In this document: piece by piece, positions 1 to 54,045 of the stretch
Numbering within the stretch: position 1 is the first letter of the stretch
Layout: each line of letters begins with the position of its first letter
DNA from: Candidatus Omnitrophota bacterium
GTDB taxonomy: Bacteria > Omnitrophota > Gorgyraeia > Gygaellales > Profunditerraquicolaceae
Assembly: GCA_043813255.1 (NCBI GenBank)
Contig: JBDRLG010000150.1
Span: 1-54,045 of the forward strand
Reading direction: 5' to 3'
Length of the DNA: 54,045 bases
Notes under the pieces: generated by a model
Database searches by the model: none
Told to the model about the DNA's origin: nothing
The model's input: only the letters and a program-made list of their open reading frames with translations
Position numbers and translations under genes: made by a program

Positions 1-140
1 ATTATGACAATTGTTATCGTCGGTAAAATGTTTTTGAGATGTCAATAGCGTGTCATTGCGAGGAACGAAGTGACGAAGCAATCTTCCGTCGTTAAGATTG
101 CTTCGCTCCGCTCGCAATGACACTAATTTGGACAGTAATG
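1..140. repeat. GTCATTGCGAG-family nested palindromic element at the window edge. An inverted copy lies at 53906..54045 and a direct copy at 47171..47300.
   Basis: The core hairpin is gtcattgcgag...gaagcaatct-N-agattgcttc...ctcgcaatgac (50..123). Its unique flank attatgacaattgttatcgtcggtaaaatgtttttgagat recurs, reverse-complemented, at the other window end. Confidence 0.85.
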
Positions 141-163
141 AAATGTTAAAAACGGGTAATTTT

Positions 164-949
164 ATGAATAGAATAGACAGAAAATTTAAACAGTTAAGGG
201 TAAGCGGTAAAAAAGCGTTTATTGCTTTTATTACCGCCGGATATCCCAGCCTTGCAGTTACAGAGAAGTTGATTTTGGAGTTTTCCAAAATCGGCGTTGA
301 TATAATAGAATTAGGCGTGCCTTTTTCTGATCCTATGGCAGACGGGCCTATAATCCAGCAGGCTTCCAAAACTGCGCTTGAAAAAGGCGTCAATTTGGAT
401 AATATTTTCAGCATGGTTAAAGAATGCCGTAAAAAAACCGATATTCCAATTTGCCTGATGACTTATTATAATCCTGTGTTTCGCTATGGAGAAAAAAGGT
501 TTACTAATAGAGCTAATCTTTCAGGCGTAGATGGTGTTATTATTCCTGATTTAATACCTGAGGAAGCAAAATCCTTTATAAAATGCGCCAGAGCGGATAA
601 TTTAAGCACAATATTTTTTCTTGCTCCTACTTCCACAAAAGAGCGGATAAAATTAATATCTTCAGTTTCAACGGGGTTTATTTATTATGTTTCTTTAACC
701 GGCGTTACCGGGCCGCGCAAAAACCTGCCGGAAGATTGTATTAAAAACATTAGTTTAATTAAACAGAATACTCAGAAACCGGTTTGTGTTGGTTTTGGAA
801 TTTCCACATCCGGGCAGATAAAAGAAATAAATAAAAATGCCGATGGCGTAATTATCGGCAGTTCTATTGTGGCTAAGATTAAAGAGAATATTGGGAATTC
901 AGATTTGGTAAGTAAAGTAGGCGGGTTTGTTAAGGATTTGATAAGATAA
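164..949 (+). CDS. trpA: tryptophan synthase alpha chain
   Basis: The protein has the motifs FITAGYP, ELGVPFSDPMADGPIIQ and YVSLTGVTG. I start it at the ATG at 164 because the 98..163 extension in the ORF track reads through the repeat hairpin. Confidence 0.9.
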   Translation: MNRIDRKFKQLRVSGKKAFIAFITAGYPSLAVTEKLILEFSKIGVDIIELGVPFSDPMADGPIIQQASKTALEKGVNLDNIFSMVKECRKKTDIPICLMTYYNPVFRYGEKRFTNRANLSGVDGVIIPDLIPEEAKSFIKCARADNLSTIFFLAPTSTKERIKLISSVSTGFIYYVSLTGVTGPRKNLPEDCIKNISLIKQNTQKPVCVGFGISTSGQIKEINKNADGVIIGSSIVAKIKENIGNSDLVSKVGGFVKDLIR

Positions 950-976
950 CGTAAATTTGATATAAACCTAATTTAT

Positions 977-1032
977 GGTAGCCGCAGGCTTTAGCCTGCG
1001 TTTTATTACGCAAGCTGAAGCTTGCGGCTACC
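977..1032. repeat. REPIN-like doublet (GGTAGCCGC-hairpin, spacer, hairpin-GCGGCTACC)
   Basis: The sequence is ggtagccgcaggctttagcctgcg-ttttatta-cgcaagctgaagcttgcggctacc. It has a GTAG head and two inverted short hairpins. Confidence 0.8.
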
Positions 1033-1099
1033 AGTATAATCATGTTTTTTCTTCTCTCTAACGGGAAGAGGGAAATTAAAAATAGAAAGGCGGTAATTA

Positions 1100-2368
1100 G
1101 TGTATAAGAAGACAGTATTAGATAATGGCTTAAGGATAATTACTCATAGTATGCCTAAAATGAAATCCGTTTCTTTGGGGATATGGTTAAAGGTCGGCGG
1201 AAGGTATGAGACTGTGGAGAATAAAGGGATAAGCCATTATCTTGAGCATCTTTTGTTCAAAGGCACCAAGAAGTATTCTTGCCGCAAGCTTAAAGAGTCT
1301 ATTGAAGGGGTGGGAGGGGCGTTAAACGGTTTTACTTCCGAAGAAGTGACCTGTTATTTGGTAAAGCTTCCTCATCGTTACCTTAAATTAGGGCTTGAGA
1401 TTCTTTCTGATATGGTAATAAACCCTTTGTTGCCGCAGGCTGAGGTAGAAAAAGAGAGGACAGTTATTTTAGAAGAATTAAAGATGTACAGGGATTTGCC
1501 TCAAAGCTATGTTTATGAGCTTTTAGATGAGTTGTTATGGCCGGGACAGATTTTGGGATTAAGCGTTATTGGTTCAGTTGAGTCAGTAAGTTCAATTAAG
1601 AAAGAAGATTTATACTCGTATAAAAACAGGCATTATACGCCGTTAAATACTGTTATCAGCGCGGCAGGGTTATTGGAGCATGATCAACTGGCAAAGGATG
1701 TATCAGGTATTTTCTCCGGTTTAAATGATAAGAACATAAATAAATTCCTTGAGGTGAAAGAAGCGCAATCAAAGCCTCAGTTAAAAGTATTAAATAAAGA
1801 TACTGAGCAGACTCATATTGCTATCGGCTTTCATAGTTTTAAAAGAGAGCATCCTTTGAAATACGCGCAAGGATTATTGCATGTGATTTTAGGGGCGAAT
1901 ATGTCAAGCCGGCTGTTTAATGAAGTCCGGGAGAAAAAAGGGTTGGCTTATGAAATCGGTACCGGAGTTAAACGTTATCAGGATACTGGCGCGTTTCTGG
2001 TTCACGCGGGAATTGATAACCGCAAAGTCGCACAGGCAATAACAGTGATTTTAAAAGAATTGGAAAAAATCAGGGATAAGCAGGTAAGTGAAAGCGAATT
2101 TAAACGCGCCAAGGAATTCTTCTTGGGGCAATTGGAGTTATCTTTGGAAGAGACCATGGATAATATGCTTTGGATTGGCGAATCAATGATTAGTTCCGAT
2201 AAAGTTTGGACATTTGAAGATATTGTTAAAGAAGTAAATAAGCTAAAACCGCAGGATATTAAAAAAGCGGCTGAGGCTATATTCAGGGAGAATAAGATAA
2301 ATCTTTCGATAATCGGCCCAGTCAAGGATAATCAGGCGGATATTTATAAAGCGCTTAAACTGGGATAA
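1100..2368 (+). CDS. M16 (pitrilysin/insulinase) family zinc peptidase
   Basis: The inverted zinc motif HxxEH is present (GISHYLEHLLFKG). Length and two-domain layout fit the M16 family. The start codon is GTG. Confidence 0.85.
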   Translation: MYKKTVLDNGLRIITHSMPKMKSVSLGIWLKVGGRYETVENKGISHYLEHLLFKGTKKYSCRKLKESIEGVGGALNGFTSEEVTCYLVKLPHRYLKLGLEILSDMVINPLLPQAEVEKERTVILEELKMYRDLPQSYVYELLDELLWPGQILGLSVIGSVESVSSIKKEDLYSYKNRHYTPLNTVISAAGLLEHDQLAKDVSGIFSGLNDKNINKFLEVKEAQSKPQLKVLNKDTEQTHIAIGFHSFKREHPLKYAQGLLHVILGANMSSRLFNEVREKKGLAYEIGTGVKRYQDTGAFLVHAGIDNRKVAQAITVILKELEKIRDKQVSESEFKRAKEFFLGQLELSLEETMDNMLWIGESMISSDKVWTFEDIVKEVNKLKPQDIKKAAEAIFRENKINLSIIGPVKDNQADIYKALKLG

Positions 2369-2401
2369 AAGTAGTAATAATATAAAAATCCGAATTCAAT
2401 T

Positions 2402-2567
2402 CCTCTTCCCTTGGAGACTGTGCCAAATGAAGCTTTTAGGGCCATTTGTGTCATTGCGAGGAGTGAAACGACGAAGCAATCTCTACGAGGATTAAGATTG
2501 CTTCGCCCTTCGGGGCCCGCAATGACATTGAAAAAGGCCATTTGACCCAGTCTCACAAGGGGGAGGG
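2402..2567. repeat. ~170-bp four-level nested palindrome, GTCATTGCGAG family (copy 1 of 3 long copies)
   Basis: Four nested stems are visible: cccttggagactg/cagtctcacaaggg, ccaaatga/ccatttg, gtcattgcgag/cgcaatgac and gaagcaatct/agattgcttc. Homologous copies lie at 13644..13820 and 40156..40331. Confidence 0.85.
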
Positions 2568-2598
2568 AAGTAATCATATTACACAAGGGAGTTATTTA

Positions 2599-3630
2599 AT
2601 GAACCTGATGTTTTCCCTTCCGGGAACACTGATTTTATTGTTTCTCTTAGCCCTCATTTCTTTTTTCTTTTCTGCTTCGGAAACCGCGATTATAGGATTG
2701 AGTAAGATACGCCTGCGCCATATGATCTCCAAGGGCATAAAACAGGCGGAAAAAATCCAGAAATTAATTACAAGTTCGGATAAATTTATTGCCGCTATTC
2801 TTATTGGCAACGATTTTATGAATATCGCTATTTCAGCGATTGTTACTGCTATAGCCGTGCAGGTATTCGGTTATCATTGGGGCGTGGTTATAGCTACTTT
2901 TGTTTCTGCTTTTTTTGTGCTTATCTTCTGCGAAATAACCCCTAAAATTCTCGCCATAAAACACAGCGAAAAAACCGCTTTATTGACTGCTCCTATAATG
3001 ATTGTGTTTATAAAAATCTTTAATCCGGTTATAAGTATTTTTACTTATACAAGTAATTTTATATTAAGGCTTTTGAGGGTAAAGCCTAATAAAAGGTCGC
3101 CGTTAATTACAGAAGAAGAACTGCGCACTATGATAGAGATAGGCAAGGAAGAAGGGGTTTTAAGCGATGAAGAAAGAAAAATGCTGCACCGTATTTTTGA
3201 GTTTGGCGATACAAAAGTAAAAGAAGTAATGGCTCCAAAAGAAAATATTGCCGCGGTAAGCAATACTGTAAGTTCCGATCAATTGCTTGATATTTTTGTG
3301 GAAGAGGGGTATGCCCGCCTGCCGGTTTATCAGGGGGATTTGAATAATATAATCGGCATAGTTTACGCTAATGATTTGTTGTATATCTTAAAGGATAAAG
3401 GGTTATTTCTTTTGCATGATCTTTTGCACAAACCCTATTTTGTGCGCGCGGGCATGCGGGTAAATGAGCTGTTAAGAATATTTCAAAAAGATAAAATCCA
3501 GATGGCTATTGTGCTTGATGAGCAGAAAAATACGATTGGTTTGGTTACCTTAGAGGATTTGATGGAAGAAATCGTAGGAGAAATTGAAGAGGAAAAAATA
3601 GCCCACCCGCATAAGAAGCGCGCGAAATGA
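2599..3630 (+). CDS. CNNM/HlyC-CorC family membrane protein (DUF21 transmembrane domain plus CBS pair)
   Basis: The N-terminus has multiple TM helices, followed by the LITEEELRTMIEIGKEEGVL motif and a CBS pair. I start it at the ATG at 2599, behind an AAGGGA RBS, because the upstream extension lies in the repeat. Confidence 0.8.
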   Translation: MNLMFSLPGTLILLFLLALISFFFSASETAIIGLSKIRLRHMISKGIKQAEKIQKLITSSDKFIAAILIGNDFMNIAISAIVTAIAVQVFGYHWGVVIATFVSAFFVLIFCEITPKILAIKHSEKTALLTAPIMIVFIKIFNPVISIFTYTSNFILRLLRVKPNKRSPLITEEELRTMIEIGKEEGVLSDEERKMLHRIFEFGDTKVKEVMAPKENIAAVSNTVSSDQLLDIFVEEGYARLPVYQGDLNNIIGIVYANDLLYILKDKGLFLLHDLLHKPYFVRAGMRVNELLRIFQKDKIQMAIVLDEQKNTIGLVTLEDLMEEIVGEIEEEKIAHPHKKRAK

Positions 3631-3667
3631 TGCTAAGATCTGATAGAAGAGAATGGAGGATAGGTGA

Positions 3668-5524
3668 ATGATTAAGAAAACGCGAAAAATATCTTTTCCA
3701 ATAGTTGGTATTGGCGCTTCCGCCGGCGGATTAGAGGCGTTTAAAGAATTGCTTAATTACCTGCCAGCCAAGACAGGCATGGCATTTGTATTAATTCAGC
3801 ATCTTGCCCCGAATCATGAAAGTATGTTAACTCAGCTTCTATCACGTTCCACAGTAATACCTGTAGTAGAAGCCAAAAATAATATGTTTATAAAGCCAGA
3901 CCAGATATATGTAATAGCTCCTAATACCAACATAGCTCTGTCAGGCAGGGTATTAAAGATTAGCAAAAGAATAATACTTCATGAGCAATATATGCCAATA
4001 AATTATTTTTTTCAATCGTTGGCTAAAGGCCACGGCAATAACTCGGTAGGAATTATTCTTTCAGGAAGCGCTTCAGATGGTGTTTTGGGGCTGGAGGAAA
4101 TAAAAGCGCAGGGCGGGGTTACTTTTGCTCAGGATGAAAAAACAGCAAAATATGACAGTATGCCGCATAGCGCTATTATGACAGGCTGCGTGGATTTCAT
4201 TCTTGCGCCTAAAGATATAGCAAAAGAACTTTCTAAAATCGCCGCGCATCCTTATATTAACCCTGCCAGCCAGAAATATATCCAGGAAGAAATATTAGAA
4301 GATAGCGAAGGGCTTAATAAAATTTTCGCTTTATTACATAAAACACAGGGCATTGATTTTTCAGGTTATAAACTTGCAACTATCAGGCGGCGCATCAAAC
4401 GGCGCATGATTTTAAACCAGATAGAAAATTTAAATAAATACATTCATTATTTAGAGATTAATCCTCCTGAAATTGAAGCCTTGCGCAAGGATATGACAAT
4501 AACTGTTACCAGTTTCTTTCGTGACCCTAAAGTATATAAATTATTGAGAAGTAAAATATTCCCCGCGATTATTAAAAAAAGGGTTCAGGGGGAGCCTTTT
4601 AGAATATGGGTCCCGGGTTGCTCTACTGGCCAAGAGGTTTATTCTATTGCTATAGTGCTTATTGAGTCTTTAGGATACAGGGCAAAAGATATCCATATCC
4701 AGATTTTTGCTTCGGATATAAATGAAGAAGCTATTAATAAAGCGCGCAAAGGGATTTATACAAAGGATATGGTTAATACTGTTTCAAAAGAGAGGCTAAA
4801 GCGTTTTTTTGTGAAAAAGAATGGAGGTTATCAGGTTGTTAAGGCTATCCGTGAACTATGTGTTTTTGCCCGGCAGGATGTGACTATTGACCCTCCTTTT
4901 TCAAATCTGGATATTATTAGTTTTCGCAATGTATTGATTTATATGAATCCGGTATTACAAAAGAAGGTTTTGTCTATTCTGCATTATGCTTTGAAACCAG
5001 AAGGGTTTTTAATTCTTGGGGTTTCAGAGAGTATTGGCGTGTTAGCAAAGCCGTTTAAGGTTGTAAATAGAGAGTTAAAAATATATTCTAATAAATATTT
5101 TCCCGCGGCAAGGGAATTTGTTTTTAGCCCGCTCAGGCATGTTCTTAAAAAAGAAATTTTAGATAAAGAAAATGTTATGCCTGATTTAGGCGGTTTTGAT
5201 ATTCAAAAAGAAGCTGACAGCTTTATATTATCAGAATATTCTCCTTCAGGAGTAGTTATTAACAGTAATATGGAAATTATACAATTCCGCGGGCGGACCA
5301 GTTTATATCTTGAACCGGTATCAGGGCAGGCGAGTTTTAACCTTTTGAAAATGCTTAAGCAGGGGCTGGCTTCAGAAGTACAGGAAGCCGTATATAAGGC
5401 GCAAAAAAGCGGCCGGGCATTAAAAAGGGAAGGTTTGCAGGTAAAACATAACGGAGGGTATTTAAGTGTTAAAGTAGAAATAATGCCTTTTGAGAATCAT
5501 AAGACTAAAGAGAAATATTTTTGA
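3668..5524 (+). CDS. CheB-type methylesterase / CheR-type methyltransferase fusion. This is the N-terminal portion of a CheB/CheR-PAS-histidine kinase that is interrupted at 5518..5524.
   Basis: The CheB signature is VGIGASAGGLEAF. The CheR SAM-binding region is FFRD...RIWVPGCSTGQEVYSIA...ASDIN. The ORF ends in ...EKYF-TGA. Confidence 0.8.
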   Translation: MIKKTRKISFPIVGIGASAGGLEAFKELLNYLPAKTGMAFVLIQHLAPNHESMLTQLLSRSTVIPVVEAKNNMFIKPDQIYVIAPNTNIALSGRVLKISKRIILHEQYMPINYFFQSLAKGHGNNSVGIILSGSASDGVLGLEEIKAQGGVTFAQDEKTAKYDSMPHSAIMTGCVDFILAPKDIAKELSKIAAHPYINPASQKYIQEEILEDSEGLNKIFALLHKTQGIDFSGYKLATIRRRIKRRMILNQIENLNKYIHYLEINPPEIEALRKDMTITVTSFFRDPKVYKLLRSKIFPAIIKKRVQGEPFRIWVPGCSTGQEVYSIAIVLIESLGYRAKDIHIQIFASDINEEAINKARKGIYTKDMVNTVSKERLKRFFVKKNGGYQVVKAIRELCVFARQDVTIDPPFSNLDIISFRNVLIYMNPVLQKKVLSILHYALKPEGFLILGVSESIGVLAKPFKVVNRELKIYSNKYFPAAREFVFSPLRHVLKKEILDKENVMPDLGGFDIQKEADSFILSEYSPSGVVINSNMEIIQFRGRTSLYLEPVSGQASFNLLKMLKQGLASEVQEAVYKAQKSGRALKREGLQVKHNGGYLSVKVEIMPFENHKTKEKYF

Positions 5525-7410
5525 TCCTATTTGAAAAGGAGCGTGGGCAGGAATACGCCGCGCAAAAGGATACTGAGGGGTATGATAAAAAAATAACTAA
5601 AATAATCCCGGAGGCTGAAAACGCGAGAATTAAAAGGCTAAAGCGTGAATTAGAAGCGGCCAGGGAATACCGGGAAGCTGTTATTGAAGAAAAAGAACTT
5701 ATTACTGAAAAGCTTACATCCGCTAATGAAGAAATTCAATCAAGCAATGAAGAATTGCAGAGCACAAATGAAGAACTTGAGACTTCAAAAGAAGAATTAC
5801 AGTCATCTAATGAGGAGCTGGTTACATTAAACGAAGAATTGCAGAACCGTAATAAAGCGTTATCCGAGGCTGTAAATGATATCAACAATTTTTTAACCAG
5901 TGTTAATATCCCTATTATTATGCTTGGGTTTAACCTGCGTATCCGCAGGTTTACGCCTACGGCTCAAAAGGCCTTAAATATAATTGACGCGGATATCGGG
6001 CGCAAAATTACTGATATTAAAATTAACATAGATATTCCTGATTTAGAGAAATTGTTTATTGAGGTTATAAATAATCTTAATGTCATAGAAAGAGAAGTTC
6101 AGGATAAGAATGGGCATTGGTACCAGCTTTTCCTCCGCCCATACAGGACTACAGATTACAAAATAGAAGGGGCGGTATTGTCATTGTTGGATATAAACGA
6201 TATTAAAAAAACTCAGCAGCAAATATCCCTGGCGCGTGTATACGCCGAAAATATAATTAATACCCTGCATGAAGCACTTATTGTCTTAAATAAAGATTTT
6301 AAAGTTGTTTCGGTAAACAGGGCGTTTTGTGACACATTTAAGGTTTCGCAGAAGCAAATAATAAATTTGCCTATTTATGAGTTTTCTAAGAGGCAATGGA
6401 ATATCCCGCAGCTGCGTAAATTGCTCAAGGATGTTTTGCTTAAAGGGAAGAGTTTTAAGAATTTTGGATTTGAGCATGAGTTTCCTTTGCTGGGAAAGAA
6501 AGTCTTGTTATTCAATGCCTGCCAGGTGCGCGGCAGCCAGGAGAAAGAAAAAAAGATCCTTCTCGCGATTGAAGATATTACTAAGCAGAGGGAAGTAGAA
6601 AAAAAAGAAAGAGAATTCATCGCGCAGGCCGCCGCCGCGAAAGTGGAGAGAGAAAAGTCTGAAGAGTTAAGAAAAGCTTATGAAGAATTAAAACAGACAA
6701 AATACATGCTTATCCAGTCGGAAAAACTTTCCAGTTTGGGGCAGTTAGCCTCTGGCATAGCCCACGAATTAAACAGCCCTTTAGACGGCTTATTGACTTT
6801 AATACGGATTAACAGAAGAAAAATGAAACAAGGCTCTGCTGAATATAAAGAAGCTGCTTTAATGGTAAGTTCTACTGAATACATGGCTAAAATCATAAAA
6901 GACCTTGGTTGTTTCGCGAGGCAGTCAAAAGCCGTATTTGGCATAATAGATTTGAATGACGCGATAGAATCCACTTTGAGTTTTAGCAGGCAGCAGTTAA
7001 TTGATAAAGGCATAAAAGTAACTAAAAAATATGCTAAACGCCTTTTAAAGATTAAAGCGGATAAAGGGCAGATTCAGCAGATAGTTTTAAATATGATTAC
7101 CAATGCCCGCGATGCCATGCCTAAAGGAGGGAAACTGATAATAAAAACAAGTAATTCCAAAGATGGAAAGAAAGTCTTGGCGGAGTTTATTGATAACGGT
7201 ATAGGGATTAAAAAAGAGCATTTGCCTAAAATATTTGACCCTTTTTTTACCACAAAAGAAGCGGGAAGAGGGATAGGCTTAGGGTTATCAATTTCACATG
7301 GTATAATTAAGAACCATAATGGAGAGATTACAGCTAAAAGCACTTTCCGTCACGGCAGCCAGTTTACTATTGAGCTTCCGGCTGTGAAAACAAAAAGAAA
7401 AAAAGTATAA
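5521..7410 (+). CDS. PAS-domain sensor histidine kinase. This is the C-terminal portion of the split CheB/CheR-PAS-HK and lies in the -1 frame relative to 3668..5524.
   Basis: It has the SNEELQSTNEELETSKEELQSSNEEL coiled coil, PAS regions, the H-box IAHELNSPL, the N-box NMITNARDAM, G1 DNGIGI and G2 GRGIGLGLS. The only available start is the TTG overlapping the upstream stop. Confidence 0.8.
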   Translation: MILFEKERGQEYAAQKDTEGYDKKITKIIPEAENARIKRLKRELEAAREYREAVIEEKELITEKLTSANEEIQSSNEELQSTNEELETSKEELQSSNEELVTLNEELQNRNKALSEAVNDINNFLTSVNIPIIMLGFNLRIRRFTPTAQKALNIIDADIGRKITDIKINIDIPDLEKLFIEVINNLNVIEREVQDKNGHWYQLFLRPYRTTDYKIEGAVLSLLDINDIKKTQQQISLARVYAENIINTLHEALIVLNKDFKVVSVNRAFCDTFKVSQKQIINLPIYEFSKRQWNIPQLRKLLKDVLLKGKSFKNFGFEHEFPLLGKKVLLFNACQVRGSQEKEKKILLAIEDITKQREVEKKEREFIAQAAAAKVEREKSEELRKAYEELKQTKYMLIQSEKLSSLGQLASGIAHELNSPLDGLLTLIRINRRKMKQGSAEYKEAALMVSSTEYMAKIIKDLGCFARQSKAVFGIIDLNDAIESTLSFSRQQLIDKGIKVTKKYAKRLLKIKADKGQIQQIVLNMITNARDAMPKGGKLIIKTSNSKDGKKVLAEFIDNGIGIKKEHLPKIFDPFFTTKEAGRGIGLGLSISHGIIKNHNGEITAKSTFRHGSQFTIELPAVKTKRKKV

Positions 7411-7438
7411 TGATAATATAGGAAAGGAGCAAAGGTAA

Positions 7439-7831
7439 ATGGCAGGGGAAACGATATTAGTAGTTGATGATGTTAAAATTGAATGTGTGGCTTTAAAGAA
7501 GGAATTAAGAGAGGCAGGGTATGAGTGTGAAAGCGCGTTAAGCGGTAAGGAAGCAGTTGAAAAATGCAAACACAAGAAATATGATTTAGTTTATGTGGAT
7601 ATGTATATGCCTGATATAGACGGTATTCAAACCTGTAAGGCTATTAAAAAGGTAATCCCTTCTGCGATAGTAGTCTTTATGACCGGTAAAGTGGATAAAG
7701 ATACTATTTATAAAGAAATAGATTTCATGGAAAAAGGCGGGAAAGTATATTATCTTTATAAACCGTTTAATGAGGGTGAGATTTTAGAAGTGACTAAGAA
7801 GGCTTTAGCTGGATGTGAAAAGAGTTGTTAA
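7439..7831 (+). CDS. stand-alone response regulator receiver protein
   Basis: The receiver motifs are ILVVDDV, DLVYVDMYMPDIDG and a conserved K in YLYKPF. An AGGAG RBS lies upstream. Confidence 0.85.
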   Translation: MAGETILVVDDVKIECVALKKELREAGYECESALSGKEAVEKCKHKKYDLVYVDMYMPDIDGIQTCKAIKKVIPSAIVVFMTGKVDKDTIYKEIDFMEKGGKVYYLYKPFNEGEILEVTKKALAGCEKSC

Positions 7832-7852
7832 AATGTAACGGCAATAATTTTT

Positions 7853-7891
7853 GTTAGATTCCGCTTTTTCTTACGTCAATTATAATAGTAG
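7853..7891 (+). promoter_or_regulatory. conserved 39-nt upstream motif (second copy at 23872..23910), function unknown
   Basis: The sequence gttagattccgctttttcttacgtcaattataatagtagg aligns with gttagatttctctttttctcacgtctattattgtagaagg, matching at about 32 of 39 positions by eye. Confidence 0.4.
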
Positions 7892-7930
7892 GAATAAAAT
7901 AATAATAACGTGAGAAAGGAGAAGGGCGGG

Positions 7931-8956
7931 ATGAAGAATACGATAGGCAAAGAATATATTAAGTTTTTGAATGAAATCAAATCGCGCATTGTTACGGCGC
8001 GGATTCAGGCGATTAGGTCGGTTAATAAAGAGCTTATAAAGTTATATTGGGACATTGGCAGAACTATTGTTGTGAGGCAGAAAAAATATAAGTGGGGAGA
8101 TGCAGTAGTTAAGAGGCTCGCAAATGACCTGAAAGAAGATTTTGGAACTTCTTTTGGTTTTTCAACCCAAAATCTCTGGTATATGCGTCAATTTTATCTT
8201 GAGTATAAAGATGAATCAATTCTCCAACAGCTTGTTGGAGAATTGCCATGGGGACATAATATACTTATTTTTTCCCGAATCAAAAATAAAAAAGAAAGAG
8301 AATATTATTTAAAGGCATCGGCTAAACTCGGTTGGTCAAGAAATGTGTTGTTCAATCAGATAAAAGCCGGAGCATATACATTTTACTTAAAACAAAAAAC
8401 CCATAATTTTTCCAAAGTCCTTCCTTCGTATCTTGCTGAACAGGCGGATGAATCTATAAAAAGCGTTTATAATCTTGATTTTCTTGGAGTAACCAAACCG
8501 GTTTTGGAGCGGGAATTGGAAAAGCGGTTGGTAGATAAGATTAAACGTTTTATACTTGAGATAGGCAAAGATTTTTCGTTCATTGGTAACCAATACCGGA
8601 TTACATTGGGGAATAATGAATATTTTATTGACCTTTTGTTTTTTAACCGCCTATTAAGATGCCTTGTGGCAATTGAGCTTAAGACCGGCAAGTTTGAACC
8701 TGAGTATGCTGGTAAGATGGATTTTTGCCTGCATATATTGGATGAACAAGTAAAATTAAAAGATGAAAATCCATCAATCGGCATTATTTTATGCGCAGTT
8801 AAGGATAACATTGTAGTGGAGTATGCTTTACGCAGTGCCAAGAAGCCCGTGGGAGTTTCAGAATATTATCTTACTGATAAACTACCTAAATATTTGGTTG
8901 GAAAACTTCCTGACGCAAATGCATTGAGATTGCCAATACAAGAGGTGTTGACATAG
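7931..8956 (+). CDS. YhcG-like PDDEXK nuclease domain protein (DUF1016)
   Basis: The motifs WGHNILIF..REYYLKASAKLGWSRNVL and IDLLFFNRLLRCLVAIELKTGKF are typical of DUF1016/PD-(D/E)xK proteins. The ATG at 7931 follows an AGGAG RBS. A GTG at 7910 is an alternative start. Confidence 0.75.
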   Translation: MKNTIGKEYIKFLNEIKSRIVTARIQAIRSVNKELIKLYWDIGRTIVVRQKKYKWGDAVVKRLANDLKEDFGTSFGFSTQNLWYMRQFYLEYKDESILQQLVGELPWGHNILIFSRIKNKKEREYYLKASAKLGWSRNVLFNQIKAGAYTFYLKQKTHNFSKVLPSYLAEQADESIKSVYNLDFLGVTKPVLERELEKRLVDKIKRFILEIGKDFSFIGNQYRITLGNNEYFIDLLFFNRLLRCLVAIELKTGKFEPEYAGKMDFCLHILDEQVKLKDENPSIGIILCAVKDNIVVEYALRSAKKPVGVSEYYLTDKLPKYLVGKLPDANALRLPIQEVLT

Positions 8957-9021
8957 CTTTTAAGCTGTGATATATTTAACAGACATTAAACCTAAACAGT
9001 TTATTTAAAAGGAGGAAACAA

Positions 9022-9171
9022 ATGGCTGAAAAAGGATATTGCGTGAAATGTAAAGCAAGCAAAGAAATGCAGGATGAACAAAAAGTAACTATGAAAAACG
9101 GCCGTCCGGCAGCAAAAGGAAAATGCCCTGATTGCGGGACAGGGATGTATAAGATTCTAAGTAATAAATAA
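9022..9171 (+). CDS. small zinc-ribbon protein, DUF5679-like (49 aa). It is absent from the ORF track because it is shorter than 60 aa.
   Basis: A strong AAGGAGG RBS sits 6-7 nt upstream. The translation is MAEKGYCVKCKASKEMQDEQKVTMKNGRPAAKGKCPDCGTGMYKILSNK, with CxxC...CxxC cysteine pairs. Confidence 0.7.
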   Translation: MAEKGYCVKCKASKEMQDEQKVTMKNGRPAAKGKCPDCGTGMYKILSNK

Positions 9172-9255
9172 CCCGTTTGGAGGTAGATTACCATAGAAAC
9201 TAAAAAGTTAGTTTTACATATTGCATCTATTGCCCGTTCTAAAAAAGCTCAAAAA

Positions 9256-9546
9256 GTGCATATTCTTGATATGCGCGCGGTTTGCGGCTTTTGCGATTAT
9301 TTTTTAATTGCCAGCGGTACATCTTTAAGGCAGACAAACGCGGTCGCGCAAGCTATAGAAGATGAATTAGCCAAATTAAGAATAAAACTACGCTCCAAAG
9401 TCGCTTATAATGATGAATCAGGCTGGATCGTTCTTGATTATTTGAGTGTGGTGGCGCATATTTTCTATGAACCGGTGAGAGATTTTTATGATTTAGAGCG
9501 GCTATGGTCTGACGCGAAAAGAGTCAGGATTCCCAGAGAAGCATAA
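9256..9546 (+). CDS. rsfS: ribosome silencing factor RsfS (iojap family). The true start is probably upstream, at a non-canonical codon at 9187 or 9193.
   Basis: The motifs are DYFLIASGTSLRQTNAVAQAI, GWIVLDY, VVAHIF and ERLW. The in-frame upstream peptide LVLHIASIARSKKAQKVHILD matches the usual RsfS N-terminal helix. Confidence 0.85.
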   Translation: MHILDMRAVCGFCDYFLIASGTSLRQTNAVAQAIEDELAKLRIKLRSKVAYNDESGWIVLDYLSVVAHIFYEPVRDFYDLERLWSDAKRVRIPREA

Positions 9547-9600
9547 TAAGTGTAATGTTTCTTTCTATCAGTAGGTTTGGATAGTAGATGCGGCAAAATT

Positions 9601-9857
9601 GGTAGCCGCAAGCTTAAGCTTGCGTAAATAAACCCAAATTTTGCATTAGCAAAATTTGCCCGCCACGTCCCGTTGGGACTCCGCCGTTGGCGGGGTCCCT
9701 TGCGGGATAGGGCCGGCCGAAAAATCTCGACGAGATTTTTCGTGTTTGCCGGGGTAATCCCGAATTTAGTTTGCATTCTTTTAGTACAGATAATTCGACG
9801 ATATCGGATTTCTAATGCAAAATTTGGGATAAACGCAGGCTAAAGCCTGCGGCTACC
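9601..9857. repeat. REPIN-like doublet (inverted relative to 977..1032) whose loop is interrupted by a MITE
   Basis: The left arm is ggtagccgcaagcttaagcttgcgtaaataaa and the right arm is ataaacgcaggctaaagcctgcggctacc. With the insert removed, the sequence is nearly the reverse complement of 977..1032. Confidence 0.85.
9633..9828. mobile_element. MITE copy 1 (196 bp)
   Basis: It has perfect 17-bp TIRs, cccaaattttgcattag / ctaatgcaaaatttggg. It is flanked by a 5-bp direct duplication ATAAA (9628..9632 and 9829..9833), and the interior is a cluster of GC-rich hairpins. Confidence 0.85.
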
Positions 9858-9875
9858 ATCTTTTATTTTTATCGT

Positions 9876-11513
9876 ATGAAACAGCCAACAGAAAAATTAT
9901 TAATATCAATAATCAAAGATTCTTTAAAAGAGCTGGATTGGCAGCTGCCTGATAAAGAGCTTTATCTGGATTTGCCTCAGGATGCCCGTTTCGGAGACCT
10001 GGCGTCTAACGCCGCGTTAAAACTAACCAAGGTTCTTAAAAAATCCCCGCGGGAAATAGCTCAAAGTATTGTCCATACGCTTAGCAATCATCTTCAAAAT
10101 TGCCCTTTGAAAGGCTATGTTAAAGATATCAAGATTGAAGGCGCTGGTTTTATTAATTTTTATTTAAATGACAGCTATTTTCATCATGAACTTAAATCTT
10201 TGCTTTTAGAAGGCAAAGATTATTTACGGGCGGATTCCGGTAAAGGAAAAAAAGTTCTAATTGAATTCGTAAGAGCAAATCCTACAGGGCCTTTATCAGT
10301 AGCGCACGCGAGGCAGGCGGCAGTAGGGGATGCTTTAGCTAATATCTTAGCTTTTCTGGGGTTTGAGGTCCAAAAGGAATATTATTTAAATGATGAAGGC
10401 AATCAGATAAATATACTCGGCCGTTCAGTAGATTTAAGGCTTAAAGAATTATTAGGAGAAAGCATAGAATTTCCTGAAGACCATTATCAGGGCGATTATA
10501 TTTATGATATCGCCAGAGAGATAATGGATAAGAAACTGCAGGTTAAAGACCATGGGGAATTCGCGGGGGAGCATATTCTAAATATAATAAAGCAAGAGTT
10601 GAATGATTTTGGAGTAAGGTTTGATAATTGGTATAGCCAGAAGGCGTTAGGCAAAAGCGGGAAAGTAGAAAAGGCCTTGGATGATTTGAAGAAAAAAGGT
10701 TTTATATATGAACAGGATGGAGCTGTCTGGTTTAAGTCAACAGAACTAGGGGATGATAAAGACAGGGTAGTAATAAAAAGCGATAAAACATATACTTACC
10801 TGACTCCTGATATCGCTTATCATCAGGAAAAATACAACCGTGGATTTGACTGGTTGATAAATCTTTGGGGCCCTGACCATCATGGGTATATCAGCAGGCT
10901 AAAGGCGTCTGTTGCGGCTTTCGGCCATGACCCGCAGTCTTTGTCAATTATTATAGTCCAGCTTGCCACTATATTCAGGGAAGGTAATCCTGTTCAGATG
11001 TCCACACGAAAAGGGCAGTATATTACTCTTAGGGAAGTCCTTGAAGAAACCGGGCCTGACGCGGCGAGATTTTTCTTTTTGATGAGGCGCACTTCCAGCC
11101 ATCTGGATTTTGATCTGGATGTTGCCAAAAAACAAACAAAAGAAAATCCTGTCTATTATGTCCAGTACGCGCACGCAAGGATTTCAAGTATTTTAAACAG
11201 CTATGGAAGTAAAGTAGACGCGAGTTTAGCGGACCTTAGCGTATTAAAAGAAAAAGAAGAAATAGAATTAATGAAAAAGATTTGCCAGTTTTCTTATATA
11301 CTTACTATTTGTTTAGGCACGCAGGATCCTTATATGATAACTATTTATCTGCAGGAATTAGCTGAAGATTTTCATAAGTTTTATGATTTGCACCGTGTTT
11401 TAGGGCAGGATGAAAAAGTTACTACTGCCCGTATTGTGCTTTTAAAAGCGGCCCAGATTATTATTGCCGCTGGCCTTGATTTAATGGGTATATCAAAGCC
11501 TGAAAAGATGTAA
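9876..11513 (+). CDS. argS: arginine--tRNA ligase
   Basis: It is a full-length class I ArgS with ANPTGPLSVAHARQ in the HIGH region, QMSTRKG in the KMSK-like region, and a C-terminal anticodon-binding domain. Confidence 0.92.
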   Translation: MKQPTEKLLISIIKDSLKELDWQLPDKELYLDLPQDARFGDLASNAALKLTKVLKKSPREIAQSIVHTLSNHLQNCPLKGYVKDIKIEGAGFINFYLNDSYFHHELKSLLLEGKDYLRADSGKGKKVLIEFVRANPTGPLSVAHARQAAVGDALANILAFLGFEVQKEYYLNDEGNQINILGRSVDLRLKELLGESIEFPEDHYQGDYIYDIAREIMDKKLQVKDHGEFAGEHILNIIKQELNDFGVRFDNWYSQKALGKSGKVEKALDDLKKKGFIYEQDGAVWFKSTELGDDKDRVVIKSDKTYTYLTPDIAYHQEKYNRGFDWLINLWGPDHHGYISRLKASVAAFGHDPQSLSIIIVQLATIFREGNPVQMSTRKGQYITLREVLEETGPDAARFFFLMRRTSSHLDFDLDVAKKQTKENPVYYVQYAHARISSILNSYGSKVDASLADLSVLKEKEEIELMKKICQFSYILTICLGTQDPYMITIYLQELAEDFHKFYDLHRVLGQDEKVTTARIVLLKAAQIIIAAGLDLMGISKPEKM

Positions 11514-13187
11514 ATGATAAAAATCCCCGCCCCAAATAAGCTTCTACAGGAACTTTTTTTCAAACAGCTTGAGATTTCAAAAGTTACTGCCCAGATATTG
11601 ATTAACCGCGGAATAACTGATACTGAAGAAGCGTATAATTTCTTAAATACCAGCCTTGATAATCTGCTGGACCCTTTTTCATTCACGGATATGGAAAAAG
11701 CAGTTAATTTAGTTAGAACCCACGCTCGGCAAAAGAATAAAATTATGGTTTTTGGTGATTATGACGTAGACGGAGTAACCTCAACCGCCCTGCTTAAAAA
11801 TACACTTTCACGTATGGGAATAGAAGCGTCTCATTACCTGCCGCACCGTGTTAAAGAAGGTTATGGGTTAAGCAAAAATATTGTTTCTATTGTTAAAGAA
11901 AAAGATATTAAGCTTTTGATAACAGTTGACTGCGGCACAAGCAGTCATAAAGAACTTAAAGCCTTAGAGCACGCGGGAGTAGATGTTATTGTCACCGACC
12001 ATCACGAGCCAGCGGATTCAACGCATCCTCAGGCTCAAGCGGTTATTAACCCAAAATTAAAAAATAGCGGGTATAAATACCGTGATTTAGCCGGCGTGGG
12101 AGTGGCGTATAAATTATGCCAGGCCATTACACAAGATAAGCTTATTGATGATTTGGATTTGGTTTCTTTGGGGACAATCGCTGATGTAGTGCCTTTGTCA
12201 GGAGAAAACCGCATTATCGCGAAATTCGGTTTAGCAGGCATGGCAAATACAAATAAAGCGGGTTTATACGCCTTAATAGAAAACAGCGGGATAAAAAACA
12301 AAAAAATTACTTCTACATTTATAGGTTTTATACTCGGGCCGCGTATTAATGCCAGCGGCCGCGTAGGGACAGCGCAAGCGTCTTTAGACTTATTGATGGC
12401 CAGGGATAAGTCCGAGGCGGAGGTATTGGCAAAGGTTTTAGAGAAATGTAATAGAGAACGCCAGAAAATAGAAGGCAAGATTATGGAGGAGGCCTTAAGC
12501 GTAATTGAGAGGGAAGTTAATTTTAAAGAGCATAAAGTAATTGTGGTTTCAGGTTCTGGCTGGCATCAGGGAGTTTTGGGGATAGTGGCTTCAAAGATAG
12601 CAGACAGGTTTTACCGGCCGGCAATAGTAATATCTGAAGATGATATTTTATGCAAAGGCTCCGGGCGCTCAATAAAGAATTTTCATTTATTCCATGCCTT
12701 GACAGAATGCAGTGAGTTTTTGGATAATTTTGGCGGGCACAGCCACGCGGTAGGGCTTAATATTTCTAGAAATAATATTGTGGATTTTAAGAATAAAATA
12801 AACAATATCGCCTATGAAAAACTTTCTTTGGAAGATTTAGTTCCTAGTTTAGATGTGGATATGGAATTAAGCCTGTCAGATATAAATAATGGATTAATAA
12901 CGGAATTAGAAATGCTTGAGCCGTTCGGCACAGGAAATCCAGCGCCGTTATTTTATACCGCTAATTTAAAATTAAAATCCCGGCCGCAGCTTTTAGGAAG
13001 AGATACTATTAAATTCTGGCTTACTGACAGCAATACTGTTTTTCAGGCAATAGGTTTCAGCAAAGGCAGGTTTATGGATAGCCTTGTTAATGCCGATTAT
13101 TTTGACATGGTTTATACTATACGCAGAGACACCTGGCAGGGGCGGACAAGCACGCTTTTAGAAATAAAAGATATTATTTTTAAATAA
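11514..13187 (+). CDS. recJ: single-stranded-DNA-specific exonuclease RecJ
   Basis: The DHH family motifs are present: GDYDVDGVTS, VDCGT, VTDHH and the GGHxxAxG region (FGGHSHAVG). The ATG directly follows the argS stop codon. Confidence 0.9.
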   Translation: MIKIPAPNKLLQELFFKQLEISKVTAQILINRGITDTEEAYNFLNTSLDNLLDPFSFTDMEKAVNLVRTHARQKNKIMVFGDYDVDGVTSTALLKNTLSRMGIEASHYLPHRVKEGYGLSKNIVSIVKEKDIKLLITVDCGTSSHKELKALEHAGVDVIVTDHHEPADSTHPQAQAVINPKLKNSGYKYRDLAGVGVAYKLCQAITQDKLIDDLDLVSLGTIADVVPLSGENRIIAKFGLAGMANTNKAGLYALIENSGIKNKKITSTFIGFILGPRINASGRVGTAQASLDLLMARDKSEAEVLAKVLEKCNRERQKIEGKIMEEALSVIEREVNFKEHKVIVVSGSGWHQGVLGIVASKIADRFYRPAIVISEDDILCKGSGRSIKNFHLFHALTECSEFLDNFGGHSHAVGLNISRNNIVDFKNKINNIAYEKLSLEDLVPSLDVDMELSLSDINNGLITELEMLEPFGTGNPAPLFYTANLKLKSRPQLLGRDTIKFWLTDSNTVFQAIGFSKGRFMDSLVNADYFDMVYTIRRDTWQGRTSTLLEIKDIIFK

Positions 13188-13233
13188 TTTATTGATTTTT
13201 CTGTGGCGGGGTTTGGTATTGTAATATAATAAT

Positions 13234-13254
13234 GGGCGGACGCAAGGCCCGCCC
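13234..13254. terminator. GC hairpin between the convergent genes recJ and rpmB
   Basis: The stem is gggcgg / ccgccc with a 9-nt loop, placed between the two converging stop codons. Confidence 0.5.
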
Positions 13255-13265
13255 CTACATATTTA

Positions 13266-13493
13266 TTACGCTTTTACTATTTTGCCTTTTTTCATGCATT
13301 TGGTGCAGACATAAACTCTTTGAGGTTTATTATCCAATAAAATGCGGGTTTTTTGAAGGTTTGGCAGGAATTTTCTTTTTATAGCACGGCTTACTTTGCT
13401 TCCTGTTCCGCCTTTTTTCTTAGGCAAACCTTTGCGCACCAGAGTTTTACCTGATTGCGCGCTTTTTTTACAAATTGCACATTGTCTTTTCAT
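13266..13493 (-). CDS. rpmB: 50S ribosomal protein L28
   Basis: The 75-aa basic protein contains RKFLPNLQ and has an L28-like layout. A GAAGGAG RBS lies upstream on the minus strand. Confidence 0.85.
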   Translation of the reverse strand: MKRQCAICKKSAQSGKTLVRKGLPKKKGGTGSKVSRAIKRKFLPNLQKTRILLDNKPQRVYVCTKCMKKGKIVKA

Positions 13494-13584
13494 TTTTGTT
13501 CACGCTCCTTCAATGAGTCTCGATGATATATCGGGACGAATTGAACCCCGCCAAAGGCGGGGTAAGTAATTCATTAGGTTCTTT

Positions 13585-13612
13585 AGTATACTTGAAAATA
13601 CCGTATTGTCAA
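13585..13612 (-). promoter_or_regulatory. sigma70-type promoter for rpmB
   Basis: The minus strand reads TTGACA, a 16-nt spacer, then TATACT. A ccccgccaaaggcgggg hairpin lies in the leader at 13546..13562. Confidence 0.6.
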
Positions 13613-13643
13613 GATAAATACGTAAACACGCAAGAGAATTTTT

Positions 13644-13820
13644 CCCTCCTTTTTGGAGACTGTGCCAAATGAAGCTTTTGGGAGTATTTGTGTCATTGCG
13701 GGGAGTGAAACGACGAAGCAATCTCTACGAGGGTTAAGATTGCTTCCTCTGCACCATACGGTGCAGGGTCGCAATGACACTGAAAAAAGGTCATTTGACC
13801 CGGTCTCACAAGGGGAGGGG
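13644..13820. repeat. ~175-bp nested palindrome, GTCATTGCGAG family (long copy 2)
   Basis: The architecture matches 2402..2567, but the right half carries the module ctgcaccatacggtgcagg where copy 1 has gcccttcggggc. Confidence 0.85.
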
Positions 13821-13834
13821 AATTGCGCAGAGAA

Positions 13835-16800
13835 ATGATTAACAAAGATTCTAAAACTTTCCAGTTTCCCCAAGTATGCATAGTTGAGGCTTCTGCCGGT
13901 TCAGGCAAGACTTATACTTTGGCTAAAAGATACTTACAGCTTTTGATTAATCCTTATTTAAAAGCAGAGCAAATCCCTTTAAATACAATTCTGGCGATAA
14001 CTTTTACTAATAAAGCGGCAATTGAGATGAAAGAGCGTATTTTGGAGTTTTTAAAGAAAATCGCTCTGGATAAATTCAAGGATGACAATGAGAAGGAGGA
14101 TATACTCTCTTCTTTGGCAGTAGAACAGGGTTTTGCCCGGCAAAAGGCTTTAAGAATATTAGATGAAATCATCAGGAACTATAATTTTTTTCAGGTTCAG
14201 ACTATAGATAGTTTTATTAATGCTATTCTTTGCGGCTGCGCGTTTAAACTGGATTTATCCGCCAACTTTAAGACAGAAGAAGACCACAGGCAGTATCTGG
14301 CATATAGTTTGGATAAGCTTATTGACAGGGCTTCCACAGATAAACATATTCTGCAATTATTTCATGAATTCCTTAAACAATACTTATTTATTGAAAATAA
14401 AACCAGCTGGTTTCCGAAACAAGGCATTCTTTTGGTTTTGGAATCTTTATTTTCCAAGGTTAACAGGTATTCCGGAGTCTTTACAGCTAATGATATAAAG
14501 GCTGATGATTTGCTTTCGCGCAAGAAAGATATCCTGAATTTACTCAGAGAGTTAGAAAAAAATCTGCCTCAAGGCACCAACGCGGTGTTAATGAAAAATC
14601 TATCAGGTTTTATTGAAAAGAATAAAGAAAGTTTTGATATTGATAACCTCTCAGCTTTCTTTAAAAGAGAAAGTTTTCCTGTTAATAAAGGATATCAAAC
14701 GCCTGTGGAAACAAAACAGCTTTGGGATAAAATACGAAAGAATATTAGGGAACTTTGTGAACTGGAATCGGCCTTCGCGTTTAATTATTATGTGGAGATA
14801 TTCAATAAAGTGGCTTATGATTTGAACGGGATTTGCGCTAAGGAAGATATATTGTTTCTTGAGGCTTTGAACAGCCGGGCGCGCTCTTTACTTGATGAGA
14901 AATCTTTGAGCCTGCCTGAGCTTTATTACCGGCTTGCCAGCAGGTTTAGGCATTTTCTTATTGACGAATTTCAGGACACTTCCAAACTGCAGTGGGATAA
15001 TCTTTTTATTATGGTAGAAGAGGCGCTTGCTACAAGAGGCTCTTTATTTTATGTGGGAGATAAAAAGCAGGCAATCTATCGTTTCAGGGGAGGGGAAGTT
15101 TCTTTAATTGATTTGGTAAAAGAGCGGTTTAAAAGTTCTAATTTAATCCAGAATACGCTCTCTAAAAATTACCGCAGTCAGAAAGAAATCGTAGAATTTA
15201 ATAATAAGGTTTTTTCACGAGAAAACCTGATAAGGTTTATCAGCGTTAAAGAACAGGCGCAGAAAGACAGCTTAAAACTTTTACCTGAAGAAATAACTCA
15301 GATTATTGAAGTATTCTCTGGTTCAGAGCAGAGCTACAGGGAAGATAAAACTCAAGGTTATGTTCAGGTGGAATATATTGAATGTAAAATAAAACAGGAA
15401 AGAGACGATATCCTTAAAGATAAAATTCTGGATTTGATTGATCAGTTAAAACAGCGATTTGCCTTTTCCGATATCGCTTTGCTTGCCAGAAAGAATGATG
15501 AGGTTGAATTGTTGACCTCATGGCTTTTGGAAAAGAAAATCCCTGTAGAATCGGAAAAGACGCTGGATATCCGGCAGAATTCTTATATAAAAGAACTGGT
15601 TTCATTTTTGAAATTCCTTGATTCGCCGATTGATAATCTCTCATTTGCTTCGTTTATACTGGGAGATATATTTTTAAAGGCTTCGGGTTTTGATGTGAAA
15701 GATATGCGGGAATTCCTGTTTTCGCGAAATAATATGAACAGCCGCGCAGGCGCGTATTTATACAGGGATTTTCGTTTGGAATTTCCTCAGGTATGGGAAG
15801 ATTTATTTGAGGATTTCTTTAAAAATGTCGGCTTAGTGCCTTTTTATGAATTAGTAATAAGTATTTTAAATAAATTTAAGATTATGAAGGAATTTCCTTC
15901 TTATCAGGGTTTTTTTATGAGGTTTTTAGAGCTGATTAAAGAACAAGAAGAGGATTATTCCAGTATTTCTTCATTTCTAGAATTTTTTGATAATCTTCAG
16001 GGAGATGATTTATACGTGAATATAGCATCCGCGCAGGCGGTAAGAATACTTACTATACATAAATCAAAAGGGCTGGAATTCCCCGTGGTTATTATACCTT
16101 TTCTGGAAATGAATATTGAAGCGGACCAAGAGGCAATTATCAGTATAAATAATGAACTTAAACTTATACGGCTTAAGAAAAAATATACGGAATTTTCGAG
16201 TTTGCTTGAATCAGCTTATAGGGAAAGTTATTTGAAATCGTTTGTTGATGAATTAAACAGTATTTATGTCGCGTTGACCCGGCCCCAGCAAGAGCTCTAT
16301 ATTTTTACCGCTTCAAGAGCGGCAAACGGATTTAATCCAGCAAGCATACTTTTACCCGAAAATAATTCAGCACAAGGCAGAAAAATAACTCTTTTATGTC
16401 ATTCCCGCGAAGGCGGGAATCCAGAATTTATTAATTCTAATAATACGATAGATATTCCTCCTTCAGAATATAAAGACTGGATTCATTTGTTAAAAGATGA
16501 GTGGACGCAGGAGAGCGTTTTAAAGGCAAGAGACAAAGTTTTAAAAGGCCAGATACTTCACTGTGTGCTTTCTTTTATCGGTAATCTGTATAATCAAGAC
16601 AAACAGGCAATAATTAATCAGGCCTTAGGCAGGGCTAATAAAAAATTCCCTTTTGCCGGAGATTTTAACGAATTCAGACAGAGTATAGATAAATTATTAA
16701 ACCACAGCAGGATAAAACCTTATTTTGAAACAAAAGACGCCGAAGTTTTTCTTGAAAAAGAAATCATTGATAAATTCGGCAGCACGAAAAGGATAGACCG

Positions 16801-16981
16801 TTTAATAGTTTATCCCCAAGAGGTACTGATAATAGATTATAAGAGTACTAAAGAAGAAAATGCGGATTATCAACAGCAGGTTCGCGGGTATATAGAGGTA
16901 ATTAAGGAGATTTATCCGGATAAGAAAATAAGAGGGATGTTGATTTATCTGGATGATTTTAGTTTGGAAGAAGTAATTTAA
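13835..16981 (+). CDS. addA: AddA/RecB-like UvrD-family helicase with a C-terminal PD-(D/E)xK nuclease
   Basis: It has Walker A EASAGSGKTYTL, DEFQDTS, the helicase motifs VGDKKQAIYRFRGG and TIHKSKGLEF, and the C-terminal nuclease motif RIDRLIVY..LIIDYKS. A TTG at 13823 is an alternative start. Confidence 0.8.
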   Translation: MINKDSKTFQFPQVCIVEASAGSGKTYTLAKRYLQLLINPYLKAEQIPLNTILAITFTNKAAIEMKERILEFLKKIALDKFKDDNEKEDILSSLAVEQGFARQKALRILDEIIRNYNFFQVQTIDSFINAILCGCAFKLDLSANFKTEEDHRQYLAYSLDKLIDRASTDKHILQLFHEFLKQYLFIENKTSWFPKQGILLVLESLFSKVNRYSGVFTANDIKADDLLSRKKDILNLLRELEKNLPQGTNAVLMKNLSGFIEKNKESFDIDNLSAFFKRESFPVNKGYQTPVETKQLWDKIRKNIRELCELESAFAFNYYVEIFNKVAYDLNGICAKEDILFLEALNSRARSLLDEKSLSLPELYYRLASRFRHFLIDEFQDTSKLQWDNLFIMVEEALATRGSLFYVGDKKQAIYRFRGGEVSLIDLVKERFKSSNLIQNTLSKNYRSQKEIVEFNNKVFSRENLIRFISVKEQAQKDSLKLLPEEITQIIEVFSGSEQSYREDKTQGYVQVEYIECKIKQERDDILKDKILDLIDQLKQRFAFSDIALLARKNDEVELLTSWLLEKKIPVESEKTLDIRQNSYIKELVSFLKFLDSPIDNLSFASFILGDIFLKASGFDVKDMREFLFSRNNMNSRAGAYLYRDFRLEFPQVWEDLFEDFFKNVGLVPFYELVISILNKFKIMKEFPSYQGFFMRFLELIKEQEEDYSSISSFLEFFDNLQGDDLYVNIASAQAVRILTIHKSKGLEFPVVIIPFLEMNIEADQEAIISINNELKLIRLKKKYTEFSSLLESAYRESYLKSFVDELNSIYVALTRPQQELYIFTASRAANGFNPASILLPENNSAQGRKITLLCHSREGGNPEFINSNNTIDIPPSEYKDWIHLLKDEWTQESVLKARDKVLKGQILHCVLSFIGNLYNQDKQAIINQALGRANKKFPFAGDFNEFRQSIDKLLNHSRIKPYFETKDAEVFLEKEIIDKFGSTKRIDRLIVYPQEVLIIDYKSTKEENADYQQQVRGYIEVIKEIYPDKKIRGMLIYLDDFSLEEVI
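16397..16421. repeat. repeat half-unit (perfect 8-bp stem hairpin) embedded in-frame in the addA-like CDS
   Basis: The sequence gtcattcccgcgaaggcgggaatcc encodes ..CHSREGGNPE... It is near-identical to the intergenic unit gtcattctccgcgaaggcggagaatcc at 44754. Confidence 0.8.
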
Positions 16982-17005
16982 TTTCCTTCCTCTTGTGAAC
17001 CATTT

Positions 17006-17065
17006 GTGTCATTGCGAGGAGCCGTAGGCGACGCGGCCCCGCCTTGGCGGGGCTCGCAATGACAC
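17006..17065. repeat. short GTCATTGCGAG-family hairpin between addA-like and addB-like
   Basis: The sequence is gtgtcattgcgaggagccgtaggcgacgcggccccgccttggcggggctcgcaatgacac. Confidence 0.8.
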
Positions 17066-17076
17066 CAAAATAGTAT

Positions 17077-19923
17077 ATGCAAAAAATAATAACTTATAAT
17101 TTATCCGATAATTTCATTGATAAACTTGCTGAGTTTATAGAAGAAAATTATCTTAAGCAGGGTAAAGATATCAGCAAGCTCGCTTTTGTTTTTGGAGGCA
17201 AGCGGCCGGCTTTATTTTTGAAAAAAGAGCTTTCAAAAAAAATCGGCAAAGGTTTTTATTCGCCCGCGTTTTTTTCCATAGATGAATTTGTTGAATACAC
17301 GCTTTCAAAAAAAGAAATATTTTCCGTAATTAATGATTTGGACGCCTGCTATATTATTTATAATCTGGCGAAAAAATTCTCTCCTGATGTTTTAACCGGA
17401 AGGCAGAATTTTTCGCAGTTTTTGCCATGGGCGCGGGAGATATTGTCTTTTATTGAACAGCTTGATTTGGAAGATATACAGCCTGAAAAACTCAAGAATA
17501 TCCAGCTTAAGGCAAGTATTGGCTATGATGTGCCGGAAAATATCAACACTTTGCTTGAGCGTATTATTTGTTTAAGGCAGGCCATGCAGGAAGAATTAAA
17601 AAAGAAAAAATCCTATTCCAGAGGCCTGATTTATCTTTTGGCTTCAGATAGTATTGAACAGGCGGATTTTAGCGAGTTTGAACAGATAATTTTTTGCGGG
17701 TTGTTTTACCTGCATAAAACCGAGAGTAATATTATCAGGAGTATTTATGAAAAAGAAAAAGCTGTGTTTTTCTTTCAGGGCTCAGAGCAAGAGTGGAGTG
17801 TATTGGGAAAAACCGCTAAGGACTTTTCAATATCAATAAAACCGCCTGAATTAAAGATTCCTGAATTTAACCTTTCTATACAAGCAGGTTTTGACGTGCA
17901 TTCAGAAGCCTGTCTTGTCCGGCAGGGATTAAAGAAAATAAAAAACCCGGATGATACAGTAATTGTCCTGCCTGAGAGCGGTAATATTATACCTTTGCTT
18001 TCGGAAATATCTGATTGCCTTGATAATTTTAATGTTTCAATGGGCTATCCTTTAAAAAGAAGCTCGGTTTACTCTTTGTTTGAATGCGTATTTAAGGCTC
18101 AGAATACCAGAAAAGACAGCCAGTATTATACTAAAGATTACCTTAATGTTTTAAGCCATCCGTTAGTAAAAAATTTAAGACTATTGCCGGATTCCGCGGT
18201 AATCCGTGTTCTGGCGCATAAAATTGAGGAAATTCTCTTGGGAATGGAAGAGACTCCTTTGGGTGGAAGCCTGTTTATCAGTTTATCGGATATCGGTAAT
18301 TCAAGGGAATTGTTTGATTCGGCGTTAAAAACAATGAGATTTATGGGGTTAGAAGTAACGTTGGAGGAACTTAAAAATGTTACCGCGGTTTTGCATGATA
18401 TCTTATTTAAGGCTTTTGAAGGCATTGGTAGCTTTTACGAATTCGCGCTTTCTTTAGAGAAAATACTGGATATCTTAATAAAAAAGAGTTTTCTAAGGAA
18501 TTATCCTTTGAACCTTAAAATGGCAGAAAGGATTTTTCAGATTAAAGAAGAATTAATCAGCGCTTCTTTCAACAAAGAGCCGTTTGATAAAGAAGATATT
18601 TTTAAAATTTTTGAGAACAAGCTGGATAATGAGTTGATTTCTTTTTCCGGCTCTCCTTTAAAAGGCCTGCAGATACTGGGTTTATTTGAAACACGCTCAT
18701 TAAATTTTGAGAATGTCCTAATCATGGATATGAATGAAGCCGTGCTTCCTAACCTTAAAATATACGAGCCTTTAATCCCCAGAGAAGTAATGATAAGCCT
18801 TGGGTTAAACCGGCTGGAAAAAGAAGAGGAGATACAGCGTTACCAGTTTAAGAGGCTGATTTCAGGGGCGAAAAATGTCTGCCTTATTTATCAGGAGAGA
18901 AACGACAAAGAAAAAAGCAGGTTCATAGAAGAGCTTATCTGGGAAAGGCAAAAGAAACAAGGCTCTCTGGATGTTTTACCAGTGCCAAAAGCGAATTTTC
19001 AGGTTAAAGTCCTGCCAAAACATCTGGAAATAGAAAAGGGGCAGAAGATAATAGATTTTTTAAAAAACAAAGAATATTCCGCTTCCAGCATAAATACCTA
19101 TATGCAGTGCCCATTGCGTTTTTATTACCAATATGTTTTGGGATTAAAAGAGAAAGAGGACCTGCTGGAAGAGCCGGAAGGAAGGCATATCGGCACATTT
19201 GTGCATAATCTGCTTGAAGAAACCTACAGCGGATTTGTCGGCAAAAAACCCGATATCAATGAAAAATTCAAGAAATATTTCTTTGATATTCTGGATAAAA
19301 AATTCAGCCAGGATTTTGAAAGAAAGATGAAGTCAGATTCTTTTCTTATCAAAGAAATAATTAATTTCCGCATGAGCCGTTTCCTTGAAAATGAGAAGAA
19401 AAGAGAAGTCGCAGAGGTGATTTCATTAGAAAAAAAATTTAAAGGTAGTATACAGATAGGAGAAAACAGCTTTAAATTCCAGGCGATAATTGACAGGATT
19501 GATTCGCTTAGTGACAAAAGTATATTAGTCCTTGATTATAAAACTGGCGGAGTTGATATCCTTCCGGAGATAGATGTTGAGAAAATCGAACAGTCATGCG
19601 CCAGCAGGCAGGAAATCAAAAAAACAGTCAAGTCATTCCAGCTTCCGTTATATTTATACCTCATAGACAGCCAGCCGGAATTTCAGCAGGCAAAAACAAA
19701 CGCCTGCCTTTACTCAATAAAAGACACAGATCAAAATCAGGGAATAAAATACCTGTTTAAAAAAGAAGAACAGTTCGCCAACAAAGACGAAATCATGCAG
19801 GCATATTTGAAAGCGTTGGAAGTAATATTCGCCGAAATCCTAGACCCCCAAGTGCCCTTTAAAGCCGACGAAGAAACCCCAAGGCTCTGCCAAACCTGCC
19901 CGTTCTTTTATTTATGCAGGTAG
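17077..19923 (+). CDS. addB: AddB-like PD-(D/E)xK nuclease subunit with an Fe-S cluster cysteine motif
   Basis: The C-terminal nuclease region has MQCPLRFYY, VLDYKTG and a terminal CQTCPFFYLC, giving the 1+3 cysteine arrangement typical of AddB. It lies directly downstream of the AddA-like gene. Confidence 0.75.
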   Translation: MQKIITYNLSDNFIDKLAEFIEENYLKQGKDISKLAFVFGGKRPALFLKKELSKKIGKGFYSPAFFSIDEFVEYTLSKKEIFSVINDLDACYIIYNLAKKFSPDVLTGRQNFSQFLPWAREILSFIEQLDLEDIQPEKLKNIQLKASIGYDVPENINTLLERIICLRQAMQEELKKKKSYSRGLIYLLASDSIEQADFSEFEQIIFCGLFYLHKTESNIIRSIYEKEKAVFFFQGSEQEWSVLGKTAKDFSISIKPPELKIPEFNLSIQAGFDVHSEACLVRQGLKKIKNPDDTVIVLPESGNIIPLLSEISDCLDNFNVSMGYPLKRSSVYSLFECVFKAQNTRKDSQYYTKDYLNVLSHPLVKNLRLLPDSAVIRVLAHKIEEILLGMEETPLGGSLFISLSDIGNSRELFDSALKTMRFMGLEVTLEELKNVTAVLHDILFKAFEGIGSFYEFALSLEKILDILIKKSFLRNYPLNLKMAERIFQIKEELISASFNKEPFDKEDIFKIFENKLDNELISFSGSPLKGLQILGLFETRSLNFENVLIMDMNEAVLPNLKIYEPLIPREVMISLGLNRLEKEEEIQRYQFKRLISGAKNVCLIYQERNDKEKSRFIEELIWERQKKQGSLDVLPVPKANFQVKVLPKHLEIEKGQKIIDFLKNKEYSASSINTYMQCPLRFYYQYVLGLKEKEDLLEEPEGRHIGTFVHNLLEETYSGFVGKKPDINEKFKKYFFDILDKKFSQDFERKMKSDSFLIKEIINFRMSRFLENEKKREVAEVISLEKKFKGSIQIGENSFKFQAIIDRIDSLSDKSILVLDYKTGGVDILPEIDVEKIEQSCASRQEIKKTVKSFQLPLYLYLIDSQPEFQQAKTNACLYSIKDTDQNQGIKYLFKKEEQFANKDEIMQAYLKALEVIFAEILDPQVPFKADEETPRLCQTCPFFYLCR

Positions 19924-19937
19924 GAGTGAATTAATTC

Positions 19938-20825
19938 ATGATAAACAATATTAAAAAAATTAAGGCATTATTAGGCAAGGTTACTAAAGAGCAATTGAGG
20001 TATGTGGATTGTTATCTTGGCGGTAACCTTGGGCTTTTTATTCCTTCTGTGGGGCCTTGTTTTTTCGCGATGACTCCGTTGCACAGCCATCCGGCTTATT
20101 TATTTATTTTGGCATTTGATGAGAATTGCAGTTTAAAAATAAAAGGCAAGATCGTTCGTCCGGTACACGGAAAAATCTGCGTTATTTCTGCCGGCCTGGC
20201 GCATCATGAACTTATGCAGGATGATTTTTCAAGGTATATCGCGGTGGTTATAAAAAAGGGATTTTTTGAAAAACAATTCAAAATTTATTCAAATAAACAC
20301 AGGCCTGATTTTACAGGGGAATTATTTGCTATGCCGCCGGATTTAATGTTTTACATCAAAGATTTTATGCTTGAATATGAAAATAAAATGCCGGGGTATA
20401 AGGATTTATTAAAAGCATTAAGTTTTAAAATAACGCACGCTTTGATAAGGGATGTTTTGGATATTAAGCCTGTAACTCAAAGGAGTAGTTTTCGCATAAA
20501 AATAAATAATGCCATAGATTATATGTACGCGAATTATGCTAATAAGATTACAGTAGAAGATATGGCTTATAACGCGGTAATGTCAGTGTCTCATTTTTCA
20601 AGGCTTTTTAAACAGGAAACAGGCAAAGCCCCAAATGATTACCTTATTTACCTGCGTTTAACTCAGTCTCAGAAGTTATTGCGGGCGGCAGACAAGCCTT
20701 TAACTCAAATCGCCCATGAATGCGGATTTGCCAGCTCCGCGTATTTTTCTGCTTGCTTTCTCCAAAGGTTCAAAATAACCCCTTCTGAATATAGAAAAAA
20801 GTTCGCAATAAAGCAGAATTCTTAA
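19938..20825 (+). CDS. AraC family transcriptional regulator
   Basis: The N-terminus is cupin-like. The C-terminus has the double HTH SVSHFSRLFKQETGKAPNDYLIYLRL...IAHECGFASSAYFSACF. Confidence 0.85.
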   Translation: MINNIKKIKALLGKVTKEQLRYVDCYLGGNLGLFIPSVGPCFFAMTPLHSHPAYLFILAFDENCSLKIKGKIVRPVHGKICVISAGLAHHELMQDDFSRYIAVVIKKGFFEKQFKIYSNKHRPDFTGELFAMPPDLMFYIKDFMLEYENKMPGYKDLLKALSFKITHALIRDVLDIKPVTQRSSFRIKINNAIDYMYANYANKITVEDMAYNAVMSVSHFSRLFKQETGKAPNDYLIYLRLTQSQKLLRAADKPLTQIAHECGFASSAYFSACFLQRFKITPSEYRKKFAIKQNS

Positions 20826-20893
20826 AAAGAATCGCAGGATTTTGAAAGACAGTATTTATTTTATGTAGTAATCTATTATTACTGTTTAAATTA

Positions 20894-21083
20894 GTGTCAT
20901 TGAGGCTGTGTCGCAATTGTCTTTTTTTGTCATTGCGAAGGAGCGAAGCGACTGCGGCAATCTTAGTATTCGTCGGAATAGATAAATAAGATTGCTTCGG
21001 CTTCGCCTCGCAATGACAAAAATGGCTATTATGACACAGTTTGATTGCGGGTGAAGCGAAGCCTGCCTACCGGACAGGCAGGC
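20894..21083. repeat. composite repeat: GTCATTGCGA-family hairpin plus a gcctgcc...ggcaggc unit
   Basis: The main hairpin is gtcattgcgaaggagcgaagcgactgcggcaatct...agattgcttcggcttcgcctcgcaatgac. It is followed by gcctgcctaccggacaggcaggc. Confidence 0.8.
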
Positions 21084-21128
21084 AATCTCATTTTCGAAAA
21101 ATTGCTTCATTAAAAGGAGGGAAGAAAA

Positions 21129-21545
21129 ATGAATAAAACGCAGATAATAGAATTAATGCGGGCAAACCCGGTTTTTCACCTTGCTACAGTAGAAGGCAAT
21201 AAGCCGCATGTGAGGGGGATGTTATTATACAAAGCAGGGCAGGATGGGATATTGTTTCATACGGGGACAATGAAGGATTTACATAAACAATTAAGCGTTA
21301 ACCCGGAAGTAGAGCTTTGTTTCTTCAGCCATAAAGATAATACTCAGGTGCGTATAAGCGGAAAAGTTGAGCTTGTGGAAGACTTGGAATTAAAGAAAGA
21401 GATAGTGGCAAACCGTGATTTTTTGAAGCCTTGGGTAGAAAAATCAGGATATGATATTCTGGCAGTTTACCGCATGAAAAAAGGCACTGTAGTAATCTGG
21501 ACCATGGAAACAAATTTTGAGCCAAAGAAGTATATTGAGTTCTAA
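21129..21545 (+). CDS. pyridoxamine 5'-phosphate oxidase-like FMN-binding split-barrel protein
   Basis: The N-terminal pattern NPVFHLATVEGNKPHVRGM and the ~138 aa size fit this family. An AAGGAGG RBS lies upstream. Confidence 0.65.
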   Translation: MNKTQIIELMRANPVFHLATVEGNKPHVRGMLLYKAGQDGILFHTGTMKDLHKQLSVNPEVELCFFSHKDNTQVRISGKVELVEDLELKKEIVANRDFLKPWVEKSGYDILAVYRMKKGTVVIWTMETNFEPKKYIEF

Positions 21546-21560
21546 AAAGAAGAAAGCCCG

Positions 21561-21601
21561 CCTCAATTTTAGATATTATTTAATAATATCTAAAATTGAG
21601 G
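21561..21601 (+). terminator. long perfect hairpin downstream of the PNPOx-like gene
   Basis: The arms cctcaattttagatattatt and aataatatctaaaattgagg form a roughly 20-bp stem. Confidence 0.6.
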
Positions 21602-21684
21602 TTTACTCCCCAAAAGAGTATTACTGCAAGAAATGACTCCGCGTATAATTTTTAAATTTAAATCATTTGAATAAAAAATAATTT

Positions 21685-21693
21685 TGTTATAAT
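21685..21693 (+). promoter_or_regulatory. extended -10 promoter element upstream of 21761
   Basis: The sequence TGtTATAAT sits in a very AT-rich 215-bp gap. A weak TTGAAT lies 15 nt upstream. Confidence 0.35.
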
Positions 21694-21760
21694 AATAGCT
21701 AACTTTTTATGTATTTATTATAGTGTTAAGTACTATTAATATTAAACAAGGAGATAGGCT

Positions 21761-22201
21761 ATGAAACAGTCTCTTAAAACAACAGTAAATAAGGGGAATC
21801 GTTTAAAGGTATCTATTCCCGGTAAAGCAAAGCATAAAGTAGTTATAGTTAAGCAAGGCGTACCCAAAATTAAAATAATCTCTCCGAAAACAGGGATAGA
21901 ACAAAAATTCATCAAAGTAAAAGAAAAAGAGATAGCTTATCCTCCCGGATATATCCGGACAAGGACAGGTATTATTATTCCGGAAGGCATAGGAGAACCG
22001 GTGCCGGCAAGTAAATTTAGAAACGGATTTTTGAAAGCAAAAGAAGAAATAGAGCTATTAATTAATGATGTTGTAAAGACAATGAAAACAGAATATGCTA
22101 TTAAAGAGATTGAATTAGCTGTTAGTTTTAACGCGGAAGGTAAATTTCTTGGCTTCGGTATAGGAGGAGCGGCATCTATGAAAATTAAAGTCGCCCCTTA
22201 A
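21761..22201 (+). CDS. hypothetical Lys-rich protein whose C-terminus resembles a Trypco2 (trypsin co-occurring domain 2) fold pattern
   Basis: It has a strong AAGGAG RBS. The C-terminal IKEIELAVSFNAEGKFLGFGIGGAASMKIKV resembles the Trypco2 pattern evEfGlkl.aeag.....a.aea.fkv.l. This assignment comes from memory only. Confidence 0.35.
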   Translation: MKQSLKTTVNKGNRLKVSIPGKAKHKVVIVKQGVPKIKIISPKTGIEQKFIKVKEKEIAYPPGYIRTRTGIIIPEGIGEPVPASKFRNGFLKAKEEIELLINDVVKTMKTEYAIKEIELAVSFNAEGKFLGFGIGGAASMKIKVAP

Positions 22202-22243
22202 TTTAGAAAATACTTTTATAACCAACTAGGAGAATTTATAACT

Positions 22244-22699
22244 ATGGAAAGCAGATTGATAAAACTTCTTGTTATTGATGATGACCCTGATATCCGGGGG
22301 GCGATAAAGCAGAATTTTAAGCGCACAGGAAATTATAAAGTATTAACTGCCAATGGCGGCATTATTGGTAAAATCATAGCCAGCCAGAAATGGCACAGGC
22401 CGGATATTATTCTTCTTGATATAATGATGCCTGATATGGACGGCTTTGAAGTATTGCGTATTTTGAGAAAAAACAAACAAACCGCCTATGTCCCTATTAT
22501 TATGGTAACTGCCAAAGCTGACTGCCAATCCAGAGTAAAAGCAGAAGGCCTATACTGCGATGATTATATCATCAAGCCCGTGGAATTAAGTGAATTAAAA
22601 TCCAGAATAGAGGCAGTCCTCGCCAAGAGGGGGATTAAAGTAGAGAATTATCTGAAACCAACAAAAACCAAGTCTGCGCCCCGCCTTGGCGGGGCTTGA
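22244..22699 (+). CDS. stand-alone response regulator receiver protein
   Basis: The receiver motifs are LLVIDDDPD, DIILLDIMMPDMDGFEV, PIIMVTA and DYIIKP. The last seven codons (APRLGGA) are encoded by a gccccgccttggcggggc repeat hairpin. Confidence 0.85.
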   Translation: MESRLIKLLVIDDDPDIRGAIKQNFKRTGNYKVLTANGGIIGKIIASQKWHRPDIILLDIMMPDMDGFEVLRILRKNKQTAYVPIIMVTAKADCQSRVKAEGLYCDDYIIKPVELSELKSRIEAVLAKRGIKVENYLKPTKTKSAPRLGGA

Positions 22700-22724
22700 C
22701 ATGAATTATTTTGTGTGGTATTAT
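22696..22724 (+). promoter_or_regulatory. near-consensus sigma70 promoter with an extended -10
   Basis: It reads TTGACA, a 17-nt spacer, then TGgTATTAT. The -35 hexamer overlaps the receiver gene stop codon. Confidence 0.65.
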
Positions 22725-22725
22725 T

Positions 22726-22763
22726 CGTTTAGTTTACTAAAAATGTATTTAGAAAACTAAACG
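22726..22763. promoter_or_regulatory. 38-bp palindrome, a candidate operator for the downstream wHTH-MNT protein
   Basis: The arms cgtttagtttactaaaa and atttagaaaactaaacg match at about 15 of 17 positions per arm. The palindrome sits immediately downstream of the -10. Confidence 0.5.
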
Positions 22764-22781
22764 TTTTAAAAGCGAGGGCTT

Positions 22782-23408
22782 ATGAAATTTACAAAACCAC
22801 TGGATGAGATTTTAAATACTGAAACAAAAATTAGGATACTTAGATTTTTTTGTAGGACAGGTGCGCAGTGGAATGGCAGTCAGATAGCTAAGGAAATAAA
22901 AATAACTCCCGCGGCTACGCATACCGCGTTGCGCGCTTTAGAGAAAGAAGGGTTGCTTATTTTGTGTAATATGGGTAAGACTCATGTTTATAGTTTAAAA
23001 GAAGATTCTTTTTTAGTGTTAAATCTTCTTAAACCGTTATTTACAAAAGAGGATAAAATTCTGGATACCATCATCGGTTTGATTAAGCGCGAAATCTTAG
23101 GTTTTAAGGCAAGAAAAGGTATTGTAAGCGTTGCTTTATTTGGTAGTATTAATATTCATAAGGATCGTTCTACAAGCGATATAGATCTGGCTGTAATTGT
23201 GGAGAATGCCAAGGTAAAGCCTGTTATTGAGCGTTTGTTTGGGGAGTTGGACGCGAGGATATCAAAAGAATTTGGTAATACGCTTTCGCCATACGTAAAT
23301 ACACGAACCGAATTCAAGGCAAAGCATAAAAAAGGCCTTGTTGTTATTAAAAATATCCTAAAGTCGCATAATCTTATCTATGGAGAAAAACTGAAAAGTT
23401 TACTATGA
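22782..23408 (+). CDS. winged-HTH fused to a minimal nucleotidyltransferase (MNT) domain
   Basis: The N-terminus is ArsR/MarR-like (IRILRFF...QIAKEIKITPAATHTALRALEKEGLL). The NTase motif is LFGSINIHKDRSTSDIDLAVIV. Confidence 0.75.
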   Translation: MKFTKPLDEILNTETKIRILRFFCRTGAQWNGSQIAKEIKITPAATHTALRALEKEGLLILCNMGKTHVYSLKEDSFLVLNLLKPLFTKEDKILDTIIGLIKREILGFKARKGIVSVALFGSINIHKDRSTSDIDLAVIVENAKVKPVIERLFGELDARISKEFGNTLSPYVNTRTEFKAKHKKGLVVIKNILKSHNLIYGEKLKSLL

Positions 23409-23794
23409 CAGCTAAGAAACTCAAAACCGTGAATGTGGAGAAAAACGATTATAAAGTTTTCCTTAAGAAGGCAAAAGATTTCTATGAAGTAATGTTCAAT
23501 GCCAGCGATACAGGAAATTGGACAGCGGTGGGCTTAAATGCTGTCCATTGCGCCATATCCTGCTGTGATGCTATGTTGACATTTCATTTAGGTATAAGAT
23601 CAGCAGGTGAGGATCATATGCAGGCAGTGGATCTTCTTACGCGGTTACCATCTGCCGTTAAAGATGGAGAAACAAATACTTTTAAAAGAATCATCGTTAA
23701 AAAGAACCTTATTGCGTATGAGTGCAGGGAATTTCGGCAGACAGAAGCCACGGACATATTAAAAAAAACCAAAAAAAAACCAAGACGCTTTTGA
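23405..23794 (+). CDS. HEPN domain protein, partner of the MNT
   Basis: It overlaps the MNT gene by 4 nt. It carries an Rx4-6H motif (IRSAGEDH) in an alpha-helical context. Confidence 0.7.
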   Translation: MTAKKLKTVNVEKNDYKVFLKKAKDFYEVMFNASDTGNWTAVGLNAVHCAISCCDAMLTFHLGIRSAGEDHMQAVDLLTRLPSAVKDGETNTFKRIIVKKNLIAYECREFRQTEATDILKKTKKKPRRF

Positions 23795-23871
23795 TAACCC
23801 TCTATAATTACTCAGTTTAAGCCGCAATTATTTTCTTCATATTTCACATAATGCCATCCTAAAAAATTTGC

Positions 23872-23910
23872 GTTAGATTTCTCTTTTTCTCACGTCTATT
23901 ATTGTAGAAG
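23872..23910 (+). promoter_or_regulatory. second copy of the conserved 39-nt upstream motif (see 7853..7891)
   Basis: The sequence gttagatttctctttttctcacgtctattattgtagaagg ends 20 nt upstream of the RAYT-like start codon. Confidence 0.4.
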
Positions 23911-23929
23911 GTAGAAGGGAGAAAATCTA

Positions 23930-24604
23930 ATGCCAACTTACGCAAGAGTACATCAGCTTCGCTTATCTTTAATTTATCATATATATAGCAGGAGTAATGG
24001 CAAAATACCTATCTTTAAAAACAGGGATGATTTTATTTATTTTAGGAACCTTCTTAAAAGATATTCTTTAAGATTTGATTTAAAGATATATCATTGGGTA
24101 ATTATGACTAATCATTATCATCTTTTGCTTGAATTAGAAGAGCCGAAGCGAATATCAAAAATTATGGCGGGTTTATCTAAGGCGTATAGCTGTTATTATC
24201 ACAAGGTTTATTCTACTGTTGGATTTCTTTGGCAGGGTAGGTTTAAATTACAGCCGGTTCAGAAAGATAATTATTTAGTTGCCTGTGGTAGATACATAGA
24301 AAGAAATCCTGTGAGAGCCGGAATGGTTAATGAAGCATATGAATATTCCTATAGCAGTGCCAGATATTATTGTTTAGGCGAAAACGACGGTATTACGGTT
24401 GAAAATCCTGCATTCTTATCATTCGGCACAACTTTAGCCTATAGGCGTAATGTATATATAGAGTTCCTGCGTAAATTTGATGGTGAAGAAGAAAAATCAT
24501 TTAATAATCTTGAGTATCCTGTAGGAAATAAGGAATTCTTGAGGAGATTAGTTAGAGAAAATGGCCGTTTTACTTCCATGAGGAGAGGCAGGTTGAGAAA
24601 ATAA
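23930..24604 (+). CDS. REP-associated tyrosine transposase (RAYT)-like, IS200/Y1 HUH family
   Basis: The HUH motif is in VIMTNHYHLLLE, and the catalytic Tyr region is GRYIERNPVRAGMV. It is a single gene with no IS ends visible. Confidence 0.75.
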   Translation: MPTYARVHQLRLSLIYHIYSRSNGKIPIFKNRDDFIYFRNLLKRYSLRFDLKIYHWVIMTNHYHLLLELEEPKRISKIMAGLSKAYSCYYHKVYSTVGFLWQGRFKLQPVQKDNYLVACGRYIERNPVRAGMVNEAYEYSYSSARYYCLGENDGITVENPAFLSFGTTLAYRRNVYIEFLRKFDGEEEKSFNNLEYPVGNKEFLRRLVRENGRFTSMRRGRLRK

Positions 24605-24703
24605 TTATTGCATAAATCATTGGTAGAGATATAATTATCAACAGCGTCTTGAATTTATTTTAAAAAAAGATCAGGTAGATTTAATAAAGGTTGAAAAAGG
24701 AAA

Positions 24704-25816
24704 GTGAAGTTTTATAAAGTATCACGGGCTACTCTATTGATTATAGGTTTTTTTTTAATTCTATTTATTTTTTTTCAAATTATTATTCAAAGATTATTCG
24801 TAAAACATAGTTTATTAAGAGGAGGCTTGACTTGTTTTTTGGCAAATGAATCAGATTATTATATTTATGATAATATTGCCGGGCATGTTCATAAGCCTTA
24901 TGCTATTCGGGAATACAAATGGCAGGAATATAGGAAAGAAAAAATAATTATTAAGACAAATAATATGGGGTTTAGGGAAGACGCGGATACTTTAAGAATA
25001 AAACCTCTTAATACCATACGGATACTTGTTACTGGCGATTCTCATGTTGATGGGGTTTTAGATAATAGCGAATCTTTCCCTAATCAATTGGAGAAGTTAT
25101 TAAATAAGGAATCTAAGGATAGTCACTTTGAAGTTATTAATGGCGGGACAGGTTATTATGGGCCGCATAATTATTATGGATTCTTGAAGAAATTTTTATA
25201 TTTACATCCGGATATTTTTATTGTAACGGTGTATTTAGGCAATGATTTTCTAGACGCGGTTGAATTCGCATATATAGAGTATGGGGGGAATATCCCTCAT
25301 AGTTCAGATGAAACTATTGCCTCATTAGTATCTGTTGGAAAATTGATTGGGGATGGGTATGTATGGCAGTCTTTGAATCAGGTCGTCTATTTTAAAAATT
25401 TCTCATCGGTAAAAAATCTGGCTGTTGAGATTGTTGAACAACAGTTTAAAGATATTAATAATTTATGCCGTAAGAATAAAATAGAATTATTTGTGGTTTT
25501 GTTACCTTCAAAATTAGATGTTGAGAAAGCCCTTGATGATAAATTATTTGATAGGATAGAAACAAATCTGGGCCTTTCACGGCAGGATATGAATATTAAC
25601 CAGCAGTTAAAAAGAGTATTAAGCGATTGGTTTGATGAGAATAAAATTAAATATTTAGATATGACTTGTTATATGGATGGTGTTGAGGGATTATTTTGGC
25701 AGAAAGACGCTCATTTAAGTGTAAAAGGGAATAGATTAGTGTCTGAAATTCTATATTCTAAAATACCTGCTGTTTATATTGAAAATCATGGTCCCGTTAT
25801 AGGAGGAGAAAGATAA
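24704..25816 (+). CDS. SGNH/GDSL family hydrolase with an N-terminal TM anchor
   Basis: Four SGNH blocks are present: block [10 protein letters not shown], block [10 protein letters not shown], block III GNDF and block V DAHLS. The start codon is GTG. Confidence 0.7.
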
Positions 25817-26232
25817 TGAAATCGTATACCCAGCGGTTGGTTTTTGATACTAGGAACAGGCAGGAGCTTATTAATATTACTCCTGAAGTAGAAGAAGCTG
25901 TTTCTAAGAGTAAAATTAAAGAAGGGCTGTGTTTGGTTAACAGTATGCATATTACTTCAAGCGTGTTTATCAATGATGATGAAGGCGGCCTGCATAAGGA
26001 TTTTAGCCAGTGGCTTGAAAAACTGGCTCCCTACGGTAAGGATAAATATCAGCATAATTTAAGCGGCGAGGATAACGGCGACGCGCATTTAAAACGCACA
26101 ATCATGGGCAGGGAAGTCGTTGTGGCGGTTACAAACGGCAAATTAGATTTCGGGCCTTGGGAGCAGATATTTTACGGAGAGTTTGATGGACAAAGAAAGA
26201 AAACTGTTCTGATAAAAATTATTGGGGAATAA
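25816..26232 (+). CDS. YjbQ/UPF0047 family protein (paralog 1)
   Basis: The motifs are [25 protein letters not shown] and [18 protein letters not shown]. The start overlaps the SGNH stop codon by 1 nt (TAATG). Confidence 0.85.
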
Positions 26233-26389
26233 TAAGATTGCTTCGTCAGGCTGCGCCCTCCCCGCAATCAGACTGTGTCACAATCTATATTTTAACGCGG
26301 TAGCCGCAACCTTTAGGTTGCGTTTCCGACGCTGATAAAACGCTCCGCTTACGGAGCGGCTACCGGAAATGCAATTACGACACAGTCTG
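26233..26389. repeat. composite repeat: a half GTCATTGCGAG unit, then the outer stem cagactgtgtc/gacacagtctg enclosing a REPIN doublet (26299..26364)
   Basis: Positions 26263..26364 recur as a 102-nt direct repeat at 47294..47395 with only 2 mismatches. Confidence 0.85.
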
Positions 26390-26460
26390 AATGGCACAAA
26401 AACTCCGTTGGAAGATTTTACTGTTTTTAAATTTTAGTTTGGGTTATAATAAAGGGAATT

Positions 26461-27693
26461 ATGCTGGATATTAAAAAAATTCCCTCTAAAGTTGAATTGG
26501 CTGCTCCTGCTGGAGACTGGCCTTCTCTATATTCCGCGATAGAAGCCGGCGCGGATGCTGTTTATTTCGGAGTCCAAGAATTAAACATGCGCCATGCCGC
26601 GTCTAATTTTGATATTCTTGAAATTAAAAAGGTCCTGTTGTTGCTTCACAAGAATAATAAGAAGGGGTATTTAGCTTTAAATACTATAGTTTATGATACG
26701 GAATTAAATAAACTAAAAAAAATCCTTAAAGAAGCTAAAAAAAGCGGAGTAGACGCGGTAATAGCGTGGGATATGGCAGTTTTACAGGCCGCGGCTGAAT
26801 TAGGGATTCCTGTGCATTTATCTACTCAGGCAAGTGTTTCTAATTTTTCCGCAGTGAAATTTTATTCCTCTTTGGGCATAAAAAGGATTGTTTTGGCAAG
26901 AGAATGCCGGCTTTCTGATATTGAAGATATAATCAAGAAGATTAAAATATCGTCTTTAGACTGCCAAATAGAAGTTTTTATACATGGCGCGGTGTGCGTT
27001 AGTTTATCTGGCAGGTGTTTGTTTTCCCATCATCTTTTTGGCAAATCAGCTAACCGCGGAGAATGTTTTCAGCTTTGCAGAAGGCAGTATTTAATTAAGG
27101 ATGTTGACCAGGGTAAAGAATATATATTAGGTAAGGATTATGTGTTAAGCGCGAAAGACATTTGTACTGTTGAAATTATAGATAAATTAATAAAAGCGGG
27201 AATCAGCGTTTTTAAAATAGAAGGCAGGATGAGGCCCGCGGAATACACAAAGATTGTCACTTCTGTATATAGAGAAGCTATAGACGCGTTTTATAATAAG
27301 AAATTAACTAATAGGTTAAAAATCTCTTTGCGTAAAAAACTGGATAGGATTTATAACCGCGGTTTTGATACTGGGTTTTACCTTGGCGATCCGGATGGTT
27401 CTATGAGCCAGATAGGGTCTTCAGAATATGAAAAGGTGTTTTTAGGCAGTGTGGTGAAATTTTATGAGAAGATTAAAGTCGCGGAAATAGTAATAAGAAA
27501 TAACAGCGTTTCAAAAGGCGATGAAATATTAGTATATGGGAAAAATACCCCTGCTCTTTTTGCTAAAGTTGGAGAGATGCAAATTAAACATAAGCCTGTA
27601 GAGACAGCTCAAAGAGGCGAATCCGTGGGGATTAAACTGCCTTTCGCGGTTAGGCCTAAAGATAAAATTTTTCTTTGGAAAAATAAAGAATAA
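26461..27693 (+). CDS. peptidase U32 family protein (RlhA/TrhP/UbiU-like hydroxylase family)
   Basis: The U32 core is followed by a four-Cys cluster (HGAVCVSLSGRCLFS...GECFQLCRR) and a C-terminal beta-barrel region. Confidence 0.8.
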   Translation: MLDIKKIPSKVELAAPAGDWPSLYSAIEAGADAVYFGVQELNMRHAASNFDILEIKKVLLLLHKNNKKGYLALNTIVYDTELNKLKKILKEAKKSGVDAVIAWDMAVLQAAAELGIPVHLSTQASVSNFSAVKFYSSLGIKRIVLARECRLSDIEDIIKKIKISSLDCQIEVFIHGAVCVSLSGRCLFSHHLFGKSANRGECFQLCRRQYLIKDVDQGKEYILGKDYVLSAKDICTVEIIDKLIKAGISVFKIEGRMRPAEYTKIVTSVYREAIDAFYNKKLTNRLKISLRKKLDRIYNRGFDTGFYLGDPDGSMSQIGSSEYEKVFLGSVVKFYEKIKVAEIVIRNNSVSKGDEILVYGKNTPALFAKVGEMQIKHKPVETAQRGESVGIKLPFAVRPKDKIFLWKNKE

Positions 27694-27742
27694 TTCCAAA
27701 ATTTTGCTATAATATAGAATTAATAAATGGAGATGTTTTATT

Positions 27743-28504
27743 ATGGAAAATCCGCAGATTGAAGATAAGAAACGGGAATTATTATTGCGCAGCAGGATAA
27801 TTATAGTTGTTTTTTGGTTTTATATTGTTATTCTTTTAATGATATTAGCTTTAGTTTTTATTTTTAAAGTAGAAGAGTCTAGAATGCGGCTTTTAATAGC
27901 CGGGATGATAGGCACACTTATTTACGGTGTTTATCTTCAGATGACTCTTAAGTGCCCGTATTGTAATTTCAGACTGGGGTTGGTTTCGAGATTAGGTATC
28001 CCATCTGTATGCCCTAAATGTAAAAATAAATTAAAAGAAGCAAGCTGGAATTTGTTAACAATGAAATCTAAAAAAACTCTTTTTGGCATGCCGCTTATTG
28101 ATATAGCAGTTGGGCAGGTTTCTGAAACAGGGCAGATTAAAAGGCATGCCTGTGGTATAATCGCGATAGGGGATTTTGCCCGGGGCTTTATTGCCATAGG
28201 AAAATTATCCTGCGGTTTTATAGCTATAGGCGTTGGTTCAATAGGAGTTTTTTCTTTTGGGGCGGGATGTATCGGATTAGTTTCTATAGGGGCAGTTGCT
28301 TTTGGAGGATTAGCGATTGCCGGTTTGGCTGTAGGTGTAATAGCTATAGGTGGAGTTGCCATAGGGGCAATTGCAGCCGGAGGGCTTAGTCTTGGGTATT
28401 ATGCTTTTGGAGGGGCTGCTTTTGGAAAATACGTATTTAGCGCGGTAGAACGCAGCTATCAGGCTATTGAATTATTGAATAGGTTAATTAATCATGCCCG
28501 GTGA
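27743..28504 (+). CDS. membrane protein with a zinc ribbon and a C-terminal 10-residue Gly-rich repeat array
   Basis: It has two N-terminal TM helices and a CPYC...CPKC zinc ribbon. These are followed by about ten tandem G-h-h-A-I-G-x-x-x-x units (GFIAIGKLSC GFIAIGVGSI GVFSFGAGCI ...). Confidence 0.6.
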   Translation: MENPQIEDKKRELLLRSRIIIVVFWFYIVILLMILALVFIFKVEESRMRLLIAGMIGTLIYGVYLQMTLKCPYCNFRLGLVSRLGIPSVCPKCKNKLKEASWNLLTMKSKKTLFGMPLIDIAVGQVSETGQIKRHACGIIAIGDFARGFIAIGKLSCGFIAIGVGSIGVFSFGAGCIGLVSIGAVAFGGLAIAGLAVGVIAIGGVAIGAIAAGGLSLGYYAFGGAAFGKYVFSAVERSYQAIELLNRLINHAR

Positions 28505-28505
28505 A

Positions 28506-28925
28506 ATGAAAATAGTTACTAAACAGATAAGCTTAAAGACCAAAGGTAACCCGGATTTAATAAATATAACCCAGGGAATAGAAGAACTTTTAGTTTCAAC
28601 AAAACTTAAAGACGGTAACATAACAGTTTTTGTTGTGGGTTCGACCGCTGCTATTACTACGTTTGAATATGAACCTGGATTAAAAAAAGATATTCAGGAA
28701 TTTTATGAAGAGATTATACCCTGCGAAAAGAAATACCATCATGACGATACCTGGGGTGATGCTAATGGCTTTAGCCATTTAAGGGCGGCAATACAAGGGC
28801 CTAGCCTTGTTATCCCTTTTGAAGGAGGCAGGCTTCTGTTAGGTACATGGCAGCAGGTAGTTTTAGCTGAATTTGATAACCAGCCAAGGCAAAGGCAGGT
28901 AATAGTTCAGTTTATTGGAGAATGA
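28506..28925 (+). CDS. YjbQ/UPF0047 family protein (paralog 2)
   Basis: The motifs are VVGSTAAITTFEYEPG, DANGFSHLRAAIQG and GRLLLGTWQQVVLAEFD. An ATG at 28494 is an alternative start. Confidence 0.85.
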   Translation: MKIVTKQISLKTKGNPDLINITQGIEELLVSTKLKDGNITVFVVGSTAAITTFEYEPGLKKDIQEFYEEIIPCEKKYHHDDTWGDANGFSHLRAAIQGPSLVIPFEGGRLLLGTWQQVVLAEFDNQPRQRQVIVQFIGE

Positions 28926-29912
28926 ATGAATTTAATCTTTCGACAGAAATCTCCGGTTTTAAAACCGGAGATGAATGCTGTGTTGTTTTTTCTTCTTAGG
29001 AGGAAGCCCCGGATTTTAGTCCAGGGAGCTTCACTAAGTTTTTTTATTTTGTTATTAATTTTGATTTATCCTGTAAAAGGCAGTTGTGAAGAATTATATT
29101 TAAAGAACGGGGATAAGATAAGCGGTAAAATAGTTAAACAGGATAAGGAAAGTATTGTTTTAGAAACGCGGGTTTTTGGAGAAGTAAAAATAAAAAAAGA
29201 ATTTTTAGATCATATCGCGGGGAAAGAACAGGTTGGGGTTGTTGAGCCGGAAAAAATAGAATGGAAAAAAGATATAGATATAGGTTATGATAAAACCTCC
29301 GGTAATACTAAAAACAGCCATTTTTCCACAAGGCTTTTTATTAACAGGAAAACTTCTCGTAATGAATTTACCAGTAAAGCTGATGTTTATTATTCTTCCG
29401 CTGACAATAAGATGGATTCACAGAAATGGTATGGTTTAAACCGCTATGCTTTTAGTTTTAGCAAAAATAAGAAGTGGTATAATTTTTATAAATTTGAGGC
29501 CGATCATGATAGGTTTGCTGATATTGATTATAGGTTGATACCCGCGGCAGGCTTGGGTTTTTGGTTTGCGGATAATCCGGGTTGGAAAGCCCTGCTCGAA
29601 TGCGGCATAGGTTATGAGTATACGGCTTTCAGGCAGGAAGCTAAAAGCCAGGGTGAAATGATTCTTATTCCCAGGGGATTCGCGGAAAAAAATATTTTTG
29701 AAAATTTAAAAATATCCCAGGAAATTATTTTTTATCCTGCGGTGGATGATTTCGAAGAATACAGGTTTCATTCCGAATCCGCTTTGGTCAGTGCTATTAA
29801 TAAAAAATTGGCGTTATCGCTTAGCTTTATTGATGATTTTAATTCGCGGCCGAAAGGCGGAGTTAAAAAGAATGATTCGCGTTTTATAACATCGCTTGTG
29901 TATTCTTTTTAA
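28926..29912 (+). CDS. DUF481 (YdiY-like) outer-membrane beta-barrel protein
   Basis: It has a signal/TM segment, a GNT motif (TSGNTKNSH), an alternating beta-strand pattern and a terminal aromatic residue (YSF). Confidence 0.65.
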   Translation: MNLIFRQKSPVLKPEMNAVLFFLLRRKPRILVQGASLSFFILLLILIYPVKGSCEELYLKNGDKISGKIVKQDKESIVLETRVFGEVKIKKEFLDHIAGKEQVGVVEPEKIEWKKDIDIGYDKTSGNTKNSHFSTRLFINRKTSRNEFTSKADVYYSSADNKMDSQKWYGLNRYAFSFSKNKKWYNFYKFEADHDRFADIDYRLIPAAGLGFWFADNPGWKALLECGIGYEYTAFRQEAKSQGEMILIPRGFAEKNIFENLKISQEIIFYPAVDDFEEYRFHSESALVSAINKKLALSLSFIDDFNSRPKGGVKKNDSRFITSLVYSF

Positions 29913-29949
29913 AAGAAAACGGTTTATTAGCGAAGGTAATTTTTTTATT

Positions 29950-30210
29950 ATGAGTAAATTAAAATTAGATTTACATGATATTTATAATAGTTCAGATAAG
30001 ATTGAGAAAGAATTATTCAGAGTTATAGATGAGGCCGTTAAAAAAAGGATAGATATGGTAGAAATTATTCCCGGCAAGGGCAGCGGGCAGTTAAAGAAAG
30101 GAGTATTGAGGTTTCTTAACCGGCCGGATATAAAGAAGCTCTACCACCGTATGGATATTGATAATAAGAATTTCGGAAGGCTGTTTGTTCATTTTCGCCA
30201 TAATAGATAA
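29950..30210 (+). CDS. Smr domain protein with a divergent motif set
   Basis: It reads LDLHD where canonical Smr has LDLHG, and VEIIPGKGSGQLK where canonical Smr has IIHGKG.G.L. I start it at the ATG at 29950. Confidence 0.65.
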   Translation: MSKLKLDLHDIYNSSDKIEKELFRVIDEAVKKRIDMVEIIPGKGSGQLKKGVLRFLNRPDIKKLYHRMDIDNKNFGRLFVHFRHNR

Positions 30211-30211
30211 T

Positions 30212-30368
30212 CCCAAATTTTGCATTAGCAAAATTTGCCCGCCACGTCCCGTTGGGACTCCGCCGTTGGCGGGGTCCCTTGCGGGAAAGGGCCGGCCGAT
30301 TAAATCTGGATAGATTTAATCGTGCTCGTCGGGGTAATCCGGATAAGATTTTTAATGCAAAATGAGGG
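30212..30368. mobile_element. MITE copy 2 (157 bp)
   Basis: The left TIR is identical to copy 1 and the right TIR is degenerate (ttaatgcaaaatgaggg). It is flanked by a 5-bp duplication ATAAT (30207..30211 and 30369..30373), and the left duplicate contains the smr stop codon. Confidence 0.85.
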
Positions 30369-30399
30369 ATAATTATTATTGAACAATGGGAGCAGGGAA

Positions 30400-30720
30400 A
30401 TGGTTAAATATCTCAGGATAATTTTTATGATCGCGGCATTAATTTGTGTTAATCCTTGTTATGCTCAGGAGGACTTGGCTGAAGGACAGCCTATATTAAG
30501 TGTCAGCGGGACAGTTTCTGATATGAATTGGGTAACTTCAACTTTAGTTGTCAGGAGTTATCATGACGAGATTACTTTTTTTGTTCCTCAGAATACGGTT
30601 ATTACTAAAGGAGCAAAGCAGATATGGTTTTCCGATATCCATAAATTTAGTAAAGTCACAGTTATGTTTATTAATACTTCTCCCGGGCCGTTAAAAGCAA
30701 TCAGGATAAGTGTTAAATGA
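30400..30720 (+). CDS. small secreted hypothetical protein
   Basis: The signal peptide is MVKYLRIIFMIAALICVNPCYAQ. I recognise no family. A TTG at 30379 is an alternative start. Confidence 0.5.
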   Translation: MVKYLRIIFMIAALICVNPCYAQEDLAEGQPILSVSGTVSDMNWVTSTLVVRSYHDEITFFVPQNTVITKGAKQIWFSDIHKFSKVTVMFINTSPGPLKAIRISVK

Positions 30721-30876
30721 AAAAAATATTTGTTCTTTATAGAGTATGGAAACCTGCTCCATAGTATAAGCACATAAAAATTCTCTCACGATAATTTTTA
30801 AGTATACTACGGAGTTAATAATGTAGGGTATAAAAACCTGGAAACATTATTAAGAAGCATTATTAAGGAGGCAGAG

Positions 30877-31416
30877 ATGAAAAAAATAATTTTTATGGCA
30901 GTAGTTTGTTCAACAGCTCTTTTTAGCGGCTGTATTACAGACGGGGCAGGAAAGAATGGCGATCGCGTAAATAAGCCTGAAATATATAAACTTGATTTGG
31001 ATAATGATGGCATCAAAGAAATTACTAAAGTAGAGAAAAGCACGGAGCCGGATAAAAAATCAGTGATTACCATATCAAGTTTGCGAAGAGAAGAAATAGA
31101 CAGCTTTTCAGTAGGAGGGAAGCTTAATAAAGTGGATTTTATAGATTTAAATGAGGATGGTTTTAAACAAATCGCGGTATTTTCCCGTGACACGCAAGAA
31201 AAGTATAATCTGGCTATTTATAAAATGAAGAATAATCAATTATTTAGATTATTTTCAATCGCCAGCAGTTGTGGTATTGATACTGATTTTTCTACAGTTT
31301 TATCAAGGATTAGAGTTTGTAAGAGCGGCTGTGAAGGCGAGTATTATGCCAATAATATTATAAATTGGGAAGTATGGGTTTGGTCAGGCGAAAGATTTAT
31401 CAGGGAAGTTCAGTAG
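30877..31416 (+). CDS. lipoprotein with two DxDxDG-type (FG-GAP/VCBS-like) motifs
   Basis: The lipobox is LFSGC. The two motifs are LDNDGIKEI and LNEDGFKQI. An AAGGAGG RBS lies upstream. Confidence 0.6.
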   Translation: MKKIIFMAVVCSTALFSGCITDGAGKNGDRVNKPEIYKLDLDNDGIKEITKVEKSTEPDKKSVITISSLRREEIDSFSVGGKLNKVDFIDLNEDGFKQIAVFSRDTQEKYNLAIYKMKNNQLFRLFSIASSCGIDTDFSTVLSRIRVCKSGCEGEYYANNIINWEVWVWSGERFIREVQ

Positions 31417-31530
31417 TTTTTCACCGAAAAAGTGTGAAAACTACTGAATCTCTGATCTCTGTAATCTTTTTAAAAATCTGTGTAATCAAGTTTTTGCTGG
31501 ATTTTTCAGCAAGAACTAAATAAGGCAAAT

Positions 31531-31956
31531 ATGGCTGATTTTGGCGTAGGTTTAGATAAAGAAAAAATTCTTTTGGAAAAGATGAAACAGCTGGGTATCC
31601 GCCGCGAAGATATTATTGAAAGTTTTATCAGGTCAGCCGGCCCCGGAGGGCAGAATATCAATAAGACTTCTACTTGCGTATATTTAAAACATATACCTAC
31701 AGGTATAGAAGTCAAATGCCAGAAGGAACGTTCTCAGGCTTTAAACCGTTATATCGCGCGTAAACTCTTATTAAAAAAGATTGAAAATTCTATATTAGGC
31801 AGGTTGTCTGAAGAGAGGAAGCGTATTGAAAAGATACGCCGGCAAAAACGGCGCAGATCCAGAAGAGCAAAATTGAAAATTCTTGAAGGTAAACGTTTAA
31901 ACGCGCAGAAGAAATCTTTAAGGGCTAACGTGCGCCAAACGGAGGATGTTTTTTGA
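31531..31956 (+). CDS. RF-1 domain (GGQ) protein, ArfB/ICT1-like peptidyl-tRNA hydrolase
   Basis: The GGQ region is SAGPGGQNINKTSTCVYLKHIPTGIEVKCQKERSQALNR. It is followed by a strongly basic C-terminal tail. Confidence 0.75.
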   Translation: MADFGVGLDKEKILLEKMKQLGIRREDIIESFIRSAGPGGQNINKTSTCVYLKHIPTGIEVKCQKERSQALNRYIARKLLLKKIENSILGRLSEERKRIEKIRRQKRRRSRRAKLKILEGKRLNAQKKSLRANVRQTEDVF

Positions 31957-31959
31957 TAT

Positions 31960-32769
31960 ATGTTTATTTTTAAAATATTGAACCATATAGTATTGCTGTT
32001 TTTATTTTTAGGCTTAGTTGTAATTTACTTTAGATATATTGAAAAGCGGTCGCTTTTTTATCCGGCAAAAGAATTAGAATTAACTCCTGAACAGGCAGGC
32101 CTTAACTATGAGGATGTGTATTTTGATAGTTCTGGTAAAGTGCAGCTTAACGGCTGGTTTATTCCGTCCAAAGAAAACAGGTATACTATTATTTTTTGCC
32201 ATGGCAACGCGGGCAATATCAGCCATCGGATTGAAAAAATAATCTTTTTTAATAAATTGGGATGCAATGTATTCATTTTTGATTATCGCGGTTATGGCAA
32301 AAGCAAAGGAACTCCTTCTGAAAATGGTTTTTATAGCGATGCCTTAGCGGCATATAATTATTTGTTATCCCGAGGCATACGTTCTGAGCAAGTGATTGGT
32401 TATGGTGAATCATTAGGAGGCGCGGTTATTATTGATTTAGCTTCTAAAGATAAGATGAAGGCGGTGATTATAGACAGTGTCTTTCCAAGCACTAAAGATA
32501 TGGCCAGAAAAATTTATCCATTTCTTCCTTATTGGTTATTAGCTAGCAGGTTTGATTCTTTTAAAAAAATACAATCTATACAAATTCCCAAGTTAATAAT
32601 ACATAGCATAAATGATGAAATCGTGCCTTATCAATTTGGGCAGAAGGTTTATAATGCAGCAGCAGAACCTAAAGAATTTTTGCAGGTTTATGGCGGACAT
32701 AATAGTTGTTTTTATGATTCGGCAGAGCTGTTTAAAGAAAAAATTTCCGGTTTTCTGGACAGCCTTTAA
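31960..32769 (+). CDS. alpha/beta hydrolase with an N-terminal TM anchor
   Basis: It has HGNAGN, the nucleophile elbow GESLGG, and late D and H residues (NDEIVP, GGHN). Confidence 0.75.
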   Translation: MFIFKILNHIVLLFLFLGLVVIYFRYIEKRSLFYPAKELELTPEQAGLNYEDVYFDSSGKVQLNGWFIPSKENRYTIIFCHGNAGNISHRIEKIIFFNKLGCNVFIFDYRGYGKSKGTPSENGFYSDALAAYNYLLSRGIRSEQVIGYGESLGGAVIIDLASKDKMKAVIIDSVFPSTKDMARKIYPFLPYWLLASRFDSFKKIQSIQIPKLIIHSINDEIVPYQFGQKVYNAAAEPKEFLQVYGGHNSCFYDSAELFKEKISGFLDSL

Positions 32770-32817
32770 AAATAAGAAAACATAAGGCAGTGGATTAACT
32801 AAAGAAGGAGGGAGACA

Positions 32818-33075
32818 ATGATTATATTGTCTAAGGCGGTCATAGTGATAAATGTGGCAATTATTGGCGTATTTAGCTTGATTATAGGCCTGTTATTAGC
32901 TATTAATCCGGTATTATCTATTGAAATTCAAAGAAGATTTTATGAAAGAATAAATTGGCGTATGGAACCTATTTCTATGGAAAAGGAAATACGCAATACC
33001 AGAATTATGGGGATATTCTTAACTTTGTTAGCTATTGTTATATTGGGAATTATTATTTTTAGGCGCATTGCATAG
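32818..33075 (+). CDS. small two-TM membrane protein
   Basis: It has a strong AAGGAGGGAG RBS and two hydrophobic helices. I recognise no family. Confidence 0.5.
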   Translation: MIILSKAVIVINVAIIGVFSLIIGLLLAINPVLSIEIQRRFYERINWRMEPISMEKEIRNTRIMGIFLTLLAIVILGIIIFRRIA

Positions 33076-33097
33076 AAATTACAGGGAGGATTTAAAG

Positions 33098-33463
33098 ATG
33101 AAAATTAAAACAGCAGTTATAATTTTTTTATCCGCTGTGATTTTTATGTTTTCAGGCATTAGTTATACTCTTGGCCAAGGGGGAACTTACCAGATTGAAG
33201 AAGGCCCGCTTAATCAAGGGGTGGAGCATATAGATATAGGCCCGGGAGCAAGTGTTATGGTTCCTAAAGGAGCTAAGATTGATAATAAAGATGGAGTTTT
33301 GAAAGTTGAAGGCCCTGCTTCTTTTTCAGGGAGAAAATTTGTAGATGTAGAAAAACGTTTGGATGAATTAGAAAAGAATCAGATAGAGCTCAAGAAAGAA
33401 ATAGAAAAAATATCCGTTATTGTTACAGAATTGCAAAAAAATATCCCGCTTTCTAAAAAATAA
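33098..33463 (+). CDS. secreted hypothetical protein with a C-terminal coiled coil
   Basis: A GGGAGGA RBS lies upstream. The signal peptide is MKIKTAVIIFLSAVIFMFSG. The longer ORF in the track overlaps the previous gene. Confidence 0.5.
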   Translation: MKIKTAVIIFLSAVIFMFSGISYTLGQGGTYQIEEGPLNQGVEHIDIGPGASVMVPKGAKIDNKDGVLKVEGPASFSGRKFVDVEKRLDELEKNQIELKKEIEKISVIVTELQKNIPLSKK

Positions 33464-33470
33464 ACTGTAA

Positions 33471-33866
33471 ATGGCAAAAAAAACAAAATTTACTGAGCTT
33501 AAAAAAATTTTTTCTACGCTTCATGGGCCTAAAGGCTGTCTTTGGGATAAAAAACAAACACATAGAAGCCTTATTCCTTATCTTAAAGAAGAAACTCAGG
33601 AATTTATTCAAGCGGCAAGAAGCAATAATATTCATCACATGAAAGAAGAGCTTGGAGATATTCTGCTTCAGGTAATGTTTCATTCTCAAATCGCGGAAAA
33701 AGAAAATAAATTTAATATAGAAGATGTAATAGAAGAACTGGCTAAAAAAATGAAGAGAAGGCATCCGCATGTTTTTGCCAATGTAAAAGTAAAATCCGCC
33801 AGTCATATTACCAGAAATTGGAATAAGATTAAGGCAGTAGAAAAAGGAAGAAAGGTAAAACTATGA
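33471..33866 (+). CDS. mazG: MazG-type nucleoside triphosphate pyrophosphohydrolase
   Basis: The motifs are EETQEFIQA, EELGDILLQV and RRHPHVF. Confidence 0.8.
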   Translation: MAKKTKFTELKKIFSTLHGPKGCLWDKKQTHRSLIPYLKEETQEFIQAARSNNIHHMKEELGDILLQVMFHSQIAEKENKFNIEDVIEELAKKMKRRHPHVFANVKVKSASHITRNWNKIKAVEKGRKVKL

Positions 33867-34252
33867 TAAAGAAGAGGGTGCTTTTAGTGGATGACGAGCC
33901 GGATTTTGTAGAGTTTATTAAATTACGTCTTGAAGAAGGCAGTAATTATGAAGTTAAAGGTTTATTAGACGCGAAAGATATTATTTTTCATGTGCATACA
34001 TTCAATCCTGATGTTATTTTGCTAGATTTGCTTATGCCTGGAATTGGAGGCTTGGAGGCCTGCGAGATATTAAATAAGGACCCTCTTGGCATAACTATAC
34101 CTATAATTATACTTACCGCGTTGGATAAAGAAGTGGATAAGGTAAAAGCCTATAAATTAGGGGTTGTAGATTATTTGGTTAAACCTGTAGAGTCTAGTAT
34201 TCTTTTAGAAGTCGTAGAAAGGGCAATAAAAGCTAAAACACAACGGACTTAA
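33863..34252 (+). CDS. stand-alone response regulator receiver protein
   Basis: The receiver motifs are VLLVDDEPD, DVILLDLLMPGIGG, IIILTA and DYLVKP. It overlaps mazG by 4 nt. Confidence 0.85.
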   Translation: MIKKRVLLVDDEPDFVEFIKLRLEEGSNYEVKGLLDAKDIIFHVHTFNPDVILLDLLMPGIGGLEACEILNKDPLGITIPIIILTALDKEVDKVKAYKLGVVDYLVKPVESSILLEVVERAIKAKTQRT

Positions 34253-34448
34253 GAATATTTTTTCTCCTTGCGTATAATCATATTTCTGCTATAATATAAA
34301 TAACTTTAACCCGAATTTTTCCGCCTGTCGGCAGACAGGCAATTAGCCTCTTCTACAGGCAGGTAATGACAATTTTAATAGTCAAATTTGTCCTTCCGAA
34401 GTGACTTAGGTAATTTCATAAAATAGATCTAAACACTCCATGGAAATG

Positions 34449-34477
34449 TTGACTAATAATATAAATTATCGTATAAT
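34449..34477 (+). promoter_or_regulatory. near-consensus sigma70 promoter for rpsO-pnp
   Basis: It reads TTGACT, a 17-nt spacer, then TATAAT. It is followed by a leader of about 125 nt before the rpsO start. Confidence 0.65.
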
Positions 34478-34611
34478 ATCTTTTTACGGTAACGGTATAG
34501 GAAAGTACCTGTATCTATTATAATTATCCGGAAAGATAGGCCTTTTTATACATTTTAAGGAAGGGTTTATCGCCAAAGGTGATTTTTTTGTACGCAAAGG
34601 AGGTGAATACA

Positions 34612-34881
34612 TTGGTTGTTGTTAAAGAAAAGAAAAAAGAGCTTATTGATGATTTTAAGATTCATACAAAAGATACTGGATCAGCCGAAGTTCAGATAGC
34701 GCTTTTGACTGAGAGGATTAATAGTTTGGGAGGGCATTTTAAGTCCCATAAAAAAGACCATCATTCCAGGCGCGGTCTTTTAAGCCTTGTAGGCAGGCGG
34801 CGCAGGCTGTTGACTTATCTTAAAAAGAAAAATATTAAAAAATACGAAGAAGTACTTAATAAATTAAAGTTAAGGAAATAG
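34612..34881 (+). CDS. rpsO: 30S ribosomal protein S15
   Basis: The motifs are [19 protein letters not shown] and [12 protein letters not shown]. The TTG start at 34612 sits 8 nt after an AAGGAGG RBS. The ATG at 34579 in the track adds a non-homologous N-terminus. Confidence 0.9.
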
Positions 34882-34925
34882 CGCTTCAGGTATTTTTTGA
34901 TTTACATAATAGAAAGGTATGGATT

Positions 34926-37007
34926 ATGCAAATTAGCACAATTAAGACTGTTTTGGGTAAAAATGAGTTGATTTTAGAAACAGGAAAAATCGCAAAGCAG
35001 GCAAACGGTTCAGTAAAAGTTCAATATGGCGGGACAGTTGTTTTGGTTACCGTGTGTATGTCAAAAAAGGCAAGAGAAGGGATGTCTTTTTTCCCTTTGA
35101 CCGTGGAATATCAGGAAAAGACTTACGCGGCAGGCAAGATTCCTGGAGGTTTCTTTAAACGTGAAGGAAGGCCGTCTGAGAGTGAGATATTGGCTGCCCG
35201 CCTTATAGACAGGCCTATTAGGCCGTTATTTCCAAAAGGCCTTTTAAATGATATTCAGATAATTGCTATAGTTTTGTCCAGTGATGGGGAAAATGATCCT
35301 GATGTCTTGGCGCTTGTTGGGGCGTCTACGGCATTATCCATATCAGATATACCTTTTAATGGCCCGTTAGGCTGCTGCCGTGTTGCTTATGTTGATAACC
35401 AATTTGTAATTAATCCTACCTATGCTGAGTTAGAGAAAGCGAATTTAGAAGTTATTGTGGCGGCGAATAGCAAAGGCGTAGTTATGCTTGAATCAAAGGC
35501 CAATGAAGTATCAGAAGAATTATATAAAGAAGCGGTAAAAATAGGTTATGAAAGCCTGCAGGGTGTCATTCGTATGCAGGAAGATTTTGTTCAACAGGTT
35601 GGTAAACCTAAAGCGCGGATTGAATGCAAAAAAGCAGATCCGGAATTTTTAAAAAATGTTGAAGAATTAAGCAAGGATAGGCTAAAAGATATTTATAAAT
35701 TAGCTAGTAAGGAAGGAAGAGAAGAACAGGTAGATTTATTAGCTAAGGAATTGGAAGGGAAGCTTGTTACTGAAGAATGCAGTGCCGCGGATGTTAAGAT
35801 GGCTCTGGAAACGGTAGAAAAAACACAGGTAAGAAATAAAATATTACAAGATAACGTGAGAATTGATGGCAGGGGTTTTAAAGAAATCCGTCAGATTAGC
35901 TGTGAAGTTCCTTTTTTGCCAAGGACACATGGTTCCAGCCTTTTTACCCGCGGACAAACTCAAAGCCTTGCGGTTACTACTTTGGGTACCGGACGAGATG
36001 AACAGTTAGTAGAGGCTTTGGAAGGAGAGAAATATAAAAATTTTATGCTGCATTATAATTTTCCTCCTTTTAGCGTTGGTGAAACCGCGCCGCTTCGCGG
36101 CCCGGGGCGCAGGGATATAGGCCATGGCGCTTTAGCTGAAAAATCTCTTTCAGCAGTTATGCCTTCTAAGGAAAAATTTCCTTATACTGTAAGGGTTGTT
36201 TCTGAAATTTTGGAATCTAATGGTTCTTCGAGCATGGCTACAGTATGCGCGGCAACATTATCTTTAATGGATGCGGGCGTACCTATTAAAGATGCTGTAA
36301 GCGGAATAGCGCTAGGTTTGATTAAAGAAGGTGAAAAAGAATTGATATTAAGTGATATTGCCGGGTTAGAAGACCACTTCGGAGATATGGATTTTAAAGT
36401 TGCGGGTACAAAACAGGGAATTACTGCTGTACAGTTAGATCTTAAAATAGATGGTATATCCCTTGATTTGTTAAATCGTTGTTTGGATCAGTCGCTGGAA
36501 GGCAGGTTGTTTATTCTGGGTAAGATGAATGAAGCTATTAATCAGCCTAGAGCACAGCTTTCTTCTTACGCTCCGCGCATAGATATAATTAAAGTTAATC
36601 CTGAGAAAATCGGAACGCTCATAGGGCCGGGAGGAAAAACTATAAAGAAAATAATTGCTACTACAGGGGCAGATATAGATATACAGGATGACGGAAGCGT
36701 TTTTGTATCTTCGACTGAAGAGGCCAAGTCTCAAAGCGCGATCCAGATGATAAAAGCCCTTACAGATGAAGTTGAAGTTAACCGGATTTACATGGGTAAA
36801 GTAAAACGCATTATGCCGTTTGGCGCTTTTTGTGAGATCGCTCCCGGAAAAGAGGGGTTAGTTCATGTTTCTGAATTATCAGATACCTTTGTAAAAGATA
36901 TTGATACAATAGTAAAAGTTGGAGATGAATTTAAGGTTAAAGTTGTAGGAATAGATGAATTGGGCAGGGTTAATTTAAGCAAAAAACAGGCTTCGCAAGA
37001 AAACTGA
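34926..37007 (+). CDS. pnp: polyribonucleotide nucleotidyltransferase (PNPase)
   Basis: It has two RNase PH domains (FFKREGRPSE, GSSSMA), a KH domain (GPGGKTIKKI) and an S1 domain. Confidence 0.95.
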   Translation: MQISTIKTVLGKNELILETGKIAKQANGSVKVQYGGTVVLVTVCMSKKAREGMSFFPLTVEYQEKTYAAGKIPGGFFKREGRPSESEILAARLIDRPIRPLFPKGLLNDIQIIAIVLSSDGENDPDVLALVGASTALSISDIPFNGPLGCCRVAYVDNQFVINPTYAELEKANLEVIVAANSKGVVMLESKANEVSEELYKEAVKIGYESLQGVIRMQEDFVQQVGKPKARIECKKADPEFLKNVEELSKDRLKDIYKLASKEGREEQVDLLAKELEGKLVTEECSAADVKMALETVEKTQVRNKILQDNVRIDGRGFKEIRQISCEVPFLPRTHGSSLFTRGQTQSLAVTTLGTGRDEQLVEALEGEKYKNFMLHYNFPPFSVGETAPLRGPGRRDIGHGALAEKSLSAVMPSKEKFPYTVRVVSEILESNGSSSMATVCAATLSLMDAGVPIKDAVSGIALGLIKEGEKELILSDIAGLEDHFGDMDFKVAGTKQGITAVQLDLKIDGISLDLLNRCLDQSLEGRLFILGKMNEAINQPRAQLSSYAPRIDIIKVNPEKIGTLIGPGGKTIKKIIATTGADIDIQDDGSVFVSSTEEAKSQSAIQMIKALTDEVEVNRIYMGKVKRIMPFGAFCEIAPGKEGLVHVSELSDTFVKDIDTIVKVGDEFKVKVVGIDELGRVNLSKKQASQEN

Positions 37008-37115
37008 TTGTGTGAAGTGTAATGTGTAATGTGTAATGATTTTTTCAATTTTATTCCATAATAAAATCATTAGGACTGCATTACACTTTACACATTAAAC
37101 ATTACACAATTTTTT
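37008..37115 (+). terminator. ~100-nt imperfect palindrome built from tgtgtaa heptamers, ending in a T-run. It is the likely pnp terminator.
   Basis: The left arm is ttgtgtgaagtgtaatgtgtaatgtgtaatgatttt and the right arm is aaaatcatt...cattacactttacacattaaacattacacaa, followed by tttttt. Confidence 0.6.
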
Positions 37116-37118
37116 AAA

Positions 37119-39311
37119 GTGAGAAAGCAACGAATAAATGAGATTCAGGGTGTTATTCTGATATCAGCCGGCCTTATTATCCTGGCTAGCTTAATATCAT
37201 TTACTCCTTTTGACCTTAGTTTTTACACTTCTCATCCTAATATCCCTCCTAAAAACTTCATCCGTGGTTTTGGCGCTTATTTTGCCGGGATATTATTCTT
37301 CCTTTTTGGCAAATCAAGCTTTGTTATTCCATTTCTTGTTTTATTTCTAGGGGGTAGATTATTTAAACAGGATAAACCTGATTTGCGTTTTCCGAAAATC
37401 TTAGGTTTTCTAATTTTAATATTATCAATAAGTTCCCTTATTGGTACATTTACTTTAAAAAACGCGGCAATCAAGTTTTCACACGCGGGTTTTTTAGGGT
37501 TTATTATTTCCAGCTTTACTACGGCATATTTTGGAAAACTTGGCAGCAGCATACTTTTTCTTACCTTAATTATCTTATCGTTTGTATTGGTCACAGACAT
37601 TTTGATATCCACTTTTTTTGTTAATATTCTGGGCAGGATAGAGTCGTTTCTTGCGCCTTTAGCGATATTCAAAAAAACTAAACCACGCGCAAAAGAGAGA
37701 AGAGAATTTTCTAATTTGAGGGAAGAGAAAGTAAATAAAAAGAGATCTTTTGTTGCGGAATTAAAATCAAAAATAAGCGCGAGTATCCCAAAAATCAATC
37801 CAGAGATTAAACCCAAAATTCAGATAAAATCTAAAATTGAAACTGAGTCTGAAATAAAGCCCCGTCCCCAGCAGGTTAAGGCAGGGGATTATATCCTTCC
37901 ATCATTAGATTTACTTGATTCTCCTCCTAACGTTGAAGCAAGGCAAATTAAAGATGACCTTAAAGCGAACGCTCAGATATTAGAAGAGACTTTGGAAGAT
38001 TTTGGAATTTCCGCTAAGGTAACTGATATTGAGAGAGGCCCGGTAATTACCCGTTATGAACTTGAGCCTGCGCCGGGAGTTAAGTTAAACCGTATTGTAG
38101 CTTTAGGTGACGATATTGCTTTAGTTATGAAAGCTCCGTCTATAAGGATTGTCGCTCCGATTCCGGGAAAGGCCCGTGTTGGCATAGAGGTTCCTAATCC
38201 TCAGAGCAGCCTTGTTTATTTAAAAGAATTATTGGCTTCGGAAGATTTTCAAAAATCGAGTTCAAAATTAAGCCTTACTTTAGGCAAAGATATAGCTGGC
38301 CATCCGGTAATAACTGATTTGGCTGATATGCCGCATCTGTTAATCGCCGGAACTACAGGCGCGGGAAAGACAGTTTGTGTAAACAGCTTAATTCTTTCTA
38401 TGCTTTATAAAGCTTCGCCTAATGATTTGAAACTTTTAATGGTTGACCCTAAAATGGTAGAATTAGCTCCGTTTAACGGTATGCCGCATTTATTATGCCC
38501 TGTAGTTACTGACGCTAAAAAAGCCGCTATAGCTTTAGGATGGGTAGTTAATGAGATGGAAGAACGTTATAAGCTTCTCGCGAAAGCCGCGGCGCGCAAT
38601 ATCGCTTCTTATAATCAGAAAGAAGAGAATAAATTGCCTTATATAGTTGTTATTATAGACGAGATGGCTGATTTGATGATGATTGCCCGCGACCAGATTG
38701 AGAGCGCGATTACGCGTATCGCGCAATTATCGCGGGCGGTAGGGATACATTTAATTATGGCAACACAAAGGCCGTCAGTGGATGTTATTACAGGAGTTAT
38801 AAAAGCAAATTTTCCCGCGCGTATTTCATTTAAAGTGGCTTCAAAAGTGGATTCCCGGACTGTTTTGGATATGAATGGAGCGGATAAATTATTAGGCAAA
38901 GGGGATATGTTATTTTTGCGCCCCGGAGAAGCAAAATTAATACGCGCGCAGGGATGCCTTGTTAAAGATAAAGAAATCGAAAGAGTAGTAGATTTTATTA
39001 AAGCTCAGGCTCAGCCGGTTTATAATGAAGAGATAGTTAAAGACCAGCAGAAATCCGGGCTTACTAACGGAGAAAAAGACGATATATATGATGAGGCTGT
39101 CCGGATAATAATGGAGACTAATCAGGCTTCTGTATCTATTTTACAGAGGCGCCTGCGGTTGGGATACACCCGCGCGGCACGTATTATAGACGTAATGGAA
39201 CAGGAAGGTTTAGTCGGCCCTTTTGAAGGAAGCAAGCCTCGTAGAATACTGGTAGATAGAGACGACTGGCTGATGAAGGGAATTAAAGAGAAGGTATCAG
39301 AGAATGGGTAA
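37119..39311 (+). CDS. ftsK: DNA translocase FtsK
   Basis: It has N-terminal TM helices, Walker A GTTGAGKT, Walker B VVIIDEMADL and a gamma wHTH domain (ILQRRLRLGYTRAARIIDVMEQEGLV). The start codon is GTG. Confidence 0.92.
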   Translation: MRKQRINEIQGVILISAGLIILASLISFTPFDLSFYTSHPNIPPKNFIRGFGAYFAGILFFLFGKSSFVIPFLVLFLGGRLFKQDKPDLRFPKILGFLILILSISSLIGTFTLKNAAIKFSHAGFLGFIISSFTTAYFGKLGSSILFLTLIILSFVLVTDILISTFFVNILGRIESFLAPLAIFKKTKPRAKERREFSNLREEKVNKKRSFVAELKSKISASIPKINPEIKPKIQIKSKIETESEIKPRPQQVKAGDYILPSLDLLDSPPNVEARQIKDDLKANAQILEETLEDFGISAKVTDIERGPVITRYELEPAPGVKLNRIVALGDDIALVMKAPSIRIVAPIPGKARVGIEVPNPQSSLVYLKELLASEDFQKSSSKLSLTLGKDIAGHPVITDLADMPHLLIAGTTGAGKTVCVNSLILSMLYKASPNDLKLLMVDPKMVELAPFNGMPHLLCPVVTDAKKAAIALGWVVNEMEERYKLLAKAAARNIASYNQKEENKLPYIVVIIDEMADLMMIARDQIESAITRIAQLSRAVGIHLIMATQRPSVDVITGVIKANFPARISFKVASKVDSRTVLDMNGADKLLGKGDMLFLRPGEAKLIRAQGCLVKDKEIERVVDFIKAQAQPVYNEEIVKDQQKSGLTNGEKDDIYDEAVRIIMETNQASVSILQRRLRLGYTRAARIIDVMEQEGLVGPFEGSKPRRILVDRDDWLMKGIKEKVSENG

Positions 39312-39327
39312 TGATGGAGCGAGGGCT

Positions 39328-40140
39328 ATGGAAACTATAGGTGCAAGGCTTAAAAAAATCAGGTTAGAAAAAGGGCGCAGCCTCGAAGACGTTCATAGAG
39401 ACACAAAAATACATTTTAATGTTTTAAGGGCGTTAGAAGAAGACAGCCTTATGAATTACAGCCCTGTATATATAAAAGGGTTCCTGAAAATTTATTGTCA
39501 TTATTTAGGGGTTAATCCGGACGAATTTATAATTGAGGCTAAAAAAAGTAAACCCTCTGTTGAAACTATAGGCGAGGTTAAGAAACAGGCTTTGCCGGAT
39601 AATAAACCTTCTGTTTTTATATCAGCAGCAGCGGCTTTATTAAAATTTATCCGTGGTAAGGTTAAAATAATTATCGGGATTGTTATTGTTTTTTTTCTTC
39701 TTATGGGGTTATTTAAAATCGGTAAATTTATGATTCTGAAAATAGGACAGTGGTCTAAACGCCCAAAAACAGAGGCAGTTGTATCTATCTCTAAACAAAA
39801 AGAAAAACCCGCGCCCGCGGCTAAAAGATCTAAAAAAAATAATAGTGTAGTAAAAACAGAAAATAAGGCAGCCGTTTCTTCAGGGGTAAAATTGACTATC
39901 CGCGCAAAAGATAATTGCTGGTTGCAGGTAAAAAGCGATGGGAAAAATATTTTTCAAGGTATTTTGCGCAAGGGAAGAGTTGAAGGCTGGAAGGCAAATG
40001 AGAAAATAGAATTATCCGTGGGAAATGCCGGTGTATTGGAGTTAGAAGTCAATGGCAAGATTCTTTCAAGCCTTGGCAGAAAAGGCCAGTCGATTAAAAA
40101 TATTTTAATTACAAAAGACGGATTGAGTACATCGAGATAA
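39328..40140 (+). CDS. rodZ: RodZ-like cytoskeleton protein (HTH, TM segment, DUF4115)
   Basis: It has an XRE-type HTH (IGARLKKIRLEKGRSLEDV), a single TM segment and a C-terminal DUF4115 pattern (CWLQVKSDGK...GNAGVLELEVNGK). Confidence 0.75.
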   Translation: METIGARLKKIRLEKGRSLEDVHRDTKIHFNVLRALEEDSLMNYSPVYIKGFLKIYCHYLGVNPDEFIIEAKKSKPSVETIGEVKKQALPDNKPSVFISAAAALLKFIRGKVKIIIGIVIVFFLLMGLFKIGKFMILKIGQWSKRPKTEAVVSISKQKEKPAPAAKRSKKNNSVVKTENKAAVSSGVKLTIRAKDNCWLQVKSDGKNIFQGILRKGRVEGWKANEKIELSVGNAGVLELEVNGKILSSLGRKGQSIKNILITKDGLSTSR

Positions 40141-40155
40141 AAAAGCGGCTTTTTT

Positions 40156-40353
40156 CCCTCGCCCCAACGAGGCTGTGCCAAATGAAGCTTTTGGGAGTAT
40201 TTGTGTCATTGCGAGGAGTGAAACGACGAAGCAATCTCGACGAGGATTAAGATTGCTTCCCCTGCACCATACGGTGCAGGGTCGTAATGACACTCAAAAA
40301 TGGCCATTTGACCCAGTCTCCAACGGGGAGAGCCTGCCTGCCGGTAGGCAGGA
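40156..40353. repeat. ~175-bp nested palindrome, GTCATTGCGAG family (long copy 3), plus a gcctgcctgccggtaggcagg unit
   Basis: It is collinear with 13644..13820. The outer stem is changed to ccccaacgaggctg/cagtctccaacgggg. Confidence 0.85.
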
Positions 40354-40382
40354 GTAAGGGTGAGGGAACAAGAGGTTTTTTT

Positions 40383-41630
40383 ATGGAAATGAAACATAAG
40401 ATAGGAATATTGAATTTAGGCTGTCCGCGAAATATCGTGGACGCGGAGAATATTTTAGGCAGGTTATCTTTAAAAGGTTATCAGATAACAGAGATAGCTA
40501 AAGCTGATATTGCTATAATTAATACCTGTGCTTTCATAGACGAGGCAAAAAAAGAGTCTGTAGACGCTATATTGGATTTAATTGAGTTAAAGAAAGAAGG
40601 CAGACTTAAGAAAGTTATTGTTGCCGGCTGCCTTGTCCAGCGGTATAAAGATAAATTAAGTAAAGAACTTTCGGAAGTAGACGCTTTTCTGGGAAAAATC
40701 AGCCTGAATCACAGCTCAAACAGGTTTGCTATAACTCCTAATCATTATGCCTATCTTAAAATATGCGAAGGCTGCGTAAACAATTGCAGCTATTGTGTTA
40801 TTCCCAAAATAAAAGGCAAATTTAAGAGCTTGCCTATAGAATCGGTATTAGACAGGGTTAGTTCTTTGAATAAGAAAAAAATTTCCGAATTAAATATTAT
40901 CGGGCAGGATATTTCCGGGTATGGCATAGATTTATACGGCAAAAGGAACCTGCCGGAGCTTTTGAAGAAAATAATAAAAACCGCCAAAGATATAAATTGG
41001 ATTAGGCTTTTATACCTTTACCCTGATTTAATTGTCCATGATTTAATAGAGTTGATAAAAGATAATCCTAAGATTTGCAGGTATATTGATTTGCCTGTTC
41101 AGCACATAAATGACAGGGTGCTTAAATTAATGAACAGGCAGAGGATGAAAAAAGATATACTTCAGTTGATTAATAAGCTAAGGAAGAATATCCCAGATAT
41201 AGTTTTGCGGACATCTGTGATTGTGGGGTTTCCTTCTGAAACCGAACAAGAATTTAAAGAATTGCTTGAATTTATAGAGGAAGCCCAATTTGAAAGGCTG
41301 GGAGCGTTTATTTATTCCCGTGAAGAAGGGACTCCAGCGTATAATTTTAAGCCGCAAATTAACCATAAAGTTAAGGTAGAGCGGTTTAACGCGGTGATGT
41401 CCGCCCAGCAGAAAATTTCAAGCCGGATAAATGAAAAATTTCTTGGTAAGACAATAGAAATCCTGATAGAAGAAAAAAATAAGGATTATTATTTAGGCAG
41501 GAGCCAGTATGATGCCCCTGAAGTTGATGGTGTAGTTTATGTGAAAACTCAGCGGAAGCTCTCTCGTGGAGAATTTGTCCAAGCAAAAATTATTGATACT
41601 CTGGAATATGATTTAGTAGGAGAGGCTTAA
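40383..41630 (+). CDS. rimO: ribosomal protein S12 methylthiotransferase RimO (MiaB-family radical SAM)
   Basis: The N-terminus reads LGCPRNIVDAE, the radical SAM motif is CEGCVNNCSYCVIP, and there is a C-terminal TRAM domain. The upstream extension in the track lies in the repeat. Confidence 0.75.
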   Translation: MEMKHKIGILNLGCPRNIVDAENILGRLSLKGYQITEIAKADIAIINTCAFIDEAKKESVDAILDLIELKKEGRLKKVIVAGCLVQRYKDKLSKELSEVDAFLGKISLNHSSNRFAITPNHYAYLKICEGCVNNCSYCVIPKIKGKFKSLPIESVLDRVSSLNKKKISELNIIGQDISGYGIDLYGKRNLPELLKKIIKTAKDINWIRLLYLYPDLIVHDLIELIKDNPKICRYIDLPVQHINDRVLKLMNRQRMKKDILQLINKLRKNIPDIVLRTSVIVGFPSETEQEFKELLEFIEEAQFERLGAFIYSREEGTPAYNFKPQINHKVKVERFNAVMSAQQKISSRINEKFLGKTIEILIEEKNKDYYLGRSQYDAPEVDGVVYVKTQRKLSRGEFVQAKIIDTLEYDLVGEA

Positions 41631-41650
41631 TATAAAGAAAGGATAGCATA

Positions 41651-42229
41651 GTGAATATTGCCAATCGTTTGACAGTTTTAAGGATTATCCTTACATTTGT
41701 ATTTATGTTTTTTTTATTTTGCCATGGGCTTTGGGCAAAAGCTGTTGCGCTTATAGTTTTTATTTTAGCGGCATTATCTGATTATTTTGACGGCAGGATA
41801 GCGCATAAAAGAAATATGGTTACGGATTTCGGAAAACTTATGGATCCCATCGCGGATAAGATTTTGGTGATCGCCGCTTTCGCGGCCTTTGTTCAGATGC
41901 AGCTTATTGCCGCGTGGATGTTTGTAATTATCATCTCGCGTGAATTAATTATAACTTCTTTAAGGCTATTTGCCCTTAATAAAGGCAAAGTTTTATCAGC
42001 AACTAAAGCAGGCAAGCATAAAACCGTTTCTCAAATGGCGGTTATATTTTTAATACTAGGGTTTATAGTGTTAAAAGAAGTTATGTTGACATTTTTTACC
42101 TGGAATCCCGCTTGGGAAAATCTTTTTAGGCAGGGGATTTATGTATTAATGCTTTTGACCGTAGGCCTTACCCTATATTCCGGCTTGTCTTATCTTTGGG
42201 AAAACCGCAAGATAATCGCTAAATTTTAG
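41651..42229 (+). CDS. pgsA: CDP-diacylglycerol--glycerol-3-phosphate 3-phosphatidyltransferase
   Basis: The CDP-alcohol phosphatidyltransferase motif is DYFDGRIAHKRNMVTDFGKLMDPIADK. The start codon is GTG. Confidence 0.85.
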   Translation: MNIANRLTVLRIILTFVFMFFLFCHGLWAKAVALIVFILAALSDYFDGRIAHKRNMVTDFGKLMDPIADKILVIAAFAAFVQMQLIAAWMFVIIISRELIITSLRLFALNKGKVLSATKAGKHKTVSQMAVIFLILGFIVLKEVMLTFFTWNPAWENLFRQGIYVLMLLTVGLTLYSGLSYLWENRKIIAKF

Positions 42230-42234
42230 TAATA

Positions 42235-42323
42235 GGGGACGTCCCAAAAAGGGACACCCTTCATTACTCTAAAAGTATAAAATAATATGATAAAAGAAGG
42301 GTGTCCCTTTTTGGAGCGTCCCC
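42235..42323. repeat. GGGGAC-family palindrome (28-bp arms)
   Basis: The arms are ggggacgtcccaaaaagggacacccttc and gaagggtgtccctttttggagcgtcccc. The pgpA ATG lies in the loop. Confidence 0.8.
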
Positions 42324-42799
42324 ATAAATTTTCCCATAAATTTTGTAATTTTTTCGTAAAAACAATAAGCACATTTTTTGGCGCAGGCTATTTGCCGTTT
42401 ATTCCCGGAACATTCGGCAGTGCCGCCGGAATTACGTTATATTTTATTGTCAGACAGAATATTTTATTATACACATGTGCAATTTTTGTGGTAACTATTT
42501 TAGGATTTCTTACCGCTGGAAAAGCCGCGAAAGTATTTAACAAAAGAGACCCCTGTTGTGTAGTAATAGACGAAGTAGCCGGCATGCTCATAAGCCTTAT
42601 GTTTATCCCGCATGATTTAAAGTGGGTAATTACAGGTTTTCTGGTATTCAGGCTAATGGATACCTTAAAGCCATTCCCCGCCGCAAGAATAGAGCGCCTG
42701 CATGGAAGCTTGGGTATTATGGGCGATGATATTGTGGCAGGGATTTATACGAATATCGTGCTTCAGCTTGTTTTAAGGCTGGGTTTATGTGCGGGTTAA
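42287..42799 (+). CDS. pgpA: phosphatidylglycerophosphatase A
   Basis: The motifs are FGAGYLPFIPGTFGS, VVIDEVAGM and FRLMDTLKPFP. The first ~12 codons are encoded by the repeat arm. Confidence 0.85.
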   Translation: MIKEGCPFLERPHKFSHKFCNFFVKTISTFFGAGYLPFIPGTFGSAAGITLYFIVRQNILLYTCAIFVVTILGFLTAGKAAKVFNKRDPCCVVIDEVAGMLISLMFIPHDLKWVITGFLVFRLMDTLKPFPAARIERLHGSLGIMGDDIVAGIYTNIVLQLVLRLGLCAG

Positions 42800-42894
42800 T
42801 TTTTGAATAACGTAAAGGGAAATTACTTTACAAATTCATAATTTATAGTAAAGTAGATTTTATATAGATAATTTTAAGCCGAGTGAGGATTATT

Positions 42895-43194
42895 ATGGTT
42901 AAGATAAATAAAATAGTAGAAACAATTCATGAGAATAATGAAGAAATACGAAATTATGGCGTGAAGAATATTGGTGTTTTTGGTTCGTTCGTAAGAGCGG
43001 CTCAAAGCAGAAAAAGCGATATTGATATACTTGTTGAGTTTAATAGGGGCGAGAAAGTATTTGATAATTATATGGATTTAAAATTTTATCTGGAGAAACT
43101 TTTCCGCCGTAGAGTAGATTTAGTAATCAAAGAAGCCATAAAGCCGAGAATAAAGCATCAGATACTTAAAGAGGTGATCTATGCGAGATTATAA
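42895..43194 (+). CDS. mntA: nucleotidyltransferase antitoxin MntA
   Basis: The motif GVFGSFVRAAQSRKSDIDILVEF is present. A GTG at 42883 is an alternative start. Confidence 0.8.
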   Translation: MVKINKIVETIHENNEEIRNYGVKNIGVFGSFVRAAQSRKSDIDILVEFNRGEKVFDNYMDLKFYLEKLFRRRVDLVIKEAIKPRIKHQILKEVIYARL

Positions 43195-43510
43195 GCTTTA
43201 TTTAGATGATATAGTGATAGCGATAAAGAAGATTGAAAAATATTCAAGGAATTTAAGCCTTCAGAGATTAAAAAAGGAAAGTTTGATTATTGACGGAATT
43301 GCTAGGAATTTAGAGATTATTGGAGAGGCAGCAAAGAATATACCTCATACTGTAAAAGAAAATTATCCTGATATCGAATGGAAAAAGATTGCGGGATTAA
43401 GAGATATTTTAGCCCATGAATATTTTGGTATAGATATAGATGTCCTTTGGGATATTGTTAAAAATAAACTGCCAGATTTGAAAAAGAAAGTTTATCATAT
43501 TTTAAGGTAA
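43181..43510 (+). CDS. hepT: HepT (DUF86) HEPN toxin
   Basis: It carries the RDILAHEYFGID (Rx4H) motif. It overlaps mntA by 14 nt. Confidence 0.8.
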   Translation: MRDYKLYLDDIVIAIKKIEKYSRNLSLQRLKKESLIIDGIARNLEIIGEAAKNIPHTVKENYPDIEWKKIAGLRDILAHEYFGIDIDVLWDIVKNKLPDLKKKVYHILR

Positions 43511-43564
43511 AAAATATATTTTATTGACTTCCTTCCAGACCCGCGAAGAGTATTTTGGGAGAAG

Positions 43565-43879
43565 TTAATCAAGCGCCTGGGCGAATTTAATTGCTTTATT
43601 AATTTGTTCTATTTTTTCGGCTCTTAGAGAACAAATTCTTTTAGTAATGATTGCTTTTCTGATTGTGGTAATTGTATCTAAATTTATTACGTATTTATGA
43701 GGCAAACCGTCTTTTTCATCTAATTGTACTTCCACGGGAATATTACGTATAGTTGTGGTTATTTGAGCAATAGAAACTGCGTTACGCGCTTCATAGGCTT
43801 CATCCCGGGAAAGTAAAACTACCGGACGCCTGCCAATAGGCTCAGGTTGTTCTGCCCACCAGACTTCGCCCCGTTTCAT
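43565..43879 (-). CDS. mazF: MazF/PemK family endoribonuclease toxin
   Basis: The N-terminus reads MKRGEVWWAE...GRRPVVLLS, and the size is typical of the family. Confidence 0.8.
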   Translation of the reverse strand: MKRGEVWWAEQPEPIGRRPVVLLSRDEAYEARNAVSIAQITTTIRNIPVEVQLDEKDGLPHKYVINLDTITTIRKAIITKRICSLRAEKIEQINKAIKFAQALD

Positions 43880-44133
43880 TCTAATTTTTCTTTTTTAAAT
43901 GCTTCTGCCGATGCCTGTTCCATAGCCGTTATTTCTTTAATAGATTCAGGTTTTTTCTTATAGCCGTCCTGGTAGCGTTTGATTGATTCTTTTTGTTCTC
44001 TGTAGTCTAACCAAAAACGGATAGCTTTGTCTATAATAGTACTACGGTCAAATCCCAATTTTTTGCGGATTTGTTCTAATTTATAGAAATCTTCTTTTGG
44101 TAAACTTATGGCGATCTTTAAAGTATTACGCAT
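43876..44133 (-). CDS. ribbon-helix-helix (CopG-like) antitoxin
   Basis: The N-terminal strand IAISLPKEDFYKLEQI is followed by helices. It overlaps mazF by 4 nt. Confidence 0.7.
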   Translation of the reverse strand: MRNTLKIAISLPKEDFYKLEQIRKKLGFDRSTIIDKAIRFWLDYREQKESIKRYQDGYKKKPESIKEITAMEQASAEAFKKEKLE

Positions 44134-44154
44134 TCTTAATTTCTCTTTCTAATG

Positions 44155-44730
44155 TCAAGTATTTAAAAAATTAGCCTGATGTATTGTTTCGTAAATAGGG
44201 CCTTTGGATGTGAGGGTGCTTTTAAATAGAGTGATTTTTTTGACTTCGAATTCCACTGTTTTTCTTGCTGGTGTTGTCTTGGATAATTCTTCCAGTTTTT
44301 GTTTTAATTTATCTTTGTTAAGCCCTGAGCGGACTCTGCCTATGGTGATGTGAGAAGAGAAGGCCCTGTTTTCTTTGGGAATGCCGATTTTTTGTATTTT
44401 GTTTTCTAATTCTTTAACAATTACTTTTAGTTCGGCATCGCCTTTGTCAGCCCCTGCCCAAATTACTCGCGGGTATTTTATATCAGGAAAAGCTCCAAAG
44501 CTGGAGAGATTCATATGAAAAATATTTTTAGTTTTAACGATATCATCAATTATCTTGGTTAGTTTATTAAATTTTTCTTCGTCAATTTCTCCCAAGAATT
44601 TTAGGGTCAGGTGGATATTTTTAGGTTCAACCCATCGGACATCATCATTGCTGGATTTTAATTCTTCTTGAATTTTAGCCAGCGCAGACTTTATTTCTTT
44701 TGGTAATTCTATAGCGATAAATGCGCGCAT
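44155..44730 (-). CDS. thpR: RNA 2',3'-cyclic phosphodiesterase (2H family)
   Basis: It has two HxTx motifs, IHLTLKFLG and SHITIGRV. Confidence 0.85.
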   Translation of the reverse strand: MRAFIAIELPKEIKSALAKIQEELKSSNDDVRWVEPKNIHLTLKFLGEIDEEKFNKLTKIIDDIVKTKNIFHMNLSSFGAFPDIKYPRVIWAGADKGDAELKVIVKELENKIQKIGIPKENRAFSSHITIGRVRSGLNKDKLKQKLEELSKTTPARKTVEFEVKKITLFKSTLTSKGPIYETIHQANFLNT

Positions 44731-44753
44731 TTTTTAGCGGGTAGCAAATAATT

Positions 44754-44850
44754 GTCATTCTCCGCGAAGGCGGAGAATCCATTTTTATTTAATTCTGGAT
44801 CGTCCGGTCAAGCCGGACGATGACATGAATATATTACCGGACGATGACGT
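44754..44850. repeat. variant palindromic element (gtcat...atgac enclosing two unrelated hairpins)
   Basis: The sequence is gtcattctccgcgaaggcggagaatcc...ggatcgtccggtcaagccggacgatgac, followed by a partial repeat ccggacgatgac. Confidence 0.75.
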
Positions 44851-44857
44851 AAATATA

Positions 44858-45328
44858 TTAAATGATAGTTTTTAAAAGTGTTAAAGCTTTTAACGCCGCT
44901 TGTTTTCTGATTTTTTCCCGGCTGCCTTTGAAATTTAATTTTTCGCAGAGTTTTTTATTTTTAGAGTCTATGGCTATGAATACTGTTCCTATAGGTTTAA
45001 GAGTAGTTTCGCCTGTGGGGCCGGCTATGCCGGTGATACCGATGCCTAAATCGCTTCCTGCCAGAATTCTTATTGATTGAGCCATTCTTCGGCAGGTTTC
45101 TTTGGATACCGCGCCTTTCTTAAAAATAATAGATTCCGGAACGCGTAAAATTTTAATCTTTGCTTTATTGCTATAAGAGGCTATGCCTAAAAGGAAATAT
45201 TTTGAACTTCCGGAGTTACGGGTGAGCATTTCAGACAGCATACCGCCGGTGCAGGATTCAGCTACGGATACGGTTTTTTGTTTTTTTATAAGAGAGTTAT
45301 GTGTTTGAGTTAAAATATTTTGTTTCAT
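44858..45328 (-). CDS. pncC: CinA C-terminal domain / nicotinamide-nucleotide amidohydrolase
   Basis: The motifs are VAESCTGGMLSEMLT, GAVSKETCRRMA and GITGIAGP. Confidence 0.8.
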   Translation of the reverse strand: MKQNILTQTHNSLIKKQKTVSVAESCTGGMLSEMLTRNSGSSKYFLLGIASYSNKAKIKILRVPESIIFKKGAVSKETCRRMAQSIRILAGSDLGIGITGIAGPTGETTLKPIGTVFIAIDSKNKKLCEKLNFKGSREKIRKQAALKALTLLKTII

Positions 45329-45402
45329 GATAATAAAATTTAAGGCTTGCGGGATACCTGCCGTGTTTAAATGTTCTTATAACGCATAGATTATTGATTG
45401 AT

Positions 45403-45461
45403 GGTAGCCGCTCCGTAAGCGGAGCACTTTATTACGCCCCGCCAAAGGCGAGGCGGCTACC
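45403..45461. repeat. REPIN-like doublet
   Basis: The sequence is ggtagccgctccgtaagcggagc...cgccccgccaaaggcgaggcggctacc. It is the near-exact reverse complement of 47930..47988. Confidence 0.8.
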
Positions 45462-45498
45462 AGAAAATCACGCATTATTATAATTACTTTTAAACCCA

Positions 45499-45526
45499 TT
45501 GACAAGATAAGATTTTATAGTATACT
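45499..45526 (+). promoter_or_regulatory. sigma70 promoter driving the FMN riboswitch and rib operon
   Basis: It reads TTGACA, a 16-nt spacer, then TATACT, and ends about 8 nt upstream of riboswitch stem P1. Confidence 0.6.
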
Positions 45527-45532
45527 ATATTT

Positions 45533-45717
45533 ATTAATCTTCGGGGTGAGGTGAAAGTCCTGACCGGCGGTTGCGCAGAAAGCGCACACCGGCGTTTCTT
45601 TTTACGCCGGGTGTAAAGCCCGCGAGTTCCAGTATAACGCTGGGGCAGATCCGGTAAAATTCCGGAGCCGATGGTTGTGCCGATAGCGCAGAAAGTCCAG
45701 ATGAGAGGAGATTAAAA
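45533..45717 (+). promoter_or_regulatory. FMN riboswitch (RFN element)
   Basis: The conserved cores are present: cttcggggtgaggtgaaagtcctgaccggcggt, aagcccgcgag, gatccggtaaaattccggagccgatggt and agtccagatgagaggag. P1 pairs ttaatct with agattaa. Two peripheral loops are enlarged. Confidence 0.9.
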
Positions 45718-45727
45718 GAGAACTATG

Positions 45728-45753
45728 CCCGAAGATTATTCTTCGGGTTTTTT
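45728..45753 (+). terminator. riboswitch expression-platform terminator
   Basis: The hairpin cccgaaga-ttat-tcttcggg is followed by tttttt. Its 5' arm is also complementary to the P1 5' strand atcttcggg, which would form an antiterminator. Confidence 0.8.
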
Positions 45754-45814
45754 GTTGTATAGAAATAATAAATATCTGTAGGGATAGGTTTGTAACCTGT
45801 CCGTTATAAAATTA

Positions 45815-45954
45815 ATAATCCCGCTGCGTGTGATATTACAAAAATTTCTTCGATATTTTTGTAATACTTCGCGGGATAAATTCAGACAGATAATTTATGT
45901 TCGCTTTCTGCCTATCGGCAGGCGTTCCATAAATTATGTCTTCATTTATGTTCA
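45815..45954 (+). promoter_or_regulatory. conserved rib leader element, copy 1 (second copy at 50609..50733)
   Basis: It is about 85% identical by eye to copy 2 and extends into the start codon region. Hairpin 1 is atcccgc...attacaaaaat-ttcttcgat-atttttgtaat...gcgggat. Hairpin 2 is ataatttatg...cataaattat. Confidence 0.6.
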
Positions 45955-47144
45955 ATTCCATTCCAGAAATATTAGAGGATTTAAAAAAAGGCCGTATGGT
46001 TATCGTGGTTGATGATGAAGACCGTGAGAACGAAGGGGATTTGGTTATTGCCGCTTCTTTCGCTAAAGCGGAGAATATTAACTTTATGGCAAAATTCGGC
46101 CGCGGTTTAATATGCGTGCCTATGGAAGAAGGCCGGCTTAAACAGCTGGATTTACAGCCGATGATGCCTGAAAAGGCAAAGGATCCTTTTTCAACCGCGT
46201 GGATGGTTTCTGTAGACGCGGCCAAAGGTATTACCACGGGAATTTCCGCTTATGACCGCAGCCATACAATAGAGACGCTTATTAATCCGCAGAGCCGGCC
46301 GGAAGATTTGATTTCTCCCGGGCATCTATTTCCTCTTAAGGCTCGCAATGGCGGCGTGTTAGTCCGGGCAGGCCATACTGAAGCGGCAGTAGATATGATG
46401 AATCTATCAGGGCTTTATCCGGCAGGGGTTATTTGCGAGATTATGAATGAAGATGGCACAATGGCAAGGCTTCCCGAGTTAATAGAGTTTTCAAAAAAGC
46501 ATAAATTAAAAATTTGTTCTATTGAAGAACTGATAAAATACCGCAGGCGTTCAGAGAAATTAGTTGAAAGGTTATCAGAGACGATTTTGCCTTCTGAATA
46601 CGGGACATATAAACTTATAGTGTATCGCGATTTAACCAATGAGCAGGTTCATGTTGCTTTGGTTATGGGAGAAATACAAGGGCAGGATGTGCTTGTGCGC
46701 GTGCATTCTGAATGCCTTACTGGAGATGTCTTCGCGTCTTTACGCTGTGACTGCGGCAGGCAGTTGAAGAAAGCAATGCAGTTGATTGATAAAGAGAAAA
46801 AAGGAGTAGTGCTTTATATGAATCAGGAAGGCCGCGGTATAGGGCTGGCTGAAAAAATACGCGCTTACAGCTTGCAGGATAAAGGTATGGATACAGTGGA
46901 AGCAAATGAAGCTTTAGGCTATCAGCCTGATCTAAGAGATTATGGTATAGGCGCGCAGATTTTGTCTGACTTAGGGCTTAAAAATATCCGGCTTATGACT
47001 AATAACCCGCGTAAAATTGTCGGGCTGGAAGGGTATGGTTTAAAAGTTATAGAGAGAGTCTCTATAGAAATAGAACCTAATCCTGTAAATTATAATTATC
47101 TAAAAACAAAAAAAGAAAAATTAGGGCATCAGTTAAAAATATAA
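45948..47144 (+). CDS. ribBA: bifunctional 3,4-dihydroxy-2-butanone-4-phosphate synthase / GTP cyclohydrolase II
   Basis: The DHBP synthase motif is [13 protein letters not shown]. The GCH-II zinc site is [19 protein letters not shown] start it at the second ATG (45948, MFNSIPEI). The ATG at 45936 is an alternative. Confidence 0.92.
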
Positions 47145-47170
47145 TTTAATCACTTGTGTCCAGCGTGCCA

Positions 47171-47300
47171 ATTATGATAATTGTTATCGCCGGTAAAATG
47201 TTTTTGAGATGCCAATAGCGTGTCATTGCGAGGACCCCGACGTTACGTCGGGGGACGAAGCATCTTCCGTCGTTAAGATTGCTTCGCTTCGCTCGCAATC
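47171..47300. repeat. GTCATTGCGAG-family element, direct copy of the window-start element
   Basis: The sequence is attatgataattgttatcgccggtaaaatgtttttgagatgccaatagcgtgtcattgcgagg...gattgcttcgcttcgctcgcaat. It is fused to the cagactgtgtc module. Confidence 0.85.
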
Positions 47301-47395
47301 AGACTGTGTCACAATCTATATTTTAACGCGGTAGCCGCAACCTTTAGGTTGCGTTTTCGACGCTGGTAAAACGCTCCGCTTACGGAGCGGCTACC
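47294..47395. repeat. 102-nt direct repeat of 26263..26364, containing the REPIN doublet 47330..47395
   Basis: Only two mismatches separate the copies by eye (gtttcc/gttttc and ctgata/ctggta). Confidence 0.9.
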
Positions 47396-47436
47396 ATAAG
47401 TTAGCGCAGGTTAATTTAACAATGAGGAGGATAAAG

Positions 47437-47904
47437 ATGAAAAAAATAATTGAAGGTAATTTGATTGCAAAAGGTAAAAAATTCGTTATAATTGCTTCTA
47501 GGTTTAATGATTTCATTACCAAGGAATTAATTTCGGGTTGTAATGATTCTTTGGTAAGGCATGGAGCGGTTGAATCGGATATTAGCCTTGTTTGGGTGCC
47601 GGGCGCTTTTGAAATTCCTGCCGCGGCTTCTAAATTGGCTAAGGGTAAATCTTATGACGCGCTTATTTGTCTGGGCACGGTTATCCGTGGTTCAACCCCG
47701 CATTTTGAATATATCGCTTCAGAAGTTGCCAAGGGAATTGCCAGCGTATCGCAGGATTCAGGGATGCCGGTGATTTTTGGAGTAATTACCGCGGATACTA
47801 TTGAACAGGCAATTGAACGCGCGGGCACAAAACAGGGTAATAAAGGCAGTGATGCCGCCGTAACTGCCATTGAAATGGCGAATTTATTTGAACAAATTGA
47901 ATAA
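47437..47904 (+). CDS. ribH: 6,7-dimethyl-8-ribityllumazine synthase
   Basis: The motifs are [37 protein letters not shown] and GNKG. The ATG at 47437 sits 6 nt after a GAGGAGG RBS. Confidence 0.92.
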
Positions 47905-47929
47905 CGTGAGTTCGACATAAGATATTTTT

Positions 47930-47988
47930 GGTAGCCGCCTCGCCTTTGGCGGGGCGTAGTAAAACGCTCCGCTTACGGAGCGACTACC
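47930..47988. repeat. REPIN-like doublet (inverted copy of 45403..45461)
   Basis: The sequence is ggtagccgcctcgcctttggcggggcgtagtaaaacgctccgcttacggagcgactacc. Confidence 0.8.
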
Positions 47989-48018
47989 ATTAAAACCACC
48001 CGAACGAAGTGAGGGTCA

Positions 48019-48438
48019 ATGCGTAAACGCACATTAGCCAGGACATATGCTTTGCAGGTTCTTTATCAAATGGATATTACTGGCGATAATTATGCCGAGT
48101 GCCTGGAAAATTTTTGGCAGAGTTTAGAGGATATTGTTGAAGATTCTGTAAAGGAATTTGCCTTTGAGCTTGTTAAAGGCGTCCGGGATAATTTAGAAAC
48201 AATAGATAAAAGAATTTCTGAATACGCGGATAATTGGCAGATAGAGCGCATGGCGTTTATAGACAGGAATGTCCTTCGTTTAAGCTGTTATGAACTTATT
48301 TTTCGTAACGATATCCCTCCTAAGGTTTCTATTAATGAGGCTGTGGAACTTGCCAAAAAATTCTCAGGTATAGAATCCGGCAAATTTGTTAATGGCATAC
48401 TTGATAGAATAAAATCAGAAAAAGATAAATCCTGTTAG
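48019..48438 (+). CDS. nusB: transcription antitermination factor NusB
   Basis: It has AR..ALQVLYQ, WQIERMAFIDRNVLRL and INEAVELAK. The ribH-nusB adjacency is typical. Confidence 0.9.
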   Translation: MRKRTLARTYALQVLYQMDITGDNYAECLENFWQSLEDIVEDSVKEFAFELVKGVRDNLETIDKRISEYADNWQIERMAFIDRNVLRLSCYELIFRNDIPPKVSINEAVELAKKFSGIESGKFVNGILDRIKSEKDKSC

Positions 48439-48525
48439 AGGACTTCGTTCTTTAACGGTTCGCGTTGATGTTGGTATTAAATTATTGTTAATTTGAGAAT
48501 AGGTATTTCTCTAATAGGATAAAGA

Positions 48526-49392
48526 GTGAAAACAGCGGATTTACATTTACATACTTTTTTTTCCGATGGCACATATAGCCCTGAAGAGCTTGTTAATCAA
48601 GCGTCTAATAGGGGGTTATCCGCTATTGCTATAACTGACCATGATACTGTTGATGGCATAGAGAGAGGTATTGAAGCAGGAAAGTTATCTGGCGTAGAGG
48701 TATTGCCGGGCATAGAGCTTACTGTTGAATATCAGGCAAGAGAAGTCCATCTGTTAGGTTATCTTATTGATTATCAGAATGAAGATTTAAAACAGAAACT
48801 TAAATTTTTAAATAATAACCGTGTTGAACGGATATATAAAATTACTGCTAAATTAAAAGAGCAGGGAATAAATCTAAATCCTGAAGCCGTATTTAATCTG
48901 GCTAAAAATGGCTCTCCGGGCAGGCTGCATATCGCAAGGGCAATGGTGGCAGAAGGCATTATTGGTTCTACTTACGAAGCTTTTAGAAAATATATCGGAG
49001 ATAAGTGCCCTTCTTATGTGGCAGGGTTTAAGTTTTCTCCTCAAGAAGGGATAGAATTAATAAAAAGCCTTCAAGGCATCCCTGTGCTCGCGCACCCCTA
49101 CAGTATTAATAATGATGAATTAATCCCTGTGCTTGTTGATTTTGGGTTGATGGGCCTGGAAGTTTATTATTCTGAGCATACACAGTCAATGATTAATTTT
49201 TATCTTAATATGGCTAAAAAGTATAATCTTTTAGTTACCGGAGGTTCAGACTGCCATGGGGAGGCGAAATCAGAAATTAAAATTGGTTCTATTAAAATAC
49301 CGTATGAGTTAGTGAAAAAATTAAAAGAAGCGAAAAAAGATAAAGGGGACGATAAAGGGGACAAAGATAAAGGGGACGGTTCTATTTTTTGA
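48526..49392 (+). CDS. PHP-domain metal-dependent phosphoesterase (TrpH/YciV-like) with a repeat-derived KGD tail
   Basis: The motifs are DLHLHTFFSDG, AITDHDT and GGSDCHG. The C-terminal KDKGDDKGDKDKGDGSIF is encoded by tandem aaaggggac units. The start codon is GTG. Confidence 0.8.
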   Translation: MKTADLHLHTFFSDGTYSPEELVNQASNRGLSAIAITDHDTVDGIERGIEAGKLSGVEVLPGIELTVEYQAREVHLLGYLIDYQNEDLKQKLKFLNNNRVERIYKITAKLKEQGINLNPEAVFNLAKNGSPGRLHIARAMVAEGIIGSTYEAFRKYIGDKCPSYVAGFKFSPQEGIELIKSLQGIPVLAHPYSINNDELIPVLVDFGLMGLEVYYSEHTQSMINFYLNMAKKYNLLVTGGSDCHGEAKSEIKIGSIKIPYELVKKLKEAKKDKGDDKGDKDKGDGSIF

Positions 49393-49445
49393 TAAAAAGG
49401 TTAAAAATAGAACCGTCCCCATGTTTTTTGTTTTGAACCGTCCCC
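49343..49445. repeat. GGGGAC-family repeat cluster
   Basis: There are three direct aaaggggac units, then the hairpin ggggacggttctatttttt/aaaaatagaaccgtcccc, then a further gaaccgtcccc abutting the ribD ATG. Confidence 0.8.
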
Positions 49446-50540
49446 ATGTTTTCAATGAGAAAAGACCATAATTATTTTATGAATATCGCGAAGAAACTTG
49501 CCCTTAAAGCAAAAGGCAGGACAAGCCCGAATCCTGTTGTCGGGGCTTTAGTGGTAAAACAGGGGAGAATAATAGGCCGCGGGTATCATGAGAAAGCGGG
49601 TTTTGTCCATGCTGAAATAATGGCTTTGTCTGAAGCGGCAAGCAATGCAAAGGCAGCTACGCTTTATGTAACCATGGAGCCTTGCGCGCATTTTGGCAGG
49701 ACTCCTCCTTGCGTGGATAAGATAATTAAAAGCGGGATAAAAGAAGTTGTTGTGGGAATGATTGACCCTAACCCGTTAAATAACGGCAAGGGGATTGAAA
49801 TTTTAAAACAGCATAAAATAAAAGTCAGCGTGGGAATTCTAGAAAATGAATTAAAGAAAATTAATGAGGTATTTATAAAATATATTACTAAAAAAATACC
49901 TTTTGTAACTGTGAAAGCCGCGCAGTCATTAGACGGCAGGGTTGCTACACGCACAGGCAGTTCCAAGTGGATAACCTCGGATACCGCGAGAAATTACGCC
50001 CACCGCCTGCGCGGTAATTACGACGCGATAATGGTAGGGGTAAATACGGTATTAAGAGATAACCCGCGGCTGGACGCCTGGTTTTCAGAAAGACAGCCGG
50101 TAAAAGTAATAATAGACAGCCAGTTAAGTACCTCGGTAAACGCCAATATTTTTTCAAAAGGCAAAGTCATAATTGTTACATTGCCCGTTAAAGCGGGCCA
50201 GGAAACAGAGAATAAAAAATTACTGGCGCAGAAAGCTGTAATTCTCGAAGCAAAAGAAAAAAACGGCCAGATAAACCTTAAAGATATGTTGAAAAAACTG
50301 GCACGGCTGGAAATAAGCAGTGTTTTGGTTGAAGGGGGAGGGACTTTAAACGGATCATTGTTTGATGAAGGGCTTGTGGATAAAGTTTTGTTTTTTATCA
50401 GCCCTAAAATAATCGGCGGAAAAGACGCTGTGAGTTCAGTGATGGGCCGCGGCATAAGCAGGGTAGATAAGGCTGTCCAATTAAAAGATGTTAATTTTAA
50501 ACGCATAGGCGAAGATTTTTTAATAGAAGGAAGAGTATAA
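49446..50540 (+). CDS. ribD: bifunctional diaminohydroxyphosphoribosylaminopyrimidine deaminase / 5-amino-6-(5-phosphoribosylamino)uracil reductase
   Basis: The deaminase zinc motifs are HAEIMAL and PCAHFGRTPPC, followed by the reductase domain. The exact start is uncertain (49446, 49455 or 49479). Confidence 0.92.
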   Translation: MFSMRKDHNYFMNIAKKLALKAKGRTSPNPVVGALVVKQGRIIGRGYHEKAGFVHAEIMALSEAASNAKAATLYVTMEPCAHFGRTPPCVDKIIKSGIKEVVVGMIDPNPLNNGKGIEILKQHKIKVSVGILENELKKINEVFIKYITKKIPFVTVKAAQSLDGRVATRTGSSKWITSDTARNYAHRLRGNYDAIMVGVNTVLRDNPRLDAWFSERQPVKVIIDSQLSTSVNANIFSKGKVIIVTLPVKAGQETENKKLLAQKAVILEAKEKNGQINLKDMLKKLARLEISSVLVEGGGTLNGSLFDEGLVDKVLFFISPKIIGGKDAVSSVMGRGISRVDKAVQLKDVNFKRIGEDFLIEGRV

Positions 50541-50608
50541 TAATAGTTGTTTTGCTCTAAAGCGATTCAAGTGATTAAATGAATAATCGATAGGTATTTT
50601 TTTAAAAG

Positions 50609-50733
50609 ATAATCCCGCTTTGTATGATATCACAAAAATTTCTTCGATATTTTTGTGATACTCCGCGGGATAAGTTCAGGCAATATAATTTATGTTCACT
50701 ATGTTTCATAAATTATGCCTTCACTTATGTTCA
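50609..50733 (+). promoter_or_regulatory. conserved rib leader element, copy 2
   Basis: It is collinear with 45815..45954. The hairpin stem is changed compensatorily (atcacaaaaat/atttttgtgat versus attacaaaaat/atttttgtaat). It lacks the 17-nt ctgcctatcggcagg insert. Confidence 0.6.
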
Positions 50734-51299
50734 CAGGAATAATTGAAGAAATAGGCTTGGTAGAAAAAATATGCCGTCAGGGAAAGACTACCTTGTTGGA
50801 AATTAAAGCGGAGTTAGTTTCAAAAGATATAAAAACCGGCGATAGTATCGCGGTAAACGGCGTTTGCCTTACTCTAACCGCGAAAAATACCGGGCATTTG
50901 GTTTTTGATGTTATGCCTGAGACATTAAAAGTCAGTAATTTAGGGGTATTAAAAATAAGGGATAAAGTAAATTTAGAGCGTGCTTTGAAAATCGGAGACA
51001 GGTTATCAGGGCATTTTGTTACCGGCCATGTGGACTGCGCGGGCATTATCCGCAAAAAAATTTATCAGGAAAATAATCTGGTTTTTGAAATCGCTGTCCC
51101 CGCTAAATTTATCCCGTATATTATCCTCAAAGGCTCTATCGCGGTGGATGGAATAAGTTTAACGATTATGAAAAAAAGCCCGCCTGTGTTTAGCGTTTAC
51201 ATAATACCTCATACTTTTAAAAATACCACTCTAAGTTTCAAAGGCCCTTCAGATAAAGTTAATATTGAGTTTGATATACTTGTTAAAAAATCAAAGTAA
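50727..51299 (+). CDS. ribE: riboflavin synthase alpha chain
   Basis: The N-terminus reads MFTGIIEEIG, and the internal duplication is visible (GDSIAVNGVCLT / GSIAVDGISLT). The ATG at 50715 is an alternative start. Confidence 0.92.
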   Translation: MFTGIIEEIGLVEKICRQGKTTLLEIKAELVSKDIKTGDSIAVNGVCLTLTAKNTGHLVFDVMPETLKVSNLGVLKIRDKVNLERALKIGDRLSGHFVTGHVDCAGIIRKKIYQENNLVFEIAVPAKFIPYIILKGSIAVDGISLTIMKKSPPVFSVYIIPHTFKNTTLSFKGPSDKVNIEFDILVKKSK

Positions 51300-51326
51300 T
51301 GTAATCGGTCAGTTATTGGGGGTGTC

Positions 51327-51541
51327 GGTAGCCGCAGGCTTCAGCCTGCGTCGTTCAAGAGACTGTTGCGAAATACCTTAAATTCGTCATTCTGCGGCTC
51401 GCCTCGCGGCGAAGCCGAGGGCTTGACCGCAGAATCCATAAACATTTTATCGAAGATGATAGATCCTGCGCTTTCGCGCAGGATGACAAAAATGGAGTTT
51501 TGCAACAGACTCTCCAACGCAAGCTAAAGCTTGCGGCTACC
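51327..51541. repeat. REPIN-like doublet whose loop carries a nested palindromic insert
   Basis: The REPIN arms are ggtagccgcaggcttcagcctgcg and cgcaagctaaagcttgcggctacc. The inner stems are gagactgttgc/gcaacagactc and gtcattctgcgg.../...caggatgac. Confidence 0.85.
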
Positions 51542-51652
51542 ATAAATTTCCTTCATTAACTAATGCATTAGTTTTATTTATTTTTTTTGATGTAATATGA
51601 TTTAAACAATGATATAATATACATAATATAATTTAATTTAATTGTAATGCAA

Positions 51653-51690
51653 CCTCTGATTATTCATCTTTATTGAATCAGGGGTTTTTT
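51653..51690 (+). terminator. intrinsic terminator or attenuator ending 15 nt upstream of comFB
   Basis: It has a 9-bp stem, cctctgatt/aatcagggg (one G-U pair), a 14-nt loop and then tttttt. Confidence 0.6.
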
Positions 51691-51704
51691 GTTGGGAGGC
51701 AGAT

Positions 51705-51974
51705 ATGGAATTCAGGAATTATATGGAAGAGCTGGTAACGCAGGTCTTTAATGACCTTATAAGCAAAGATAAAAAAGCGTGTAAGTGTCAGAGATGCAGG
51801 ATTGATATCGTGGCATTGGCATTAAATAACCTGCCCGCTAAATACGCGGTTACTGATATGGGCAGGGCTTATGTTAAAATGGAGGCTATAAAAGCGCAGT
51901 TCCAGGTAGATGTGATTAAGGAATTAACTAAGGCAATAGAAAAAGTAAAGAATAATCCAAGGCATGTTGTTTAG
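51705..51974 (+). CDS. comFB: ComFB-family protein (late competence development protein ComFB fold)
   Basis: The pattern is YMEELV...CKCQRCRIDIVALALNNLPAKY. The size is 89 aa, and a GGGAGG RBS lies upstream. Confidence 0.75.
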   Translation: MEFRNYMEELVTQVFNDLISKDKKACKCQRCRIDIVALALNNLPAKYAVTDMGRAYVKMEAIKAQFQVDVIKELTKAIEKVKNNPRHVV

Positions 51975-52080
51975 TTGGGAGTTTTAAGTTGGGAGTCAGG
52001 AGTCAGGAGTTTGGGGTTAGGAGTAAAAGATTTGCTCCAGTGAGCGAAGCGAACGGCCTCCGAACTCCCCACTCCGAACT
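51975..52080. repeat. low-complexity imperfect palindrome built from ggagt(c/t)agg-type units
   Basis: The left arm is gggagtcaggagtcaggagtttggggttaggagt and the right arm is cctccgaactccccactccgaact. The loop contains gagcgaagcgaa. Confidence 0.65.
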
Positions 52081-52090
52081 AATATTATTT

Positions 52091-52915
52091 ATGGTGGACA
52101 TGGAAGATTATCAGGAATTAAAAGTATTATTAAATAAAGTTTTTAAAGAAAGGGCTATTGATTTTTCTCAATACCGCGAAAAACTTTTGTGCCGCCGCGT
52201 AGCTACCCGCCTTCGCGCGAATAAAAAATCATCTTATGAAGAATATATGCGCCTGCTTGAAAACAGCAGAGAAGAAATGGATGCTTTGCTTGATTCTCTT
52301 ACTATTCATACTACGCAGTTTTACAGAGATTCAAAGGTCTTTGATGCTGTATATGAAAATATCCTGCCGGAATTATTTAATAAAGAGGCCCTTAAGAATA
52401 AGAAAAGTGCGCGTATCTGGAGCTGTGGTTGTTCAGGGGGAGAAGAATCTACTACTGTTTTGATTCTTATCGCGGAATACCTAAAAGAAAATTTTGATAT
52501 TCAGCAGATTGCTATTTATGGCACGGATATCGATAAATGGAGTATAGAAAAGGCAAAAGACGGCGTTTATGATGAGTATGAATTTAAAGATATGCCCGCG
52601 GGATTAAAAGAAAAATATTTTTTGGATATGGGCAATAAGCGTTTCTGGCGCAAAAAGGAATTGAATAAATACCTTTTTTTTAAACAGCATGATATAGTCA
52701 AAGATGAACCGCTTCGCAATATAGACTTGATACTTTGCAGGAATTTATTTATTTATTTCAAGCGTGAATTACAGCAGTTATGCCTTGAAAAATTCTATAA
52801 GTCCCTGAATAAAGGCGGATTTCTGGTTTTGGGGCTTACGGAGTCTTTATGGAAAGATGTAACAGAAGGGTATGTTGAATTTGACAGCTATAATAAGATA
52901 TATAGAAAAATATAG
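52091..52915 (+). CDS. cheR: CheR-type SAM-dependent methyltransferase (orphan, copy 1)
   Basis: The motifs are FYRD, RIWSCGCSGGEE, GTDID and LILCRNLFIYF. The upstream extension in the track reads through the palindrome. Confidence 0.8.
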   Translation: MVDMEDYQELKVLLNKVFKERAIDFSQYREKLLCRRVATRLRANKKSSYEEYMRLLENSREEMDALLDSLTIHTTQFYRDSKVFDAVYENILPELFNKEALKNKKSARIWSCGCSGGEESTTVLILIAEYLKENFDIQQIAIYGTDIDKWSIEKAKDGVYDEYEFKDMPAGLKEKYFLDMGNKRFWRKKELNKYLFFKQHDIVKDEPLRNIDLILCRNLFIYFKRELQQLCLEKFYKSLNKGGFLVLGLTESLWKDVTEGYVEFDSYNKIYRKI

Positions 52916-53007
52916 CGTTTAGCGTATAGTAGATAGCGTATAGTTAGAAATTTTTTGTTTTACTAAACGCTATCTACTATTTCCTATGCGCTATTTTTTC
53001 TATACGC
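52912..53007. repeat. low-complexity palindrome built from tagcgtata-type units
   Basis: atagcgtttagcgtatagtagatagcgtatag pairs with ctaaacgctatctactat...ctatgcgctat...ctatacgctaa. Confidence 0.65.
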
Positions 53008-53013
53008 TAAAAT

Positions 53014-53841
53014 ATGAATGAATTAGATTTTAAATTCTTATTGGAAAAAATACACAGGAATAAGGGCGTGGATTTTAGCTCTTACCGCAGTAATACGTTA
53101 AAAAGAAGGATAGACGCGAGGTTGAGGGATGTTGGTTGTAAGGATTATTCAGATTATGTGGTGTATTTAAATGAAAATATGCAGGAATACGATAAGCTTA
53201 TTGAAGAGCTGACTATAAATGTTACTGAGTTTTTCAGGAATCCGGAAAGTTTTGCGGTGTTAGGGGAAAAGATTATTCCTGAAATTATAGAGGCTAAGAG
53301 AAAGCTGGGCAAGAAAAATATCCGCGCGTGGAGCGCGGGTTCCAGTTTTGGAGAAGAGACGTATAGTATTGCGGTATTATTCATGGAAGCGTTAAAAGAT
53401 AAAATACCTGATTTTGATATTGTAGTTTATGGCACTGATATTGACCCTGCCTGCGTTGAAAAAGCCAAGCTTGGGGTTTATAACGAGAAGAGCCTGAAAG
53501 AAATTAACAGCGAGATGCTTAAAAAATATTTTAGCAAACAGGCGGATAATTATATTGTTAATGAAAATGTGAAGCGGCTTGCCCGTTTTAAAACGCATAA
53601 TCTTGTGTCGGATGAATTTTTACAAAATATAGATTTGATACTTTGTAGGAATGTGGTAATATATTTTTCTAAGCCTCTGCAGGAAAGGGTGTATTTGAAT
53701 TTTTACAGGGTATTAAATAAAGATGGGTTTTTAATGCTGGGAAAAGTAGAATCGCTCTGGGGGCTGGCGCAAAAATATTTTAGCGCGGTTGATAACAGGG
53801 AAAGAGTTTATCGGAAAATATCTAATAATTTACATCTATGA
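53014..53841 (+). CDS. cheR: CheR-type SAM-dependent methyltransferase (orphan, copy 2)
   Basis: The motifs are FFRNPESF, IRAWSAGSSFGEETYSIA, GTDID and LILCRNVVIYF. Confidence 0.85.
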   Translation: MNELDFKFLLEKIHRNKGVDFSSYRSNTLKRRIDARLRDVGCKDYSDYVVYLNENMQEYDKLIEELTINVTEFFRNPESFAVLGEKIIPEIIEAKRKLGKKNIRAWSAGSSFGEETYSIAVLFMEALKDKIPDFDIVVYGTDIDPACVEKAKLGVYNEKSLKEINSEMLKKYFSKQADNYIVNENVKRLARFKTHNLVSDEFLQNIDLILCRNVVIYFSKPLQERVYLNFYRVLNKDGFLMLGKVESLWGLAQKYFSAVDNRERVYRKISNNLHL

Positions 53842-53905
53842 GAGAGGATCCCTTGATATGAAAATAAAAAAGACATAATTTAAAAATTTATGGATTATTT
53901 ATTAT

Positions 53906-54045
53906 CATTACTGTCCAAATTAGTGTCATTGCGAGCGAAGCGAAGCAATCTTATCGTCGAAGGATTGCTTCGTCACTTCGTTCCTCGCAATGACACGCTA
54001 ATAATATCTCAAAAACATTTTACCGACGATAGCAATTATCATAAT
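53906..54045. repeat. GTCATTGCGAG-family element at the window end, reverse complement of 1..140
   Basis: The sequence ttactgtccaaattagtgtcattgcgag...ctcgcaatgacacgctaataatatctcaaaaacattttaccgacgatagcaattatcataat is about 90% identical by eye to the reverse complement of the first 140 nt. Confidence 0.85.

What the first reader, a model, noticed from the sequence alone, without database searches (positions are those of the whole stretch)
9601..9857. MITE with perfect 17-bp TIRs and a 5-bp target-site duplication, caught inside the loop of a REPIN doublet
**The element.** Positions 9633..9828 begin with cccaaattttgcattag and end with its exact reverse complement. They are flanked by ATAAA on both sides (9628..9632 and 9829..9833).

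**The host site.** The host is a GGTAGCCGC...GCGGCTACC doublet. Its uninterrupted homolog at 977..1032 (in reverse orientation) carries a single ATAAA at the corresponding loop position. The filled and empty sites are therefore both in this window.

**Interpretation.** This is direct evidence of cut-and-paste-type insertion with a 5-bp TSD, and it orders the two repeat families in time (REPIN first, MITE second). No autonomous partner transposase lies in the window. A 5-bp TSD with a CC-initiated TIR is compatible with several DDE IS families, but I cannot tell which.
Basis: seen in the sequence. Interest (0 to 1): 0.65.

Follow-up and report, generated by a model that had tools for sequence, protein, structure and literature searches.

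The report
IS1380-type MITE inside a hairpin repeat
A 196-bp non-coding mobile element that borrows the transposase of an IS1380-family insertion sequence has inserted into the tip of a palindromic repeat between two housekeeping genes of an Omnitrophota bacterium; it is a real and clean example of a known kind of element, not a new kind.

Summary
Positions 9633..9828 carry perfect 17-bp terminal inverted repeats (CCCAAATTTTGCATTAG). They are flanked by ATAAA on both sides and sit in the apical loop of a GGTAGCCGC...GCGGCTACC hairpin doublet.

- **Second copy.** 30212..30368 lies outside any doublet and has its own 5-bp duplication (ATAAT).
- **Duplication.** Of 57 distinct two-ended copies (window plus public genomes and metagenomes), 41 have a perfect 5-bp duplication, against 8 expected. 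Other duplication lengths give about none. The target consensus is W-T-N-A-A.
- **Partner.** Elements of 1412-1439 bp with the same ends and the same 5-bp duplication encode one 436-438-aa IS1380-family transposase (NCBIfam NF033539, 272-274 bits, cut-off 180). A 77%-identical copy with near-identical ends lies in a Candidatus Omnitrophica MAG.
- **Window.** It has no DDE transposase. The host is Omnitrophota by its ArgS relatives.
- **Related genome.** One with 92% identical ArgS has a 71-nt rsfS-argS spacer with neither doublet nor MITE.
- **Corrections.** The "empty site" at 977..1032 is a paralogue (53/56 identical), not the same locus. The REPIN label is plausible but unproven; a RAYT-like gene at 23930..24604 scores below cut-off and is not flanked by doublets.

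Ordinary biology, well resolved.

The parts
9633..9828 (+). MITE copy A (196 bp), a non-autonomous IS1380-type element
   Evidence: Perfect 17-bp TIRs; no credible ORF; shares 97% of its first 96 nt with copy B (D4).
9633..9649 (+). Left terminal inverted repeat CCCAAATTTTGCATTAG
   Evidence: Identical to the IRL of the autonomous IS1380 elements in L079, L141 and L117.
9812..9828 (-). Right terminal inverted repeat, the exact reverse complement of the left one
9628..9632 (.). Left copy of the 5-bp target-site duplication, ATAAA
   Evidence: Fits the family target consensus W-T-N-A-A.
9829..9833 (.). Right copy of the 5-bp target-site duplication, ATAAA
9658..9717 (+). GC-rich extended hairpin inside the MITE. 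It occupies the loop of the GCCC...GGGC stem of the 111-112-bp core family and is specific to the window's subfamily.
   Evidence: Folds; alignment. The 25-mer is absent from the 150 loci held when one search was run.
9718..9742 (+). Internal hairpin 2 of the MITE, kept by compensatory changes between copies
   Evidence: 8 of 19 pairs show double changes across 10 copies.
9750..9762 (+). Small conserved palindrome CGGGGTAATCCCG
9601..9627 (+). Left arm of the host hairpin doublet (GGTAGCCGCAAGCTTAAGCTTGCG) plus the start of its loop
9834..9857 (+). Right arm of the host hairpin doublet (CGCAGGCTAAAGCCTGCGGCTACC)
977..1032 (-). Paralogous uninterrupted doublet (56 nt), 53/56 identical to the reconstructed pre-insertion site
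30212..30368 (+). MITE copy B (157 bp). Its right TIR has 3 mismatches. It lies directly after the stop codon of an Smr-domain gene and is not in a doublet.
30207..30211 (.). Left target-site duplication of copy B, ATAAT
30369..30373 (.). Right target-site duplication of copy B, ATAAT

Best explanation
Positions 9633..9828 are a miniature inverted-repeat transposable element (MITE) of the IS1380 family. It has no transposase of its own.

**Proposed mechanism**
- A DDE transposase encoded by a full-length IS1380-family element with the same ends binds the two 17-bp terminal repeats. That element lies elsewhere in the genome or community.
- The transposase joins the element to a staggered 5-bp cut at a W-T-N-A-A target.
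- Repair of the stagger leaves the 5-bp direct duplication.

**This locus**
The target was the ATAAA in the 6-nt AT-rich apical loop of an existing palindromic doublet between rsfS and argS. The doublet was therefore there first.

**Shown**
- The ends and the duplications.
- Multiple copies.
- A partner with the same ends and the same duplication length.
- No partner in the window.
- An orthologous spacer that lacks the insert.

**Inferred**
- That the partner transposase actually mobilises this MITE.
- The chemistry: cut-and-paste versus a copy-out route.
- That the loop was hit because it matches the target consensus, rather than because it is a hairpin.
For: **Anatomy**
- Perfect 17-bp TIRs and ATAAA/ATAAA flanks.
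- A second copy with ATAAT/ATAAT outside any doublet.

**Duplication statistics**
- There are 57 distinct two-ended copies: 2 in the window and 55 in public genomes and metagenomes.
- 41 have a perfect 5-bp duplication and 10 more differ at one base.
- Randomly paired flanks give a mean of 8.1 and a maximum of 18.
- Duplication lengths of 2-4 and 6-8 bp give 0-2 matches.
- The right flank, which the search pattern did not constrain, gives T/A, T, N, A, A.

**Partner**
- L079 is 1439 bp with ATGAA/ATGAA. L141 is 1438 bp and L117 is 1412 bp.
- All three start with the exact 17-mer and hold one 436-438-aa ORF.
- The L079 and L117 ORFs score 272-274 bits on NCBIfam NF033539 'IS1380 family transposase' (cut-off 180) and hit Pfam PF13701. 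The L141 ORF is 76% identical to L079's.
- The ends are kept although the L079 and L117 transposases are only 49% identical.

**Same phylum**
- P0008 is 77% identical and is named IS1380 family transposase [Candidatus Omnitrophica bacterium].
- Its element has perfect ends CCCGGATTTTGCAATAG and a TTTAA left flank. That end variant is also the second end of family-1 MITEs.
- The window's ArgS has only Omnitrophota/Omnitrophica named relatives.

**Negative control and orthologous site**
- Nine exact 17-mer hits in viral contigs have no second end and no A/T-rich flank, and run on into non-repeat sequence. Chance hits therefore look different.
- A relative with 92% identical ArgS has a 71-nt rsfS-argS spacer with no doublet and no MITE. 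The window's 329-nt spacer is 72 nt plus the 257-nt doublet, MITE and duplication.
Against: - No autonomous IS1380 copy was found in the window.
- The L079-type IS is not present at 80% identity or more in the groundwater runs that hold this genome; only a diverged relative appears in one biofilm run. A partner in the same genome is therefore not demonstrated.
- No orthologous empty site of the same strain was seen. The contigs that 'skip' the MITE match only 24-28 nt of doublet arm and are paralogues.
- Mobility has not been tested.
- The interior of the MITE shows no similarity to the partner IS beyond about 22 nt at the ends, so its origin is unknown.
- The internal hairpins are kept by compensatory changes. 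A purely parasitic element does not obviously need this.
Confidence: 0.9

Rival explanations
1. The element is a structured non-coding RNA gene or a cis-regulatory RNA. On this view the 'TIRs' are its closing stem, and the flanking ATAAA repeats are chance in AT-rich DNA.
For: The element folds far better than shuffles (z = -8.3 and -7.6). Its internal hairpin keeps pairing through double changes in 8 of 19 pairs. It sits 48 nt upstream of argS.
Against: - There is no Rfam match, even at E up to 10.
- The same 17-bp ends enclose at least five unrelated interiors and also a transposase gene.
- The 5-bp duplication recurs in 41 of 57 copies with different 5-mers.
- The two window copies sit in unrelated contexts.
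- The promoter and terminator scan finds no more sites than in shuffled sequence.
Confidence: 0.04
2. The MITE belongs to another DDE family that also makes 5-bp duplications, such as Tn3, IS2-type IS3, IS1634 or IS701. The IS1380 elements would then share the end sequence only by coincidence.
For: A 5-bp duplication is not unique to IS1380. No partner is present in the window.
Against: - Three independent full-length elements with the exact 17-mer at one end, a related second end and a 5-bp duplication encode only an IS1380-family transposase.
- Scores for IS1634, IS4 and IS701 models are far below their cut-offs.
- Ends that start with CC and a 4-5-bp duplication are the stated hallmarks of IS1380 (ISfinder family table, from my own knowledge).
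Confidence: 0.03
3. The whole 257-nt block 9601..9857 is one composite repeat unit, a long variant of the doublet that spreads as a unit, rather than a later insertion into a doublet.
For: Two of seven doublets in the window have long loops (9601..9857 and 51327..51541). The related genome lacks the doublet and the MITE together.
Against: - Copy B and 55 other copies are not in doublets.
- Removing the MITE and one ATAAA restores exactly the 56-nt unit seen at 977..1032.
- The insert in the other doublet is unrelated in sequence.
Confidence: 0.03

Closest known systems
IS1380 family insertion sequences (ISEcp1, ISPme1, IS1247, IS942)
   Same: - The partner elements have one DDE transposase ORF that passes the NCBIfam IS1380 model.
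- Their ends start with CC and they make a 5-bp duplication.
- One well-kept end and a looser second end match the known tolerance of ISEcp1 and ISPme1 for surrogate ends (PMC9330008).
   Different: - The window holds only a 196-bp and a 157-bp non-coding derivative.
- The partner ISs are 1.41-1.44 kb, slightly shorter than the 1.55-2 kb I recall for the family.
- The target is a fairly strict W-T-N-A-A.
Bacterial MITEs (Correia/NEMIS of Neisseria, RUP of Streptococcus pneumoniae, Nezha of cyanobacteria, MaeMITEs of Microcystis)
   Same: They are short, non-coding, TIR-bounded and multi-copy, lie between genes, fold strongly, carry a target-site duplication, and are moved in trans by an IS of the same end type.
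   Different: - The partner family is different. Correia duplicates TA, and RUP depends on IS630.
- I found no open-access paper that describes MITEs of IS1380 type or this end sequence.
- The same end serves at least five unrelated interiors, in MAGs labelled as five phyla.
piggyBac superfamily (eukaryotic)
   Same: - IS1380 is treated as the prokaryotic relative of piggyBac (PMC10813416).
- Both have ends that begin CCC...GGG.
- Both use a short, AT-only, palindrome-like target: TTAA for piggyBac and T-T-N-A-A here.
   Different: - The duplication is 5 bp, not 4 bp.
- The outer target positions tolerate A/T swaps.
- Seamless excision, the hallmark of piggyBac, is untested here.
- The resemblance of ends and target is an observation, not a test of shared mechanism.
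REP-targeting insertion sequences (IS1397, ISKpn1 and ISPpu9/10, which insert in REP/BIME loops)
   Same: A mobile element sits in the loop of a repeated extragenic palindrome. A second doublet in the window (51327..51541) also carries an insert in its loop.
   Different: There is no sign of obligatory targeting. Only 1 of 57 copies lies in such a doublet. The AT-rich loop simply contains a consensus target.
REPIN / RAYT systems
   Same: - The host doublet is two inverted near-identical palindromic units that pair into one long hairpin.
- It has seven copies in 54 kb, all intergenic, with no flanking duplication.
- A Y1/HUH gene lies in the same window.
   Different: - The Y1 gene scores 67.1 bits, below the 80-bit cut-off of the REP-associated tyrosine transposase model.
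- It is not flanked by the doublet sequence.
- The link between this gene and these doublets is therefore unproven.

Membership tests
MITE (non-autonomous DNA transposon) | Short (under about 600 bp) with no transposase gene | tested here: met
   The copies are 196 and 157 bp. Only spurious 56- and 96-aa ORFs overlap copy A. tblastn with the partner transposase finds nothing.
MITE (non-autonomous DNA transposon) | Terminal inverted repeats | tested here: met
   17/17 in copy A and 14/17 in copy B.
MITE (non-autonomous DNA transposon) | Target-site duplication of fixed length, with different sequences at different copies | tested here: met
   ATAAA and ATAAT in the window. 41 of 57 copies are perfect at 5 bp, against 8.1 expected; other lengths give about 0.
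MITE (non-autonomous DNA transposon) | Several dispersed copies | tested here: met
   Two copies in the window. At least one further flank is seen in the source metagenomes (loose ends). Dozens of related copies occur in public data.
MITE (non-autonomous DNA transposon) | Ends shared with an autonomous element that encodes a transposase | tested here: met
   L079, L141, L117 and L151.
MITE (non-autonomous DNA transposon) | Mobilised in trans by that transposase | not testable with these tools
   This needs a mobilisation assay or polymorphic sites in population data. No orthologous empty allele was found in the four runs.
IS1380 family (for the partner element) | Transposase passes the curated family model | tested here: met
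   NF033539 scores 272.1 and 273.9 bits against a cut-off of 180; PF13701 scores 160-168 bits.
IS1380 family (for the partner element) | Single ORF filling an element of about 1.5-2 kb | tested here: met
   One 436-438-aa ORF in 1412-1439 bp. This is slightly below the size range I recall from ISfinder.
IS1380 family (for the partner element) | Inverted repeats of about 15 bp that begin with CC, and a 4-5-bp duplication | tested here: met
   Ends CCCAAATTTTGCATTAG and CCCGGATTTTGCGTTAG; ATGAA/ATGAA in L079. The defining values are from my own knowledge of ISfinder.
REPIN (for the host doublet) | Two REP-like palindromic units in inverted orientation that form a long hairpin | tested here: met
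   25-nt arms, 6-nt loop, -40.2 kcal/mol.
REPIN (for the host doublet) | Many intergenic copies in the genome | tested here: met
   Seven doublets in 54 kb (17 seed matches against 5.1 expected), all between ORFs. The rest of the genome was not available.
REPIN (for the host doublet) | A cognate RAYT gene, typically flanked by the same REP sequence | tested here: inconclusive
   The gene at 23930..24604 has PF01797 at 51.8 bits, an HUH-like HYH motif and a YIERNPVRAG motif. It scores 67.1 bits on NF047646, below the 80-bit cut-off, and no doublet lies within about 1.7 kb.

The most novel reading that the evidence does not exclude
**The reading**
One clade of IS1380 transposases keeps the same 17-bp end down to 49% protein identity and across MAGs labelled as five phyla. 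It inserts at a palindrome-like T-T-N-A-A site, as piggyBac does at TTAA. It supports a whole set of unrelated MITE families.

**The family in this window**
It also carries an internal stem-loop module kept by compensatory changes. That module may have a function of its own, for example as a DNA hairpin that helps mobilisation or as an RNA element co-opted by the host.

**Consequence if true**
This clade would be a tractable bacterial model for piggyBac-type target choice and excision.
Probability: 0.2. Interest if true: 0.55.

Novelty: new member of a known kind. Interest (0 to 1): 0.33.

Why it matters
**For this genome**
The finding explains a 257-nt expansion of the rsfS-argS spacer. It also shows that this Omnitrophota genome is layered with nested small repeats, which matters for MAG assembly and for annotating intergenic 'structured' sequence.

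**More generally**
- It ties a widespread, previously unnamed end sequence (CCCAAATTTTGCATTAG) to the IS1380 family.
- It gives that clade a target consensus, W-T-N-A-A.
- It shows that IS1380, best known for moving resistance genes through ISEcp1, also supports MITEs in uncultured phyla.

It does not change any concept.

Tried and rejected
- **Rfam.** The gathering and permissive thresholds gave nothing for the element.
- **BLAST against PLSDB plasmids.** No match.
- **Literature search.** No paper holds the 17-mer, IS1380-derived MITEs, or Omnitrophota together with IS1380.
- **Viral contig scan.** It returned only chance hits, which served as a negative control.
- **Apparent cargo-carrying elements.** L134 (1727 bp, AMMECR1 plus Memo genes) and L148 (2100 bp) have the same ends. 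They proved to be ordinary genes lying between two separate small MITEs, so I rejected them.
- **Exact-protein look-ups.** ArgS, RsfS and the Smr protein of the window are not on record.
- **Search for an empty allele in sequencing runs.** The contigs that skip the MITE match only the doublet arms and are paralogues.
- **Laying an IS copy on the runs.** The L079 IS is not in the groundwater runs at 80% identity or more.
- **Hairpin-loop preference.** Only 2 of 57 copies clearly sit in a hairpin loop (window copy A and L023), so I did not pursue it.
- **The ATAA flank as part of the element.** I rejected this because the flanks are direct rather than inverted and differ between copies.

Full report
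**1. The observation**

Reading 9481..9960 confirms every coordinate in the finding.
- CCCAAATTTTGCATTAG lies at 9633..9649 and its exact reverse complement at 9812..9828.
- ATAAA lies at 9628..9632 and at 9829..9833.
- GGTAGCCGC lies at 9601..9609 and GCGGCTACC at 9849..9857.

The uninterrupted doublet at 977..1032 is as described. The 17-mer has 4 matches in the window at up to 3 mismatches, against 0.56 expected; no shuffle reached 4.

It lies at 30212..30368, is 157 bp long, and its right repeat has 3 mismatches. It is flanked by ATAAT on both sides at 30207..30211 and 30369..30373. It lies directly after the stop codon of an Smr-domain gene and is not in a doublet.

The two copies are 97% identical over their first 96 nt. 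They then differ by substitutions in a hairpin and by a 40-nt indel.

**2. The host site**

Removing the element and one ATAAA gives a 56-nt sequence. It is 53/56 identical to the reverse complement of 977..1032. Both fold as a single long hairpin with a 6-nt AT-rich loop (-40.2 kcal/mol), so the insert sits exactly in the apical loop.

The two loops read AATAAA and ATAAAA. 977..1032 is another member of the repeat family, so it is a paralogous 'empty site', not the empty allele of this locus.

The window holds seven such doublets.

**3. An orthologous comparison**

The named relatives of the window's ArgS are all Candidatus Omnitrophota or Omnitrophica, at 66-69% identity. The host is therefore an Omnitrophota bacterium. 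The runs that hold the sequence are groundwater and biofilm metagenomes.

Two much closer ArgS proteins, 92% and 90% identical, lie on short contigs.
- In L155 the end of rsfS (SDAKRIRIPRSI*) is followed by a 71-nt spacer and then argS. It has no doublet and no MITE.
- The window's spacer is 329 nt. That is 72 nt plus the 257-nt block of doublet, MITE and duplication.
- L154 also has no doublet arm in the 58 nt before argS.

The spacer sequences have diverged. This shows that the insert is absent in relatives; it is not a base-perfect empty site.

**4. Relatives of the element**

A scan of one genome per species, using the 17-mer plus four partly specified bases, gave 23 loci.
- About 20 are short TIR-bounded elements.
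- They come from MAGs labelled Omnitrophota (three MAGs, one with six loci), Bacteroidota, Actinomycetota, Chlorobiota and Alphaproteobacteria.
- Nearly all are preceded by TTAA, TAAA, TCAA or TGAA.

A metagenome scan gave 118 more loci. Nine exact hits in viral contigs have neither a second end nor such flanks, and they run on into non-repeat sequence. They show what chance hits look like.

**5. The duplication is real and 5 bp long**

I chose the second end without looking at the flanks. This gave 57 distinct two-ended copies.
- 41 have a perfect 5-bp duplication and 10 more have one mismatch.
- Random pairing of left and right flanks gives a mean of 8.1 and a maximum of 18.
- For lengths of 2, 3, 4, 6, 7 and 8 bp the counts are 1, 0, 2, 0, 0 and 0.

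The duplicated 5-mers are TTAAA, TTTAA, ATAAA, TTCAA, ATTAA, ATGAA, TTGAA, TTTAT and ATAAT.

The search pattern did not constrain the right flank, and its five positions are as follows.

| Position | Base counts |
|---|---|
| 1 | T 41, A 15 |
| 2 | T 55 |
| 3 | any base |
| 4 | A 54 |
| 5 | A 50 |

The consensus is therefore W-T-N-A-A, close to the palindrome TTNAA. The ATAAA in the doublet loop fits it. That is enough to explain why the loop was hit. Only this one copy of the 57 lies in a GGTAGCCGC doublet, and one other (L023) lies in an unrelated hairpin loop.

**6. The partner**

Three metagenome loci carry longer elements with the exact 17-mer at one end and a related second end.

| Locus | Length | Duplication | ORF |
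|---|---|---|---|
| L079 | 1439 bp | ATGAA/ATGAA | 436 aa |
| L141 | 1438 bp | TTTAA/TTAAA | 436 aa |
| L117 | 1412 bp | TTAAA/TTAAT | 438 aa |

- Each holds one ORF that nearly fills it.
- The L079 and L117 ORFs score 272.1 and 273.9 bits on NCBIfam NF033539, 'IS1380 family transposase' (cut-off 180).
- The same two score 160-168 bits on Pfam PF13701. The IS4, IS1634 and IS701 models are far below their cut-offs.
- The L141 ORF is 76% identical to L079's. The L079 and L117 proteins are only 49% identical, yet both elements keep the 17-mer.
- More than 4000 homologues exist at E ≤ 1e-30, mostly on 1.4-2-kb contigs. That is typical of multi-copy IS in assemblies.

One homologue, P0008, is 77% identical and is named IS1380 family transposase [Candidatus Omnitrophica bacterium]. 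In its MAG contig the element has perfect ends CCCGGATTTTGCAATAG...CTATTGCAAAATCCGGG and a TTTAA left flank. That end variant is also the second end of several MITEs of the window's family.

The window itself has no IS1380 gene (tblastn). A Pfam scan of all ORFs finds no DDE transposase of any kind.

**7. Many MITE families share one end**

The 57 copies fall into at least five groups with unrelated interiors, 87 to 352 bp long.

The window's copies belong to a group found mainly in Omnitrophota MAGs. Its 111-112-bp core has this order:
- the left repeat;
- CAAAATTTG, which can pair back onto the repeat;
- a GCCC-loop-GGGC stem;
- a hairpin;
- the palindrome GGGGTAATCCC;
- the right repeat.

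The window's subfamily has an extra GC-rich hairpin in the first loop (9658..9717). That hairpin occurs in none of the 150 loci held when one search was run.

Across ten copies the hairpin keeps pairing through changes on both sides in 8 of 19 pairs. This may reflect selection for structure, or it may reflect the way palindromes mutate. I cannot tell which. No Rfam family matches, and the promoter and terminator scans are at background level.

IS1380 members such as ISEcp1 and ISPme1 are known to accept loosely similar second ends (PMC9330008). That fits one well-kept end and a looser one here. IS1380 is treated as the prokaryotic relative of piggyBac (PMC10813416). The CCC...GGG ends and the TTNAA-like target echo piggyBac's CCC...GGG and TTAA, but this is a resemblance, not a test.

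**8. The doublets**

In shape they are REPIN-like: two inverted palindromic units forming one hairpin, intergenic, multi-copy, with no flanking duplication.

The window contains a 224-aa Y1/HUH gene at 23930..24604.
- It hits Pfam PF01797 at 51.8 bits.
- Its best NCBIfam hit is 'REP-associated tyrosine transposase', but at 67.1 bits, under the 80-bit cut-off.
- It is not flanked by doublets.

The label is therefore plausible but unproven.

**9. Verdict**

The open question, which family, now has an answer: IS1380.

What remains inferred:
- that the transposase moves this MITE in this organism;
- the transposition chemistry;
- any function of the internal hairpins.

This is a new member of a known kind. 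It is a clean example, with some added interest from the breadth of the shared end and the target consensus.

Noticed in passing
window 23930..24604 (+): A 224-aa Y1/HUH transposase-like gene with a HYH motif and YIERNPVRAG. It hits PF01797 at 51.8 bits. Its best NCBIfam hit is 'REP-associated tyrosine transposase' at 67.1 bits, below the 80-bit cut-off. It is not flanked by the GGTAGCCGC doublets. It is a possible RAYT for the doublet family.
   Followed up: partly
window 51327..51541: A second GGTAGCCGC doublet whose loop holds a different insert of about 165 bp. The insert has imperfect inverted ends GAGACTGTTGCGAAA / TTTGCAACAGACTC and flanks TTCAA / TCCAA. Part of it is 84% identical to L111 2968..3027. 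Two of seven doublets in the window therefore carry an insert in the loop.
   Followed up: partly
window 2414..2575, 13656..13817, 40169..40330: Three copies of a repeat of about 160 nt with GAGACTGTGCCAAATG-type inverted ends. Each contains a nested palindrome GTGTCATTGCGAGG...CGCAATGACAC. That palindrome also occurs at 50..124, 47219..47305 and 53922..54010, and in the Omnitrophota MAG locus L018. Nested small repeats are common in this genome.
   Followed up: no
window 45815..45888 and 50609..50682: Two copies (89% identical) of a 74-nt palindromic repeat, ATAATCCCGC...GCGGGATAA, on either side of the riboflavin genes. The flanks are part of the repeat, so they are not a duplication.
   Followed up: no
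window 26250..26364 and 47281..47395: A 115-nt repeat (93% identical) that includes a 66-nt doublet variant with a longer loop and about 50 nt of shared upstream sequence. Some doublets therefore spread as part of a larger unit.
   Followed up: no
window 45533..45716 (+): An FMN riboswitch (Rfam RF00050, 82.9 bits) upstream of ribBA (45936..47144). ribH, nusB, ribD and a lumazine-binding gene follow, with doublets lying between them.
   Followed up: no
L016 3734..3907 and L003 6561 onward (Omnitrophota MAG JAZDOX01); L065 2527..2878: MITEs of the same family are themselves interrupted by other small palindromic elements. One example is CCCTGCTAAATTCGCAG...CAGGG inside the hairpin of L016. The nesting goes several layers deep.
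   Followed up: no
window 42883..43510 (+) and 43565..43879 (-): A nucleotidyltransferase/HepT pair and a MazF/PemK-like toxin gene, which are toxin-antitoxin-type modules. Nearly all other genes of the window are on the + strand.
   Followed up: no
loose ends at window 9628 in runs X2 and X3: Contigs from the source metagenomes join the MITE's left end to other flanks. One is copy B's flank. Another (…CCTAAATAAAAT) is not in the window, so the genome or population holds at least a third copy of this subfamily.
   Followed up: partly

What the first reader, a model, noticed from the sequence alone, without database searches (positions are those of the whole stretch)
23930..24604. A single RAYT-like HUH transposase in a window saturated with GTAG-headed REP doublets (a REPIN/RAYT system)
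**The repeats.** At least seven doublets have the form GGTAGCCGC-hairpin...hairpin-GCGGCTACC. They lie at 977, 9601, 26299, 45403, 47330, 47930 and 51327. Each has a conserved GTAG tetranucleotide 5' of a short imperfect palindrome, and they pair in inverted orientation. This is the architecture described for REP/REPIN elements mobilised by REP-associated tyrosine transposases.

**The candidate enzyme.** ORF 23930..24604 carries the HUH motif (NHYHLLL) and the downstream catalytic Tyr region. It has no IS ends of its own.

**Modular hairpins.** At least five different stem-loops recur in different combinations: gcaggcYYYagcctgc, gcaagctNaagcttgc, gctccgYYagcggagc, gccccgccWWWggcgRggc and gcaacctttaggttgc. 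This implies recombination or templated exchange between units. The density, about one doublet per 8 kb plus the other families, is unusually high.
Basis: partly seen in the sequence, partly recalled or inferred. Interest (0 to 1): 0.65.

Follow-up and report, generated by a model that had tools for sequence, protein, structure and literature searches.

The report
REP doublets beside an unrelated TIR-flanked transposase
The GTAG-headed hairpin doublets are genuine REP/REPIN-type repeats, but the neighbouring HUH-tyrosine gene is a different, already described type (a TIRYT with its own inverted-repeat ends), and the enzyme that normally goes with these repeats is a shorter RAYT that is not in this window.

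Summary
Seven GGTAGCCGC…GCGGCTACC doublets exist (13 exact heads against 0.12 expected), all intergenic. ORF 23930-24604 is an intact HUH/Tyr (Y1) protein.

The claim that the gene has "no ends of its own" is wrong. The gene sits in an ~871-bp unit bounded by 17-nt terminal inverted repeats, CAAGACGCTKTTGATAA, at 23781-23797 and 24635-24651. Omnitrophota orthologues at 66-94% identity carry the same TIR at the same places; two at ~60% carry a diverged version. Gene-less TIR dimers and solo ends occur in relatives.

By its motifs (NHYH, WQ, YIERNP, 224 aa) the protein fits the published TIRYT/TIRtron class (TnpA-Y1 subclass 2.1). That class is described as not REP-associated. The protein lacks the GTAG-contacting residues of E. 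coli TnpA-REP and scores below the NCBIfam RAYT cut-off.

The doublets belong to a REP family found in about 20 phylum-level lineages. Its cognate enzyme is a short (~160 aa) RAYT. In all 22 loci examined, that gene has the same GTAGCCGC hairpins within 160 nt, mostly on both sides in inverted orientation. No such gene is in the window.

Verdict: two separate, known kinds of Y1 system lie side by side, and the proposed enzyme-substrate pairing is most likely wrong. Interest is moderate.

The parts
23761..23783 (+). Tandem 'stutter' (A8-9CC repeated) abutting the outer edge of the left TIR. It also encodes the last residues of the upstream 129-aa ORF.
   Evidence: The strict tandem test found such duplications at 12 of 24 TIR ends, against 9.4% of control positions.
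23781..23797 (+). Left terminal inverted repeat of the TIRtron, CAAGACGCTTTTGATAA. It overlaps the stop codon of ORF 23405-23794.
   Evidence: only two copies in the window; recognisably conserved in most orthologous loci; no hairpin potential.
23873..23922 (+). Conserved promoter-like TTAGAT-18 nt-TATTAT and ribosome-binding site AAGGGAG upstream of the Y1 gene.
   Evidence: Read directly from the flank sequences printed. The motif is conserved in all orthologous loci. Function is inferred.
23930..24604 (+). TIRYT-type HUH/Y1 protein, 224 aa. Motifs: NHYH 61-64, WQ 101-102, Y122-IERNP, SS 142-143.
24635..24651 (-). Right terminal inverted repeat of the TIRtron; its reverse complement reads CAAGACGCTGTTGATAA.
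977..1032 (.). GTAG-REP head-to-head doublet, stems AGGC/AAGC. It folds as one long hairpin.
   Evidence: z = -7.6.
9601..9857 (.). GTAG-REP doublet, stems AAGC/AGGC. Its AT-rich spacer carries a nested 196-bp MITE-like insert at 9633-9828.
26299..26364 (.). GTAG-REP doublet, stems AACC/TCCG. It is part of a 115-nt repeat shared with 47281-47395.
   Evidence: (family D3).
45403..45461 (.). GTAG-REP doublet, stems TCCG/CCCGCC, lying 72 nt upstream of the FMN riboswitch. It is an inverted copy of 47930-47988.
   Evidence: (pair I2).
47330..47395 (.). GTAG-REP doublet, stems AACC/TCCG.
47930..47988 (.). GTAG-REP doublet, stems CCCGCC/TCCG. The right head is mutated to GGTAGTCGC.
51327..51541 (.). 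GTAG-REP doublet, stems AGGC/AAGC, with a ~165-nt insert in the spacer that has its own inverted repeat.

Best explanation
Two separate systems related to Y1 transposases lie side by side in this window.

**System 1: the TIRtron.** ORF 23930-24604 encodes a TIRYT-type HUH/Y1 nuclease (TnpA-Y1 subclass 2.1, Bertels group 1). It sits in an ~871-bp unit with its own promoter, bounded by 17-nt terminal inverted repeats that do not form hairpins. I infer that these TIRs, and not the GTAG hairpins, are its DNA substrate. The enzyme would nick and rejoin single-stranded DNA at the outer TIR edge, around CAA|GACGC. This activity, now or in the past, would have spread the unit and its gene-less derivatives. 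It would also have left the tandem 'stutter' duplications seen at the TIR edges.

**System 2: the doublets.** The seven GGTAGCCGC doublets are GTAG-type REP head-to-head dimers, that is, REPINs. They belong to a family found across many bacterial phyla. Their cognate enzyme is a short (~160 aa) RAYT, whose gene is typically sandwiched between the same REPs. That gene is not in this window and, if the genome still has it, must lie elsewhere.

**Shown:** the repeats, the TIRs, their conservation in relatives, the REP-RAYT linkage in other genomes, and the protein class.

**Inferred:** the catalytic specificity of each enzyme, the nick site, and current mobility.
For: **The TIRtron**
- The TIR has only two copies in the window, and they bracket the gene.
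- The same TIR sits at the same positions in orthologues at 66-94% protein identity; two at ~60% carry a diverged form beginning GTAGAC.
- An identical protein, P0008, occurs with at least 3 different left flanks and at least 3 different right flanks. Homology stops exactly at the TIR.
- Relatives carry gene-less TIR dimers, a TIR pair around another gene, and solo ends with nested tandem duplications.
- Stutter duplications abut 12 of 24 TIR ends, against 9.4% of control positions.
- The TIRs have no hairpin potential.

**The protein class**
- Pfam Y1_Tnp.
- NCBIfam RAYT model at 67.1 bits, below the 80-bit cut-off.
- The best PDB relative is E. coli TnpA-REP, 4ER8, by profile (E = 9e-5) and by fold (E = 1.3e-5).
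- At the 4ER8 positions E100/H101/R104 the protein has L107/Q108/Q111.
- The motifs NHYH, WQ, YIERNP and SS, and the length of 224 aa, match subclass 2.1. That class is described as TIR-flanked and not REP-associated (PMC6006769; PMC3733652).

**The doublets and their enzyme**
- In locus L044, from an Omnitrophota genome, a 161-aa protein passes the NCBIfam RAYT cut-off (82.7 bits against 80). GTAGCCGC hairpins abut it.
- Its homologues carry a plus-oriented head within 160 nt upstream in 17 of 21 loci.
- They carry a minus-oriented head within 160 nt downstream in 16 of 20 loci.
- All 22 loci examined (L044 plus 21 homologues) have at least one head within 160 nt.
- None of 11 TIRYT loci has a head within 300 nt.
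- The arrangement was confirmed in a Nitrospirae and a Gammaproteobacteria assembly; a gap-ridden Syntrophomonadaceae contig shows one downstream head.
- The window has no short RAYT.
- REP stems are Watson-Crick compensated in 201 of 223 units, using 10 pair types.
Against: - Only 54 kb of this genome could be examined, so the presence of a short RAYT in it is unproven.
- No biochemical data exist for any TIRYT. Cross-mobilisation of GTAG REPs by a TIRYT was raised as an open question in PMC3733652 and is not excluded.
- The subclass assignment rests on motif signatures and length, not on the authors' HMMs or a phylogeny.
- The C-terminal helix-turn-helix domain reported for subclass 2.1 was not detected here.
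- The nick site CAA|GACGC is inferred only from the phase of the stutter.
- In this window the TIR is present only at the gene itself, so local evidence of mobility is indirect. It rests on the TIR overlapping the stop codon of the upstream ORF.
Confidence: 0.75

Rival explanations
1. The 224-aa Y1 protein is the RAYT that mobilises the GGTAGCCGC doublets of this genome, forming a REPIN/RAYT pair.
For: - The protein is closer to E. coli TnpA-REP than to IS200-type TnpA and has the class-2 Y---NP motif.
- It is the only Y1 gene in a REP-rich 54-kb window.
- Some distant TIRYT TIRs begin with GTAG: L160 and L166 have GTAGAC....
- The spacer of two doublets contains GACGCTG(A/G)TAAAAC, which faintly resembles the TIR core. 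This was noticed after the fact.
Against: - No REP lies within 300 nt of the gene in any of 11 loci; the nearest doublet here is 1.7 kb away.
- The gene has its own unrelated TIRs.
- It scores below the RAYT model cut-off.
- It lacks the GTAG-contact residues of TnpA-REP.
- About 99 kb of TIRYT loci from other genomes hold only 3 GTAGCCGC heads, against 15 in the 54-kb window.
- A different, short RAYT is the protein physically flanked by this REP.
Confidence: 0.08
2. The TIRtron is a domesticated, immobile host gene. On this view the TIRs are operator or regulatory sites, or sites of a host single-stranded-DNA process, and the protein no longer transposes anything. The flank stutters would be ordinary microsatellite slippage in AT-rich DNA.
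For: - In several lineages the gene sits at a stable place among housekeeping genes across samples (L160, L163-165, L166-169).
- Group 1 RAYTs average fewer than 2 copies per replicon (PMC5581495).
- No target-site duplication is visible.
- Simple tandem repeats are fairly common in these genomes; the control rate was 9.4%.
Against: - An identical protein occurs in at least 3 different flank contexts.
- Gene-less TIR dimers and solo ends are dispersed in relatives.
- There is no conserved synteny between lineages.
- The stutter is about five-fold enriched and is always phased on the last 3 nt of the TIR.
- The left TIR here overlaps the stop codon of the upstream ORF, as expected for an insertion.
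Confidence: 0.2
3. The doublets are not currently mobile. On this view they are relict or selected structural elements, such as mRNA 3'-end stabilisers or terminators, kept by selection on the hairpins after this lineage lost the RAYT.
For: - Six of seven doublets lie downstream of a co-directional gene, four of them only 26-28 nt from the stop codon.
- Stems show compensatory change, which indicates selection on structure.
- No RAYT is in the window.
Against: - Copies share both arms plus the spacer at 88-96% identity, which fits the doublet being copied as a unit.
- Depth at the doublet spikes 10-40-fold in related groundwater metagenome contigs.
- The conserved GTAG head has no role in a plain terminator.
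- The absence of a RAYT from 54 kb says little about the whole genome.
Confidence: 0.15

Closest known systems
TIRYT / TIRtron (Di Nocera et al. 2013, PMC3733652), corresponding to TnpA-Y1 subclass 2.1 (Quentin et al. 2018, PMC6006769) and Bertels RAYT group 1 (PMC5581495)
   Same: - Y1 HUH protein of about 225-240 aa with NH[YF]H, W[EQ] and YI..NP motifs and an SS tail motif.
- The gene is flanked by terminal inverted repeats unrelated to GTAG REPs, with no REP nearby.
- In some genomes the TIRs form small dispersed families of singles, dimers and clusters.
   Different: - The TIR sequence, CAAGACGCTKTTGATAA, is not the published GGGGWSAS type.
- No Bac_DnaA_C or HTH domain was detectable in the C-terminus.
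- This is a large family in Candidatus Omnitrophota with more than 2000 homologues.
- I found no description of phased tandem 'stutter' of the flank at the TIR edge in the papers I read.
E. coli TnpA-REP with REP/BIME elements (PDB 4ER8), and the REPIN-RAYT systems of Pseudomonas (Bertels and Rainey 2011)
   Same: - For the doublets: a GTAG head 5' of a short GC-rich hairpin, inverted pairs with heads outward, intergenic position and heterodimer pairing.
- In relatives, a single short RAYT gene is sandwiched between the same REPs.
   Different: - The same REP 22-mer, GTAGCCGC-A-NN-CT..AG-NN-T-GCG, is seen in about 20 phylum-level lineages and in genomes of 30-73% G+C. The described families are confined to a genus or family.
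- The cognate RAYT is absent from this window.
- The 224-aa protein here shares only the catalytic core with 4ER8, at 17% identity.
IS200/IS605 TnpA (IS608, ISDra2)
   Same: - The HUH/Y1 fold (Foldseek probability about 1.0, E about 1e-2).
- A small unit of a single gene.
   Different: - The Tyr motif is Y---NP, not Y---Q.
- There are no subterminal hairpins: the ends are unstructured inverted repeats.
- The window protein gave no match to the NCBIfam IS200 model at E <= 0.01.
- There is no tnpB partner.

Membership tests
RAYT of a REPtron (cognate enzyme of GTAG REPs), tested on ORF 23930-24604 | HUH/Y1 catalytic core with the class-2 Tyr motif Y---NP | tested here: met
   NHYH at 61-64 and Y122-IERNP are invariant in 40 homologues. 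The best PDB relative is 4ER8.
RAYT of a REPtron (cognate enzyme of GTAG REPs), tested on ORF 23930-24604 | The gene is directly flanked by copies of the dispersed REP family | tested here: not met
   There are no GTAG[CT]CGC heads within 300 nt of the gene in the window or in 10 other loci. The nearest doublet is at 26299.
RAYT of a REPtron (cognate enzyme of GTAG REPs), tested on ORF 23930-24604 | Passes the curated cut-off of NCBIfam NF047646, REP_Tyr_transpos | tested here: not met
   It scores 67.1 bits against a cut-off of 80. The short L044 protein scores 82.7.
RAYT of a REPtron (cognate enzyme of GTAG REPs), tested on ORF 23930-24604 | Residues equivalent to E. coli TnpA-REP E100/H101/R104, which read the GTAG guide | tested here: not met
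   The profile alignment to 4ER8 gives L107/Q108/Q111. The short RAYT has D/H/R at these positions. The residue roles come from PMC6006769.
RAYT of a REPtron (cognate enzyme of GTAG REPs), tested on ORF 23930-24604 | Single copy per genome and vertical inheritance | not testable with these tools
   Only 54 kb of this genome is available, and the exact protein is not on record.
TIRYT / TIRtron (TnpA-Y1 subclass 2.1) | The gene is bracketed by terminal inverted repeats unrelated to REPs | tested here: met
   TIRs lie at 23781-23797 and 24635-24651 and are recognisably conserved in most orthologous loci.
TIRYT / TIRtron (TnpA-Y1 subclass 2.1) | Motif signature NH[YF]H, W[EQ], YI(E/H)LNP-like, an SS tail motif, and a length of about 238 aa | tested here: met
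   The protein has NHYH, WQ, YIERNP and S142-S143 and is 224 aa long. These match Table 1 of PMC6006769. Placement with the authors' HMMs or a tree was not done.
TIRYT / TIRtron (TnpA-Y1 subclass 2.1) | C-terminal helix-turn-helix domain (Bac_DnaA_C, HTH_23 or HTH_28) | tested here: inconclusive
   Pfam gave no hit even at E <= 10. A model of the C-terminal domain (pLDDT 68.5) has no PDB match.
IS200/IS605 insertion sequence | Y---Q Tyr motif and subterminal hairpins at both ends | tested here: not met
   The Tyr motif is YIERNP. The ends fold at 0 to -0.8 kcal/mol, no better than shuffles.
GTAG-type REP / REPIN, tested on the seven doublets | GT[AG]G tetranucleotide at the 5' foot of a short GC-rich hairpin, in multiple intergenic copies | tested here: met
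GTAG-type REP / REPIN, tested on the seven doublets | Two REPs in inverted orientation, copied together as one unit | tested here: met
   The seven head-out dimers fall into three sequence classes. Members of a class share both arms and the spacer at 88-96% identity.
GTAG-type REP / REPIN, tested on the seven doublets | A cognate RAYT gene flanked by the same REP | tested here: inconclusive
   Not met inside the window, and the rest of this genome could not be searched. Met in other genomes: L044, L131-L159 and L170-L172.

The most novel reading that the evidence does not exclude
Two points go beyond what I could find described.

**(a) One widely shared REPtron lineage.** The REP GTAGCCGC-A-NN-CT-loop-AG-N'N'-T-GCG and its ~160-aa RAYT may form a single REPtron lineage shared by about 20 bacterial phylum-level lineages. 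These span genomes of 30-73% G+C, including Omnitrophota, Planctomycetota such as Brocadia, Nitrospirota, Acidobacteriota, Bacteroidota, CPR and Firmicutes. The 22-nt REP stays almost invariant while the enzyme diverges to about 45% identity. That is far broader than the lineage-specific, vertically inherited REPIN-RAYT pairs described so far.

**(b) A footprint of TIRYT activity.** The Omnitrophota TIRtrons carry phased tandem duplications of flank plus the terminal 3 nt at their TIR edges, and nested duplications at solo ends. These would be the first footprint of TIRYT activity and would point to a nick at CAA|GACGC.
Probability: 0.4. Interest if true: 0.55.

Novelty: new member of a known kind. 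Interest (0 to 1): 0.4.

Why it matters
- **Annotation.** The result corrects a tempting error. A RAYT-like gene sitting in a REP-rich region is not automatically the mobiliser of those REPs.
- **A comparison system.** Omnitrophota genomes carry both a TIRYT with its TIR family and GTAG REPs whose partner is a different, short RAYT. Both Y1 classes are also found within the phylum: L044 is an Omnitrophota contig with a short RAYT beside these REPs. That makes the phylum a natural place to compare the two classes. Whether one genome holds both could not be tested here.
- **A biochemical handle on TIRYTs.** The conserved 17-nt TIR and the phased stutter give a concrete, testable substrate and nick site for TIRYTs. 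I found no biochemistry for this class.
- **How REPIN-RAYT systems spread.** If confirmed by a proper census, the very wide distribution of one REP 22-mer bears on whether these systems are strictly vertical partners of their hosts or spread horizontally.

Tried and rejected
- **DnaA-box idea.** The TIR contains TTATCAACA, one mismatch from the DnaA box TTATCCACA, and subclass 2.1 is reported to carry a DnaA_C-like tail. Pfam on the C-terminal 115 aa found nothing relevant even at E <= 10. Foldseek with the whole model and with a separate C-terminal model gave no HTH or DnaA hit. The idea is dropped as unsupported.
- **Rfam.** At gathering thresholds the window gave only an FMN riboswitch, so the doublets are not a curated RNA family.
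- **Exact-sequence look-up.** The window protein is not on record.
- **PDB search with the single sequence.** It gave nothing. A profile was needed.
- **Chance hits in the genome scan.** The doublet pattern has 18 fixed bases, so by my estimate it should match a few hundred times by chance in 596 Gb. A strict two-hairpin test failed 62 of 115 hits: mostly GC-rich sequence without hairpins, plus some imperfect or long-palindrome doublets. Only the 53 that passed were used.
- **Contigs from public runs.** I laid groundwater metagenome contigs on 22800-26500 to look for empty sites or excision joints of the TIRtron. Coverage was too thin and fragmentary. It showed only a depth spike at the REP doublet and one more stuttered right-end context.
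- **Literature search for the REP sequence.** No relevant paper turned up, and there was only one unrelated GTAGCCGC-type entry in the supplements.
- **GTAG near the gene.** The GTAG strings close to the gene, GTAGAAGGTAGAAGG upstream and GGTAGAG downstream, are not followed by hairpins and are not conserved in orthologues. They are not REPs.
Full report
**1. The observation**

The window is 54,045 bp at 37% G+C. GGTAGCCGC occurs 13 times, against 0.12 expected from dinucleotide-preserving shuffles. With one mutated head, GGTAGTCGC at 47988, these form seven doublets with the heads pointing outward: 977-1032, 9601-9857, 26299-26364, 45403-45461, 47330-47395, 47930-47988 and 51327-51541.

Each head is followed directly by an 8-9 bp GC-rich hairpin. 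As single-stranded DNA, the five short doublets fold either as one long hairpin or as an outer stem carrying two hairpins, with z-scores of -3.7 to -7.6; the two insert-carrying doublets were not folded. All seven lie between ORFs. Six of them are downstream of a co-directional gene.

AGGC pairs with AAGC three times, AACC with TCCG twice, and TCCG with CCCGCC twice. Copies of one class share both arms and the spacer (D3, I2, I5, I8, I9). This fits the doublet being copied as a unit, as in a REPIN.

The two long doublets are short doublets with foreign inserts in the AT-rich spacer. The 196-bp insert at 9633-9828 recurs at 30212-30368 without any REP beside it.

ORF 23930-24604 is intact. It matches Pfam Y1_Tnp and is the only Y1 ORF in the window.

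**2. The gene has its own ends**

I compared the flanks of the window gene with those of its orthologues. The loci came from exact-protein look-ups, and the proteins are 60-94% identical to the window protein. A conserved inverted repeat appeared.

- Upstream the repeat reads CAAGACGCTTTTGATAA, at 23781-23797.
- Downstream it reads TTATCAACAGCGTCTTG, at 24635-24651.
- These are the only two copies in the window, and they bound an ~871-bp unit.
- The unit also has a conserved promoter-like TTAGAT-18 nt-TATTAT and a ribosome-binding site.
- The TIRs have no hairpin potential.
- In two distant lineages the TIR has changed to GTAGACGCTTTACCTAA (L166) and GTAGACAGTTTACGTAA (L160).

An identical protein, P0008, which is 82% identical to the window protein, occurs with at least three left and three right flanking contexts. 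Homology stops exactly at the TIR.

In relatives the TIR also occurs away from the gene:

- a gene-less TIR dimer of about 126 bp at L163 5357-5482;
- a TIR pair around an HTH gene at L160 11295-11885;
- solo left ends in tandem at L003 3236-3290;
- a solo right end with nested tandem duplications at L001 12380-12560.

Outside many TIR ends, the flank plus the last 3 nt of the TIR is tandemly duplicated. This holds for 12 of 24 ends, against 9.4% of control positions. The window's left end, A8CC-A9CC-AAGACGC, is one example. In the window the left TIR overlaps the stop codon of the upstream 129-aa ORF, which looks like an insertion.

**3. What kind of Y1 protein it is**

The family is large, with more than 2000 hits. 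The named hits are all Candidatus Omnitrophota, and members are typically 228 aa.

- The protein scores 67.1 bits on NCBIfam REP_Tyr_transpos, below the 80-bit cut-off.
- A 40-sequence profile finds E. coli TnpA-REP (4ER8) at E = 9e-5 and ISDra2 TnpA only at E = 0.7.
- An AlphaFold model (pLDDT 73.5) matches 4ER8 best, at E = 1.3e-5, with IS608 TnpA at about 1e-2.
- The core is therefore RAYT-like rather than IS200-like.

Its motifs are NHYH, WQ, YIERNP and an invariant SS, and it is 224 aa long. These match TnpA-Y1 subclass 2.1 in Table 1 of Quentin et al. 2018 (PMC6006769). That subclass equals Bertels group 1 and probably corresponds to the TIRYT/TIRtron class of Di Nocera et al. 2013 (PMC3733652). 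The class is described as flanked by TIRs, with no REP-like sequences nearby.

In the alignment to 4ER8, the GTAG-contact positions E100/H101/R104 are L107/Q108/Q111 in the window family. I could not detect the C-terminal HTH reported for subclass 2.1.

**4. Who goes with the GTAG doublets**

I scanned one genome per GTDB species with the pattern GGTAGCCGC-N30-60-GCGGCTACC. Many hits are chance matches in GC-rich DNA, as I expected for a pattern with 18 fixed bases in 596 Gb.

Fifty-three of 115 matches passed a strict test for two hairpins. Most of these carry the same stems as the window: GCAGGCT..AGCCTGC, GCAACCT..AGGTTGC, GCACCCT..AGGGTGC and GCAAGCT..AGCTTGC. Some lineages, such as Gemmataceae, Tepidisphaeraceae and Verrucomicrobia, combine the same head with their own stems. 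The loci come from genomes of 30-73% G+C in about 20 phylum-level lineages.

One such locus, L044, is from an Omnitrophota genome assembled from a metagenome. It encodes a 161-aa Y1 protein that passes the RAYT cut-off (82.7 bits against 80). The protein has the motifs DHLH, WQ and YLAENP, and D/H/R at the GTAG-contact positions. GTAGCCGC hairpins abut its gene.

A metagenome scan for its relatives gave 29 loci at 40-57% identity. Counts for the distinct loci:

| Test | Short RAYT loci | TIRYT loci |
|---|---|---|
| Plus-oriented head within 160 nt upstream | 17 of 21 | - |
| Minus-oriented head within 160 nt downstream | 16 of 20 | - |
| At least one head within 160 nt | 22 of 22 | - |
| Any head within 300 nt | - | 0 of 11 |

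The REPtron arrangement with the same REP was confirmed in a Nitrospirae and a Gammaproteobacteria assembly. A Syntrophomonadaceae contig, broken by assembly gaps, shows one downstream head. The window encodes no such short RAYT.

Across all loci, 201 of 223 REP units are Watson-Crick compensated at the two variable stem positions, using 10 pair types. This explains the "modular" stems without any need for templated exchange. Heterodimer pairing is already described for REP families.

**5. Conclusion**

The doublets are genuine GTAG-type REP dimers, that is, REPINs. The neighbouring gene is a TIRYT in its own TIRtron and most likely acts on its own TIRs.

The proposed pairing is not supported. 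It cannot be formally excluded without the whole genome or biochemistry. I estimate the pairing at about 0.08.

Both elements are members of known kinds. Two things may be new: the very wide phyletic spread and sequence constancy of this particular REP, and the phased stutter at TIR edges. The stutter resembles the tandem reiteration with flanking DNA described for REP clusters, and it suggests a nick at the CAA|GACGC boundary.

**6. Limits**

- Only 54 kb of the source genome was available.
- The public runs that hold related sequence are low-coverage groundwater metagenome contigs. They gave only a depth spike at the doublet and one more stuttered TIR context.
- The subclass assignment rests on motifs, not on a phylogeny.

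Noticed in passing
window 45533-45716 (+), with ORF 45936-47144: An FMN riboswitch (Rfam RF00050, 82.9 bits) lies ahead of a ribBA gene (DHBP synthase plus GTP cyclohydrolase II). The REP doublet 45403-45461 sits 72 nt upstream of the riboswitch.
   Followed up: partly
window 1-141, 2414-2575, 13656-13817, 17000-17065, 40169-40330, 47171-47305, 53905-54045: A second repeat family has outer arms GTGTCATTGCGAG...CTCGCAATGACAC around variable GC-rich hairpins. The two window ends are 93% inverted copies of it, so the contig probably broke at this repeat.
   Followed up: no
window 9633-9828 and 30212-30368: A MITE-like element of 157-196 bp has terminal inverted repeats CCCAAATTTTGCATTAG and a structured GC-rich core. 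One copy is nested in the AT-rich spacer of a REP doublet; the other stands alone. ATAAA/ATAAT-like duplications may flank it.
   Followed up: partly
window 51351-51517: A ~165-nt insert lies inside REP doublet 51327-51541. It has its own inverted repeat, GAGACTGTTGC...GCAACAGACTC, and internal hairpins. No second copy was seen in the window.
   Followed up: no
window 45815-45888 and 50609-50682: A 74-nt palindromic repeat, ATAATCCCGC...ATATTACAAAAATTTCTTCGATATTTTTGTAATA...GCGGGATAA, occurs as two copies at 89% identity.
   Followed up: no
L001 12380-12560; L003 3236-3290; L160 11295-11885; L163 5357-5482: In relatives the TIRs of the TIRYT family occur away from the gene. Forms seen are solo ends with nested tandem duplications, tandem solo left ends, a TIR pair around an HTH gene, and a gene-less 126-bp TIR dimer. 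Together they look like a small non-autonomous family.
   Followed up: partly
L008 about 2421; L014 and L015 just after the gene: An rve/DDE-type insertion sequence abuts the TIRtron exactly at the GACGC boundary, once at the left end and once, inverted, at the right end. This suggests the TIR edge is an insertion hotspot or a recombination point.
   Followed up: no
L001, L003, L007, L160, L163, L166 and window 22782-25816: In every locus seen, the TIRYT gene is co-oriented with its neighbours. It often lies next to toxin-antitoxin-like genes: BrnT, ParE, PhdYeFM, and in the window a nucleotidyltransferase ORF with an overlapping 129-aa ORF.
   Followed up: no
L135 3478-3760; L171 about 1280-2200: Regular tandem arrays of REP unit plus flank lie next to short RAYT genes, with a 39-nt period in L135. 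This is the REP counterpart of the stutter seen at TIR edges.
   Followed up: no
L003 131-781: A second, N-terminally degraded paralogue of the TIRYT lies about 900 bp upstream of the intact copy (E = 6e-37 to the window protein). A copy of the promoter motif accompanies it.
   Followed up: no
window 26272-26395 in runs X3 and X4: Contig word depth at the REP doublet is 198x and 958x, against about 20x for neighbouring genes, in groundwater metagenomes. The REP is therefore highly repeated in those communities.
   Followed up: partly
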